In this document: positions 1 to 64,000 of the stretch, in pieces
How the letters are laid out: each line of letters begins with the position of its first letter
Position numbering within the stretch: position 1 is the first letter of the stretch
DNA from: Dimorphilus gyrociliatus
Lineage: Eukaryota > Animalia > Annelida
Assembly (NCBI GenBank): GCA_904063045.1
Contig: CAJFCJ010000006.1
Location: 3,798,408 to 3,862,407 of the forward strand
Direction: 5' to 3'
DNA: 64,000 bases
Notes under the pieces: model-generated
The model's input: the letters and a program-made list of their open reading frames with translations, nothing else
Database searches by the model: none
Told to the model about the DNA's origin: nothing
Program-made: the position numbers and the translations under genes

Positions 1-3000
1 ATATTCATATTAATAAAGGGCTTAAACAGACTTTCAACTAACCTTGAACTATTCCCCAAGGATATTGTCTAGCTCTGATAGTTTTACCACCTTGCTTAAT
101 CTCTTCCGTGCTACCGACAACCGCAAAAGGCATATCCTCCTAAAGTAGGTGATAAAAAAGAAACGTATTATTATAGAATAACAATGATTACTTGTAATAA
201 ATAGTTACATTGAATTTCTGATTAGCTTTGGCAACGATTGGGTCGTCAGTTGGACACTGATATATATGAACTTTATGCTCTTTAAGTTTTTGAATGATAT
301 TTGTCTTAAATTGCAGTAATTCCGGCTTAGTAATGGAATCGGCCTTGGCAATTATTGGAATTATATTGACTCTCTTTTCAAGAGCTTTCATAGTGGCAAT
401 GTCCAATTCCTTTAGTCTATAAAATGTAAATAAAAGGATAATAGTCAAGAAAACAGTTTATTAACTAAATTTACAAGGAGAGACACTTACGTTAAGCCGG
501 TTGGAGGAATGAAATATAAGCAAACATGAACCCTGGTATCGTGATAGGCGTGTAAAGCTCGTCTAACTTTTAACTCTTCTTGTAGATAGGATTCGAACTG
601 ATCTTCAATATATTTGACAATAGGTTTGTAACTGTTGAATAATTCCACTTATAAATTAGCATAAATCGATGATAAATGAAATATTCTACCTTTCTGATTT
701 GTCTATTTGGTCTGAGAAATTAACAGTATCAATAATAGTTAACTTTAAACGAACTTGCTTCTCTTGCATATCTATAAAAATACATAGTTGAAATATTATA
801 GTTAATACATATTGACATAGTTTAACATCTTTACCATGTCTATGCTCTTTTAGAGTAACTTCATTGTCATTGTGGGCAGCTGGTTTTGTATCAAAGTTCT
901 TCCTGAACAAAGTATCCATTAAAGTAGATTTTCCAATACCAGTTTCGCCTGTATTGTGAAGAATAGAATATAGTAAAAGATATCTAATTACTCTACTATT
1001 ACTGTCGGCAAAATATGCGAAAAATATACGAGATCGATAAGCTATTATAGATTCGAACCTACACATAGTATATTGAAATAATAGTAATTTGTTGCTTCAC
1101 TCCTCCATACTTGATCAGCTAAAGATTCGTTATCAAATACTATCATTTCATCTCTATTAAAAGATTTATATGCTGTTGGATCCTGTGCAATCATATCCTG
1201 AGTAAAATTTGAAGAATTTTTATTAAAAGCAGTCCTGAGTGATATATTAATATCATGAGAGCCGGCTGTACTATTTGCCGAATCAGAGATATCCATTGAT
1301 TGCATGCAATCTTCGTCAACTGTTAATGTATCTCCTAAACTCCTATGAGTAGAGGCTCTTTCATTAAATTCAACTATTAATGAATTGTCAACAAACGAAT
1401 CAGATTGATCAAACGTAAAACATCTACTTGTTAATTCACTGGTATTGCTAATAAACGATACGGGCTCCTCTCCCCTTGAATCGTTGCGAACCTTTTTGTG
1501 CATATGAACTTTTAAGAGATTCAATCGAGCGCCAGTCAGATGGCGCCTCGATAATAATAAGGTGATTTAATAGGTTATTTTTTTTTTTTGAATGTTTGAA
1601 AAATGATCTATTGCAAATTTCAAAATGGAATTTTGTCTTTTATCCTACAATTGTAAGCCCTACAGATCTTTATATTTTATACAAGATTGACATAACGTTT
1701 ACCTAGGCATAGTATATTAAGTGGAAATCCTCTTTCGACACATTTATTTACCAATTGATCTGGCAAAAGATCAAAACCAACGGGATCTTTGTCGGATATG
1801 ATGTATTCTTTGACACTATTACCATTGACCGCTGATTTGGATTCTTGCTTTCTAGGAGCCTGAGTTGGAGGTGCGGGTGGCTGTTAAATAAATATTTAAA
1901 AGTAATTTTTTTGTATTTTATAAACTTAAATAAACATGGCCAAATTTTTTTTTACAACTCATTTCGTATCTTTGTTTAATGAAATAGAATGAACACTAAT
2001 AGCACCAATTGGACGGGAAGGAAAAAAAGGAGGGAAAAAAGGGGAAAAAAGTCAAGGAACTTTCGAAGAAAATACAATATATATATATAAAAGAAATATG
2101 CTTGAATAAAATCGTAAAAGTAACGTTTTATAACTCAGTTTTAAATCTTAATGAATGTCTAAACTTGTTCAAATTTATGGCATAATACGTTTCGATCTCT
2201 TCTAAGAATCTCTCTTCTAATCCTGCAAATATGTTTGTCAGAGAAAAATGTATTGCTCTATCCCTTTCAGGTGATGAAACACCCATTAGACTTTCCATTT
2301 CATTTAAAGTCATTCTTAGGGCAGTATTCCATTCTGTGCATTCGATATCTAGTAAACTATTCATTTTCCACACATCTAAGGTTCCTATTCTACTAGTCGG
2401 TAGAAAATTAGTCACTCTATCATCTATATGTATATCTACTTTTCTCCTTAGGATCTTAGTCATGTCGATGAGAATACTATGCAAATTGAAAGAGCGCTTG
2501 TAAGCTAAGTTTATGGCTTGGTCTCTAATAAAAGTTCCCAAATCTAATATTTGAGCGATGCTCTTTGCAATATCTTTTGAATAGATTAGACTGAAGGTAA
2601 ACCACGAATTCGAAACTGTAACAGGCTTCACTTTGTTCGATCTGAGCCACAAAAGATAGGCCCACAACTGTTTATTATCAGAGCTAATAACGTCTGGAAC
2701 CCTAAAAAGGACGAATGGAATGCCGCCATTCATTCTCTGAATCACAAGGGAATTTTCGATGCTTAGTATTTTTCTTGCATTATCTGAGAATCCACTAGAT
2801 GGAAGGAGGATAGATAAATCCGTTTCTTTCCATCTCTTTACGCTCTTTCTGTCACTGCTTTCGTAGATAATATCCTTCGATATGCGTATGTATAATTGAA
2901 GATTGCGATGGGATGCTATTGTTTGATTTACTCTGTTTTCAAGCCGTAAATCGATGAGAACTGAAGTTGAAGTTAAACTGTTTGCATCGCAATCGAATAG

Positions 3001-3299
3001 ATCCACTGATTCTTCGCCAATCTCCATCAAATGCTTCTTCAATAATGTACTTGAAAGTGTATCATTTCCTACTATTGCGATTTTAAGATTTCTCGATGAA
3101 GAAAATAAAGAACAGAAAAGTAAAAAAATGGGAATGAGCATGGCTCAAAGGACCAATGAGAGGCTATAGAGCGAATGAGTCAGTGAGAGTTGCCTTAACC
3201 ATATATAGATATCTTTTCTGTGTAAAAATTAGCCAGTATTTATATTTAATTACTTACAGGAGCTTTGGGAGGGCCTTTCAACACATCCGGTCCAGACAT
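1..3299 (-). CDS. Septin of the SEPT6/8/10/11 group, multi-exon; 3' end runs off the left edge of the window
   Basis: Exon 3258-3299 ([14 protein letters not shown], donor GTAAGT); exon 1703-1880 (..[26 protein letters not shown]); exon from 948 with P-loop [15 protein letters not shown]; then [48 protein letters not shown]4 IIPIIAKAD and [30 protein letters not shown]. Splice phases checked are compatible. Confidence 0.93.
1059..1503 (-). CDS. Alternative first coding exon of the septin (148 aa, Ser/Asp-rich, ends ..[22 protein letters not shown]|G)
   Basis: ATG at 1503 (the ORF-track start at 1524 is TTG). The phase-1 donor at 1058 fits the same acceptor (949/948) as exon 1703-1880, and the 3' end resembles the septin alpha0/beta1 segment. 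Confidence 0.7.
1524..1552. promoter_or_regulatory. Imperfect inverted repeat containing a CTCF-like core (CAGATGGCGCC) just upstream of the alternative septin exon; putative internal promoter element
   Basis: ATCGAGCGCCA gtcaga TGGCGCCTCGAT; a GC-rich island in AT-rich DNA, 20-50 nt upstream of ATG 1503. Confidence 0.4.
2128..3141 (-). CDS. Intronless degenerate extended/atypical SDR (NAD-dependent epimerase-like fold) with signal peptide and C-terminal KTEL; nested in septin intron 1
   Basis: 337-aa ORF; hydrophobic N-terminus [15 protein letters not shown]; Rossmann-like [19 protein letters not shown]; SDR-like [39 protein letters not shown] and DQAINLA; ends KTEL. Confidence 0.72.
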   Translation of the reverse strand: MLIPIFLLFCSLFSSSRNLKIAIVGNDTLSSTLLKKHLMEIGEESVDLFDCDANSLTSTSVLIDLRLENRVNQTIASHRNLQLYIRISKDIIYESSDRKSVKRWKETDLSILLPSSGFSDNARKILSIENSLVIQRMNGGIPFVLFRVPDVISSDNKQLWAYLLWLRSNKVKPVTVSNSWFTFSLIYSKDIAKSIAQILDLGTFIRDQAINLAYKRSFNLHSILIDMTKILRRKVDIHIDDRVTNFLPTSRIGTLDVWKMNSLLDIECTEWNTALRMTLNEMESLMGVSSPERDRAIHFSLTNIFAGLEERFLEEIETYYAINLNKFRHSLRFKTEL

Positions 3300-3603
3300 A
3301 ATATCTCTATTTAAATTCAACCGGCTGCAATTAGTAAAATCAAAAACAAAAAACAACGATATGATTGGGGCAATTCCGGGTTTCACAAGGTTTAATTTTA
3401 GACTGGTCTGTGCTCCTCTACCATAAAGACATAAATATATATTTAACTTTTAAAATATTTTTATTAAAAAATTAATTCTCCTTTTAAATAATTAGGAATA
3501 AACAAAATATGCGAAAATAATTCGAATTTTCAATATGCAGCCATACTAAAAATTAGAAATGGCGGTGTAAACAAATTAAAAAATTTTTAGCTGAATATAA
3601 AAT

Positions 3604-4836
3604 ATGCCAAAATCTAGCCGATCTCAAATTAGAGCGGCGAGAAGAGCGTCCGAAATTGCTAAACAACGACGACAGATTAATAAACTATCCAATCATTTAA
3701 ATGAAGAAACACCCGTACTTCTAAATGAAAATCAATTAAGTAGGAATAGCGGAGGACACAAAGAGTCAGAAAAAGTAGTTGAAACAATTATTGAACTGCC
3801 AGAAGGTGAGTTTTCTATTTTAAAGACATTTCGAGACAAATAGATAAAAGCAAAAATTTCTCCAGGCAAAGATTTTACAATTCATGCAGAGCGTGAAGAA
3901 GGAGAGTTCAAATCACTTCATATTAAAGAAAAGGAAAAGAATTCCAATTGTGACAATTGCTTTAAATTAAAGCAAACCATTAAGGCTTTAAGACGCAAAA
4001 TATTACATATTCAAGCATTATCGTCTAAGAAACCACGAGAAAAGAAGAGGTATGAAATTTATACTGATATGAAAATTGTCTGGAAAACTGACAGTCTACT
4101 AGCGGTGAAGCGTAAAGATAAAACTCAATACTACATGAAAATTGGAATACCTCAGAAAGTTTCAAAGAGGAAAGCATCAAATGACTGTTGGTCAGAATAT
4201 ATGCACAAACTTTTACAAATAGCCAGTGGATCTATTCAGGAAAATGAAATGGCCATGGTTTTGAGTAACTATATAAAACAGCATAGATCTTTAGCCGAGA
4301 TTGCTATTGCCGAAGCCAGTATGAAATTATTTAAGAAGTTAGACGTTGAATCGTCAGTAAAGCTTAAACAAGAAATGGATTGGTCATCTTGGAAAGTGAG
4401 AAAATTTCGAAAGCTGCTGTCTGAGAGAGGAATCAAAAATTTTCTAGCCAGTGAAAAATCTATGTCTGAATATGAGAGAACTAGGCCGAAACAAATAAGA
4501 AAACCCATGGAATTGGAACCTTCTCCCTATACTGAAGTTAGTCATGTACATCCATCTAACGAAGCAGTCAAGTCTTCGTGTACTTATTGTCCTCCCCAAA
4601 TGCCAGCTTATCATAATGCTCCACAGCATTTCCAACGAAATGCTCCTGTTCATTTACCCCAAATCGCTCAAGCCCTGCCACATCATAATACAACATGGAC
4701 TAATTCTCCTATGGTGAACGGCTGGCAAACACCAACAAATGACTGTCACCATAATTTTCACTTTATTCCCAGTAATCCTGGTCCTGAACAATGGCAATTT
4801 CCACACAGTGGTACTTTCTGGAATCAACATGTATAA
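3604..4836 (+). CDS. Two-exon uncharacterised protein (~390 aa): CxxC plus coiled coil, helical segment resembling RAG1/Transib-type transposase N-terminal core, P/H/Q-rich tail
   Basis: Exon 3604-3805 (donor GTGAG) joins exon 3866-4836 (acceptor ttctccAG) in frame; contains CDNCFKLKQTIKALRRKI and LDVESSVKLKQEMDWSSWKVRKFRKLLSERGIKNFLASEK. The family assignment is from memory only. Confidence 0.65.
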
Positions 4837-5801
4837 TATTCTGCATTGTATATATTCCTCTATTCATAGCGAATATCATAAAATGTTACAAAATGTTTAC
4901 AATAAAGTATCAACAATTCTAGTAAGATATTGTTACAAGAAAGCAATTTATTCAGCAGGGAAAGATAATTATATGCAAATGAGGTCCAAATGACGCTGCA
5001 TACAAGCATATGAATACTTTGTCAGATGGAAATTGCAGTGACTGGAAAAAAAAAACAATTTATAGATAATTTGAAGTACAGAAAAACTTCAGATACCATC
5101 AAAAGACTAACATAATTTAGGTTGGAAAGTTTAGAATATCTTAATTTTTGCTTAAAGAGTGTATAGTAAAGATTGAAGTTGCAGAGCATCTCCTCAAAAG
5201 AGTAATTTTGAAAGTTAACTCTTCTAAGAAAAGTTACAAATATTCCCAAGAATTCCTTTTGAGATTAACTTCATCAGTCTTGATAATTTGATTAATAGTT
5301 TAATAACATTTTAAACAGAGTTTCACAATCAATGAGTCCTGATTTGCATGAAGAATATCTCATTCTAGAACTGAGACTCATACCATAAACTGTCGTAATC
5401 TATTTTAACTCTGGTAACTCTATATATGACCGGATCATTACATTCTCTACACATTCTAATCTTGCAGATAGTACTCATTCAATGCTGAAAGTATTAGATT
5501 TTGAAATTACTGGTTTTTCTGTCCTCTTTCGGGAATTGGTTGCCGACCAGCTTATAGCTATTTTATTATTAATTATACGGACTGATGCAATAGGTAGGTT
5601 ATAAGTTGCATAACAGTATGACCCATATTGAATGAATTATATAAGACTTTGTTTTGTTTCTCTTTCTTATGCGTTTAAAGACTTCACTTTTAGTTTGTTT
5701 AACAATTCTAGAACAATTAAATAGCATATTATCGTAAATCACATAATTTTCAAGAAAATATTTAATAGGAGCGATAAAAGTCAATATTGAAACCGTAATA
5801 A

Positions 5802-6290
5802 TTAATCTTTTCTTAATTTCCTTTTATCATCTGGTGCATTTACATTTTCTCTTTTATAAAACTGTTTTAAAAGATTTATAGCTTCTTCAGCACGAACTCC
5901 GCCAATGACTTCTTGATCCGATGAACATACACTAAAAACAGACTCACAACCACCGAATCTATCATTATTGCATCCATAAGTTATCTTCTTCAACCCTACT
6001 AATTTAAGGGCTGAAGCGCACATAATACACGGCTCAACTGTTACATACAATTCAGAATTTTTAAGTACCATTTCGCTATCTAAATTATTTTCTTGAGAAA
6101 ATTTTATTACTTTATCAATAGCAATCATTTCAGCGTGTCTCGTTGCGTTCTTCGTTTCATTGACTTCGTTACTTCCAGTTGCTATACATTTATTATCGAA
6201 AACAATGACGCATCCTACTGGTACTTCGAAATTTTCAAGTGCCAACTTGGCAACTGTAAATGCTTCATTCATCCAGTCAATTTCACTCAT
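5802..6290 (-). CDS. ADAT2: tRNA-specific adenosine-34 deaminase catalytic subunit (intronless)
   Basis: EVPVGCV, NATRHAE (HxE), VTVEPCIMC (PCxxC), YGCNNDRFGGC, and eukaryotic ADAT2-type C-terminus LLKQFYKRENVNAP. Confidence 0.95.
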   Translation of the reverse strand: MSEIDWMNEAFTVAKLALENFEVPVGCVIVFDNKCIATGSNEVNETKNATRHAEMIAIDKVIKFSQENNLDSEMVLKNSELYVTVEPCIMCASALKLVGLKKITYGCNNDRFGGCESVFSVCSSDQEVIGGVRAEEAINLLKQFYKRENVNAPDDKRKLRKD

Positions 6291-6652
6291 AATCCTTCAA
6301 TTTTCTTTCCAATAGTTTAGGATTAGCTTTATGTTTCATAAGAAATTTTCCGTTCAGATAAAAGACTGGTATATCATACCGATATTTATCAAACCACTCT
6401 TGATTTTCTGGTTTTGTAATATCCACCTCTTCCAATACAAACTGATAAAAGAAATGTATAGTTTTACTTCAGCAAGATTATATTTTATATCAAACTAATT
6501 CTTACCCGGCTCGCCAAATGGTTTAATTCTGCTTTGGCAATGTCACAAAGTTCACAATCTTCTTTTGTGTAAAGAGTTAAAATAGGACGATTTATCGCGG
6601 AAGAACTACATAAACGTCTAAATATCGGTATTAGTTGAGAATGTTTTAACAT
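6283..6652 (-). CDS. C5orf63: Glutaredoxin-like protein (C5orf63/YDR286C family) with probable mitochondrial targeting peptide; 2 exons; absent from the ORF track
   Basis: Exon 6506-6652 MLKHSQLIPIFRRLCSSSAINRPILTLYTKEDCELCDIAKAELNHLASR; exon 6283-6441 FVLEEVDITKPENQEWFDKYRYDIPVFYLNGKFLMKHKANPKLLERKLKDYE*; phase-0 GTAAG..ATCAG intron. Confidence 0.9.
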
Positions 6653-6865
6653 TAGTAAGTTTAATACAACAATATTCTGAATATGAATTGCAAACGTGCA
6701 AAAAAAATCAAATACCCGTTTATTTAGTATTTAATGAATGTTTTGCATAAGCAAATTAGGCTTATATCAAAAAACTTTTCGATTAAAGATAATCAGTTCA
6801 CTAGATTGTATTAAGAGAATTTTCTAAGAAAGGAAAAGAATTTTTTGATTATATGGTCATTTAAT

Positions 6866-8914
6866 TTATTTTTTTTCGAATATTTTTGCGGCTGCTGGAT
6901 TCTCTTTCGCCCATTTTTCTCCAGTATTTTCTTTCACCCATTGCTTATCACTTCTTAAAGCGGAAAATAGATTTTTAACATCATCTTCAAGAGTACAAGT
7001 TTCAACGGCAAATTCAATTTCATCATCTTAAAAAAGAATAATAAATAATTGGTTAAAAAAAAAAGAATATTAAAAAATCTGTTATAAAATCCCACAAACC
7101 AATATCAGATGTTAAACTCTCCAAAATTCTAGGTTGTTCTGTTGGATTTAAGGCCAAAATAATTCTCTCTAATGCTAATTAAAGAGTTTAGAATTAATTA
7201 GTAAACTTTAAAATATTTTTAAATTAAGCTAACTAACCTAAATCAATAGTTGGTTGTGGAAACGCATAAATTACACGAAAGAAACCATAATCAAGATTCG
7301 AATACATATATCCAGGTGTAATGCACACGCCAAATTTTAGCAAACGCTTATAAATATTCTTTTCAGCTTCGATTGTCTTCTCAGGCATATACTAAAAATA
7401 ATAAGAGAAATAATTGATAAAAACAATATTTACTTTAGATCAAAATACATGGGTACCTTAGAAAAATCTGCCCAAACGTAGAAACCGCTTATTGTATCTT
7501 TACAAACGGCTACGCCTATATCTGCCAATCGTTTCGTAAAATAATCCTTAGCTTTTTTAAGTCGTTCGTTACTTTCTTTGATGATTTTCTTACATTGAAC
7601 TTGAAAAATTTCGTTTTTTTTTCATTAATAACTTTTTCTAATGAAAAATTTACTAAAATATTTATTTTACCTCTATCGATAAATAGGGAACTGCAAATAT
7701 TCCTTATGTACAATGGTACACTATTATAAACAGCCATTCTAGATGCTAACTTTAAAACAGCTGTATTAAAGCTACATAGAACCCCAAGTCTAAATCCTGG
7801 GACAGAAAAATTTTTGCTTAAACCCCAAGTAATATGAACATACGGATTGTCGGGTTTTACAAGGCTGAAAACGCTTTGAAAACTCTCTTTATCTTCATAA
7901 ACAGTAAGGTTGTAAGCCTCGTCAACAATGAGATGTAATTCATTTCTAGATTTTAATAAACAATATGTTTAAATAATATATATTTACATATCTGTTTTTG
8001 TTTTTTTAAAAAATAAACAAAATATAACATACTCTTGGCACCAATCAATTAAATCCAAAATGTGGTCTTTTCCCACAACTTTTCCAGTTGGATTATTGGG
8101 ATTGAAGATACAAACCGCACGAACATTAATACCCTAAGAAATAATTACGGATATTTAATGAAAACATATATTTTTCTTTAAAAAAAACTTACGTCTTGTC
8201 TTGCTTTTTCTAAAGCTTTATTAAAACATTCTGACATCTTTTCGGTTCCATCATGATAAACAGGAATCAGCGAGACGTTAGGCTTTAATCCAGCATCGTC
8301 GTTGAAATTGTAATAATACGGAGCCAAAACTAAAAAAGCGTCTCCTTTATCTGCTATAGCAAACGAAATTATTTCATTTGCCGAGCCTACCCCAGATGTA
8401 AGTATTAACTGATAAAAAAGAGTGTAGATTATTTTACGTTGTATACTAAACAAGAATAACTTACGTTACTCTCTGAGATATTAGATGAAAATTCATCTTG
8501 GAGGAATTTGGTAATAAGTGTCGTTATTCCAGTTTCTCTGAATAGATTAAGGTTTCAAAGGTTTTTGTTTCTAATTTTTAGTGTTTAATTTACAAACCCA
8601 ACTGATGATGAAAAGTTAGTGTAGCGTATATGTTCTACTGATATCTTTGGCAAATTCTGATTCAAGACAGGCAATAGAAGATCATCGCATAAGGCATTTT
8701 CGGCTGGTCCAAGGTCTATTAGTCCCTTTAGAACAATCAGAAAAATTGTACAACCTAAATTTCGAACACTGTAATAACATACTTGTTTGCAATGAATAGG
8801 ATGGTATGTGCGACAGTCCGTGCTGGTTACCTCTAGCAATTCCTCAAAGTGTCCCCCTTCTTCAACATGAGCTCTGCTTGTTTTGGAGAGGAGCTTAATA
8901 TGTTGCTTGTCCAT
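6866..8914 (-). CDS. ACCS: ACC synthase-like PLP-dependent aminotransferase class I/II protein, multi-exon
   Basis: GLIDLGPAENALCDDLL, FLVLAPYYYNF, NNPTGKV, LIVDEAY, and PLP-lysine motif ITWGLSKNFSVPGFRLG; last exon ends AKIFEKK* at 6866. Confidence 0.85.
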
Positions 8915-9682
8915 GGCTCGTACAATTCAGGTTAAGGTTTTGTATAATAAATTTCAGCAGACGACAAAACTTACGAGAAACCTTTCAATCAGCCTATTAA
9001 ATCATAACAAAGTTACTTCATAATAGTCGTACGTCCTACATTTTGCATATTTCATAAATTATTCATTTATTTTTGTCTATTTTTTATTTCTGAGCTATCG
9101 ATCTCTATAACTGATATAATACAAAGATAATATTTAATTTCTTTCGCTTACTGTACTCATTCAGTCATGACTAAGGGTTTTTCGATAAAATAAGCCGAAT
9201 TACGAAAAGTAGATTTGATAGACAATTATCTAAGTACGCGTGTCAGAAGACAAATTACTTATGGCCTGTGTTTTGCACGAATTAATTTAACGATGAAAAT
9301 ATAGGAAGATTTTATTTTAATTTTCTTGACGAAGATTGATCTTAAAAAAACAGTATACTTTTCAATAAATTTTATCATTTCCAAGAAAGTAATATAATTA
9401 TCAATTAGTCTTTGACAAATCCCTAACTCCAATATTATATACGAATAAAGTGTAACATTGTAATGTAATAAATGTTTTGACAATTCGATTATCAATTTGT
9501 TTTATTGTGTCAATTTAGCAGTTTTAAGAGCATTAGAGTAAAAAATTAGAGCGAATTACAAATGGTAAAATTTATTCAAGAGCCACTCTATTACTGTAAT
9601 TTTTTCAAGTGTTCATCATATGAGATCAAACGTCATATAAGGAAGTAAGTAAGACCTGCGGTTTTTGTAATTCACCTGAGAA

Positions 9683-9697
9683 CAGGAAGTCACGTGA
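9683..9697 (+). promoter_or_regulatory. Overlapping ETS-like (CAGGAAGT) and E-box (TCACGTGA) motifs in the ACCS/NBEA divergent promoter
   Basis: CAGGAAGTCACGTGA about 275 nt upstream of the NBEA ATG; motif match only. Confidence 0.35.
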
Positions 9698-9970
9698 AGA
9701 TAGTTTCGTACAAATTCATACTTTTTGAGAAGAGTAATAGAAATAATCGCTTTTTAAATATTTACTTCTGATAGAAAGTATAAGAAATTTATTAACTTTA
9801 AATATTCATAATAGGTGTTGAAGAGTTAACATTTTTTTTCTCTGCGGAGCACCGGAAACAGCGTCATATTTTTCGACGCTCCTGCCTGGAAGTGAATATA
9901 TACTTTTTTGACGTGGACAGCCGTTAATACGACCTGAACATCATCTTAGACTCCATGTTTTGACCCTGAC

Positions 9971-12900
9971 ATGTCCAGTGAGGAGGATAAAAATGAAAAA
10001 ACCGTTGACTCGGTTGAAGAAGTAATGAAAATGCCGGGCAATGATGAGTTGAAGTTCGGTGTACTTATCGGTCTCGTCAAAGTGCAGCAGGCATCTAATA
10101 AGGATGTAGTAGATGCAGTTCTTAATTTGGTATGTGGTATTTAAATCTAAAGTTTTCGATTGCGTGGCAAAGTCACAGATTGGGTATAACTTTATTGGCC
10201 CCTGACCTAGGGCGACCCCACCCTATATAGAATTTAGCAATCGAATAAATAAGATTCCTAAGCGACTCCCAATTCTAAATTCTATTTCGAAAACCGACAA
10301 GCATCTTGCAGTCTTAACGATATCAGAAATCGGTTGGTTAGTCATCAGCGCAAGAGTTTAGAATAGTAAAAGTTTTCTTCATTTTTAACTAAATCCCGCA
10401 TTTCTCTGCACATTCAGGCGTTAATTTCACTTTGCATTGATTAATTATTCAGTTGCTCTCTGTTTTTTTAACGATGCGAATAAAATTGCCTGTCGAAACG
10501 TGTTATCTGGGTAGACCAATATCCACATCAATCCTGCTTAAACGGAACAGATTGATCAATCCCCTGCGCATTCTTTAGCGTTTCTAATGATAGTGCGATG
10601 CACGGCTGTCAGTCGATTAGTTTATTATTAATTTGGATTATTGATTTTTCCATTATTGATAAGCGAAATCTTTCTACAGCTTGTCGGAGGTACATTCGAA
10701 CTAGAAAGTAATTTTATCATTAGAGATGCAGAAAATATATTGCACATGGTTGAATTGCTGGAATCTTGTTCTCAGACTTTACAGGTTAGTTAGACTTAAT
10801 ATAATGTTTATTATTGACGTGTTCAATATTCTTGACGGAAATTGAATATTTACTGATAGGCTGAGATTTGGAGTCACTTCACGGCAATTGTAAGAAAATC
10901 CCAACGTAATGTCCAAGCCTGCACTGAAGTCAATCTAGTCAGTGAGGTGTTAGATAAATTGAGGACGGCTGGTGATGTTATAGCTCAGTTACTATTGGAA
11001 ATACTATCAGTTTTGACTTGTTACTCTATAAGCGTACCACAGCTTCGTCAAGTATTCTCATTACTACAGGTGAACACAAAGACAAAAACATGGGTAAGTA
11101 AAAAAGAAAATAAAAAACTAGATGAAATGTGACTAAATGATTAATTATTGCTCAAGCAATTATAAACAAATGAAATTAATAATGAAATTTCTTTTTGTAA
11201 TTAGCCACGGTATTCGGTACAATTATTACAAGTTTTGCGGCAAATGCCCAAGAGACACGGTCCAGACGAATTTTTCAGCTTTACTGGAAATTCAAAAGCG
11301 GTAGGTCTATTTGAATAATTATAGGCTAAAAATGTCTCTCGGTGTAGATCTATTGTCATTGACAATCAAGAATTGTTAAGGTCGGGAATAAGGAAATGTC
11401 TGACGTTTTCGCTTGTAAATTGTGTGACACAGATTTTATAGATAAGGATCCGCGTATCCTTCCTTGTTCTCACACTTTTTGTAAGGAATGTCTAGAGGAG
11501 CAGTTTTCTGAAAGTTCCCTTAATAGCTGTGACAGTTTTTTGTGTTGGACTTGTAAGAGGAGCGTTGAATGGCCTCTTCTGGGGGCTAGCGGATTTCCTG
11601 AAAATGTGTACGTGAAAACTAATGAAGCCAAACAATATACGAATAACTCTAAAGATTCAATTACACCTAAGATGGACCTGATTGATAAAGAGAAAGAAGA
11701 GATCTTTGATGAAATAGACAAGCATGAGAGAGAGGTTATGGAGCAGGTTAAAGATATGATATGTAAACTAAAGCTAGATGCTAAGGAAATATACAGACAA
11801 AAACGTGAAAAACAAGCGAGGTGTAGAGATGCTATCGCATCAAAGGTATTAACGTCATCTAAAGATTCTTCTAATCGTCTTATATTCTCTGAAAAAGCCA
11901 TTTTAGAAAAAAACATAAAGCTAAGCAGTAGAGTCGTTAGAGTACACCCAGAAGCTTGTAGTTCAAGTGAAGAAAAGTTTACCAACAGGATTAAAACGGA
12001 TTGCAGAATTTTAGATATTCATGTGACCAACCGGGAGATCCTTTTATTGTTAGAGTCTAATGAGTTACGAAAATTAACAAAAGATGGAAAAGCCTATAAT
12101 ACTTTGAAAATAAGACTATTGAAAAAAATTACAAGGGATGGTTGGATGACTGAAAAAGACGATTTGATTGGTTTGGGTAATGGTGAATCGAAGGAGTTAC
12201 TTTTCTTTACTAGGCACCAGTTGTTTAAACAGGACGAGCTTAGCACCTCGGAGGATTTTATTTTAAAACCAATCTTTACCGAAAAAGCTTTAACAAGCGT
12301 TTACGTTTCAAACAATAATATTTTTGTTATATCATTTGATCATATTTATAAAATAGACTTTGACGGATTTATTTGTTGGAAGAAGCAAATTTGCAACAAA
12401 ATTTACTTTCCCATCAACCAGAATAAATTGTTTGTAATGGATCAGAACGGTTTGCATTTATTACTTGTAAACTGCGTCAGCAATTTAGAAAGGGTTAAGA
12501 ATAGAGAACTACAAAGTTATTTCTACTATATTACAAAGTCGTTTGCGTTATTTGATGATAAGTTTGTAGTGGTTTGTCAAAAACTTCGTTGTATTCTTGT
12601 TTTTATTACAATTGAAGACAATTGCTGTAGACTCAGCAAAAGAATTGATCTTTTGTATGAACCGTCTTGTGTTAGTGTTGATATTTTCAGAAGAGGCTTA
12701 TACGTTATTGAAAAATTGCAGGATAACTCTATAATCAACTTTATTGACTTGACTATGTTTTTATGAGTCTACGACAAATTAATCTAGAAAATACATAGAC
12801 TTTTTATGCATATTTTACAGGGTATTGCATTACCACCATTAGCTAAATGGCCTTATCAAAACGGCTGGACATTTCATTGTTGGATAAGGCTCGACCCTGT

Positions 12901-15900
12901 AACGGGGATGACGATTGAACGAGAACGTCCATATCTTTATACGTTAGTCAATAATCGTTTTCCTCAAACTAAACAAGTAAAGTAAAATTCTTCCACACAC
13001 TAATTTAACAGATTCCGAACAAGCAAAGGCATAGGATATTCTGCCAATTTTCTTGGCTCTGCTCTTGTTATAACATCTATGAAAATAAAAGGTAAAGGGT
13101 TTCAACATTGTCTCAAATACGATTTTGTACCCCGAAAGTGGTTTATGGTCTCAATTGTTCACATTTACAATCGCTGGAGCCGTAGCGAAGTAAGAGCGTA
13201 TGTTAATGGAAAATTTGTATCTTCAACGGAAATGTCTTGGTTTGTCAACACCAATGATGTATGTATACAATAAAAAGGAATATATCCCGTGAAGTTTTCT
13301 GAGCTTAAATCATTCACCATTTTGTTTAGGCTTTTGACAAGTGTTACATAGGTGGTACACCAGAATTGACAGAAGATACTATGTTTTGCGGGCAAATGAG
13401 TTCCGTTTATCTTTTCAACGAAGCCCTAACGGCACAACAAATTAGCTCTATTTACATTCTTGGACCCGGTTATAAGGTTAAATTGTAAAATTTTTACCAA
13501 GCGATGTATTATATATAAATAATTTATTTATTACAGAGTCAATTTCGTCTAGAAACTGAGAGTGGCTTGTTGTTAGATGAGTCTACAAAAAAAATATTAT
13601 ATGATGGCAGATTGTCAAATACGGTAATAATAACAAGAATTATATACATATTTCTTAGCAACTTTTTTCAAAACTAATATTTGCTTATGTTTGTTTTGTT
13701 AGATTGTGTTTATGTATACTCCGGTATCGTGCGATTCGCAGTTATGTTTGGAGAGTTCGCCTAAAGGAAATACCAATTATTTCGTCCATACTCCTCACGC
13801 CTTAATGCTAGAAGACGTGAAAGCTGTTGTGACTCAATCGATTTACAAGACCCTGCATAGTATAGGAGGTATACAGATACTTTTCCCTCTGTTTTCTCAG
13901 TTGGATAAATCGCAAAGCGACAGCGAAGGAAAACCAACAAAACCGGATTTTAGCGTCTGGTAAGTAGAAAAGAAATGTATTTACTCCTTTCTTTATTAGA
14001 CCGTTTCCTATCGACTAACGAATTCTCAACTTTCTTTTCCCTACGGTACAGCTCAACACTGATGAGCTTGATGTGCGATTTATTAGAAGGATCAGTGAAT
14101 ATACAACAGCAACTCGTGCAAAATAAAGGTTTTCTAGTTATATCATATCTATTAGAAAAGGTATAGACATCAAATATGAATAGTATGCAATTAATTAAAA
14201 CTTTCTTATCTAATGAATACAGTCTCAAAGGGAGCACCTTACCGAAGATGTTTTAGATTGTTTCTTGAATTTAACGCAATATTTAGTTGTTCAACCAACC
14301 GGTGGTCCGTTGTTAAGGCATTTATTCGACCATATCTTATTTAATCCGGCACTATGGATATATTCCCCATACAAAGTAAGGATTTTTTTCTTTTAATCTT
14401 TCTAATCCGGTGGTAATTTGTAAAATTCCTTTTCTAATTTCAGGTTCAATTAAAACTCTATAGCTATTTGTCCACCGAATTTATACAAGACGCTCATATT
14501 TATAGTAATATTCGTCGAGTTTCAGCCTGTTTACAATCTATGCATTCATTAAAATACTACTATTGGGTTATCCATCCTCTCGATAGATCTGGCATACATG
14601 CCAGAGGAAACGATGGCCCTAGACCAACGAAGAGTGAAATGCAAATTTTAAGAGCTTACATTATTTTGTATGTTAAACGATTAGTACTTAGAGTACCAGG
14701 CGTCCATGAAGACGAATTACAAGCAATCCTTAATTATCTATCCACTATGCACGAAGATGAGAACATACAAGTATATTTTATTTGAATATTTATTCACCCA
14801 GATACTAGATTATTTATTATTATTATTTAGGATGTTCTACAATTAACTGTAAGCTTAATGTCGGAGCAGCCAGCATCTATGGTTCCTGGTTTTGATCGAA
14901 AGCACGGGATTAAAACTGTATATAAACTGCTTGCTTCAGCAAACGAAGCGATTAGAATTCAAGCTATGAAGTTATTAGGATTTTTTCTAATGAGAAGTAC
15001 TCATAAGTAAGTTGATGTATTTTAATTTTAATTCGTCGCAACCATTTAGAATTATTATCATTAATAATAAAATACTTTATACATGTATATTAACATATAT
15101 ATATATATCTATATATTTTAATTAAAAGGAGGAAACACGATGCCATGAGCCCTCACAATCTATTCTCATTACTAACTGATAGGCTTATGTTAAATGCCGA
15201 TACACTTTCTATGGCGACATACAATGTCTTATTCGAATTGCTAACTGAAAAAATGACAACACAAGTCATGACGGAAAAACATGCCCAAATAGATGCTAAT
15301 TGCCGTATTGAGAATTCCCGTACGTATCCTTGTTACATTATTCAAAGCTCAAAAGGATTTACCCTACTAATTTACCTCTCTTTCTTTTGCTTTTTTTCGC
15401 TCTTTAGTCGTTTTGAAAGTTATAGCATCGCTAATTCGTCAATCGACACAAACTCACGAAATTCTTTTAGTAAAGAGAGTATTCTTAACCGATTTAACGA
15501 TGCTTTGCCAAGATAGTAAGGACAACAGAAGGTTAATAAAATATTTGTAAATCTACGCAATCTTATTTATTAATATTATATATCAGGACCATACTTCAAA
15601 TGTCAGTATGGCAGGATTGGTTATTTTCTCTTGCTTATATTTATCCTAAAGCAACAATTGAAAAAGAAATAACCAAATTAGTTATGGAACTATTTAGAAT
15701 GTTGTTACATCATGCCATAAAATTCGAATACGGAGGCTGGAGAGTTTGGATTGATACACTTGCTATTGTTCATTCTAAAGTATGCTATTTATATTCACCG
15801 TGTAATAATTCATTTAAGCAAAGAATTTATTAAATTACTTCCTTTTAACACAAGGTTTCTTACGAGGATTTTAAGACTCATATGAATCAAGTTTATGACG

Positions 15901-18900
15901 ACTACGAAAAGCAAAAAGTCGATAATGTTTCTGACCCAGAAATACGTAGTCAAATGCCGATCTCTACAATCTCGGGGGTTAATGATAATGGTCACAGTGG
16001 GCCAACTATATCCGAATTAAAGGAAACCACTGAATCAGGCGCTCAATATGAAGTAAACGAAGAGAATCAGCAAGAAGATAATGAAAGGAAAACAAACGAA
16101 GAGGTAGAAAATGAGATAGAAAAAGCGCTTGAGAAGGAGAGTTCTGACGATGTCGAAAACAAATCAGAAGAAATTAAGGACGAAACAAAGGAAGAAGAGG
16201 TTAACGACCAGAAAGCCGTTGAAGAGAACTCAGAAACAGAGAGTACAGAGAAAAAGGGTCAACTAGATCAAATCGATGAAGAAAAAGACAGAGAGGCAGC
16301 AGAAAAAGAGCCTGTTCCTGAAAAAGACCCAGATGCATATGAAATTCTAGGATTTGATCCAACTATTGTTCAATTTATGAATGATTTAGTAAAAATAGCA
16401 AAGGATAGGGAGGCAAGGAAACTGGAACAGTCAAAAGCAGAAAAGTCCAAAGAAAGCGAAGAAGACGAAGAAGAAATTGATGGCGCAAGATCGTTACCGA
16501 GTCCGTCAGAACCAGCCTCTCAAGCTGAACAAGTAGCCGCAGAGAAAGAAACTGCTATAACAAATATGAAAGATTCTGCTACTGGGCCTGAAAGACCAGG
16601 CGAATTCCCCAAACAACAAGCATCATCAACGAAAAAAGAATCCAAACAGCATATCTTTAGTCCAGGACCAAGGGCTCCTCCCTTTAGAATTCCAGAGTTC
16701 AAATGGAGTTATCTGCATCAAGAATTATTGAATAATGTTTTATTCTCATTGGAACAAGACGTTGCCGCATGGAAATCGTACGTTAATTAAGTTTTAATTA
16801 AAAACAGGAAAACAAACTTATTTTGTATATTATTTTTCTTTTAGACATCAAACAAAAAACGTGATTGATTTTGTAAATGCCACAGAAAATCACATGTTCG
16901 TTGTTAACGTGACACACATGATCTCTCAATTAGCAGATACTCTAATTACGGCTTGTGGTGGTTTACTACCCTTACTAGCTGCCGCTACTTCACCATCTGT
17001 AAGTATTTTCAATCAATATAATCTTCTTGGCTCTTTTTTTTGATAGATTTCTTTATTTTATTAGGGAGAAATAGAGATGCTTGAGCCTGCCCAAGGACTA
17101 TCCGTGGAACAAGCAGTTTCTTTTCTTTTGCGTATAGTCAACTTAACTGATATACTAGTATTTGCCAGTTCTTTAACTTTCTCAGAGCTGGAAAGTGAAA
17201 AAAACATGTCAGCGGGGGGAATACTTCGACAATGTCTGCGTCTAGTTTGCGCCTGTGCAGTTCGCAATTGTTTAGAATGTAGACAATTGCAAAAAATGAA
17301 CGAAAAGTCTATTAAACCAGCGTCAAATGGTTTGGACATAATATATGCCTTAATGAAAGGAGCACAATTGTCTGTAAAGGTTAGCGCCTTAAACGATAAG
17401 CAAGCTCCAGTAAAGGATAGTCATAAACTACTACAAGATATGGATATAAATAGGTTGAGAGCAGTTGTCTACAGAGATGTTGTACGTATTTCGAATATTC
17501 ACGTTTCTCGTTAAAGATTACCGTATTATTTATTAATTAAAAACAGGAGGAAACAAAGCAAGCTCAATTTTTATCATTGGCCATTGTCTATTTTTGTTCA
17601 GTTTTAATGGTATCGAAATATAGAGATATATTGGAGCCGCCATCAACTCCAGCAACGCCAGCGAGAGGAAAATCTCTTGGCGCTTTGACAGGTAGTAAAT
17701 ATTTATGATTGTTTAATTAATTATTTCTTAAATAAGCAAAATTCACGTATAAATGCATTTTTGCTAATGTATATTCTATATTTCTTTATATAATATAAAC
17801 AGTATATTAATACTTATATATATATATATATACTTATGTATCATTTTATTAAATGTATTTTATTTCCTTATTTTCTCCAAATAACCTGCCTCTGCTGCTT
17901 CTTTTCTTTTTAAAAAGCAATTTTTTTATTAAAGCATATGGCGCTTGAACGAATTTTTTTCGCTTCTGTTCGTTTTACGCTTCCCAATTTTTATTCTTTC
18001 AATCAGACGGTCGATTGGCGTCTAGTGATGGCTCGATTTTTACACAAATTGTTGATGGTTTAAAGACGTGTAAAGAAAAAATTGAAGGAAACGAAGGTTG
18101 AACATGTAAATCGCTGTTGTCAAAAAAAAAAATCCAACGAAATATTTTTTCTCTTTTCCTTTTTTTATCAACAATATTTTTCAACTAAAATTATTTATTT
18201 ATTTTGTTGATAAACACAATGACGAACACAGTCAAAATTCCCCTCTTTTTGTTTGTTTGTTTGTTTGTTAATTATCTTAATTACAGTTTTACTGCACGCC
18301 GCTTCTTTTACAATTACAATTAAATATATTTATTTAAATATCACTTTATATATATATTAATTTATTTTTAGTATTGAATTTACAATTTCACTTCATCTAT
18401 TCTTTATTGTTGAGTTTATATCTTATATTTTTTTCATGTTTATTCTTACAGAAAACGGAAATAGTAAACAGCCATATCAAACTACTGACGACAGCGGTAG
18501 AAGCGAAGAAGTATCTTTGGATAATGTTTCGAGTGATAAAGACTCTGAATCGTGTTCCCCCAAAGCAACTGAAGAGGATGGCCAAACAAAACAAAAAGCA
18601 GAAACTAAAGAAAATGGTGATGTTTCAACTGAAGAAGCAACTAAAGAACAAACAAACGTTGATAAGAAGGCTGGAGGGGATAATGGACAAGAAGTAATAG
18701 ATGACAAATTAGAAAATTCTCAAGAACAGAGTGCAGCGAATTCCGAGAAACAAGAGGTTAGTAATACTTCAGAGATTAAGGAAAATGACAAAGAAAATGT
18801 ACCTGAAAAGGAAATGGAACAAGAAAAAGAAGATAGTATAGAAAAACCAGAAAGCACGAAAAAGGAGGGAGAGAATGAAAAGGAGACTGAAAGAGAAAGT

Positions 18901-21900
18901 GAAAAACCAGCCGAAAAAGAGCCAGAAAAAGAACAATCAGAGGAGAAGATATCTGAAAATGATGAAGGAAATCAAACCTCACAAGAGAATAACGTCGAGA
19001 AAGTGGAACAAACCAAAGCTGAAGAAACAAAACCAGAAAATGCAACATCAAATAATATAACAGAAACTGAACCAAAACCCAACGAACAAGCAAACAAAGT
19101 GTTTGACGTAAAAGAACAAACTCAAATTGCTGAGGACTCTAAAGAAGAAAGAGATGAGGACAAAGATGCACCAGCTGCTATTTCAGCCATATCTGTTTCA
19201 AGTAATGCTACCTCGGAAGCTAGACCTGAGAATCTACAGTTGTCAATGCCAGCTAACCTCGATAACCTACCTCCACCCAAAGACCCAGCCACATTAACAG
19301 CTCGACTCGAAAAAGCTTTAGATTCCATAGCTCCTTTATTACGAGAAATTTTTGTAGATTTTGCACCATTTTTGTCGAAAACTCTCTTGGGATCACACGG
19401 TCAAGAATTATTAGTTGGTGGCTTGGTTACTCTTAAGCAAAGTACCTCCGTTGTAGAACTAGTTATGTTATTATGCTCTCAAGAATGGCAAAATTCATTG
19501 CAAAAACACGCCGGTTTGGCATTTATTGAGTTGGTTAATGAAGGTAGACTTTTATCTCATGCAACTCGGGATCACATTGTTAGAGTTGCAAACGAAGCCG
19601 ATTTTATTTTAAATAGAATGAGAGCCGACGATGTACAAAAGCACGCAGAGTTTGAGGTAAGTCATAAAAGCACAGCTATTCATGTTAAAAGGAGAGGCTT
19701 TAAAATCGTTTTCCTTTCATATAGACACTCTGTGCTTCCGTTCTCGTTGATAGGCGAGAGGAAGAGAAGCTTTGTGATCATTTGATAACATCTGCACGAA
19801 GAAGAGATCACGTAATAGCTTGCAAACAAAAAGACAAAGTTATTAATATTATGTCAAATAAACATGGCTGCTGGCTCCCAGAAAGTCCTAACAAGTATTA
19901 AAATCAATTTTTTATTTAATTAATATAAAAGAAATCTTTTTTTTATCTATTTAGGCAAGACTTTTTCAAGTTAGACACGTGGGAAGATGATTCAAGAAGG
20001 CGACGTCGTATGATTAAGAATAGTCAAGGATCGTCTCACGTTGAAGCAGCCCTAAAAGCCGCAATAGAGCACGGTGCACCAGAAGATGCCATAAACGCCG
20101 CAAGAGAAGCTTTCCATGCCCATTTATCTGCTAATCAAAAGGTGCAGCAACAAGCTCACGATACTACAGCCGATGAAGATTTGTCGTTGATGGACGAGAG
20201 GGAATTAGATGCCGAGTTTGCGGGTAAGTAGTTTAGCCTATTTTTTTTATGTTTTAAACAATTTATAACGGTTTATTAGAAAAGATTGCTAAGATTTCTA
20301 AATTATTTATCATTTCCAACTAATCATATTGAACAGGCAAATTGGATCAGAATGGCAAAGAGAAATCAAGTAATAGTTGTCACAATTTTTTGTAACACTT
20401 ATTTTCATTTTGCTAGTAACGTTAAACTTGTTTCTTCTTGTTAACAAGAACGCAAATTAGTTTTCTAAAAAACAAAAAGAAATTCAAATTTATATAATTA
20501 AAAAAAAAAAAGAAAAACTACAAAACAAAACTTTAAAGATATTTCCATTAAGAATAAGAGAAAAGTTATCTTTAATGTTCATTTTGCACGATTAATAGAT
20601 ATTTTCTAGTTGTTTATATTAACGATGTTGTTATTTTTCTTTTATAATAATTTTACTTTTAATTGTCGATACGACGAATAGATAAAATATAAATTGTAAA
20701 ATTTTTTCTTTTTTATTAATTAGGTCCCGTTGCTCTTTCAACTAAATGTAAATTATTATCTTTGGGATATGGAATCGTTGGAACGATGTCAATAACCAAA
20801 TCAGAATTATATTTTGAGATTGACGATGATCATCCGGATAATAAGAATTTGGACCAAAAAGTTTTACAATACGTTGATCATTTACACGGCAAATGGCATT
20901 TTACTGAAATTCGAGCGGTCTTTTCACGGCGTTATTTACATCAAAATCTAGCCTTGGAAATTTTTATGGCCAGTCGTACGGCTATTATGTTTGCTTTTCC
21001 AGATCAAGCCACCCTCAAGAAGGTAATAGGAGCTCTTCCTCGGGTTGGAGTTGGAGTAAAGTATGGCTTACCGCAAACTAGACGGGTTTCTGCTGCTCAG
21101 CCAAAAATATTATTCAATAAAAGTAATATGACATCGAAATGGCAAAGAAGAGAAATTTCAAATTTTGATTACTTGATGTTTTTAAACACGGTTGCCGGTA
21201 GGACATATAACGATTTGAATCAATATCCTGTTTTTCCATGGGTAATAGTCAACTACGAATCTAACGAACTGGATTTGTCCTTACCGAGCAATTACAGAGA
21301 TCTTTCACGGCCTATCGGAGCGTTAAATCCGACAAGAAAGGCGTTTTTCGAAGAACGATACCAAACTTGGGAACACGATGATATTCCTCCTTTTCATTAT
21401 GGTACTCATTACTCAACAGCAGCCTTCACTTTGAATTGGTTAATCCGTCTAGAACCATTTACAACTGCATTCTTATCGCTGCAAGGTGGAAAATTTGATC
21501 ACGCTAATAGAACCTTTCATTCAATTCCAACCGCGTGGAAAAATTGCCAAAGGGATACGTCAGACGTTAAAGAACTAATTCCCGAATTTTATTACTTACC
21601 TGATATGTTTACAAATTCGAACAAGTATGATTTAGGCGTACTGGAAACGAATGACAAAGTTAACGACGTTGAACTTCCGCCTTGGGCGTCTAGTCCTGAA
21701 GATTTTGTCCGAAAGTTACGTTTAGCCCTTGAAAGCGAATATGTTTCTTGCCAATTACATCAATGGATCGATTTAATTTTTGGTTATAAGCAACGCGGAC
21801 CAGAAGCCCTTAGAGCTACTAATGTCTTTTACTATTTGACCTACGACGGAGCTGTTAACTTGGATTCAATAAGTGACGCTGTTATGCGTCAAGCGCTTGA

Positions 21901-24285
21901 AAGCCAAATTAAGAGCTTTGGACAAACACCCTGTCAGCTTTTAACCGAGCCCCACCCCCCAAGGAGTTCTCCTATGCATTTGGTAAGGAATCGAAAAAAT
22001 ACTTTTCAATTCCATTCTCATTAATATACCTTTCCTACTTTCTTTTATCATAGTCCCCATTGATGTTTACATCCGTTGTGGATGATGTCTGCATGATAAT
22101 GAAGTTTCTGTCAAACTCTCCGGTTGTTCATATATCAGCCAATACTCATCCAGCTGTTCCTTCACCTGCCGTAACAACAATAACGGCTAGTCATAATTTT
22201 GCTGTCAACAAATGGCATAATCAAACATCCAATTCGACATCAGGTTGTAAGTATTGGAAAACTACCAAAATATTCAATTAAAACTTAATAAAATAAAATT
22301 AATAATTTAAAACGTTAAATAGCGTCTGGTCAAACTACAACAGCAGGATCATTTCAAGATAAAAATGAAAATCAACCATCTCTACCATTATCAATGGATT
22401 CTGTTCTCGGTAAGTACTTTTATCTATCATTTTATATTATTAATGTTTTAATTTAAGCAAATAAACTTGTGTATTTGTACATTTAAAGTACGTGGTAATA
22501 ACAATAATAATAATAGTAATAATCATTAAAAAAAGGTCCTGTGATATTATTTCTTTTATACAACCAGTTTTTTCTATTTTTGTACACATTGTTTTATGTG
22601 TTGTAGCATCGTCTAGAGACGGTAAGTGAATATAGTATTGAAAGGAAAATTACCCACGTATCAGCAAATTACGAAAGATGATAATTATCAAAAAAACAAA
22701 AAAAAAACCGCGACCCCTTCTTCCTTATGAACATTAGGCATCAAATAGAGAGATAGAGAGAAAAAAAAATGAGAAAACAACAACAACAGAAATTTTTCTA
22801 AGTCTTCTACAAAACACAAAGATTTACTTTTATACCTTTTTCCACTGCCTTTGTTTGAAAATGGCTGTAAAGCTTTAGCATCAATAATTACTATAAATAG
22901 TGCTATTATTTTTTGAATGAAGACTTAGAAAAAGGAAGCATGAGACTAAATATAAACAAAAAAACAAAAACAAAAGGAACAATATACTTACATAATATTC
23001 TTAAATTATAATTAGTTCCTTTTATTTGTTATTGTTGTTGTTGTTGTTGTTTATTGTTGTTTTATCTTTATTAATTATCTAATTATTATTGAATTATTCA
23101 AGCATGTTTGTTATTAGTACAATATTTTTAAAAGCGATAATATATAGTACTTGCTTTTTTTTTTCGCTTTAAAAGAGAAAAAGGAATGTTTTTTGTTACC
23201 CATAGTGATATTGTTATAATTATTTTCTTTTTGTTCTATTATCCTATAATAGCTTTATCCTTATTTAGATGATAATAATAACAATAATAATAATAATTAT
23301 ATTAATACTTAAAAAATATTATAGTTTTGGGAACTGGATTACATCGCCGCAGTCTGGGTTCGAATTTTGATCAGAGAGTTTCAACGGAATCTTGTCATTT
23401 TGTTACAACGGCCGATAATAGATATGTTATTATTTGCGGTCTATGGGATAATTCTATGAGAGTTTTATCTTTGGAAAATGCAAAATTATGTCAGTCGATT
23501 TTTGGACACCAAGATTTAGTTACTTGCGTTTCCCGATCCGAGTGCAATATTACTCAAGACTGTTATATTGTGAGTGGTTCGAGGGATTGTACTGTAATGC
23601 TTTGGCACTGGAGTGCCAAGTCTCACGCCATTGTTGGCGACAATGCTTCAATCGATACACCAACTCCTAAGGCCATTTTAACGGGTCATCATTCAACAAT
23701 AAGTTCGGTTGTAGTATCGGCAGAACTCGGAATAGTTGTTTCTGCGTCGGCGGAAGGTCCCGTTCTAGTACATTCGAACAACGGAGAATTATTAAGATCT
23801 CTCGAGTCACCCGATAAATGTAGCGGAGCTAGCATGTTAACTTTGAATAGAGAAGGTGTTATAGCAGTCTCTTATAACCAAGGTCAAATTATAGCAAATT
23901 TCTCTATAAATGGCAAATTACAAAAGTCAGTTGAAAATGAAAATGGAGTATCAGCTATGTGTATGTCGAGAGATGGGCAATATTTGTTGGTCGGCTCCTT
24001 AGCTGGTATAGTTCAAGTTTGGAGAACTCACGACCTAAACGTTCTTCATACGTTCCCCGAAGGAGATGCTAAAGTCAGATCGATAGCATTGTCTCACGAT
24101 CAAAAGTAATTTTTTATTAATATAAAGATTTTTTTTTTGCCCTATTGTCTTTTCTAACTATTTATTTTCCTCTTTTGACAAATAGATATCTCCTATGCGG
24201 TTTGGCTACGGGATGCGTTGTGGTATTTAATATTGATTTTAACAAATGGCATCACGAATATCAAGATAAATATAGCAAAGCTTAG
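9971..24285 (+). CDS. NBEA: Neurobeachin/LRBA (rugose) BEACH-domain protein, many exons
   Basis: N-terminus [27 protein letters not shown]|LVGG; ConA-like [18 protein letters not shown]; two acidic inserts; DUF1088 [31 protein letters not shown]; [60 protein letters not shown]; WD40 repeats; ends [19 protein letters not shown]. Confidence 0.96.
11396..12766 (+). CDS. Intronless RING (C3HC4) - coiled coil - NHL/beta-propeller-like protein (TRIM-like, no evident B-box), nested on the same strand in NBEA intron 11301-12820
   Basis: 456-aa ORF; [18 protein letters not shown]; heptad-rich segment; C-terminal beta-strand repeats such as [26 protein letters not shown] and [18 protein letters not shown]. 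Confidence 0.85.
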   Translation: MSDVFACKLCDTDFIDKDPRILPCSHTFCKECLEEQFSESSLNSCDSFLCWTCKRSVEWPLLGASGFPENVYVKTNEAKQYTNNSKDSITPKMDLIDKEKEEIFDEIDKHEREVMEQVKDMICKLKLDAKEIYRQKREKQARCRDAIASKVLTSSKDSSNRLIFSEKAILEKNIKLSSRVVRVHPEACSSSEEKFTNRIKTDCRILDIHVTNREILLLLESNELRKLTKDGKAYNTLKIRLLKKITRDGWMTEKDDLIGLGNGESKELLFFTRHQLFKQDELSTSEDFILKPIFTEKALTSVYVSNNNIFVISFDHIYKIDFDGFICWKKQICNKIYFPINQNKLFVMDQNGLHLLLVNCVSNLERVKNRELQSYFYYITKSFALFDDKFVVVCQKLRCILVFITIEDNCCRLSKRIDLLYEPSCVSVDIFRRGLYVIEKLQDNSIINFIDLTMFL

Positions 24286-24652
24286 AAAGAAAGATACTAA
24301 CAAGCAAAAAAGTTCCGACAATCTGTGATTGATTCAATTATTTTAGGCGTTTTTGTGATTTATTTTTCCTTTACAAAATGTGTTTAGGATTTAAAAATAT
24401 GAAAGAAAAAGGACATTTATTATAAATCTAATAATAGATGTATTTAGTTCTCTATATCGACATATCTATGTATCTATCTATCTATATATGTATTTATAAT
24501 GTTTTTCCTCTATTTTGTTATTTTATTTATTGTTTTAATGAGCATATCAAAGTTTACTTATCAAAGCAAAATTTCCCCCTAATTGAAAAGTTTACAGAGT
24601 GAAAAAGCAAACATTAATCGCTGTTAATTGAATTTTATTTTTATCTCGCTCA

Positions 24653-24684
24653 CCCTCCCTCCCTCCCTCCCTCCCTCCCTCCCT
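24653..24684. repeat. (CCCT)8 microsatellite; the minus strand (AGGG)8 could form a G-quadruplex
   Basis: Read directly from the sequence downstream of the NBEA stop. Confidence 0.9.
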
Positions 24685-25182
24685 ACTACAATCTTCCTTT
24701 TAGATATATATATATATACGTTGCAGTATATATTGTATTCTTCCTTTTCCACACCTCCCTAAAGCCCCCCCCCTCCCTTTCATTTCATTCTCAACACAAG
24801 AAACAACAAACATTCCAAACTTTTTCGAGGACCAAATCGCCTACGTTTAAATAAACGAATGCTAAAATTGTACAGAAACACAATTTCATTCCTGTTAGGA
24901 TGTGAAAATGATATAAAATATACTGAATTCTATTATTGCCGTGTGTGAAAATATATTCATTATTATTTATATTTTAAATCGTTTTAAGAAATTTGGACAA
25001 TGTTTCGATGAATTATAATTTTTATGGTAGTCAATAATACTAGTATTTGAATAATAAATGAAGTCAGATTATAGTTTAATATTAAACATTTGAATATTTA
25101 AATGAGAAGTGAAAATTTTTAACAGTCGAAACAAAAAAAAATTCAAGAAAACATCTTTTATTATTGTTTTTATTAAAAAAAA

Positions 25183-26794
25183 ATGGGTCGAGAAATTGTC
25201 AGTTTGAACGTTGGACAAGCCGGTTGCGAGTTGGCAACGTCTGTCTGGCAATTATATGCAGCTGAGCATAATATAGACGCTAATGGAAAGAGATCAAAGG
25301 AGAGGTCTGAAGAGGACGGTTGTGATTGCTTTTTTGCGGAAACTCTTTCTGGTCAATTCGTTCCAAGAACCATTTTACTTGATTCAGAGCCAACAGTAGT
25401 TGATAAAATTAGAAATAGTAATCAGAAACATCTTTTTCATCCAAGCTATATTATAAATGGAAAAGAGGACGCCGCTTCGAATTTTGCTCGTGCCTACTTT
25501 CAGATATCTAGCGCTCAAACTAACGTAAGAATGAGCGTTTTATTAGTATTCTTCTCGTTTTAAACCGATTTAGATTGGTAATGCTTTTCGTTTCTAAAAT
25601 TTTCTGTAGCTAATGTCCCAATTGGACGAACAAATTCGGAAATTAGTCGAGAACTGTGATAATCTTCAGGGATTCTTTATGCTTCATTCTTTCGGTGGTG
25701 GAACTGGAGCTGGTTTAACAGCAAAGCTAATGGAAATTATGTCAAGGGAATATGAAAAGAAGACAAAATTTTCTTTTTCTATCTATCCGTCTTCCGAAAT
25801 ATCTCCCGTCATAGTGGAACCTTATAATGCTGTACACGCTTCTCACCACATGATGGATCATAGTGATTGCTGCTTTCTATACGATAACGAAGCAATTTTT
25901 GATATTTGCCAAAATCGCTTAGGAGTAGAACAGCCGTCTTACGTCAATTTGAACCGACTAATTTCACAAGTATCATCCTTATCTTATAAAAAAATTAATT
26001 GTTTACTCTAATAATACGGAATTTCCTTTTATCATCTTTTTTAGGTTCTTAGTTCCATTACGGCTTCTTTAAGATTTACAGGTTGTCTAAATGTTGATTT
26101 AGCGGAGTTTCAAACAAATTTAGTGCCTTATCCACGTATTCACTTCCCTTTGACCTCTTTTTCACCCTTTATACCACCTTCCAGTGTAAATCACGAAAGG
26201 ATGAGTGCAAAGCAACTGACATCTGATGCCTTTGAGCCTCATAGTCAGATGGTAAAATGTGAGCCTTTGAAACATCAATTTATGGCTTGTTGTATGCTAT
26301 ATAGGGGAGATTTTACACCTAAAGATGTTAATTCAGCTATACAGTTCCTCCGAGGATCAAGATCTTTGTCGTTTGTCGACTGGTCCGTATGAAACTATAT
26401 TAATAATTATCTTAAAATCTATATTTATTTGCCTAGGTGTCCGACTGGGTTTAAAGTAGGAATAAATAGCCAATCGCCAATAACAGTTGCAGATTCCGAT
26501 CAGGGAAACACTAACAGAGCACTCTGTATGCTATCGAATAATACCGCAATATCTGGATCTTGGAAATCTCTTGGCCGTAAATTTGATTTAATGTTTAGAA
26601 AAAGAGCATTCGTACATTGGTACGTAATAGAAGGAATGGAGGAGGGAGAGTTTAACGAAGCACGCTACGATCTAGCAGCTCTGGAAAAGGATTACGAAGA
26701 AGTTTCAGCTGAAACTGTTGACAATTCTGAATCTTGCGTCAAGAGCACTGCAGTTAATTCAATTAACAATCTTCCAATGAAGGTCATCACTTGA
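25183..26794 (+). CDS. TUBA: Highly divergent alpha-tubulin, 4 exons
   Basis: [125 protein letters not shown]. Confidence 0.92.
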
Positions 26795-26865
26795 AAAACA
26801 TCGTTTTTAATTCTTATTTCATTTAATGTATTTAATAAAAATTGAATAGAACAAAACTACAAAAC

Positions 26866-28668
26866 CTATTGACTAGAATTCTTGCTTGTTTCTTCATCTT
26901 TATCTCTCTTCTCTTCGGCTTTCTTATCATCTTCCTGCATTTTCATCGATGTTATTCTTCTACTTCGGCAGCGGTCTCTTAGCTTTTTCGGTACACAGGG
27001 CCAAAAGGTATCGAGATACGACAACATCATGTTAGGTCTTATTCTATGGTTTTCCCTGAAGATGGCGCTAAGGACCATTCCTATGAAGACCGTAAGGACA
27101 ATTCCAATAGAAGTATTCCATAAGTAGGATAGGGAGTAGAATTTTTTAATACCTGAAATAACTTCGTTTGGCACTGTAGAGACTACGGGAGCTACTGTTG
27201 ATATATTAGAAACTATGCAACCTGACGTAGATACTGGCAAATTATCAAGTACATTAGGTTTCGTAACAAAAGCACCTAAGGAAAGCCACATTGAAATTCC
27301 CAAACCAACAATTGAACCAATTAAAGATCCAATTTGACCGGACCAAGGAACGAAAACAGCCAGCAAAAACATACCTACAAGAGGACTACCAAGACTTCCG
27401 TTGAGGGTTAGAGACATTTGTAGAACTGTGCCCTGTAAACGACCAACAGCAAAAGCCGCTCCAATACTAAACGCACCAAATACAACAACAAGAAATTTTG
27501 TCAATTTTGTGGCCGTTTTGTCATCTTCAATTTTGACAAAGGCCGAAAGAATGTCCTTCCATAAGACGGCAGCTAGCGAATTTAACATGGATGAAATTGA
27601 GCTTAACGCACCACTTAATATGCAGGCGACGAAGAGTCCAGGTAATCCTTTAGCATCACTTAGAACGTCCATAACAAAATATGGTAGTAATTGGTTACTA
27701 TTGGAAATCTTTCCAGAGGATAGTGGGTCGCAATTTTCGTATCTAGCATACATAACCAATCCCGTCAGACAGCATAAAGATATAATAATAGCCATCCCGG
27801 GTGCATTGAACAACAAAGCCAACCTAGCCTGATTCAATGTCTTCGTACTCGTAAACCTTTGAACCATTTGCTGATCTACACTATACGGAGGTAACCAAAC
27901 GAAAAAGATTCCTATTGTTAAAGACCAAAATGTATGCCTTATAGTTGGATCAAAACTCCATAAGTTGTTCAATTTTAGTCTACCACCCCTATCAGCTATC
28001 TTCCAAACTTCGTTCATACCTCCCACCGATATTGAACCCTTTATAATTACCGCTAACATTCCGCAAAACATTAACAACATTTGAAAGACGTCAGTCCAAA
28101 CTACAGCTTTCATACCGCCTATTGTCGTATAAAAAGTTGCTACAGCACCTGTAGCAACAATCGCAGCCCATGTTGGTAACGGGGTTACGGCTGACAGGGC
28201 AGTGGCTGGACCGTACAAAACGATACCAGCTCCAATTACGGCTCTTAAACAGAATAGTAGAGCTGCAATCCTCCTTATAAGAGTTCCATTGTATCTTGAT
28301 TCTAGATACTCGAAAACAGTTAATATATTTAATTTATGAAAAAAAGGACCAAAAACAAAAGCTCCTAGAAAAGGTGGTAGTACAGCACCAACAATTGATA
28401 TCCAATAGATGGATCCTCTAAGATATATTTCAGCAGGAGTTCCCAATAATGTTGAAGCGGAAAAAAAGCTGGCTAGGATACTTAGAGCAACAGGAACGAA
28501 ATTTAAGCTCTTCCCTGCTTGTAGAGCTTCTGTTGTTGATGACGACCCACCCCTACAGGCTTGATATATACCGATAGACGAAGAAAGTAATAATAAAGCC
28601 GCAAATAAAACATAGTCAACAGCTGTAAAAGACGAGACCATATTCTCTTTTAATGATATTAACACCAT
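26866..28668 (-). CDS. SLC5A8: SLC5 sodium:solute symporter, SMCT/SMVT/NIS (SLC5A5/6/8/12) clade, intronless
   Basis: 600 aa with multiple TM segments; DYVLFAALLLLSSSIGIY, VPVALSILASFFSASTLLGTPAEIY, TIGGMKAVVWTDVFQ, DQQMVQRF, NSNQLLPYFVMD, PGLFVACILSGALSSISSMLNSLA. The exact orthologue is uncertain. Confidence 0.88.
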   Translation of the reverse strand: MVLISLKENMVSSFTAVDYVLFAALLLLSSSIGIYQACRGGSSSTTEALQAGKSLNFVPVALSILASFFSASTLLGTPAEIYLRGSIYWISIVGAVLPPFLGAFVFGPFFHKLNILTVFEYLESRYNGTLIRRIAALLFCLRAVIGAGIVLYGPATALSAVTPLPTWAAIVATGAVATFYTTIGGMKAVVWTDVFQMLLMFCGMLAVIIKGSISVGGMNEVWKIADRGGRLKLNNLWSFDPTIRHTFWSLTIGIFFVWLPPYSVDQQMVQRFTSTKTLNQARLALLFNAPGMAIIISLCCLTGLVMYARYENCDPLSSGKISNSNQLLPYFVMDVLSDAKGLPGLFVACILSGALSSISSMLNSLAAVLWKDILSAFVKIEDDKTATKLTKFLVVVFGAFSIGAAFAVGRLQGTVLQMSLTLNGSLGSPLVGMFLLAVFVPWSGQIGSLIGSIVGLGISMWLSLGAFVTKPNVLDNLPVSTSGCIVSNISTVAPVVSTVPNEVISGIKKFYSLSYLWNTSIGIVLTVFIGMVLSAIFRENHRIRPNMMLSYLDTFWPCVPKKLRDRCRSRRITSMKMQEDDKKAEEKRDKDEETSKNSSQ

Positions 28669-29226
28669 AAATATAACAAGATTCGACTGATAAACTATCG
28701 ATTAGCCTACGTTAATAGGTTACATCTAAATAGTTATTATCTTTTCAATTTTTAAATAGGCCATCACATCGCTGTCTACCAAAGAGAAAATCATCAGAAA
28801 AGTTACTTTCTGAATGAAGAACAGTTACAGGCTTAAAGCCTACAAACTTAAAAGTTTTACAGATTATGCAAATAATTAGATCACCTGACGAAACTGACCT
28901 TTAAAAATCATAATAATATCGTTTAATTAATAATTTTAGGAGTATTCCTTATAAAAAAATAAGTCGTTTTTTCTATATATATATATATATACAATATATA
29001 AACATGCAATTTTTTATCTATTAAGCGCCAAGGCTATTAAGCAAAGTTATTCATAAAGAAATCTGTTGCAAAGAGTGAAGGTTGTATCATTTATTCATGT
29101 GGAAAGGAAACATTTATTAAGTTATCTATTCCTTTGCCTTTAATAGCCAGTTTTTCTTAATTGTGTTAAGTAAATAATAACTCAATTTCTCTACCAATTT
29201 TATAGAGTACAATCGACACAAATAGC

Positions 29227-30896
29227 ATGGATATTTTCAAGGTTTTAATCATCTTTGGTGTTTTTTCTATATTTAAATTTTCGGAGGCAAAAAAGCCTAA
29301 TATAATATTTATATTGGCTGATGACTATGGTTGGCAAGATATTGGATATCACAGCAGTGATATAAGAACACCAACTTTGGATAAATTAGCAGGTTCTGGT
29401 ATCCGCCTTGAGAATTATTACGTTCAGCCTATATGTACGCCCACCAGATCTCAATTAATGTCAGGCAGATATCAAGTTAGTTTACAATTCTATGAAATCT
29501 AATGTTACTCCTTCTTATGTTTATTTTGATAATTTTAATGATAAAAAACGACCAATTAATTTGTCCTTTTTATAGATACATACTGGACTACAACACGGCA
29601 TTATATGGCCTACGCAACCGAATGGTTTACCCTTATCTGATCCAACAGTTGCCGATAAACTAAAAGAGGCTGGGTATTCAACTCATATGGTGGGAAAATG
29701 GCATCTGGGTTTTTATAAAGAAGAATATTTACCAATTAATAGGGGTTTTGATTCGTACTATGGCTATTTAACGGGTTCAGAAGACTATTATACTCATAAG
29801 AGATGCGGTGGTACACCACCCTCAAATGACTTCTATTGTGGGCTTGATTTAAGGAATAATAAAGAGCCTGTTAGAAATGAAACAGGACATTACTCAGCCG
29901 AATTGTTCGGCGAAAAAGCTATTCAAGTAATAAAAGATCATAATAAGAATAATCCATTATTTCTTTATATGGCTTTTCAATCTGTTCACGCTCCACTTCA
30001 AGTTCCAGAAAGATATCTTAAATATTACAAACATGTACAGGATAAAGATAGACGAACTTATGCAGGCATGGTCACGGCCATGGATGAAGCTATTTTTAAT
30101 TTAACTGAGCAATTAAAAGCTAAAGGCATGTGGGACGATACAATTCTCGTTTTTTCAACCGATAATGGCGGTCAGTTCCACGCAGGCGGAAGCAACTGGC
30201 CATTAAGAGGTATGAAAGCTACACTTTGGGAAGGTGGAATGAGAGGTATAGGGTTTGTTCATAGCAAACTAATACCAGAAAATAGAAGGGGAACAGTTTC
30301 AAAAGAGCTCTATCACGTCACCGATTGGTTTCCAACATTTGTCAAAGGTGTAGCTAAAGGATCACTTAATGGAACCAAGTTGGACGGTCATAATATATGG
30401 GATAGTATTGTTCACGGAAGAGTGAGCCCTAGGCATGAAATATTACACAACATAGATATTCTAACCCCAAAATCTGGAAAACCAATATTTCCCAACTACT
30501 TCGATACTTCTATAAGAGCGGCATATAGATACAGGGATTGGAAAATAATAACAGGAAATCCAGGTAAGTGAAGATTAAAAATTAGGTTAGAGTTCTGAAG
30601 GTTATTTCCATTTTCAAGGAGCTGGAATATGGTACCCAAAACGATTTGCAACTAACACAAGTTCCACTCTATTTGAAAAACATAATGAACAAGGAAAAAA
30701 TTGCTGGCTTTTCAACATAAGAGATGACCCTGAGGAAAGAGTTGACCTTTCACTAAAAAGGCCAGAAATGGTCAAATTTTTGTTAACTAGGTTGAGTTTA
30801 TTGAATGAGACAGCAGTGCCTGTTAGATATCCCGCTGCTGACCCTAAAGCAAATCCTGAACTTCATGGCGGTGTCTGGGGACCTTGGAGAAAATGA
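29227..30896 (+). CDS. ARSB: Arylsulfatase B-like sulfatase, 3 exons, secreted/lysosomal
   Basis: Signal peptide; [19 protein letters not shown]; formylglycine motif [17 protein letters not shown]; VGKWHLG; FSTDNGG; ends GGVWGPWRK* at 30896. Confidence 0.93.
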
Positions 30897-31284
30897 TGAG
30901 CTATTTAGCAAATATATTCATTCCAACAGCTTAACCAAGCTTCATATGATTTTATACTAGTATATTTTTAATTAAAGATAAAGTCTACTTTGAACTTATA
31001 GCGCAATAATTCCAAAGACTTCATTGATTTTTTTCCATTCAAAAATTTGTAAAGCCCACTTCAAAAAAAAGCGATAAGCAGAATATTGTAATCAATCGAA
31101 AGTGTTAAAGTTATCATGAATTAGAGGAGAAAATGAGAACTAATCGGGGCTCTCCTTTCAAAAAGAATAGCCATTTAGAAGCCTAGCTTTAGAAAAATAT
31201 GTATTATTACTTTTAATCAGATCAAAAATATTCTAAACTAGATGATAGTCGAATATTATCACTGAATGGGGTTCGACTTTGATT

Positions 31285-32826
31285 TTAATGAGTCATTTGA
31301 AAATTTCTTGTGTAGGAGGCATCCAATTGTTCCAATTTTGGAAGTATAAGCATCATCTTGCGACGGTAATTTGGACAAATACGATTCGTGTCTTCCGAAT
31401 CTCTCCAAATGGGATTTCTTTCCATGTAGACAGTTTTTAGATTCTTAAGTGAAGCCAAATATTCAACTTCTTTCCAGTTTTCTACTTTGTTATCGTTAAA
31501 CTGGAAAGAGGAAATCCGTAAATGAATTGCAACCCTTTTTATGTAATACTACTTCAAAATACCTTATATAAAGCCCTAAATTGAGCAAAAAGAGAAAAAA
31601 TCTAACTAATTGTTAACAATTTGTCTCTTACCCAAAGCTCTTCGAGTTTCTCCAAATGAGATATGTTTTCTATCTTCTCAATGAAGTTCCCCGCTACGTC
31701 CAGTGTCTCGAGTTTCAACTACGTAAAATTTTAATGTGAAGATAGTTAAAAAGAAAAAATCTAAAAACAATTTACTAGGTTGTCAAGATTTTCTAGTTTC
31801 TTGATGCCGTTGTGACTGATATAAAGCTGTTCCAAGTTGACTAAGGTGTCCAATCCTTCGATTTTTAATATTCTATTGCTCTAAAATAGGTTAATATTAT
31901 TTTATGAAGGTTTAACGATTTATCTATGTTTATTCTTACCTGAATACTCAATACTGTTAGATTGACAAGGGGTTCTAAGTTCTCCAGCCTTGAAATTTTA
32001 TTTTTTCCAACAAATAAACTTTTCAGATTAGACAAACTTTCCAAATTTTCCAGGTCCTAAATAAAAAATTAATCGTTTATTTTAAGCTTCTAAGAGGTAT
32101 TCTATTCTGTATTTTAACTAACTCTTATCTTATTCGCTCCCAATTCTAAGAGCTCCAAGTCCTTTAGTTCTGAGATATTTTCAATTTTTTCGATTTTATT
32201 CTGAACGAGAAATAATTTTTTTAGTTTCTTCAAAGTATCCAAATTTTCAATCTTGCGTAAACGATTAAATGAAATATCGAGGCTCTCTAAATTCACAAGA
32301 TCTTCGATATTTTCTATTCTTTCGAGGATATTGTCGTAGAATTCCAGTTCTTTCAATGTTCCAGCAACGCATGATAAATTTTCGATTTTCTTAATCAAAT
32401 TTTGACGGAAACAAATTCCCTATAAGAAAGAATTAAACATTTAAAATATTTATCTTAGGTTCTTAAGATTTGCAATTTAAATTTCACCTCAACTTTTGTC
32501 AAGGGCTCTAAATTTGAAATTTTTCCGATCCTCGAATGATTAAGATCCAAATACTGCAAAATAACACTGATAGCTAAACTCAACTGAAATAATAAAATAT
32601 ATAAGACTTACAGTTGTCTCTGGATCCGAAATAGTTATTTCTTGTTCGGTTAAATCCTCGGTTGCTAAAAAGAAGACGTTAATTTTGTAATAGAAATAAA
32701 TGGCATCCAAATATTTCCTTAGAAGGTTATCTCCAATATACAGTAATTAATTCAGTTATAGAATGATCAATTCTATTTCATTTTACTTTAAAACTCACCT
32801 TTATCATTTTCTGTTATATCAGCCAT
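31285..32826 (-). CDS. PPP1R7: Protein phosphatase 1 regulatory subunit 7 (sds22), LRR protein, multi-exon
   Basis: LRRs LKELEFYDNILERIENIEDLVNLESLDISFNRLRKIENL and LELGANKIR; LRR cap ERNPIW..NYRRKMMLILPKLEQLDA; ATG at 32826. Confidence 0.92.
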
Positions 32827-33168
32827 ATTTTAAGTCTGATATTAACTACAGACCTATTGTGTACGTGTGGTTCAAAGTTCCGTAACGGATGTGACAAAAA
32901 ACTAAAAATTACAGAAGACTGAACCACATTATCTCATGTATTCAAAAAAAATTCTATCTCCTTATAAGTCTTCACAATTTTTATACTTACTAAAGTGATA
33001 TAAAAAAAACAAATTGATTATGCATTCAAATAATAGTTTATTATATAACAATTAGTTTTGATTACTAATATTAATCGAAATAATACAAAACAATTCACTT
33101 TAATAAATAGTAAGAGTTGAATAAAAAAACCTAGAAAAAAAGGATATTTAAAAGTTTTATTTTTTTAA

Positions 33169-35740
33169 TTATCGTTCAAAATGGTTATTATCTTCCAAAT
33201 ACAAAGATGGCAGTCTATTTCCACTTATTTTATCATAATTTATTTCGCAATCTTGAACGGTTGCAAATTCGGAACAATTTATAGCTGAATTGTTTTGACC
33301 AGTATTAGAAGGATTAACTTGGGTAGAGTCAGTTATAATCCAATCAAATTTCATTTTATTCGGTGAAAGGTTATCATACGAAGATGATGAAACCGACTTT
33401 TCTCTATAAAAGAAAAAGGTTTTAGAAGATATCAATGAGTAGCAGATTAATTAATAGAAACCTCAAAGAAATATCTTCTATAAAGTTTCCCCTATTATCA
33501 TCCGTCCAATTTGTACTTTGTAAATCTTTAGTAAGTGTTCCTGATTCAAGTCTTCCATTAGGCTTTGATATAACTGAATTGGACGTTTCACTACCTTTTC
33601 TTTCTTCTACTGCAAATACATACATTCCAGGACCACAATAATCTCTTTCAATTTCATCATTATTTCTATTTATTGACGTTAAGAGAATAATTTTAAATAT
33701 AGAAGAAATTAGTAAATATAAAATAAATAATGTCGGTTGTTGTTTTAATTCTTTACCTGTCTAAAAACTGTTCCAATTCACAGCTATCTATTTCTCTTGA
33801 AGCTCTATTTACAGTATCTGGGAATAAACTTTTGCCGAAAAGCTCCTTTTGTTGATTAGTTTCCTCAAAATTCTTTAACTTCGTTGTTTGAGAAAGAGAA
33901 TTGTTAAAAAAGGAATTGTTCGGAGGATAATAGGCCTGTTTTGTTTCACAGGGACACTTGGAAGGTGACAAATTGAATTGTTTAGCAGTTAGCTTGCTTT
34001 CTAGACTTTTATTATTATAATCTATCAACACGTTAAACTTTCCTGGAAAATCAGACTCTCTTAGGTCAGTCGATCTAACACCATCGTCATTAAATAATTT
34101 AATTGTAGGTCTGTTTTCCTCCCGATTACTTTGTCCTGCTTCTTCTTTATCAGCAAAATTTTCCTCATACTCTTTATCCTCTTCTCCCTCATCATCGTAT
34201 ATTTCTTCGTCCTCAATATCAACTTCTTCATCATTTATTAAATCTTCAGTTTCATCTATCTCATCAAATGCTGCTTTGCGCTCTGAGTCCTCTTCTCCAA
34301 AACAAACTTGGTAATTTTGCGGACTGTATTGGCCATCCATTGATGGTGATTGGTCGTCTAATTTTCGAATAGCTTCCGAGTTCTTCGCAAGATTATCTAT
34401 GAAAGGGTTTTTATTATAATTTAAAACTTTGTTTGTTATATATATTGACAAACCATATTTTAAATAATTCTGTGGATTGGAGCACCTAAAAGTTCTCTTA
34501 GAGTTCCAATTTAATGATTTTCTCTTTCTTTTGCAGGTAATTATCTCATTTCCTTTATCAAATTCATCTTCAATTTCATCTGAAGTATTATTATGACTGT
34601 ACAACGGAAGGTGAGGATTAAATAGATGGTCCTCCTCTTCATGTTCACTGTTTCCAATTGATATATGTACACTAGTGTCAACGCTATTTTCAGCCATCAT
34701 ATCATCTTTCTCAGGAATCCTTTGGTGCTTATTGTTGAGACGGTATGAGTAATCCGACAGTTCTGGCGGCGTAGCTGAGTGGCCTATTATTAGCTGTTGA
34801 TTAATACGAGCATCTTTGCAGGCCTGACTCTCGGGATCTAGCATACACAGTGATTTTACATATTTATTAAGAGATTTTTGAAACTTCTTTTGAATCTCTG
34901 TGGTTAGCTTGTCAATAGATTTCTCATTTCCATCATCTTTATGCTCAGATTTTCCCTCAGCAGTTAATCTCATTTCTTTACAATAATAATGTTTTTTAGC
35001 CTCTCTATTGTTGACCGACAGGGATTCTTTATCCTCCTCTATGTAAAATAGCTTTGATCCCTTATGTATTTTCTTCAGTTTATCGCCTCCTACGTCAACA
35101 AGCGATTCTGCAGTTCTATCTGATCCTTTTTCTGTTTGTTCTTGTTCAGAATCAGAAACAAAGTATACTTTTCCATCCTTATTTAAAAGTTTCTTTGACC
35201 TCCCATCAATTGAAACTTTAACTCCCGATTCTACGTTTGTTATTTGAATATCATCAGTATCTGCTGCTTGATTTGACGCTATTGTATTAGTGAATTGTCT
35301 TACAGGAGGATTTTTTGGTAGAAATCTTATCCCATGACTATCAGATTTTCTAATTGAAGGTCTCCTAAATGATGTTCTGCTACCTAAGGCTCTAGATAAT
35401 TTTCTTTTTACATTTGGTTCACCATTTCCAACAGGATCTAGCAATAGATTAGTGACTAATTTAGCTTGATTAATTTGAGGTGTTTTCGACAGAATCGACG
35501 CTGACCTCTCCCTAACATTCTGTACCGTTGATGATCTATGCGAGTTTAAATCTTTATCAAGTATACTGACAACAGTCTGTAAACGAGGAGAATTAGGACC
35601 AGCTTCTAACTCGATATTATTAACAATATATTCTTTAATGATTCTATTAGCAACTTTTCCCAGTATTTCCGTTCCATTAATTAAGTATATTTTAGATATT
35701 CGAAGGTACCTGAACATTAGAAAGTATTTTAAAAATAGTC

Positions 35741-35774
<34 letters not shown>

Positions 35775-37158
35775 ATTTTTTTTGTTTATAATACAGTAAT
35801 TACCTGATAACAACCAAGCAAGCACCAGGTAAGCTGAGAGCTTGCGTAGCAACTATATATACTTGGGTATGATAGAAGAAAATAGCAGTCAATAAAAGGA
35901 AAATAGCATAAACTGTAGTTATTATCATATTTATAATTGGAATAAAACTATTTCCTATAGCCATAGAACAACCTCTAACATATATAACCTATTTATATGA
36001 ATAAACAATTTAATTTCGAATATTAAAGTAACTAAGGCTAACATTAGTTAAATTCCCTCTGCCAAAAGCACTTCGTTGAGCTTTTAAACATATTTGATTA
36101 CTTGCTGAATAAGATTCAGAACAACAACTAGTAGGATAAAGTCCATCATCGGAAGTATCTTTCCATACAAGATAATTTCTAAAACCGCAACATTTAAAGT
36201 TTGTATGAATTGTATCAATTACAGATCGCAATGATGGATTATTATAATAATTCTCTTTTTCAACCGCATCTTTAAATTTATCTTTTATTGAAGAAAATAT
36301 TAATTTATTCTTTAAACCCAATAAAATAATTATAAAGAATGTCATAAGAATATAAATTTGAAAATAACCAATAATTCTTAAAAATTTCAGTTTTGGTAGA
36401 TATTTATTTAAAGATATTGAACGATTTCCACTTAAATAACAACCAATCATACAGCATATTCCTAAGGAGATAAAACCATTGATTATAGCTAAAACATCTG
36501 TTGTTAGCAGTATTCTTGCTATTGTTGTTAAATTTCCCTGTTATTTCATGAATATTTAAATATATAACACTTTAATATAATCTTTAACAGAATACTAACA
36601 GAGAAAAGATCGTCTTCTATATGATGAATACCGATTGAAAGTAAAGCTAAATAGACAGCTGTTGATAGTAAGATTCCCAAAATAATGAATGTAAATTTAA
36701 TATTCAATTGTCTTCTTAATATTTCTTTTGTTATGATAGTTTCGGAGCATGTTGTAGTAGCTATCTCATTTTTTAAACCCCTTACGTTGGTCTCTTCCGT
36801 TTTTCTATCGAAATCAAACCTCCTAAACACTTCTAATTCTTTCATAGCATGGGCTTGCTTCATTCTCAATCTACTCTCTTCATCTTCCTCTTCATCCTAA
36901 ACAAAGTTTGTTTAATCTCAATTTTTTTCTATCTCATTCATTAGAATTCTATTAATAAAAATATGTAGGAATTACCAAATTAGTAAGTTTAACATAGCTT
37001 GAACGAGACATTGGCCATTTATTAGAATTGGCCATATTATGCTTTAAAATGATATTTCTTATTGTTTTCTTTGCCTGCCTTCTTTGAATTTCTTTATATT
37101 CATTAAGGCAGTGCGTTATTGTTCCTGGTAGCGCGAAAGAAGCATCATATTCGTACAT
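33169..37158 (-). CDS. Giant peripherin-2/ROM1-like tetraspanin (~1183 aa), 7 exons, with long N-terminal and ~800-aa C-terminal tails
   Basis: Exons 36976-37158, 36600-36896, 36043-36537, 35804-35988, 33757-35709, 33462-33665 and 33169-33403 join in frame with GT-AG ends (3552 nt). EC2 has NFKCCGF..YPTSCC..C..YVRGC; the post-TM4 sequence is VVIRYLRIS. Confidence 0.75.
35745..35773. repeat. (TC)14 microsatellite in tetraspanin intron 4
   Basis: Read directly from the sequence. Confidence 0.9.
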
Positions 37159-37690
37159 GATTCATCCTATCAATTGGTTTTATTCCTTACATTCTTCTGT
37201 AAGGTTGGCTAACAATTTTTAATATTCAACGTTTAATTGTTTATTTACAAAGTTTAAAGAATTTACAACTCTGTTTTCAAAATATTCAAAATATAGAATC
37301 CACTATTTCATGATGATGTGTTAAATCTCATTAATATTCATTAGTATTTATTTTTAACTTTTAGGATTTTTCATTTTTAAAGCAGACAAATTTTAATCTG
37401 GCAAAACTGCATGCTAAATAGATATAAAACAATTTAAAGTACTCTCATACTATAATAGCTACAATGTGCTCTTAATGGGAATATATATAAAATAAGTTAT
37501 CTAATATGTGTCTTTAGTGAAAATGATACTTTTTTGAGCGATATTCAAAAGCTATACAACTTGATTGAAAAGAGTTAGGAAATTTATTTCTATATATACA
37601 GAAATAGTATGGAATTTTTCCATAATTTTTAAGTTGCTGAGAAATTTTTAATACTTTTAAGCTGGGTTAATGTTAGCAATCGAATACGGC

Positions 37691-37738
37691 TTTCGCGCCT
37701 TTTTCGCAAAATTTCAATGGCGGAACCTACGCATGCGC
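37691..37738. promoter_or_regulatory. Cluster of E2F-like (TTTCGCGC), YY1-like (AATGGCGG) and NRF1-like (CGCATGCGC) motifs in the divergent promoter between the tetraspanin and the STI1-domain gene
   Basis: GC-rich island about 105-150 nt upstream of ATG 37843; motif matches only. Confidence 0.45.
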
Positions 37739-37842
37739 TCCGCATCTAAAAAAAAACTGTTCAATTTCGTGCTAAAAATTCTTTCGAAGGACAAGGTTAC
37801 TCATCGGCTCTTGAAAAATCAACTCACCGATAGGAATTAATA

Positions 37843-38962
37843 ATGGCAGATGATGATGGTATTAAATACTATAATACTAATAAAAACTTGATAAACATTT
37901 TATATATATATATTTTCTGTTAGATATGCCTCCTTTGGAGGATTGTACAGAGGCTATAATTAAAAAGTTTGGTCAAGTCTCGGCAGCAGAAATCCCTGCT
38001 AAGAAATCTGAACAGAAAGTTGTCAAAGAAAATGTAAAGAAAGTATCCGAACAACCAAAAAAACCAAAAGAAAGTTCATTTGGAGGATTCAGCAAAGGAT
38101 TTTTAAGTGGGCAACCCTCAAAAAAGAAAGTTGTAAAGAAGCCTGATGATGATATACCATTTATTCAAAAGAAAGACACTCCGTCGGCCCTACAAGCTGA
38201 TCTAAGTGATACACTGAAAAATTTCGAAGGAAATAAACAGAACGGTACTGAATGAATTCATACATAAATTTATATTCCAAATTAATTCTTGATTCTATTT
38301 ATTCCAAAATAGAATGGTTAAATGATGATCTTTTAAAAAAGATTGCATCTGAAAAAGATCTATCAGAACAGATCGTAGATGAAAGAGTTCGACAAGCTTT
38401 AATGGAATTTTCGACAAATCCTAAAAGAGCTATTGAAAAGTATAAAAACAATGAATATATAATGAACTTCTTCCAAAATTTCTCATCCTGTTTAGGTAAT
38501 AGTTCTTAATTCATTTTAATTAACGAAATTTAATAGAAATTCTTCATTTTTAGGAACACATTTTCAAACTTTAGCCAAAGATAATCCTAACGTATTTAAT
38601 TTGAATAAAACTGCTGAAAATCAATTATTTGAAAGGAAATTAACTAAACAAGATGTACAACCTCAAAAAACAATGTACACTACTCAACAAATGTTAGAAG
38701 ATCCTGAAATTTGTGCTATAATTCGTGGTGATGAACTTACAATGCAATATTTCGAATTTCTGCTAGATAATGATGAAGATTCAGCTAAAAAGTATACTTA
38801 TAATTCTTTATATTACTTTATAGATATTCTTTAAAAATTGAATGATTATTTTACAGATTATATCAAAAGAATCCTTCAATACATGAAAATGTTGAAAAAT
38901 TGAACAAAGTAGGATATTTAGAAGTTAGGAGACAAATAAAAGGTGCACAGACTTCATGGTAA
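37843..38962 (+). CDS. STI1/HOP-DP-like domain protein, 5 exons
   Basis: MADDDDMPPLED.., FGGFSKGFL, EWLNDDLLKKI..VRQALMEFSTNPKRAIEKYKNNEYIMNFFQNFSSCLG|THF, second repeat QQMLEDPEICAIIR..; ends GAQTSW*. Confidence 0.65.
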
Positions 38963-39251
38963 AAAAACTCTACAAGTCGATCCTTCATTGTTTATAGAAA
39001 ATAATAAACTTGCCAGATTTATTTTGCTGTTATATTTAAGAGATTTCCTTAAAAAACAATAGCATAAGTGATCTTGAAAGAGTAATACACAAATTTTCAT
39101 AAATATCATATATTTAATATTTCGATTGTTTTAATTACAAAATCAAAGTCAAAAGAATCTTTTTTTTAGTTAATTTATTATATTTTAAATTTTCAAATTT
39201 TCAAAGGATTCTTTATATCCAAAAATACTGAGTAAATACAGTGTAATATCC

Positions 39252-40018
39252 ATGGAGAGAAATGACACATTTTCGTGTCCTCCAGCTATTAGTGAATTTA
39301 TATTTTGGCAGGTTGGCTAGTATTACATATGATGATCAGCTAGGCAAGAACACAACCTATTTCACAGAGTTGGTGGTTTGTAATATTAGTTATTGGTGGA
39401 TTGTATCTATCTTATCGTTTAATCAAGTCAATCTACGTTAAAACTACTTTTCCTCGTGACGATCTTCATTCGTTAATGCCATCCTCTCCAGGTATTTGTA
39501 TATGATGCTCCTCATGAACAAATAGATAAATACAATAAATTAAAATGTTTTTAGTTATTTCTATATCGTCCAGAGCCACTAGCCCAACACATGGACAGAA
39601 GACTCCGCTAGTCACTTTACTTAATGAAAGACATAAAACACTTAGCATGACAAAATACTCTGATAAAACACCTCAGTTCGTAAGATACGAGGAACCATTA
39701 AAGGATCAGACATTATCCAGCACGGATACTATTTTTAATGTAAATAGTCTTAGAAATTTTCGTTCTTCAAACAGTAGAGAAGATAATCATTATAATAAAA
39801 ACTCCATAAGTTTATCGTATGTTGAAAACAACAGAGCTATTCCAGATTGTACGAAAAATGAAGAGACAAATACTGAAAAAGACAACTCGAAACACAATAT
39901 AAACACTAAGACAATTATTCCAAAAATAGAGTTATCCCTCTTCAATGAAGTAGTAGAAACTTCAAATCAAGAAGATAACAATAATGAAGATGAAAGTCAT
40001 AGTATAGAATCTAAATAA
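39252..40018 (+). CDS. Orphan single-pass membrane protein with S/N/E-rich tail, 3 exons
   Basis: MERNDTFSCPPAISEFIFWQ|SWWFVILVIGGLYLSYRLIKSIYVK..PSSP|VISISSRATSP.. joins the 39545-40018 ORF in frame via GT-AG introns. Confidence 0.5.
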
Positions 40019-40078
40019 TTTATTTCTGTACATTAATATTAATGAGAAAATAAACAGAATAACTATTATCAAATTTAT

Positions 40079-40447
40079 TCAACTATCTTTCACATCAGAT
40101 TGATCATCTCTAATTTCATTCAACTTCTCCTCAAACTTCTTTTGAAGTCTGGAAGATATTCCATATTTGTGCGTACATATTCCAATAGCAATAACAAAAG
40201 GTAAAAATACGGTTAACATTAATGTTATTACAACAACTAGAATAACTATTGCTTTTCCACTATATTGAATTTTAAAGTTATTCAATTTTAAACTTGTTGA
40301 ATTTATCCGATTTTTACCCGTTTTGTTTAACATTTGCATTTGATGTCCTTTTGGAGGAGATATTTTATCAATTTCCAGCTCAAAATTATCATTTTCAGAA
40401 CAATAAATATGATTTATAAGAATAATTAATACAAATATACAGAACAT
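40079..40447 (-). CDS. Orphan small type I membrane protein (signal peptide plus one TM), 122 aa
   Basis: MFCIFVLIILINHIYCS signal; TM AIVILVVVITLMLTVFLPFVIAIGIC; charged tail. Confidence 0.6.
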   Translation of the reverse strand: MFCIFVLIILINHIYCSENDNFELEIDKISPPKGHQMQMLNKTGKNRINSTSLKLNNFKIQYSGKAIVILVVVITLMLTVFLPFVIAIGICTHKYGISSRLQKKFEEKLNEIRDDQSDVKDS

Positions 40448-40537
40448 TATTATTTTTTTAACTATATTGTTTTTTTTGTGTTAAATTACTGACATCAGAA
40501 AATTTGTTTAAAATTCGTCAGATATCAACAAAAGAAT

Positions 40538-41175
40538 ATGCTTTCCTCCCAAAATGAGTTTGGCGATGAATTCTATATAAAAAAGAATATGAAGAATGAA
40601 TCATCTTTACTATATGAGGAGAGGCACAAAGCCGCTAATGAATTGAAAATTTTACAATCAAAAAATCGACATCTTAAAGATACTATAAGGGGAAGTAAGG
40701 AGGAATTAACTGTTCTAAAATCTCAGGTTTATTCGTCCTACAGTTGCTTGTAATTATCTATTATTCAATCTATTGTAACTTCTTTCCATAGGTTACACAA
40801 ATTACGGACGAACTTAATGCAATTACTATTGAATCCGAAGCATTAAAATGCCATCATATAGACCTTCAAGCACACAATGAAGGTCTAAAAAATTTGCTAA
40901 GAGTCGCTAGAGCAAGATTAGAGGGATCAACAGCTCGAAAACAAGTATTAAATATCGATGCCTATCTTGAGAAAGAGTTAAACGGTCAAACTTTTGAGAA
41001 TTTGTTGCATTCCGTGCGCAATGATATCAATTCTATTAATATTATTCAAATTCATCCAAAAAAACCAGTATTGGTTAAAAAGAGTGCAATGAAAACACCT
41101 AAAGATGATTCTAAACTAGTGGAAAAGAAAAAGAGATATGTAAGAAATTATACTGACAGTGATTACCTTAGTTAA
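40538..41175 (+). CDS. Orphan coiled-coil protein, 2 exons
   Basis: Exon 1 ends TCTCAG|gt; exon 2 starts at 40792, in frame with the 40894 ORF; heptad pattern ANELKILQSKNRHLKDTIRGSKEELTVLKSQVTQITDEL. Confidence 0.55.
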
Positions 41176-41341
41176 GAAACTTATTTGACTACAGCTAATT
41201 CATCTTAGAAAAGGAAAATTGTAAGATGTGATATCAATAAATAAAATTAATATATAACCTTAGGATTACAGCAAACTTAAAAAAATTTCAATTTTATTAT
41301 TATAACAGTTGTTTTTGCATATTTTTTGTATAACAACTATA

Positions 41342-42250
41342 TCATGTTCTAGGTGTGAAAACTGTAATTCGCTTAACATGCCTTTTCTTTTTAACAGGAC
41401 TTTTCATAACTTTATTAAATTCTTCTTCATTGTCATAGTCAATTCCAGGTTCATATTCGCGTTTGACTTCTTCAACCTCTTCAAAACTAACTCCTTCTTC
41501 TTTCATGGCATCGATTAAGGCTGTAAACTATTTTAGAGAACAGGATAATTTAAGCTTGTAAATATTTGCAGAAATTTAAAAACTTACTCGTTGTGAACCA
41601 ACATTTATATTAGAAGCAGGACCATCTTGTAAAACCATAGATGTAATACCACTTTCTTGACATCTTCTACCTAAAATTTTTCCCACGTATCTAGAAGCAT
41701 TTAGATCAGTCTTACTCTCTAGTTGAGATGCAATTGCCATTTCTAATGTTGAAGCTGACACTACCGTCTTTCCAGTACAATGTTCAACATCAGCAGTTAT
41801 ATTTCTATGTGTCTTTTCAATCACCAATCTATTTTAAATACATATATCTTCAGTATATTATTTTGAATTTAAAATTAAAGATATTAAGTACCTATGATAA
41901 AACTCTCTGGATGGATATTGAAAAGTCCAACCCTTTGTTTTTCGGGCGATTCCTTGATATTCCAAGCATCTTTATAAATTAATTAAATTAAGGTTACTCT
42001 GAAATTCAACAGCTTGTAAAGGCTCACCTAGGATTCCTATTGACGAAATCTGGTAATATCTCTAAATCTTCGTTAGTTGCCTGTTTCTCGGTGGAATATC
42101 TACCGGCTAGAGAATCAAAGTTAGTAAATAAATACCATTTTATCGCTCATAAACAAAATCACCTGTTATTGAAACAAGCTGGATTTGTGATCCCAATCTC
42201 CTAGTTAGCAAGTTTAGCGATGTGTACATCAATTTTGATGCACGCGCCAT
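41342..42250 (-). CDS. MRPL18: Mitochondrial ribosomal protein L18, 5 exons
   Basis: FVNRNPRCLEYQGIARKTKGW..PSREFYHR, VEHCTGKTVVSASTLEMAI, VGKILGRRCQESGI; targeting-peptide-like N-terminus. Confidence 0.92.
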
Positions 42251-42559
42251 GTCAAAGTAAACTTTAAGAGAAAACGTGCTTGATAAATAAGTCTATATGA
42301 CCGTGACACTAACCGGTTTCGATTCTTACCAGACAGCGCAGTGAACATGTTTCACCGTTCAAATCAATCGATCAGTTTATGCGATACGATCTTATCTTTT
42401 CTGTGAAATAATTTTAGAATTATACAATTAGACAATTATTTTATCATTTTACAAAAGCTTTTAAAACTAAGAAAGACCTTGATTCGATTTTTAGTAACTT
42501 AGAGTAAAAACCCTTGGTACCTATCAAAATAATCAAACGTTCACTTGGTACCGGTAAAG

Positions 42560-44450
42560 ATGTCGGCTGTTGTTGAACAATACGCTAATCATGTCCGTCA
42601 GCTTACACAACAAGGTAAAGCTGCAACAATTATACGTTTTAGAAAATGTCAAATACAGATGTCTTTTTAGCTATAAAATATATTCTTAATTTCCAGACGT
42701 TTTTGTTGATATTTCTATTTTGTAGTCAAATTCGTTCAGTTTATTATTTTCGTTTGATTTAGGCGAATTCGACCAGCTTTGCGAAACCATCTCTAAATTT
42801 TCTGAAGGATTAGCTAAACATCCTGGTCTCTTGGATAATTTATTGGCAACCTTTAATGTCCAAGAGCATTCCTTAGGAGTACTAGGAATATTGTAAGTAT
42901 TCCAAAGAAAAAAGTCCAATCCCTCAAATTTTTATTTCCGTCTTTCAGATGTATTAAATTCAACGTGTCCACAATATCATCTGATAGTGACAGCCTACTT
43001 ACGCAGACATCGGAATTTCTTGTCAACTGTAATGGAGAACAAGTTCGATGTTCGCCAGACAATTGTAAGAATCCATAAGTATTTATTCATTTAGTTAATT
43101 ATTGGTTGGACATGTTGTAGTTGCTGTTGTGTGCCACCGTTATTCTGAAGCCTTGATTAGAAAAAAGCAAGCCAAACGAGGAATACGCCCGCTGATGCGA
43201 GCAGTTGAAAAGTTACAAACGAACGAAAACCAACTCACTTCCGCTCACGCCGATTTATGCTTAGTAAGTTTTAAAATTGTATTATATTATTTTCTGAAAA
43301 TAATTCTTCAATATTTTAGCTTTGTTTACAAGCAAAAGTATTCAAGCCGGTGGTTAGATATCTTGATTGCGATATAGATGATATTAATACAGAAGTAATA
43401 CATCTAAATTCTTTATTTTCCATATAGTTAATTTTGAACTTTTAATATTTAGAAGAAAAAGTTTGACGTCAAACATTTCCTGTTATATTGTTATTATGGT
43501 GGAATGATTTATACTGGACTTAAGAACTATGATAGAGCACTATTCTTATTTGAAAATGTAGGTGTTTTCTGAACGGTCTTTCAATGTATTTATTGATCTT
43601 AATCTTTCCTACATAGGCTATAACTGTACCAGCGGTTGCTGTAAGTCACATAGTCATTGAAGCGTACAAAAAGTATATTTGCGTTTCTTTACTGGCTGAT
43701 GGGAAATTACGGCAATTACCAAAGTACACAAGCAATGTCATACCCCGCTATGTAAAGCAACTGTGCCAGGCTTATCATAATCTCGCTCACGCCTACTGCA
43801 GCAATGACCCTAACCAAGTTACAAATGTCATTGCAAAAAGTCAGCAAGACTTTGTCCGTGACGAAATGCTTGGACTAGTTAAGCAAACTCTTGTATCGTT
43901 GTACAAACGAAACATTCAGAGGCTAACCAAAGTAAGTCAAATTCAATTTCATTAAGCAAAATATTATTCAGAAAATCCTTAATTGTTTTATCAGACATTT
44001 GTTACTCTATCATTGAGTGATATGGCTAATCGAGTAGGTCTGGAAAACGCGAGGGAAGCAGAAAAATATGTACTTCAAATGGTTCGTACTAATTTAACTT
44101 TTTTACAAATACTATTCAAATTTAATTTAATAGATAAGCGATGGTCAAGTTTATGCAAAAATTGATCAGCACAACGGCATGGTTACCTTCCTAGACTGTG
44201 AACAATCGTCTAACACAGTAAACATGCAAGAATACATAGATAAAAGAATTGGCGAATTTATCAAGCTAGATGAAAAAATTCAGGCGATGGACAGATCTAT
44301 TCTCACTAATCCTCAATTTGTTCAAAAGGTAAGCTGAGACATATAAGCTCCCTTTTGCAACAATTTGACGTATTGTGCTAATAGAGTCATGGGCAGCATG
44401 ATGAAGAATCGACGCCTTCGACCATACGATTCCCTATACCGCTAAGCTAA
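42560..44450 (+). CDS. COPS3: COP9 signalosome subunit 3, multi-exon
   Basis: [98 protein letters not shown]. Confidence 0.95.
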
Positions 44451-44518
44451 CGAGATTTTATTGGACAAATGTATTAAATTCCATGAAAGGAAAATAATAA
44501 ATTTATATATCAATGTTA

Positions 44519-45727
44519 CTAAGACGAAAACATTTTCGCATACGTCATCTTTTCTTTTTTCTTATACGATGCGACATCATTTTTGATTCGGATTATTTCG
44601 TTCTTTATAGCTTTATCATTTGGTTCTTTTTCGGCTGCCAAGTTTAGATCTGTGAGAGCACTCTCCCATTCATTCTGAAAACGTTTTGCCTGAGCTCTAC
44701 GAAATAGTGCTTTTGTATTAGCTCCATCCAATTCCAACGCTTCGTTACATTCTGAGACCGTTTTTTCATAATCTTGAAGCTTATAATATACGGCTGCCAA
44801 ATTAAGATGTAATGGTAGGGCATTTTCGACCTTTATTTTTTTCTCCTCCTCCTCATCCAAATCTGGACCTTCTTCACAAAAATGGTTAACATACTTTAGA
44901 GCTTTCTGATATTTTCGCAAAGCCTTTTTATATTCTCCACCTTTAAACAGAGTGTTACCCGCGACTTTAATTGTTACAAAAGCTCTTGAACATTCTTCCT
45001 TATTTTTCCAATCTATTTGAGAATCTGATGGGAAATTAGCGTATGAGTCATCAGTTCCATCTTCAACAACGCAACCATCATCTTCTCCTTCTGCCAATTC
45101 TCCGCAGTCACTAATAACACAATCCATTAATGGCTTGTCCGATTCAGTCTTCTGGTATTCCAATTCACGAACGACGTCAATCCCATTTATTACTTCACCG
45201 AAAACAACATGTTTACCATCTAAGTGAGGTGTTGCGGTGGTGGTAATAAAAAATTGGGAACCATTTGTTCCAGGACCGGAATTAGCCATGCTAAGGAGGC
45301 CAGGTTTTTCATGTTTCAACTCAAAATTTTCATCTTCAAATTTTTCACCGTATATACTTTCTCCTCCGGTACCATTTGCCGCAGTGAAATCACCACCCTG
45401 GATCATAAAATTCTTGATAACTGCAAATATTAATATAACCGTTAGAATTTATCAGATAATATTAATTAGAATATATACTTCTGTGAAAGATCGACCCCTT
45501 AAAGTGAAGGGGCTTTCCTTTGGTTCCAACACCCTTTTCACCAGTACATAGGGCTCTAAAATTTTCCGCGGTCTTCGGAACCTTATCTTTGTACAATTTA
45601 AAGACGATTCTTCCCGCTATGGAAAACGAAGTATTAATTTTTTCAGCTTAAAATTTTCTTTCTACCAACCGCTTTCTCCTCCAATAGTGATATCAAAGAA
45701 AGTTCTTGGGTTTACTACGTCAGCCAT
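44519..45727 (-). CDS. PPID: Cyclophilin 40 (PPIase plus TPR domain), 3 exons
   Basis: [61 protein letters not shown]; TPR repeats; ends YAKMFSS. Confidence 0.96.
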
Positions 45728-46093
45728 GCTCGACTATTCTGGAGTTTTCTATGGTACGTCAGGCACCGGTAAAGTAGATGGCGCTGGGAGTTAGTGATCT
45801 GGTACAATACTCCACGCATTAATTAAAATATGGTAAAATATTGTTTTACAATTAATTCTGAACGAAAAATCTAGATTCTTTTACTTGTAGTCGGTAAAGC
45901 ATTTATCATTATTTTAAACTTTAAACTGTTTACCGGGAAAAGAAAAAGAACTAATGCTATGTTCTTATTAGAATAGCGGAATACTTCTACATTTCAAAAC
46001 TATTTCAAAATCATTTCAGAAAACTATTTAAAAGCAATTTAAAGGCTATTTATTTGCAAAAAAACAGTGCATAATAATATTCAAACAGTTATT

Positions 46094-46808
46094 TCACTTC
46101 GCTAATGATTGGACTATGTCGAAAACTTCATCTTTTGACTTGTTTAGTAAAGTAGCGTTAGTTTCTTTTCCGTATGCTGAAAAAAAATCATTCATTATCT
46201 CTAAAGCGATGTTAACAAATTGTATTCGCATGATTTATACATTTTATTATATATACGAAGAAAGATAATTGCAAATGAATTAAAGATATTTGTAAGATAA
46301 ATGAATTGCTATTTTCTATCAATTCGTAATTATTTTTTGTTGTTAAAAATTTTTGTTAACAAAAATTACCAATCTAAATATAATAATTGACAATTTTTAC
46401 AGACGTTAAATAAACCCTTTTGTACTTTTAGCATGATTTTACAAAAGATACACGTAAACAAAAAAGCAAATAATATTAATATTTACCATATCTAGCCCAA
46501 ACGACAGGATTAACATCTCGGGATTCTCTTATTAAAATAGGGAATTGCGGATTACTTTTTTTCAATTGTACATAATGATTTTCAATAAAATCCCTGAAAA
46601 ATGTGTAATAAAGACATATTATCGCTCACAGAAAAATAAGGATTTTTATTAAAAAACTTATAAAAGCAGTTATATATATATTATTAAATATACAAAATGT
46701 TCTCTGATAAACTTACCGTACACCCTTGCTTGCTGCCGACTTTTGGCAGAGATGAATTCTTAATTCCTTTAAATTTTGTCCGAATTTATAAGCTGACCTT
46801 GCCGCCAT
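46094..46808 (-). CDS. NDUFA2: NADH:ubiquinone oxidoreductase subunit A2 (B8), 3 exons; absent from the ORF track
   Basis: [31 protein letters not shown]|[35 protein letters not shown]|[27 protein letters not shown]. Confidence 0.93.
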
Positions 46809-47017
46809 TTTTGTACCTTCCAGTAGTAAACCTAAACATTGTCGGCCTTCAGATAGAGTTTTTTTTTTAAATTTAAATATTTAATATATTTAAGTTCTAT
46901 AAAAACAAATATCATAAACAAATTCCCAGCCATTTTCAATTAAAATAGGTATTTCATAACTTAGTTTGCTTTTCAAATCACTGTATAGTTGTTTTCAACT
47001 AAAAACGAAATACTGTA

Positions 47018-48099
47018 CAGCCCCGGACAAAAATATCCATATATGGAAAAAAAGAAATTTTTTTTCAGAAACTCATTTTTCTCTAATTATGAAGAATAAA
47101 AATTTATTTTTCTTAAATAGAATTAGGTTGTTTAAAGGGTATTTTATGTAATTTAATAAAACTTTTATTTTTTTCAGCTTTTTAGAGTACCTTTTTTTTA
47201 ACTTTAGACAACAAGTATGTTTTGCAATTAAATTATATATTTTAAAAGCGGTCGTAAATATCCATACAAACATGTTTTTTGGTCAAAATTATTTTTGGAA
47301 CGTTCGAATTTAGAACAATTTTGACTTAGCAGACAATTCTTTCAACTTCTTTGTCAAAATGAAATATCAATCAAAAATGAGAGAGCTAATAAGGTTGAAA
47401 AAAACCCATATGACCTACAATGAACTTGCGGCAGAATTGAATATCCCAAGATCTTCACTCCAGTATATCTGTGAGAATAAAAGAGAAGGAAAACCTGACA
47501 GGAGGGGGAGACCACCCAAAGTGGATGACAGGATGAAGTCTCTGATCAAAAGAGAGTGCGTTAGACTACTTGAAAGAAAAGAATTGATAACTGCCAGCAA
47601 AATTAAGCATAATTTAAACCTGAAGATTTCTAAAAGAACCATCCGGAGGATCCTTAAAAAACAACAAACAGAGAATCTGTCTAATTCGAAGGTGTGCCCC
47701 CGCTCTCATCAGGAGAAAAAAGCAGACGATTAGCTATACTTGGTGGATGGGTTCAGAGTTAAATTGACTTTAACACAGTTATTATTAGCAAAGGCAATAC
47801 AATTGAGAAGTAACTCTTAAACAAGAAACATACAAACTAGTTAATTAATGTTATATGGATATTTTTGGCTACTTTTTTTCTGATTTTTTTTAATGATAAA
47901 TAAACATACAATTAAAAAACTTTTTTTTTAATATAAAAATATTTTTTTCAGCAAATCGAATCCATTTTCTGATTTATAACATATTCTTCAATGAATATTT
48001 AAAAAAAACAAACAATTTCGTTGAAGAAATCCAAAAACAAAATTATTTTATTGCAAAAATATTTTTTTTTTCATATATGGATATTTTTGTCCGGGGCCT
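47018..48099 (+). mobile_element. Internally deleted Tc1/mariner (ITm) element, 1082 bp, 28-bp TIRs, TA flanks
   Basis: Left TIR 47018-47045 CAGCCCCGGACAAAAATATCCATATATG; right TIR 48072-48099 is its reverse complement at 26/28 positions; TA at 47016-17 and 48100-01; internal HTH ORF. Confidence 0.88.
47359..47733 (+). pseudogene. Truncated Tc1-type transposase: paired HTH DNA-binding region only, no DDE/D catalytic domain
   Basis: MTYNELAAELNIPRSSLQYI (HTH1), RRGRPPKV linker, ITASKIKHNLNLKISKRTIRRILKK (HTH2); frameshifted C-terminal remnant LVDGF..TVIISKGNT at about 47740-47813. Confidence 0.8.
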
Positions 48100-48168
48100 T
48101 ATATTGACTACTTTTCAAAATCATAGTAGTAATTATTATATTTTACAGAAGAATGTTAGTTCTTTGAA

Positions 48169-48580
48169 TTAATTTATAAAAGGTTTTTTACAAGTCAATG
48201 CTCTCTTGTAAGAATCATTTCTTCTTAGTTTATTCCAACTTGAATTGACAGATAATTGAGAGAAAGTAGTCGTAGAAGTATTTGTAGATGTTCTAATTTT
48301 TGATTTTAGTGATTTTCTTTTAATTATGGATAAAATTGGCCTTTGCACTTCTATTTTCTCATTAAATGTTTTATCCGAGAGCCTCTTTGGCGTCTCACCT
48401 TCAAAGTTATATAAAGAAATATCGAAAATTAGACAGAAAAAGCAATTCATTTTTTTCACCTAATTCTTTTGTATTTCTATTGTTAATAATATCAAAATCA
48501 GGCTTAATTGGTAAGCATCTCTTGAAATCTCTTTCTTTATTTCGAACTCTTAAGGAAGGAACACAGAGACAACAGCTCAT
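48169..48580 (-). CDS. Orphan small basic protein with N-terminal Cys cluster (MSCCLC), 2 exons, ~116 aa
   Basis: Exon 48460-48580 and exon 48169-48398 join in frame over a 61-nt GT-AG intron. Confidence 0.45.
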
Positions 48581-48789
48581 TATACAGTTGAAATATTTCT
48601 TTTGATTTTTAAGCAAATATAAAAAATAAAGAATTCAAATTAATAAGTTATGTACAAGTTAATTTAAATAAAATAAGAAAAAGACAGATTTTGTTTGTTT
48701 TCATTGACAAAAAAAAATAGCATTGCTTTGGCTGTACAGGAAGTAGGCAGAAAGTAATATAAATAATATTGTAATAAAGACAACATTTT

Positions 48790-49972
48790 CTACTCGGGTG
48801 TCAGGAAGAAAGTACTTATGAACCTGGAAAAAAGACACATTATAGATAAGATTAAATATTAAATAATCATCTTACTTATTTAGATTTTTTTCTAAAAAGT
48901 TTACTGGTAATGGGGCTAAATCATCTATCCAGTGTTTAGGAAACCTATTTAAACCGTATCTACAACCAAGTAGAGCTCCGGCAACTGCTCCATTTGTGTC
49001 AGCATCACCTCCTTCCATTATTAGATCAGTTAATGCTTTCTCTGGATCGCCTTGTTTCAATGCCCAAATTCCGGATGCCATACATTTAAACGTGTAACCA
49101 ATTTTAGCCGGTTCATCCAGCTTTAATTCCTCCAAACCATCTTTCTTAATAAAAAAGTAAGTCTTGAAGTCCGCTTTGAATTGATCCAGTTTATCGCTCT
49201 TCAAGTCAGCAGTGTACTCTTCATTTTCAAATATGTATTTACAAGTAAATTCATAGGTTTCATTTAATATCTCTTCAATATCGTTATCAGAAAATTCAGT
49301 CTGGTTCTTGTTTTCAATTCTCTGAAGCATTTTAGCAATTATAATAGTAACTGCTACACATGAAGCTGAACATCTAGGATCATAATGAGTAACTCTGCAA
49401 ACTTTTACTGTGTTCTCTGCAACTTTATTTAAATCTTGAAATTCATAAATTCCGAGAATTGAAGTTCGCATCACACCGCCATTTGGTGCTGCATTTTGAT
49501 TTGAGTCAATCCAAACTCTCTTTGCGCTTTCCTCTGGTTTCGTAAGATAGTCTTTTTCTGATAAAACTAGATAAGTTGTTCTTCCCAATCCTAGACCACC
49601 TGTATCCTTTAGCTGTGGAAATCCTTCATTCGACCAGTCATAGAACGCCTCAGCAATATCGGTTACAACAAGATTTTTTTTCTGAGCCAAGGATCTCATA
49701 ATACAAATCATTTGATCAGAATCATCAGTCCAATCACCGATAACCCATCGACCCCTATGTCTATCTTTCACTTTGTGAGAGTACTTCAAACCACTTGCTC
49801 TATGCTCTCCATACACTTTCTCAATATTGGGTTTGTGCATAAATTCTGTGAGTAATCCCAAAGCATCTCCGATACAATTGCCGTAGACAATAGATCTAAT
49901 TCTCTCTTCCGTGACCTGAGATATATTATACTTTCTTGGACCGCCAGAAAAGACACCTTTTAAGCATGTCAT
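48790..49972 (-). CDS. ADP-ribosylglycohydrolase (ARH/DraG family), single domain (copy A)
   Basis: YGNCIGDALG, GDWTDDSDQM, NAAPNGGVMR, THYDPRC, EGGDADTNGAVAGALLG; ATG at 49972 (the ORF-track start is TTG); short last exon 48790-48823. Confidence 0.9.
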
Positions 49973-50459
49973 TGTGAATAATCTAACAAGAGGCTTCCTG
50001 TTTGCATGCAATTTCGTAATGGCTGCACATATTTAATGGATATCGCAAAAATAAATTAAATTCGCTAGGAAAAGAGCGGGAGATATGAAATTTTTGCATA
50101 CTAATATACAAGTTATGAGACAAAAAACTATACCCATGTATGGATCAATTTGCATATTTAAAAATATACATAGTTTCCGACACTAAATAGATATCTAGTT
50201 TATTTTAAATCGATTTCTAAAATTTTGATACAGGTTTTGATAACTTTTCAACCCTTAAACTAAAAGTTTAATCTATAAATAAGGCTTCAATAAAATTCAT
50301 CAGCAGTAATTTTAGATTAGAATTTCAACATTAAAATTAAATTGCAATTTGCAACGTTAGTTGTAGTTTGAACTAGTCCCATCAGAGGGCAGTCTCTCTT
50401 TTGGTACTAGCGTTCATTCTGCTGTACTGGTGTATTTTCTAAAGTTTATAAATTAATTG

Positions 50460-51974
50460 ATGCCAATGTATGAAGGATTCGGATACGGAGGTGAAAAAGA
50501 AGCCATCGTTCTTGATATTGGCGCTGCTTATACAAAGTTAGTATATTTTTCTTCTATTATTCTCCCATTTTCGTTCTGATCCTTTTTTCCGTAGAATTGG
50601 TTTTGCAAACGACTGCTCTCCAAGGTCGATAGTTCCAACCGAAATTTATGATAAGCAAACAAAAACTAAACTTCGAATTTTTGATATTAAAAACAATGAA
50701 ACTTTGAAAGCAAGTCTTCTTGTTTTCCTGAAAAAAATTTACTTGAGACACCTGCAAGTTAATGCTAAAGATAGAAGAGCAGTTATTGTTGAAAATATCA
50801 TCGGACCTATTGATTTTCGAAAGCTTATAGCAGATGTTCTCTTCAAACATTTTGAAGTACCAAGTTTACTTTTCGCACCAAGTCATTTAATTAGTTTGAT
50901 GCCATTAGGCATATCAACTGGGTTAGTTTTGGATTGCGGATATAAAGAAACAATAGTAATTCCGGTAAGTAAGATCCTTCCTCAAATATGTTCAATTTAT
51001 ATAGCATAGGTTTTATTTTAGGTTTGTGATAATACCCCTGTCTTAAAGGCATGGCAAGCATTACCAGTTGGAGGGAAAGCTATACACAAGTATTACTCTT
51101 TAACGACTTCTTTTAGTGTTTATTTAATAACTTTCTTCATATTTCAAAATCAAATAGCCGAATCAGAGAAATGATCAAAGAGTTTGCCATTGTACGAGAG
51201 GGAAATAATGAAATGCCTGCTTCAAATCTACCTTCTGATGTTCTAACTGAAGAAATATTAGAGGATATTAAAGGTAATTTAAAAATTGGAAGTTCTCTTA
51301 TTAATTTAATTGGAAAATAAATCTAATCCTAAAATAGTGCGATGCTGCTTTATTACACGTCTGGATAGAGTAAATGATCCTGATATTGAGCATCCCTCAG
51401 AGACTATTTATCCGTTACAAGGTTCAAGAATTTTGGTTATTCCAGGAAAGATTAGGTTAGAACATTCAAATCAATAATCTCTTATGCCAATCCGAGCAAT
51501 ATTTCTATAGAGAAATGGCCTGTGAAGTACTCTTTCAGTTGGATGGGGAGGAGAAAAATATAGCTTCCCTACTTCTTGAAGCTTTAACGCTTTCCTCAAT
51601 TGATAATCGACGCAATTTAATGGAAAATATTGTTCTGGTTGGAGGGACTTGTCAATTAACTGGATTTAGGCAAAGACTTATGGCTGAACTGAAGAATTTA
51701 GCATCAACAAATAACAAGTATACAGACTCGATTCATTTATCCTCCTTTAAGTTTCATACAGCTCCTATTTATGAAAATTGCACGGCGTGGTTGGGAGGTT
51801 TGTAATTAATACATATTAAATAGCATTTAATTCAAATTTCGTCAATTGATTTTAACTTTAGGTGCTATGTTTGCTGGCCTACAAGTTTTACCTAATCGAT
51901 CAACAGCAAGAGAAAAGTACTTAGAAAACGAAGTTTTAATGGATTGGTCCGATCCCAAGACATATGAAAATTAA
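50460..51974 (+). CDS. ACTR10: Actin-related protein 10 (dynactin Arp11), multi-exon
   Basis: [72 protein letters not shown]. Confidence 0.95.
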
Positions 51975-52214
51975 CTGCTTTTTTTAGTATATTTTTTCTT
52001 TTTGATTATTTTGCTTTTCACCTATTTATCGTTCGGGGACGAACTTTTCTTTTTTTTTTGAGGCTTTCCTCATTTGTCAAAGAGGCAAATAGATGGCTTT
52101 GTCTAGTGAATTTTTGGATAATTAGTCTTTACAATTTAAGTAACCAACTACCAATACATTGGGAATTTGAAAACTTAGTTACGTATATCTAGTCCAAAAG
52201 TAGATGAAGTTTAT

Positions 52215-52942
52215 TCAATTCAAGAATCTAATACTCATCAGGTGTTCAAAATCAAGGTGCTCAGTGATCTGTTTTCAATTTTCAAAAGTAAAATTAGAAT
52301 CTATTTATTAATAGTGAATATTACAGCACCTTCTTAAAATCCTCGTATCCTATATCACCATCTTTATCTATATCTGATGCTTCCATAGTTTTATCAACAA
52401 TATCAGCCAATCTTTTATCCGATATATTCGATCCAACCATCATTTGCAGTACGGTCATTAATTCTTCTTTATGAATTTTCTTATCGTTGTCGATATCATA
52501 TAAATTGAAAATTAATTTTAGTTTGTCTTCTCTCTTACTTGGATGTGGAAGAAAAGTTGCCAGAATTCTTGTGAACGTCTTAAAGTTGACAGCTTTCGGG
52601 TTAGCAGTAAAAAATGCCTAATTTTGTTTATTAATTTTATTAATATTTAATAATTTGCTTAAATCAGAAGGGAAATTATAATTTCGAATTTTTGATATAA
52701 AAAACAATGAAACTTTGAAAGCAGAGGAAAATTATAACCTGTGTTATCCTATCAGCTAGTGGATTAATAGCCAACTCGGGAATTGTTAAGAAATCTTCTT
52801 TATTCAAAAAACCCTTACTTCCCTTATCTAATCGAGTAAATCTACTATATAGTCTAATTATTTGATTATAACTGAATCCAGTCTCTTTCTTTATCTCCTC
52901 CAATTCGGATTCGTGCAAAAGAACTGAACAATTTGAACCCAT
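52215..52942 (-). CDS. CHP1: Calcineurin B homologous protein (EF-hand), 3 exons
   Basis: Myristoylation-type MGSNCS; ETGFSYNQIIRLYSRFTRLDK, IPELAINPLADRI, YDIDNDKKI, MMVGSNISD, DIDKDGDI; ends MSIRFLN*. Confidence 0.93.
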
Positions 52943-53410
52943 CGCTTCTTTTCAGTAAGCTTAAATTTTTCACTATGACATGATAATACAAATCTTATCA
53001 CTGATATGGAATGTATACTAATGGAAACTTCTGCTAGAAGTATAGATATCGTTCAAAAATAAGCTTAATCGTTATCTAATCATATTTAAGGAGCATAATC
53101 ACTGAGTTACTTGTTCTTCTCTTATGTTGGGCAACTAGCAAACGCTTTATAAAAGATGATGTTTCCATTTCTCTTTTAAGCTATACTTAATAAATACCAT
53201 GTAGAAAGCATTGAGCAATGTCAGTTGTAGCTTTTATAGATCAGTATCACATATCAGGCTGGTGTTTAAAAGTAATTTTACTAGGCTTAGGTAAATTTGT
53301 CCACGTTATTAGGATTTATGTTAAATATGAGATTTATTTTAAATTATTGATTATTAGACATCAAATTAAATAAAGGTAAATATTTCTAGATTTAATGATA
53401 TACTCAGAAA

Positions 53411-54514
53411 ATGGAGGATGAAATGGCAACAATTTACGGTTTAGAATATCAATGTAGATGTTTAACTCCTCAATTAGGAGAAACAGATTTGGTTAACTTT
53501 ATGGCGGGAACTCAAAATTTAAAAAGAGAAAATCAAGTGTATCTAATCAATTACGATGACATTAATAATATCTTAACAACAAAATCATATCCTCATAAAT
53601 TAGGGGAAATTTGGCATATTGCTGCGTGCAGTTGGGATAAAACTTTGTTTTCAACAGTATTTAGTAAAACTCAAAAAGGAAAGAAAAAGGTTAATGCTGT
53701 TTTATGGAAACTTCCTAACGAGGAAAGCAATCATAATTCTCTGATACAACTATCAGATTTAAATACTTCAGAATATGGAGATGCTTGTCAAGTAATGTTC
53801 AGTCCAGATTCGTATGATAACGAAGTTATTACTTTGGTGGATAGTCGGATTCTGTATTGGGATATCGGATCGGCTGAGTCGAGAATCAAGAGTAGTATAA
53901 GTATTGATCAAAAACTTCAAAAAACTATAACTAGCGGCAAGTGGTGCCCTCATCAAAATCACGCTCAGGTGTGTACTGCGTCTGAAACAAGTCTAAAAGG
54001 TTGGGACCTACGTACGAAAATGTCTTGTTTTACAATAGAAAATGCGCACGAACATCACGTAAGAGATTTGGACTATAATCCAAACAAACAGTATTATCTA
54101 GCATCATCTGGTGATGACTGTAAAGTAAAATTTTGGGATATTCGCAACACGAAGAAAGAAGTTAAAGTTCTATCGGATCATTCTCATTGGGTATGGTCTG
54201 TCAGATTTAATCATTTGCACGATCAATTTATCCTCTCAGCGTCATCTGATAGCCGTGTTATATTATCAAATACCATGTCTATATCAAGTGAAGCTTTTGG
54301 TGCTCTCATAGAAGAAAAAGAATATAATCCAACACACCACGACGGTGTCATCAAGATTTTTGATGAACACGAAGAGAGTGTTTATGCAGCCGAATGGTCA
54401 TCAGCGGTCTCGTGTATTTTTGCATCAATTAGTTATGACGGTCGGGTTGTTATCAATCGAATACCTAGATCAGAGAGATTTAAAGTCTACTTTGAAGATT
54501 TGATAGAAGATTAA
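53411..54514 (+). CDS. EIPR1: EARP/GARP-interacting WD40 protein (TSSC1), intronless
   Basis: MEDEMATIYGLEYQCRCL, WD40 repeats, HSHWVWSVRFNHLHDQFILSASSD, EHEESVYAAEWS. Confidence 0.94.
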   Translation: MEDEMATIYGLEYQCRCLTPQLGETDLVNFMAGTQNLKRENQVYLINYDDINNILTTKSYPHKLGEIWHIAACSWDKTLFSTVFSKTQKGKKKVNAVLWKLPNEESNHNSLIQLSDLNTSEYGDACQVMFSPDSYDNEVITLVDSRILYWDIGSAESRIKSSISIDQKLQKTITSGKWCPHQNHAQVCTASETSLKGWDLRTKMSCFTIENAHEHHVRDLDYNPNKQYYLASSGDDCKVKFWDIRNTKKEVKVLSDHSHWVWSVRFNHLHDQFILSASSDSRVILSNTMSISSEAFGALIEEKEYNPTHHDGVIKIFDEHEESVYAAEWSSAVSCIFASISYDGRVVINRIPRSERFKVYFEDLIED

Positions 54515-54616
54515 CTAAAACAGGCATCTTTATATATTAAATGCAATATAAAAGAATAAGCCTATAAACAAAAACAAAATTGTAATTTCGTATCAGGATT
54601 CGAAAATAAAAGCATT

Positions 54617-57356
54617 TCAATTGTCTAATTCGTTATGTAATCTTCGTAATTTTTCTTTTTTCTTTTTATTTCCATGCTTTTTCCATGGTTTATCATTAAT
54701 GCCCGAAGCCATGCTGCTATTTACGGATGATGCTCCTCTAGAATGATGTTGCGAGTAGCCATCTCTTCTAGTATAATTAATTACTCCTTTGACACCTTTA
54801 GACCCTACTCGGCTCTCCTTCTGCAAATGAACATCATAGTAAAATAATATTAATAGGTATATATATAAAATGTTGATTTAGCATGATATTTATCGTTAAA
54901 TAGAACACTGAAATATATATCATTACCTTATCGAAAAAATCAGAATCGATATTTGACGGTTTGCCTCCTAATATTTTCTATGAAAAAAACAGAACAAAAT
55001 ATTACCAAATGCATGAAAATGTTAGTTAAATAAATATTTACTTGAGTTGCGCGAACTGCTTTAATAGTTTGATCGGTTTTCTTGAAACAGGTTGAAAGAT
55101 CGTATGTATTAAAATCTGTTACTAGAATTCCTGGTGGTGGATAGCAGTGTAGTAACTTTCCCTAGAATGTTTTTCAGTTGTTCATTATCAAATATTTTGC
55201 TATTTTTTTAATATTTTTCTTACATTTACATAATCCTTTAAGATTAACCTGGATGATCTTGGCATATCTGGTATTCCTTTATGGGACATAAAACCCCTCA
55301 TATCTGTGTACAATATCTATTTTAGTAAACTAATTTTGTAACAATATAAACAAAAGAATACGTACATCCATATGCAGTAAGTAGTTCTACAGCAGTTGGC
55401 CGACGGTTTGGATCATCACCTTCACCAGGCTTTGGAAGGATAATACCGTAGGTATTTTCCAAGACTTCTCTAGGAATGTGCTGGCAAAGCTATCAACACA
55501 AAAGATATTAGACAAGTTTGTTGCTTAAAAATTTTGACTTACTAATGAAACTGGGGCTAGATAATCTCTCATTTGATCAATCGGAAGTATGCCACAAATT
55601 ACCATTTCAGCTTTAGTGCTAACAAAACTAGGTGTCACTAAACCGGGACAATCACAAAGCAGAATATCTTCCTCAAGATATAAAGTCTATAAAAGGTGGT
55701 TAAATATAACTTTTTATTAAAATATCCCGTTTTGACTAACTTGAAAATGTTTTGTTCGTCCAGGCGTAGACGATACAGGTACTTTCTTTGTTTTCATTAA
55801 GGCATTTATAGTTGAACTTTTCCCCACGTTTGGATATCCCACCTGAAATTATATAAACAATTTACAAACCTAAGAGAAGTTTTCGAGATATTCATCAACT
55901 TACCAATCCAATAGTGGTTACTCCCTCTTTTATTTTATCCCCAGAATGTATATCTCGTAATTTATCGACTAACTGATCGCCATTTAGAATATCCCAATCG
56001 TTAATTTCAACAGTGACATCATCTGCTCTATCAACAATCTTTTCTTCAATCCGTGGCGGTTCTTGAACACAATCATCCTCCTGTTTTTCTCTTACATCTG
56101 TATTGTCATCTTCCTCACTCTCTTCACTGTCGTTCTCATCATCATCATCAACCTCGTCTTCATTGTTTTCATGTTCCTCATTTTCAGAAGCGTCTTCTTT
56201 TGCCTAAAAAAATAAAGATATCGATATATCTATGTTAAAATATGTTTAATAGAAACATTATTACATTTGCTTTCAATCTCTCCTCCTCTAGACTAGCAGA
56301 CCAAAATAGTACATATTCCATTTTATCCTTCAAATATTCGACCCATTTTTTTCTATAAAGAATATTAAGAATGCAGAAATGTTAAAACAGGGAAAACAAA
56401 TGACTTAACCTACCTTTGATTCTCGTTTAATAGATCAGCTTTATTTATGAGCATAACGTTAATTTTATTCTCGGATACTTCCTTAACATATTTACTAAGA
56501 TCGTCACTCCAAAATAGCAAGGGATTTCTCGCATCAACAATTTGTACAACCACATCACTGAAATATGATTAAAAAATATTCTTTAATTGGTGAATTTAGG
56601 AAACTTTATAGCAAAAATACAACCTTCTTTCAATTACTCTCCACAATTGACGCCAAAATTCCAAATTCCTTTCAAAAGGTGTAAGAAGAACGTGCTCTTT
56701 TTCCTCAAGTCTAATATAATTAAGCTTCAATATAAAAATATAGAAGTGTTTTATATACATACTGTGCTAGTTGCTGCCTCCATTCAAGAAATGCATCTTT
56801 CTCATTTCTATCTAACTCTTCACTTGTCGTATGTTCATTCCATTTCGGTCTGAATTCAATATATATGTTAGAAACATAAGTAACTTGAGCTAAGATATAC
56901 ACCTTCTTGGAATTTTGAGAAAAGTTTTATTTTCTTTCTGAGCATCATCTACCTTTTCTTGCTCTTCTTCAGTTAATAAACCAACATTTAAGTCCGGATG
57001 AACGAATTTAATATTAAGTTTTTCTGAAAAAAAACAGAAGTTGTCTGTATTAAATAATATTATTACATAACTACGCAATACCTGCTGTAAATTCTGTGCC
57101 TGCTAGTTCGGCAGTGGCTAGAAATTCTTCTAGATTACTTTGTTCAGTAACAGACTGCAAATTTAATCTTCCCCAATCATATCCATCATTCAACTCGCTA
57201 GTGTGAAGCTTGATAGCATATATGAATTACGATTAGAAGAATTCAAACGAAAATTGGACCACTTACAAAAGATTGGTTTGACCTCTTATTTTTACTAAAT
57301 CGATCCTTAATCATAGCTTTCCCCAAACCATTTGGAGCATTCTTCTTCTTTCCCAT
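54617..57356 (-). CDS. LSG1: Large subunit GTPase 1 (circularly permuted GTPase), multi-exon
   Basis: [70 protein letters not shown]; ends [24 protein letters not shown]. Confidence 0.95.
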
Positions 57357-57693
57357 TACTCAACAAGTTTTTATTTCCTCAATTTTTTCAATTAAAAAAA
57401 AACCTCGTTTCTTACTTACAGCTAGAGGGTATAACTAACATAACGTATAAGTGATCATTATTTTAGTGATACCCTCCTTTGTTGAAAACTTTGAAAAAGA
57501 TAGAAAAAGACTTATAAAATCACTATGAATTAATTTATTTTCAAAGCATCATACTACACATTAAATAAATGAACAGTAAATCTCTCTACTACAAGATATT
57601 ATTGTAAATATAATTAAAAAATCCAAATTATTCATCATTATTCGAAGGGAAAATTCAATTTCCTGCATATAATGTATGTATAAGCTTTAATCC

Positions 57694-60026
57694 TTAAACG
57701 GCAATGGTGAAAATAGAAGCAAGAAATCTGAAAAAATTTAAATTGTAGAAAATATCTAATAAAAATATAAGCATACATGTTTAGATTTTTCTCCAAGAAA
57801 TTCACTGGCCCACGAGCTAGTTCGCTTATCCAGTGTTTAGGAAACCTATTTAAACCGTATCTACAACCAAGTAGAGCTCCGGCAACTGCTCCATTTGTGT
57901 CAGCATCACCTCCTTCCATTATTAGATCAGTTAATGCTTTCTCTGGATCGCCTTGTTTCAATGCCCAAATTCCGGATGCCATACATTTAAACGTGTAACC
58001 AATTTTAGCCGGTTCATCCAGCTTTAATTCCTCCAAACCATCTTTCTTAATAAAAAAGTAAGTCTTGAAGTCCGCTTTGAATTGATCCAGTTTATCGCTC
58101 TTCAAGTCAGCAGTGTACTCTTCATTTTCAAATATGTATTTACAAGTAAATTCATAGGTTTCATTTAATATCTCTTCAATATCGTTATCAGAAAATTCAG
58201 TCTGGTTCTTGTTTTCAATTCTCTGAAGCATTTTAGCAATTATAATAGTAACTGCTACACATGAAGCTGAACATCTAGGATCATAATGAGTAACTCTGCA
58301 AACTTTTACTGTGTTCTCTGCAACTTTATTTAAATCTTGAAATTCATAAATTCCGAGAATTGAAGTTCGCATCACACCGCCATTTGGTGCTGCATTTTGA
58401 TTTGAGTTAATCCAAACTCTCTTTGCGCTTTCACTTGGTTCCGTAAGAAAATATTTATCGTACAGTACATCTAAAGTTGTTTTTCCCAGTCCTAAACCAC
58501 AATTATCACTGAGCTCTGGAAATCCTCGTCTAGACCAATTAAAAATTCTTTTAGCAATATCAGTTTCAGAAATCCGTTTATTTTCTGATAAAGATTGCAT
58601 AATGCAAATCATTTGATCGGAATCGTCTGTCCAGTCGCCTTGATCCCATCTACGTCTATGTTTATCTGGAATTTTGTGTTTATAACGAAGACCCTCTTTG
58701 AGGTACTTTAAATAGTAGAAATGACATTCTTTTTTATTCAGAAATTCTGTAAGTAAACCTAAAGCATCTCCAATACAGTTACCATAGACAATTGCAGTTA
58801 TTCTGTCTGTTGTTTTCGGATAGAGTGAAACCTTAGTGCTTTCAAGTATTTGCCTTTCTTCCTTCACATTGCACTTGTAAAAGCATGTATTTAAGAACCT
58901 AAGGAAGGGGAAGTAATAGATAATATAAAAAATGTTTATGTGCATACTTCTTTATATTTGCTTTTAAGAATTCGTTTGGCGCGGAGGCTAATTCGGTATT
59001 CCAATAAGAAGGAAACCTATTTAAACCGTATCTACAACCAAGTAGAGCTCCGGCAACTGCTCCATTTGTGTCAGCATCACCTCCTTCCATTATTAGATCA
59101 GTTAATGCTTTCTCTGGATCATCTTGTTTCAATGCCCAAATTCCGGATGCCATACATTTAAATGTGTAACCAATTGATTCGCATTCATCCAGATGCAGTT
59201 GTGATAGACCATATTTTTCAATAAAAAAGTACTTTTGGAATTCTTGTCTGAATTGATTCAATTTTGTTGAACTTATCTCAGTTATATACTCTTTGTTACG
59301 AAATACAAAAGTATCCGTAAATTCATAGGTTTCATTTAATATCTCTTCAATATCGTTATCAGAAAATTCAGTCTGGTTCTTGTTTTCAATTCTCTGAAGC
59401 ATTTTAGCAATTATAATAGTAACTGCTACACATGAAGCTGAACATCTAGGATCATAATGAGTAACTCTGCAAACTTTTACTGTGTTCTCTGCAACTTTAT
59501 ATAAATCTTGAAATTCATAAATTCCGAGAATTGAAGTTCGCATTACACCGCCATTTGGTGCTGCATTTTGATTTAAGTTAATCCAAACTCTCTTTGCGCT
59601 TTCCTCTGGTTTCGTAAGATAGTCTGTTTCTAATAAAACTAGATAAGTTGTTCTTCCCAATCCTAGACCACCTGTATCCTTTAGCTGTGGAAATCCTTGT
59701 CTAGACCAATTAAAAATTTTTTTAGCAATATCAGTTTCAGAAATCATATTGTTTTGCGATAAAGATTGCATAATGCAAATCATTTGATCAGAATCGTCTG
59801 TCCAGTCGCCTTCATCCCATCTACGTCTATGTTTATCTGGAATTTTGTGTTTATAACGAAGACCCTCTTTGAGGTACTTTAAATAGTAGAAATGACATTC
59901 TTTTTTATTCAGAAATTCTGTAAGTAAACCTAAAGCATCTCCAATACAGTTACCATAGACAATTGAAATTATTCGGTCTTTTGTTTTCGAAGAAATCGAA
60001 AGAGTTTTCGTTTTAATATCATTCAT
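57694..60026 (-). CDS. Tandem two-domain ADP-ribosylglycohydrolase (ARH-ARH, ~744 aa): copy C (58948-60026) spliced in frame to copy B (57777-58898), plus a short last exon (57694-57727)
   Basis: Both domains carry GDALG, WTDDSD and GDADTNGAVAGAL. A 49-nt phase-2 intron at 58899-58947 (GTATGC..CCTTAG) gives ..ANIKK|FLNTCFYKC..; a second 49-nt intron lies at 57728-57776. Confidence 0.82.
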
Positions 60027-60412
60027 TTTTCTTGTATTCGAAAAATGACTCTTATTTTTATTTTCGTTTTTAAACCGTTACCCGGATATTTATTGTAAAG
60101 AGAAATTTGTATAGGAAGCGGTAAATTTGAAAATTTCTCTGGATCATATATTTTTAGTAGGGCTCTTAATTTGCTGCTGACGATTTATAAATATGCTCTT
60201 TGTTAATTTAAGGTCATTGAACTTTTAAAATAATGTTTTAATTGTCTTTATTGATAACATTGTTGTTTCTGAGAGGAAACATGTAAGATGTAATATGATA
60301 ATTACTCTCGTATATGCTCTTGTGGAAATATTATTCTATTTTTCTTTATAAGAAGTAAAGGTATATATATATTCAAATCTTAATTTAATTCAATGTTTAA
60401 ACAGTCAAAAAT

Positions 60413-61421
60413 TTATCTATCTAGAACGATTGCTTCTTCCGTTTCTCTTTGTTCTTTTCCTAGGTAGGCTGCAGTTGGATCGACCGGTACATAATACCAT
60501 CCCTTGTAGTCACCCCGTTCACTCATTAATTCTTTAACTTTTCTCTCCAACAATCTATTGAAGAAATTAGTAAACTGTTCAAATCTTAATATATCAACAG
60601 ATGTAGCAGAAGAAAAGGAAGAAAATGTATATAATATATATATATATATATAAATGTATATATACAACATTTAGAACATTTCATGTATGTAATTTGTAAA
60701 CTGCTTTATACTTACTTAAATTTCTGATTTTCGTCAGATTGTTTTAAATAGTGCAGATTAGCTTCATATCTATGCACTGGGTCTGGATAAAAATGTTTAC
60801 ACATAAATCTTTTCACGGGGTTTTGAAAATATTCATAATTTTCAGGCGTATAATCCTCGGGAATTTCGCTTAACTCTGCTGGGCCGACAAATGCATTCAT
60901 AAAGAAAATGAAGAGTCCAGCAGGAATCAAACCAAGAGCAACGTAGAAATGCTGTTTAGTAGACAATGTATTTAGATAAACATTCACACATACTAAATGG
61001 TCACGGTATATATCAATAAAAAATATGCTGAATGTATTACGATAACGATTTTGATATTTTGCGCAAGGTTTATAGGTTTGTCATCCTTTTAAAAATAGTT
61101 AAAACATTAATCTATGAGTGACAAAACTAAAAAAAACTATTATAAAGTAAATGACTTACAAAGTGATCTTTAAATATTTGCCATTCAAACCGAGATGGGA
61201 CAATTTTCATACTTCTGTGAGAGGCATAGCGAGCTGCAAGGAAAGGTCATTAAAAACAAATGCTCGATTTTTCCTTGTTCTTAATTGTTCCAAGATTTTG
61301 AAATAAAACACATACAAATAATGTTATTCTTTAACGGTGCTAGTTGCTTTCCGCGTGTGAGTAAGGATTGAGCTGCACTTCTTGCAGAAAAGCCATATCG
61401 TAGAACACTTAATACCGCCAT
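60413..61421 (-). CDS. NDUFB5: NADH:ubiquinone oxidoreductase subunit B5 (SGDH), 4 exons
   Basis: Targeting peptide MAVLSVLRYG.., MKIVPSRFEWQIFKDHF, FYVALGLIPAGLFIFFMNAFVGPAELSEIPEDYTPENYEY, KELMSERGDYKGWYY. Confidence 0.92.
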
Positions 61422-61606
61422 TTTTCTTTGCAGAAAAATAAACCGGTTAATCGATTGCTGTTATCGTATCGTTTTAAATCGATTATCGAAGATTCGATCT
61501 AAACACAAGAAACCGTGGTACTAACTGCAAAAATCAAAATTCTAGAGTCTTCTTGATAAATATTCAACTGTACTTGTGAATATCTTGTATCTCATAAAAA
61601 TCGACT

Positions 61607-62901
61607 ATGCCACAAAATTCAACTACTTTATCCCTTAAATATCTTAGGAGAGTTCAATCATTAGATGTTGGAGAAAAGAGTGGTTCCTATTTGGAAAGTG
61701 GTTCAACGACGGACAGGCCTTTAAGTTTGTTTTAATTTAGTTATAATTCTTTTATAAAATGAAATATATTTCAGCAATGAGTTCTCTTATGAACTCGACA
61801 CCAAGTAAACCTTCTGTCACTACGCAAAATACGGTGAATAGTAAAGTTACACTTCCAAGTAAATTTATTTTCTTTATAGGCTAAATTTTCAGTTTACTTT
61901 CTTCTTTATTAATGTTTTTATCAGCTTCAAACAGTATTTCGAATAGTACTGTTGAAAATACTGTGCCAAATAAAAACGTTATAATGTCTACACCAGTTAT
62001 GAATACTCAGAAAAATGTTGGATTAGGTGGAAAAGATCTGAAAACTATTTCTAATATTCAAACGCCTAAGAATCCTTTGGCGGAAAACATTCCAGAACAA
62101 ATTAGAAGATCTATTGAAGATTTCAAGTAACTTTCATTGATTTATTGATTTTAACAACAACAATATATTCTTTTTTCCAATAGAGAATTTATTCGTAAAG
62201 AGAAGAAAGCAAAAATGGAAATTTCTCAGAATTATTCAAAATTTTCAGGAAAGTTTGTGTCTGATATCGTTTCCGTAAGAACTAAGTTAACTACAATGAC
62301 CTCTAAATTGAATCATAACAAAAGAAATACTGAAATTCTTAAACAAGAAGCTATAGAAGAATTTTCAAATATAAAACAATTGAAATATACTGTTAGCTTA
62401 CCAAAGGATTATCCATATTTTTGTACAATTACAAACGCGTAAGAAATCTTTAATAACGAAAATAATTACAATTATTTTAATCATTTAATACTTTCTTTCT
62501 TAGATATTTTGAAAACTTTTTAGACAAATGTGATAAAACTTTAATTGTTTACCAAAATCAAATAGATGAAATATGTCACCGGTTGCTTAATAAACCACTA
62601 GATGTATCCTTAACGGCTAACGGTAGTTAACTTCTTTTATCGCCTTTTTAATTAAATTATTGCATTTTTTTAATCATTTCCTTCTACTAGATCTTATGGA
62701 AATTATGTTGCGGGTTCATCAGAGTTTTGTTTTTGTTGCATCAGAACTGCAAATATCTCATGCCAATGTTGAAGTTAGTTGTTCTCATTAAAGCTTATCG
62801 TTTCAGTTAATCTTGAAAAATTACTTTTTTTTTTACTTTATTAGTCAATCAAACACCAATTTTCGGAATATTTCGATGAAAACTCAAACAAGCATATCTA
62901 A
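61607..62901 (+). CDS. NUP58: Divergent nucleoporin Nup58/p45-like protein (coiled-coil core), apparently without FG repeats, 7 exons
   Basis: VGLGGKDL..AENIPEQIRRSIEDFKEFIRKEK..EIS.., YFENFLDKCDKTLIVYQNQIDEI, DLMEIMLRVHQSFVFVASELQISHANVE|SIKHQFSEY resemble the Nup58 helical core; checked intron phases are compatible. Confidence 0.72.
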
Positions 62902-63743
62902 AATTATTGCTTGTAATAATCCGGATAGATACCGTACAAGGGAGAACAAAGTTAGCATTGTACTGAGCGGGCATATTTTATTAGGCAGCTGTTTCACTAT
63001 TTACCCCATGTATTCTTTATATATTCGGTAACGATAAAAAATCGCTATTACCATAATAGACTCGTTTTTTTTTTTCATGTTCAGCAGTTGAAACATTGTG
63101 TTCAAATGATTTTTTACATGCAATGACATAAAAAAAAACGCCGAAAAAATGAATATTGTTAAGGTCAGATAGTTATTATCCCGTTTTTTGTGAAAGTTTT
63201 TGAGTATTAAAAATATTTTCCGCCCCCGTAACATTAAAAATATTTTTTTCCACGTATTCCTGCTTATTAAAGTATTAAATATGAACTAATCAATTCTTAT
63301 TAATTCGGGTAAATAAGTGTCAAGCACGTTTTGTTTTCTTATTTAAATGTTTAGCTTGTCTATAAAATGTTAATTAATCGATTATGCAGTTTTCTCTCTT
63401 TAGTATTGTTAATTAAGGATTTATATCAATAGAATTTTGCTTTTTATAAATTTTCAAGTGTTCAATTCAATTAAAATGGCTCCCTTTTAGAGTATTGAAC
63501 GTTTCAGATGGCGCGCTTGCATACAAAATAATCAATTAAAATTTTCATCTAAAAAAAAACTCTAATAGGCAATGCTGGCATTGTAATAATTTCTCGAAGC
63601 ATTTGTCTTAATTTCAGGTAAATTTAATATTTTTTGGGGAATTTTACAAATTTCTAGAATTTTTGCTTTGGGCCTACCGAAAAAACGTGATATTTAGCTG
63701 GTAATAAAGCTTGTTAAAAAAAAGATGAGAATATAGATAAAAC

Positions 63744-64000
63744 ATGTCAGTTTATGATTTCAACATGTCACAGAACAAGCTATCAAAATTGGCGGCCTCC
63801 GTTATTTATGTAAAAGAAGAAAATCATCTAATGGAAGTTGATGACCAAGTTGAATTATTTGTAAAAGCCGGAGACGATGGAGAAAGTTACGGAGGATGTC
63901 CCAAAAGTCAACAAATCTTTATGGTTCTTCTAATCAAAGCTGAACAGAGTAGCCTCAATGTACGAGTAACAACTGTAAATGTTAATAAGCAAAGAGCTCA
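63744..64000 (+). CDS. CLIC: Chloride intracellular channel (CLIC) family protein, N-terminal part; truncated by the window edge
   Basis: VELFVKAGDDGESYGGCPKSQQIFMVLLIK..VTTVNVNK matches the CLIC GST-like N-domain; in-frame ATGs at 63744, 63765 and 63831. Confidence 0.85.
   Translation, partial: MSVYDFNMSQNKLSKLAASVIYVKEENHLMEVDDQVELFVKAGDDGESYGGCPKSQQIFMVLLIKAEQSSLNVRVTTVNVNKQRA

Follow-up and report, generated by a model that had tools for sequence, protein, structure and literature searches.

Does a long open reading frame (ORF) lying inside an intron of a neurobeachin-family gene serve that gene as an alternative terminal exon, or does it constitute a gene of its own? The question is posed by one intron in the window (the whole 64,000-nt stretch of Dimorphilus gyrociliatus DNA that was analysed), which is occupied almost entirely by an ORF for a RING-finger protein. 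The evidence assembled below argues that this ORF is probably a protein-coding gene in its own right, without introns and nested in the sense orientation within an intron of an NBEA/LRBA-type gene.

Organization of the locus

The host intron extends from 11301 to 12820 on the forward strand (1520 nt, GT..AG), and the exons on either side of it are in phase 0 (..FSFTGNSKA / GIALPP..). The host was assigned to the NBEA/LRBA type on the basis of DUF4704 in the orthologous exons of a relative; DUF1088, PH_BEACH, BEACH, and NBCH_WD40 lie downstream in the host gene. The nested ORF (11396–12766, forward strand) has 1371 nt, equal to 90% of the intron, and encodes 456 amino acids followed by a TGA stop codon (12764–12766). 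It starts 95 nt past the host donor and ends 54 nt short of the host acceptor. The coordinates, lengths, flanks, and phase that a first-pass annotation had given for the intron and the ORF all hold. Among the 12 verified introns between 9500 and 14500, lengths range from 60 to 1520 nt with a median of about 77 nt, the intron with the nested gene being the outlier. The genome is 78 Mb in size and its introns are mostly 60–110 nt; the host intron is long only because of the nested gene. An antisense ORF (11470–11985, 171 aa, TTG start) was taken to be a shadow of the RING ORF, and an Rfam search of 9500–13200 returned no match.

RNA data came from four public runs in the form of assembled contigs, which are silent on strand, true transcript ends, and rare isoforms. 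X1 is a coral-reef metatranscriptome (>99% identical), X2 and X3 derive from a relative, and X4 is from the same strain (100% identical). X4 presumably represents cDNA, given that its contigs are spliced at all 12 introns. We relied on the placement and topology of the contigs, and contig depth was left out for ranking expression. The features of the locus, all on the forward strand, and the evidence for each are as follows.

11205..11300, +, NBEA/LRBA-type host exon with phase-0 end (translation; spliced on both sides in four runs; 86% identity to the relative)
11301..12820, +, host intron with the nested gene (joint 11299/11300>12820/12821 in X1, X2, X3, and X4)
11301..11395, +, 5' flank of the nested gene, putative core promoter and 5' UTR (conservation; X4 contig start at 11347)
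11320-11332, +, TATA-like TATAGGCTAAAAA in the 5' flank
11379..11380, +, proposed cryptic acceptor AG (ttgttAAG/G; no use seen)
11396..12766, +, nested intronless gene for a RING, coiled-coil, and beta-propeller protein (ORF, ortholog, dN/dS, cDNA contig)
11414..11560, +, C3HC4 RING finger, aa 7–55 (Pfam RING models, ligands, AF2)
11687..11908, +, long helix, putative coiled coil, aa 98–171 (AF2 secondary structure)
12110..12748, +, C-terminal all-beta domain, modelled as a small beta-propeller (AF2 with family alignment, Foldseek)
12767..12820, +, 3' flank from the ORF stop to the host acceptor, 54 nt (46% identity to the relative)
12821..12942, +, next host exon, ConA-like region of NBEA (translation; spliced in four runs; 89% identity to the relative)

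Splicing of the host and transcription of the nested ORF

The host splice 11300>12821 was present in all four runs, so that the single host intron enclosing the entire nested ORF is removed in one piece. The first-pass annotation had set this junction against 11300>11381, which would join the upstream NBEA exon to the ORF; among the junctions listed for the four runs, only 11300>12821 was seen, and 11300>11381 was found in none of them. In the arrangement that we favor, the host splices out the whole nested unit, and the nested RNA would start inside the intron, unjoined to the upstream NBEA exon.

The contigs of X4 are informative on the second point. Contig 14 is colinear and unbroken over 11347–12849, its start lying 34 nt upstream of 11381. 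The host-exon contig (contig 12) runs continuously through the 11299>12820 joint, and no branch survives in the contig topology, whether at the donor or at positions 11348 and 11381. X4 has no contig on 11301–11346, on 10129–10461 of a 550-nt intron, or on the short introns. Because this other intron sequence is without contigs, the coverage of the ORF reflects neither DNA contamination nor general intron retention. The RNA of the nested gene appears to begin about 47 nt past the host donor, which leaves about 49 nt to the ATG; both a transcription start near 11347 and the strand of the RNA are inferred. At its other end, contig 14 crosses the host acceptor unspliced and stops at 12849, the 30th nucleotide when counting starts at the shared G (12820).

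Two other explanations for the start of this contig were rejected. It coincides with an AG at 11346–11347 and might mark a 47-nt mini-intron (11301–11347); such an intron would be shorter than any verified one, its reading frame would give IYCH*, and the host contig does not branch at the donor. Spliced-leader trans-splicing of the nested RNA was dismissed as well, there being no loose letters ahead of 11347.

Conservation and selection

The nested ORF has an ortholog (P0001; 459 aa, 69% identical) that is intact in the same intron of the relative, with synteny kept; the orthologous intron measures 1530 nt. Presence in the orthologous intron, a check suggested by the first-pass annotation, was thereby confirmed. 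A single indel of 9 nt, in frame, separates the two coding sequences. They differ at 99, 67, and 148 first, second, and third codon positions, respectively, with dS of 0.76 and dN/dS of 0.26 (95% CI 0.19–0.35). Over aa 310–456 the ratio is 0.16, and no other part of the protein is as well conserved as the C-terminal domain.

The two flanks behave differently. The 5' flank (11301–11395) is 73% identical to that of the relative, vs. 55% when the short introns of the host are pooled (Fisher p=0.0013), which is suggestive of a promoter function. The 3' flank (12767–12820), at 46% identity, is at the neutral level.

Architecture of the encoded protein

The N-terminal RING assignment is well supported. 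All eight C3HC4 ligands (C7, C10, C24, H26, C29, C32, C50, and C53) are present and are invariant in the ortholog and seven paralogs, and AF2 models the domain confidently (pLDDT about 80–87). The matches to the Pfam RING models fall just under the gathering cut-offs (zf-RING_UBOX, 24.2 bits vs. 25.2; zf-C3HC4, 19.7 vs. 21), which paralogs pass (e.g., 32.7 for L005 and 32.8 for L008). The RING label that the ORF had been given from its translation is therefore sound. The RING is followed by a single long helix (H98–171 in AF2, pLDDT 54–75) that has the features of a coiled coil and is putatively assigned as one. Between the RING and the helix, Pfam returned no B-box match, and the alignment has a gap at the Cys/His-rich block of the paralogs.

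The C-terminal half was harder to place. In the first whole-protein AF2 model its pLDDT was below 50, and that model was for this reason kept out of the fold search. Guided by the family alignment, AF2 gave a C-terminal domain of moderate confidence (pTM 0.66, pLDDT 70–90 over most of it) whose first 42 residues are unmodelled. When this model was compared with the PDB in Foldseek, all 500 matches were propellers, the best (TM 0.52–0.57) being five-bladed glutaminyl cyclases.

Sequence comparisons of the C-terminal 262 residues yielded far less. There was no NHL (PF01436) or SGL match in Pfam even at E<=10, and at the same threshold the corresponding region of the ortholog had one chance-level match (E 0.088). 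No kin were found in the genome itself at E<=1; a profile search of the PDB gave only matches with E of 0.4–2, mostly BamB/PQQ propellers; and hhalign against a five-paralog profile returned a probability of 0.5%. A search of 1.84 billion representatives with the propeller recovered the ortholog as its sole match. With the family profile, hhalign gave a score of 24.3, which exceeded every shuffle although P was only 0.006, and ESM features lean to NHL/SGL clusters (0.88–0.92), a lead only. Of the earlier “NHL-like” label, then, the propeller fold stands as a model, and some paralogs do carry NHL/SGL matches; an NHL match in this copy does not.

The protein has a TRIM-NHL-like plan without a B-box. 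TRIM-NHL E3 ligases (TRIM2/3/32/71 and the Brat/NCL-1 class) combine an N-terminal C3HC4 RING, a coiled coil, and a C-terminal beta-propeller. The nested protein shares this order of RING, coiled coil, and propeller, and its membership in that group is putative; it differs in lacking the B-box and an NHL match, and its model best fits five-bladed propellers. By analogy, the RING would dock an E2, making the protein a putative RING-type, E3-ligase-like factor; the helix would probably dimerize, and the small propeller would probably bind substrate.

A RING-first family in the genome

The genome yielded at least 76 RING-first matches, the majority of them single open frames of 450–650 aa. Some of these paralogs have NHL (26.4 bits, above cut-off), SGL, and B-box matches, the only B-box Pfam match being a sub-threshold one in L005. 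Members occur in tandem arrays and in the introns of other genes. Two tandem members, for example, sit in sense orientation between two MIB_HERC2 exons of a MIB1-like gene, and 247 nt is all that separates the stop codon of one from the ATG of the next. Given this spacing, short flanks are normal for the family. A preference of the family for host introns in the sense orientation, the orientation at the two loci checked, would be a more speculative and rather improbable reading. The nested gene itself is single-copy, and within this lineage-expanded family it counts as an old, divergent member.

The first-pass annotation had held out, as its fallback, a nested gene of retro-inserted origin. 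The nested gene is supported by the ortholog in the same intron, the purifying selection, the host junction, and the contig on the ORF. For the retro-insertion we found no such backing: around the ORF there is no flanking direct repeat that would represent a target-site duplication, and no A-run after the stop codon that would represent a poly(A) remnant. The intronless state says nothing about retroposition, because most family matches are single open frames.

Alternatives to an independent gene

The leading proposal of the first-pass annotation was that the ORF is an alternative terminal exon: the NBEA exon ending at 11300 would be spliced to 11381, yielding a chimeric E3 ligase composed of the NBEA N-terminus, VGNKE, the RING, the coiled coil, and the propeller. 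It is true that use of the AG at 11379–11380 would join the host exon to the RING ORF in frame, through a 15-nt spacer without a stop before the ATG, that this AG is itself conserved in the relative, and that the ORF has very short flanks. However, six AGs lie between the donor and the ATG, three of them in frame and two of those stop-free, so that this feature is at chance level. The candidate is an AAG behind a weak tract (0.45 pyrimidines), vs. YAG in 12/12 verified acceptors. In the relative the spacer from AG to ATG has 14 nt rather than 15, and a fusion would consequently stop after 19 codons; the ORF is nonetheless under purifying selection in both species, and the other family members are stand-alone genes with their own ATG. 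These points add to the missing 11300>11381 junction, the X4 contig unbroken at 11381, and the host contig unbranched at the donor. As a major product the chimera is largely refuted, and we regard splicing into the ORF as extremely improbable. Composite or alternative terminal exons arise by intronic polyadenylation, and a same-strand coding unit with an intronic 3' end could likewise, in principle, truncate the host transcript (the interplay of host and nested genes is reviewed in PMC11694760). Unlike at composite terminal exons, no host exon-to-intron junction was found here among those listed, and the fusion frame is not conserved.

At the opposite extreme, the ORF might have no expression of its own, being a silent or decaying insertion whose RNA is only NBEA pre-mRNA or retained intron. 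A low-depth contig of the relative (record 5, 11272–11677) passes without a splice out of the upstream exon and into the ORF, so that in that species part of the RNA containing the ORF begins ahead of the donor and represents pre-mRNA or a retained intron; the silence of contigs on transcript ends also leaves room for such a reading. Yet the ORF has stayed intact in two species at a dS of 0.76, with a dN/dS well below one and its only indel in frame, and its 5' flank is better conserved than the intron background. In X4, moreover, the first 46 nt of the intron have no contig while the whole ORF is covered, and the other long intron is mostly bare. We thus consider the absence of independent expression highly improbable. 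A third possibility accepts the internal start near 11347 and concerns the 3' end: transcription would not terminate before the host acceptor but would run on into normally spliced downstream NBEA exons, so that either the RING ORF forms a 5' cistron joined to the NBEA 3' part or the nested 3' UTR ends inside host exons. The X4 contig does pass over 12820/12821 without a splice and joins the host path there, and the unconserved 54-nt tail between the stop codon and the host acceptor contains neither AATAAA nor ATTAAA, the first canonical hexamer on the forward strand lying at 13084, inside a host exon. But a few pre-mRNA reads suffice to link a contig across the acceptor, and the crossing says little about the end of the mRNA. 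The tail does hold the variant hexamer AATACA (12790–12795), a canonical AATAAA precedes the acceptor of the relative by 32 nt, and several paralogs likewise lack a canonical hexamer near the stop. In addition, an extended 3' portion containing numerous exon junctions would normally expose an RNA to nonsense-mediated decay. Such a run-on transcript is accordingly unlikely, and the broader proposition, a nested RING gene with a promoter but without an intronic terminator of its own that borrows downstream NBEA exons or ends in them, is unlikely as well. If it were true, a physical link between the two genes would exist at the 3' splice site, and the choice of poly(A) site would be in direct competition with splicing.

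Comparison with known nested genes

An independent nested gene, the reading that we prefer, has ample precedent. Nesting involves about 10% of the genes of Drosophila (Assis 2016, PMC5174743). An excess of intronless internal genes is reported for the same-strand nestings (71.5%), and nestings are reported mostly to arise when a short duplicate gene inserts into an intron (PMC5174743). The present locus resembles the same-strand cases in that a short intronless gene occupies an intron of exceptional length in a large host with many exons, and an origin by insertion of a short duplicate would suit a gene from an expanded RING-first family. It departs from the usual fly arrangement, in which about 71% of nested genes are on the opposite strand (PMC5174743), by lying on the host strand, and from the Drosophila nestings generally by its extreme packing, the gene filling nine-tenths of its intron between flanks of 95 and 54 nt.

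Neurobeachin-family introns are known to harbor other genes: MAB21L1 lies in an intron of NBEA and MAB21L2 in an intron of LRBA, an arrangement conserved across metazoa (PMC1784063). As there, an intronless protein-coding gene is nested in a neurobeachin-family intron; unlike there, it encodes a RING-propeller protein rather than a Mab-21 protein. The only Mab-21 match in this genome is on another contig (C7) and is neither inside nor adjacent to a BEACH gene, and the nesting described here is therefore unrelated to the MAB21L1/MAB21L2 event.

Implications

The locus is probably an ordinary same-strand nested gene, and neither its packing nor the divergence of its propeller alters what is known of nested genes or TRIM-like ligases. 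Its immediate value is for annotation: models of the NBEA ortholog should splice straight over 11301–12820, with the RING ORF called separately, as fusing the two models would create a false chimeric E3 ligase. The locus is also an example of tight same-strand packing in a compact genome, the nested gene apparently starting within about 50 nt of the host donor. Finally, it represents a lineage-expanded RING-propeller family, here with a propeller that has diverged past sequence recognition yet is under purifying selection.

Layout of the host intron and the nested ORF

By its domain content, the gene on the window's plus strand is of the NBEA/LRBA type: DUF1088, PH_BEACH, BEACH and the neurobeachin WD40 propeller are encoded in its downstream exons, and DUF4704 was found in the orthologous exons of a related species ("the relative"). 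One of its introns houses the ORF of interest:

11301-12820, plus strand: host intron (1520 nt, GT..AG) between phase-0 exons ending at 11300 (..FSFTGNSKA) and starting at 12821
11396-12766, plus strand, same as host: RING ORF (456 aa, ATG to TGA), filling 90% of the intron

In 9500-14500, the 12 introns verified from reads have a median length of about 77 nt (range 60–1520 nt); the host intron thus owes its length to the RING ORF alone. The coordinates recorded in the first-pass annotation for the intron, the ORF and an AG at 11379-11380 were all correct on re-reading, and translation confirmed a stop-free, in-frame VGNKE link from that AG to the RING ATG. Opposite the RING ORF lies a 171-aa antisense ORF with a TTG start (11470-11985, minus strand), which was treated as a shadow frame.

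Two introns upstream, a 550-nt intron (10129-10678, plus strand) is 86% identical to that of the relative, on a par with the flanking exons (86–94%), while the short introns are 41–66% identical. It is single-copy in the genome and is spliced out in all four of the public sequencing runs considered below (X1–X4), and a small X4 contig (10462-10700) overlaps it. It had no Rfam match, no ORF of at least 60 aa and no unusual structure (z −1.2). We class it as a conserved non-coding element.

The nested ORF is a conserved gene

A word search found one relative with an ortholog (P0001), which is 459 aa long and 69% identical over its full length. It sits intact in the corresponding NBEA intron of that species (1530 nt), with the same upstream neighbors as in the window (an ADAT2-like deaminase, a glutaredoxin-like gene and an aminotransferase) and DUF4704 exons downstream. 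The sole indel between the two ORFs is 9 nt and in frame, and differences at the three codon positions number 99, 67 and 148. At a dS of 0.76, dN/dS is 0.26 (bootstrap 95% CI 0.19–0.35), falling to 0.16 over the last 150 residues. The RING ORF is a real gene.

Splicing of the host intron

Does the in-frame link give rise to a chimeric E3 ligase, as had been proposed? Assembled contigs from the four runs were placed on 9500-14500: X1 is a coral-reef metatranscriptome (>99% identical), X2 and X3 are from the relative (~90% identical in exons), and X4 is 100% identical to the window. The X4 contigs skip every intron and thus represent cDNA. The host junction 11300>12821 was found in all four runs, whereas 11300>11381, the junction that a chimera would use, was absent among the junctions listed for them. 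In X4, a single colinear contig of 1503 nt (11347-12849) carries the RING ORF; its start precedes the proposed acceptor by 34 nt, and it shows no break at 11381. The host-exon contig spans the 11299>12820 joint without interruption. Were most of the ORF's RNA spliced at 11300>11381, the contigs would branch at the donor and at 11381. No such branch survives in X4, which argues against the chimera. The short introns, most of the 550-nt intron and 11301-11346 are bare of X4 contigs, so neither genomic DNA nor intron retention at large accounts for the coverage of the ORF. One low-depth contig of the relative extends without splicing out of the upstream exon and into the ORF, which some pre-mRNA would be expected to produce.

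The in-frame acceptor itself does not exceed what chance would produce. The stretch from the donor to the ATG contains six AGs, of which three are in frame; two of these three are also free of stops. The one at 11379-11380 is an AAG preceded by 45% pyrimidines, while all 12 verified acceptors are YAG. The relative keeps the AG with a spacer of 14 nt to the ATG, compared to 15 nt in the window, and a fusion there would run into a stop after 19 codons. Thus, the frame of the chimera is not under selection, whereas the ORF itself is. Because rare forms are lost in contig assembly (which also conceals strand and true ends) and the junction listing is incomplete, a minor chimeric isoform may exist; the chimeric ligase as proposed is not supported. 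The alternative of a nested gene is supported by the same-intron ortholog, its dN/dS and the splicing out of the host intron as a unit in every run.

Start and end of the nested gene

Over the 95 nt of the 5′ flank, identity to the relative is 73%; the short introns of the host gene, taken together, reach 55% (p = 0.0013). Such conservation fits a promoter and 5′ UTR held under constraint in the narrow space that the host donor and the ATG leave. A putative promoter element is the TATA-like TATAGGCTAAAAA (11320-11332), which lies about 27 nt upstream of the X4 contig's start and is only partly kept in the relative.

The 54-nt 3′ flank is 46% identical, a neutral level. Neither AATAAA nor ATTAAA occurs between the RING stop and the host acceptor; on the plus strand, a host exon holds the first one (13084). 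The X4 contig bearing the ORF crosses the host acceptor unspliced. Either the nested gene is polyadenylated at a site that overlaps the host 3′ splice site, or a share of its RNAs runs on into host exons. Both of these features of the window would suit run-on, but the relative carries an AATAAA 32 nt before its acceptor, and we regard run-on as rather improbable.

Architecture of the RING protein

A complete C3HC4 RING, with all eight ligands invariant, forms the N-terminus; its Pfam scores fall just below the cut-offs, and its AF2 pLDDT is ~80–87. A long AF2-predicted helix (aa 98–171) follows, and a B-box is absent from this copy. For the C-terminal 262 aa, a search of the same genome (E ≤ 1) gave no paralog, a Pfam scan (E ≤ 10) gave no family and a PDB sequence search gave only chance-level matches; among 1.84 billion representatives, the ortholog was the only match. 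In hhalign against a profile of 20 paralogs, the region scored 24.3, compared to a maximum of 19.7 for 30 column shuffles. In leave-one-out runs, this score was level with divergent true members (23–24), and good members scored far above it (41–73). When modeled from the family alignment, the domain reached a pTM of 0.66, with pLDDT of 70–90 over most of its length. All Foldseek matches of this model in the PDB were beta-propellers, the best global fits being five-bladed glutaminyl cyclases (TM 0.52–0.57).

From these models, we read the protein as a RING, a coiled coil and a small propeller. By this predicted plan it would work as TRIM-NHL ligases do, a likeness of architecture and not a claim of membership. 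The RING half of the original "RING/NHL-like" label holds, and the remainder is confirmed only in part: the C-terminal domain models as a propeller, and this copy has no NHL match in Pfam.

A lineage-expanded family

The 78-Mb genome holds at least 76 RING-first matches, mostly single open frames of 450–650 aa and many in tandem arrays.

Dense RING-first tandem arrays (both strands; frames mostly 480–580 aa)
C5:2.38-2.60 Mb (at least 25 matches on contig C5 alone)
C24:3-18 kb
C2:2.95-2.97 Mb

Sampled paralogs have NHL (above cut-off in the paralog L005), SGL and sub-threshold B-box matches, which mark the family as a TRIM-NHL-like expansion. The nested gene is a divergent member of this lineage-expanded RING-propeller family. 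On C2, two minus-strand MIB_HERC2 exons of a MIB1-like gene lie 5.7 kb apart, with two tandem intronless RING-first ORFs between them (positions within C2:2102000-2110500):

2240-3688, minus strand: 482 aa
3936-5378, minus strand: 480 aa

This same-strand pair, separated by 247 nt, indicates that short flanks and same-strand intronic sites are normal for the family. The nesting is not special to NBEA; the family recurs in sense-strand introns. A retro-inserted origin, also put forward in the first-pass annotation, is unsupported: neither a poly(A) remnant nor a target-site duplication was found at the RING ORF, and a lack of introns is no sign of retroposition in a family whose matches are mostly single open frames.

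Comparison with known nested genes

Nested genes are common: they make up about 10% of Drosophila genes, about 71% of these nested genes lie on the strand opposite to the host, and intronless internal genes are over-represented among same-strand nestings (PMC5174743). In mammals, premature polyadenylation is a documented means of interplay between host and nested gene (PMC11694760). Neurobeachin genes have a well-known nested gene in Mab-21, whose synteny within NBEA/LRBA is reported across metazoa (PMC1784063); in the window, by contrast, the nested gene is a RING gene. The only match to Mab-21 (PF03281) in the genome (C7:2920863-2921414, minus strand, in a 389-aa open frame) is inside or beside no BEACH gene. 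Thus, this synteny is not kept in D. gyrociliatus. A second BEACH-domain gene (C20:1666316-1667158, plus strand) lies in a single uninterrupted frame of 3186 aa, whereas dozens of short introns divide up the NBEA gene of the window. This second gene may be a BEACH paralog that is poor in introns or derived by retroposition.

The nested gene in the NBEA intron is of a known kind, conserved and tightly packed. For annotation, the lesson is that two genes, not a single fusion, occupy the NBEA locus.

Follow-up and report, generated by a model that had tools for sequence, protein, structure and literature searches.

Gene conversion between loci is known from small families of linked genes, such as the primate gamma-globins, the red and green opsins, RHD and RHCE, and Drosophila Hsp70. 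Programmed conversion that diversifies a coding region is known from the immunoglobulin V pseudogenes of chicken, the VSG genes of Trypanosoma, vlsE of Borrelia, and pilE/pilS of Neisseria. In these programmed systems, a single expression site receives sequence one-way from many silent donors, and non-synonymous variation is strongly raised. Among ADP-ribosyl hydrolases (ARHs), immunity proteins of the Tri1 type block the toxin by an N-terminal extension, without need of catalysis. I found no literature that connects ARHs with gene conversion, and nothing pertinent on ARH/Tri1 in invertebrates; the invertebrate DraG/Tri1-like ARHs are undescribed in this respect. Here, three ARH domains, A, B, and C, were analyzed in a stretch of 64,000 nucleotides (the window) from the published Dimorphilus gyrociliatus assembly. 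They lie on one strand, within 11 kb of the genome.

Three transcribed ARH domains in two genes

As listed in Table 1, domain A is the single ARH domain of DgyrCDS5169 (376 aa), and domains C and B, in this order, belong to DgyrCDS5173. The copy limits given by a first-pass annotation of the window are those of the annotated exons. The profile and sequence searches used the exon ORFs, and the C-B join was tested by the reading frame and by identity to P0121. It was found that the frame continues across the join and that the spliced model is identical to P0121, a protein of 744 aa with two PF03747 stretches. Both introns of DgyrCDS5173 are spliced out in RNA-like contigs of the runs X2 and X4, where the joints are 58896->58946 (cut +2) for the C-B intron and 57727->57777 for the terminal intron. 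The fusion of C and B into one spliced gene is confirmed. Copy-specific sequences of all three domains were found in RNA-like runs, those of A as loose contig ends overhanging B and C. All three domains appear to be transcribed, and the genome has only these three.

Table 1. Coordinates in the window of the two ARH genes and of the mosaic segments
Feature	Position	Strand	Remark
Gene A, DgyrCDS5169	48790..49972	-	Spliced translation = P0001; PF03747 E 3.4e-60
Gene A, exon	48876-49972	-	Annotated
Gene A, intron (52 nt, GT..AG)	48824-48875	-	
Gene A, terminal exon	48790-48823	-	
DgyrCDS5173, exon 1 (ARH domain C)	58948..60026	-	PF03747 E 1.7e-56
DgyrCDS5173, C-B intron (49 nt, GT..AG)	58899..58947	-	C joined in frame to B; splice joint in contigs
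DgyrCDS5173, exon 2 (ARH domain B)	57777..58898	-	PF03747 E 1.8e-58
DgyrCDS5173, terminal intron (49 nt)	57728-57776	-	Splice joint in contigs
DgyrCDS5173, last exon (34 nt)	57694-57727	-	Model = P0121
Segment 1	B 58528..58807, C 59699-59978, A 49627-49906	-	B close to C, A diverged
Segment 2	A 49509..49626, C 59581-59698, B 58410-58527	-	A close to C, B diverged
A=B identical tract (581 bp)	A 48926..49506, B 57827-58407	-	0/581 differences
Segment 3	A 49245-49506	-	Nearly identical in C too
Segment 4	A 49100-49244, C 59172..59318	-	C diverged from identical A and B
Segment 5	A 48938-49099	-	Nearly identical in C too

The PF03747 profile is covered from position 2/3 to 286/287 of 287 by all three domains, with scores of 192-205 bits (curated cut-off, 26.2; E 1e-56 to 1e-60). 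An AF2 model of domain C (pLDDT 95.6, pTM 0.94) is all helical and has the ARH fold; its top Foldseek matches are MJ1187, DraG, Tri1, Tth ARH, and ARH3 (probability 1.00, TM 0.6-0.8). The motifs IGDALGLLTE, WTDDSDQ, and GGDADTNG are the same in A, B, and C, are invariant or nearly so across 60 homologues, and correspond in alignment to those of MJ1187. From the ARH3 and DraG structures, I take the GDALG..TE, TDD, and DxDT residues to be metal ligands. Since all the catalytic motifs are intact, it is most likely that the A, B, and C proteins are active as di-metal ADP-ribosyl hydrolases.

Mosaic structure of the coding regions

The aligned coding sequences of A, B, and C have 233 variable sites in 1031 positions, with the pattern B=C at 99, A=B at 83, and A=C at 38 sites, and with all three different at 13. 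These sites fall into 49 runs, while shuffling gave a mean of 155 and a minimum of 126 runs and reached 49 in none of 100,000 shuffles. The longest concordant run of each pair was exceeded in 0 of 20,000 permutations. From one segment to the next, synonymous divergence leaps from a dS of 0-0.08 to 1.5-1.9 (Fisher p for synonymous differences in adjacent segments, 1e-8 to 1e-23). Segment 1 holds an exact core of 151 bp (B 58644-58794 = C 59815-59965) in which A differs at 57 positions; over the whole segment, dS is 0.085 for B-C and about 1.5 for A-B and A-C. In segment 2, A and C have two mismatches and a dS of 0, while B has 29 mismatches and a dS of 0.41-0.49 to either of them. The 581-bp tract shared by A and B has no difference over about 118 synonymous sites, and C differs at 72 of its positions. 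In segment 4, which is the least conserved region of the family and is partly a lineage-specific insertion, the dS of C to A or B is 1.85, and the sequence of C is its own old version. The boundaries are sharp; the pattern switches from B=C to A=C between the adjacent bases 49627 and 49626.

The first-pass annotation had claimed that the copies swap nearest neighbours along their length, which the run statistics bear out, and all of its block coordinates and mismatch counts were reproduced. The diverged block of C, which it placed at about 59165-59320, was found at 59172-59318. The variable peptides that it quoted are present in the copies, and the motifs GDALG, TDD, and DxDT, described as invariant, are identical in the three domains.

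Is the mosaic a product of the assembly? The assembly was built from PacBio long reads, polished by Pilon with 101-bp reads, and haplotype-merged (HaploMerger), and truly different paralogues might have been collapsed or homogenized in these steps. Short reads are not uniquely placeable inside tracts of 150-581 bp, and the short-read contigs break exactly at the mosaic boundaries, ending at each shared tract, with none that spans a copy from end to end. It is the published PacBio assembly that links the blocks inside each copy. However, PacBio reads are far longer than the tracts, including that of 581 bp, and polishing cannot make divergence switch from 0% to about 30-40% within one base, as it does at the boundaries. 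Every copy-specific block was reproduced with 0 differences in short-read contigs of two studies, one of them represented by the 2017 run X2; the C-specific segment-4 contig was found in both X1 and X2. In X1, the contig of B only has a depth of 263, that of A=B 608, and that of all three 981, a ratio of about 1:2:3 that fits the assembled copy numbers. The A=B tract has no alternative letters in the contigs, and the annotated proteins match the window sequence exactly. An artefact of assembly or polishing is extremely unlikely, although a few real differences of A from B in the 581-bp tract could have been lost in the Pilon step with 101-bp reads.

Age of the copies and probable gene conversion

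The unconverted blocks and tails have a dS of 1.5-1.9, and no similarity above that of shuffled sequences was found among the C-terminal 21 codons, the N-termini, or the homologous terminal introns. A distant relative, whose EIPR1 has 74% amino acid identity, has one ARH gene beside Arp and another between NDUFB5 and EIPR1, with the same gene order around both as in D. gyrociliatus. The two orthologues are saturated in dS in every segment, and the relative keeps a single, unconverted copy at each locus. Thus, the A locus and the B/C locus predate the split of the two species. In the whole-protein tree, A, B, and C nevertheless cluster together, which is the signature of concerted evolution. 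In the tree of segment 1, A pairs with its syntenic orthologue (oA) with a support of 88. Since the copies are old and the tracts nearly identical, it is highly probable that the three long-diverged ARH paralogues have undergone non-allelic gene conversion. The segmental conversion proposed in the first-pass annotation agrees well with the old duplicates, the sharply bounded tracts identical at synonymous sites, and the conserved synteny.

With three sequences, each site pattern marks change on one branch only, and the clustering could in principle be due to copy-specific local acceleration. A very recent triplication would then have been followed by local bursts of divergence, caused by hypermutation or positive selection, in one copy per block. 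Against this, the divergent blocks are synonymously saturated with a dN/dS of 0.24; the flanks, introns, and both termini are all unalignable or saturated; orthologues occupy both loci in so distant a species; and A groups with its orthologue in segment 1. I regard divergence without conversion as extremely unlikely and the least credible of the explanations considered. Constraint was also rejected as the cause of identity, since conservation across 118 family members does not stand out in the homogenized segment 3 (0.60, against 0.63 and 0.59 in the unconverted segments 1 and 2). Unequal crossover was rejected as the sole cause; in both B and C, the shared blocks have private ones on either side, and an A-B crossover would have deleted or duplicated the intervening genes.

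In gene conversion among these paralogues, a break in one copy would be repaired from another copy as the template without crossover (ectopic conversion). The old background is probably overlain by four or more tracts, which are about 120-580 bp long and differ in age. One event would have made segment 1 common to B and C (about 4.5% divergence, with the exact core), another would have made segments 2-3 common to A and C (about 1-2%), and a third would have given C a segment 5 in common with A and B (about 2%). The youngest would be the event that made segments 3-5 common to A and B, possibly in the direction from A to B, a direction weakly supported; the supports in the segment-4 protein trees are 31-44. 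Tree conflict is weakly supported by outgroup-based AU tests at the protein level, where the rejection of A+B+C in segment 1 has p 0.056 and that of A+oA in segments 3+5 has p 0.14. The converted tracts show no rise in GC3, and thus no signature of GC-biased conversion.

Function and comparison with known systems

The first-pass annotation likened the shuffling of variable blocks to diversifying defence genes and proposed a recombining anti-ADP-ribosylation repertoire. In such a selected repertoire, conversion would shuffle specificity blocks on a constant catalytic scaffold, and the enzymes would reverse ADP-ribosylation by bacterial toxins. Conversion could be the mechanism under this functional reading too. 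Each domain combines the two-state blocks in a way of its own, and tandem expansions of the ARH subfamily occur in several marine invertebrates. The dN/dS of B in segment 2 is raised to 0.55-0.69 (38 codons, low power), around the Gly-rich loop that is the lowest-confidence part of the AF2 model. A search of the genome for vertebrate-type ecto-ARTs (PF01129) was blank, as was the control search. Nevertheless, there are three expressed domains, two of them in one protein, without silent donor cassettes. Purifying selection acts on the variable blocks; nowhere does dN/dS reach 1, and in the two large ones (segments 1 and 4) it is 0.24. The residues that vary among A, B, and C sit where the family also varies, and the conserved positions of the family are unchanged. 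No ADP-ribosyltransferase, toxin, or immune gene was found among the neighbouring genes, which are housekeeping genes conserved in the relative (PPID, Arp, a CHP-like EF-hand gene, EIPR1, NDUFB5, and CLIC). The relative has single, unconverted copies at both loci, and neither the fold nor the sequence is closer to Tri1 than to DraG, MJ1187, and ARH3. In a set of three copies, the loss of diversity through conversion is about as great as its recombination. Of the two parts of the proposal, segmental conversion stood up, while the defence repertoire found no support and is very improbable. It is a shade less probable still that selection keeps the patchwork so that blocks for the recognition of substrates or targets (segment 2, by the Gly-rich loop, and the helical insertion in segment 4) are recombined on a fixed catalytic core. 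If true, these domains would be a small combinatorial set of ARH specificities against bacterial toxins, two of them fused in one protein, and an animal counterpart of bacterial ART/ARH immunity.

The mosaic is real but ordinary, a clean new instance of the well-known process of gene conversion, and the patchwork by itself reveals no new defence system. As a case of concerted evolution it is compact and uncommonly easy to read, and the animal has a miniature genome; the syntenic outgroup fixes the age of the duplicates, the breakpoints are seen at the base level, and the tracts come from three pairings. It offers a worked example of the effects of tract length and distance, including exchange that involves the domains of one polypeptide and a gene 9 kb away. 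It is also a warning that trees of the invertebrate ARH family will mislead on orthology.

As in the known families with interlocus conversion, the Dimorphilus paralogues are linked, old, and in the same orientation; the tracts are sharply bounded, a few hundred bases in length, identical at synonymous sites, and confined to coding sequence; and the paralogues cluster within the species despite orthologous positions elsewhere. In contrast to those families, the exchange joins a gene 8.9 kb away with two domains of a single polypeptide, and all three pairings have left tracts. The mosaic coding regions made by segmental copying of related sequences resemble those of the programmed systems. However, Dimorphilus has three expressed domains without silent cassettes, tracts in every pairing, and a dN/dS below 1.

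The Dimorphilus domains share the ARH fold and the metal-binding motifs with Tri1, the immunity ARH of the Serratia proteamaculans T6SS (6DRE/6DRH), and with Lmo0067 (8ZA7), at Foldseek E of about 1e-8 and TM 0.61-0.65, and at phmmer E of 1e-12 and 2e-11. MJ1187 and DraG match equally well or better. Unlike Tri1, the Dimorphilus domains have no adjoining ADP-ribosyltransferase gene and belong to a eukaryotic subfamily widespread among marine invertebrates. They also lack the long N-terminal extension; the match begins at residue 66 of Tri1 and residue 13 of the query, and only about 12-30 residues, which are not conserved, precede the ARH core.

The bivalve proteins Sinanodonta ACJMK2_041378 and Potamilus CHS0354_038752, and LOC100373659 of the hemichordate Saccoglossus, also have two PF03747 domains each, at a length of about 720-750 aa. 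The halves of these proteins are about 51% identical, whereas those of Dimorphilus are 79% identical. Their N-terminal domain is of a different type, with 36-39% identity to the Dimorphilus domains, while both Dimorphilus halves resemble their C-terminal type. Thus, the fusion in Dimorphilus is independent of theirs and has been homogenized.

Gene models and transcription

The window comes from the published genome assembly of Dimorphilus gyrociliatus (contig C6 of assembly G000; genome 77.9 Mb), in which DgyrCDS5169 (P0001, 376 aa) is identical to the spliced translation of copy A and DgyrCDS5173 (P0121, 744 aa) to that of C plus B. In homology searches with individual exon ORFs as queries, A, B, and C each matched PF03747 (Pfam ADP_ribosyl_GH) along its full length (E 1e-56 to 1e-60), and the C-B join was checked by a scripted comparison of frame and translation. 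Both introns of the di-domain gene are spliced out in the contigs of X2 and X4, two RNA-like public sequencing runs. Since A-specific sequence was also found in X2/X4, all three domains appear to be transcribed. A 388-nt contig of a further run, X3, reads unspliced through the C-B intron (window 58587-58974), where X2 and X4 are spliced. In the case of an RNA library, X3 would point to an isoform that retains the intron and ends domain C at its own stop (58899), giving a protein of one domain; alternatively, the X3 library may be of DNA type.

Exons, introns, and mosaic segments of the three ARH domains (window positions; segments in copy A numbering)
Feature	Position	Strand	Remarks
Gene A, single-domain	exon 48876-49972	minus	52-nt intron, then 34-nt last exon ending at 48790
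Di-domain gene, exon 1	58948-60026	minus	domain C
Di-domain gene, first intron	58899-58947	minus	49-nt, GT..AG; joins C to B in frame
Di-domain gene, exon 2	57777-58898	minus	domain B
Di-domain gene, second intron	57728-57776	minus	49-nt, then 34-nt last exon
Segment 1	A 49627-49906		A diverged; B close to C
Segment 2	A 49509-49626		B diverged; A close to C
Segment 3	A 49245-49506		A, B, C nearly identical
Segment 4	A 49100-49244		C diverged; A = B
Segment 5	A 48938-49099		A, B, C nearly identical
Tail	last 21 codons		A, B, C all differ

Mosaic pattern and short-read contig data

The first-pass annotation had described three tracts in which the copies exchange nearest neighbours, and MAFFT and codon alignments (1031 aligned coding bases) bore out each of them. 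A 48926-49506 and B 57827-58407 have 0 mismatches in 581 positions, while C differs at 72; A 49509-49626 and C 59581-59698 have 2 in 118, while B differs at 29; and B 58644-58794 and C 59815-59965 have 0 in 151, while A differs at 57. The 233 variable sites are grouped in six parts (Table), and the switch from the pattern of segment 1 to that of segment 2 falls between two adjacent bases. There are 49 runs of site patterns; after shuffling, the mean was 155 and the minimum 126, and none of 100,000 shuffles reached 49. Since a site pattern among only three sequences amounts to a change on one branch, this clustering alone is no proof of recombination; that proof lies in the contrast of ages and in the outgroup. 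Within segment 1, the B-C tract holds a 12-nt micro-patch (B 58575-58586, C 59746-59757, A 49674-49685), whose peptides differ in all three copies (SENKRI, SQNNMI, and AQKKNL); it may reflect a cluster of mutations or a small event of its own.

The assembly was made from PacBio reads with PBcR, Quiver consensus, Pilon polishing (101-bp reads), and HaploMerger2 merging (PMC7854359). The copy-specific blocks show 0 differences in the short-read contigs of two studies, and these contigs stop exactly at the mosaic boundaries, with k-1 overlaps. In X1, a DNA-like run, the per-contig depth is 263 for the B-only flank, 382 for the C-only segment 4, 608 for the A=B segment 4, and 981 for the block common to all three, which fits one, two, and three copies. 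The short-read contigs bridge no whole copy; thus, the linkage of the blocks rests on the long-read assembly. Pilon polishing could at most have removed a small number of differences from the 581-bp tract. As a source of the mosaic boundaries it was rejected, because polishing cannot make divergence jump from 0 to 30-40% across a single base. The contigs over window 59549-59698 are bubble-popped A/C blends with other letters (2 in X1-X3, 4 in X4), so that they do not resolve the few single-base differences between A and C in segment 2.

Age contrast, syntenic outgroup, and probable gene conversion

It is very probable that the mosaic arose by segmental gene conversion, as first proposed, and both the dS contrast and a syntenic outgroup uphold this reading. 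The divergent blocks have a dS of 1.5-1.9, and in the tail dS is either saturated or close to 1, but the shared tracts have a dS of 0-0.085; Fisher tests on synonymous differences between adjacent segments gave p values of 1e-8 to 1e-23. Among the three copies, the homologous terminal introns are no more similar than shuffled sequence, and the N-termini and flanks could not be aligned by MAFFT. Constraint was rejected as the cause of identity: conservation across 118 family members is 0.60 in the homogenised segment 3 versus 0.63 in segment 1 and 0.59 in segment 2. Recent tandem duplication was likewise rejected as the source of the B-C likeness in segment 1, because both the B-C tail, with a dS of about 1.2, and the introns of B and C are old. 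Thus, this likeness is a conversion tract.

The outgroup is a distant relative known from Logan assemblies (EIPR1 74% identical). It has one ARH (P0002, hereafter oA) beside an Arp gene and another (P0003, oBC) between NDUFB5 and EIPR1. The order RPL5-COP9-PPID-ARH-Arp ... EIPR1-(three small genes)-ARH-NDUFB5-CLIC is common to both species (window 41582-63998; L004 and L008 in the relative), with proteins 64-92% identical, and the C-B tandem corresponds to a single ARH in the relative. Since the gene order is the same and oA and oBC are saturated at dS in every segment, the A and B/C loci predate the species split. Yet the whole-protein tree places A, B, and C together, within a five-sequence clade of support 100, which is the pattern of concerted evolution. 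In the tree of the unconverted segment 1, A pairs with its syntenic orthologue oA (support 88) and B with C (87). PPID and gene A are 3.4 kb apart, and the gap holds a 124-aa ORF with Tc3/mariner-type transposase HTH domains (HTH_28, HTH_32, HTH_Tnp_Tc3_2; window 47359-47733, plus strand); in the relative (L004) this gap measures about 2.2 kb.

The mosaic would require a minimum of four tracts: B with C in segment 1 (differences 13/291), A with C in segments 2-3 (about 8/380), C with A and B in segment 5 (3/162), and A with B in segments 3-5 (0/581). The last, with about 118 synonymous sites and hence a dS below about 0.025, would be the youngest. The segment 4 trees weakly pair A and B with oA (support 44) and C with oBC (31), and segment 3 lies slightly closer to oA in each of the copies (85 versus 104 nucleotide differences); these results hint at A as the donor. 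AU tests on the tract history were not decisive, and no rise of GC3 was found in the converted tracts. Tracts of 0.1-0.6 kb between copies in the same orientation and 1.2-8.9 kb apart are typical of ectopic conversion.

Functional reading and relation to other ARH proteins

The first-pass annotation further took the mosaic for a recombining anti-ADP-ribosylation defence repertoire. This is most improbable, as none of the lines tested (dN/dS, conservation, neighbours, and donor cassettes) spoke in its favour. For the large variable blocks the dN/dS ratio is 0.24; for B segment 2 (38 codons, low power) it is 0.55-0.69. Copy-variable residues lie at positions variable in the family (mean conservation 0.27-0.45) and invariant ones at conserved positions (0.61-0.81), and segment 4 is the family's least conserved part, partly a lineage-specific insertion. 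There is no ADP-ribosyltransferase gene among the neighbours and no silent donor cassette in the genome. The mosaic adds a clear new case to a process that is already well known, in genes that are annotated but not characterised.

For domain C, AF2 gave a confident, all-helical model (pLDDT 95.6), which in structure comes closest to MJ1187, DraG, Tri1 (a bacterial toxin-immunity ARH), Lmo0067, a Thermus ARH, and ARH3 at TM 0.6-0.8, and sequence matches rank in the same order. These rankings indicate a subfamily of the DraG/Tri1/MJ1187 type, not a specifically Tri1-like one. The metal-ligand motifs are intact and the same in all three domains. Members at 41-50% identity occur in molluscs, annelids, nemerteans, brachiopods, cnidarians, hemichordates, echinoderms, and amphioxus, and the D. 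gyrociliatus genome has only these three. The only other ARH-family genes found there are two intron-interrupted PF03747 loci (G000:C3:2432822-2433956 and G000:C2:1972050-1972772), presumably of ARH1/ARH3 type. Large tandem arrays of the subfamily were seen in Sinanodonta and Potamilus.

Sinanodonta (P0122), Potamilus (P0123), and Saccoglossus (P0124) likewise have di-ARH proteins, of 724-746 aa. Unlike in Dimorphilus, however, the two halves of these proteins share only about 51% identity, and the N-terminal domain is of a distinct type. These differences in sequence argue that the Dimorphilus C-B fusion is independent and suggest a separate, older di-domain architecture in the bivalves and Saccoglossus.
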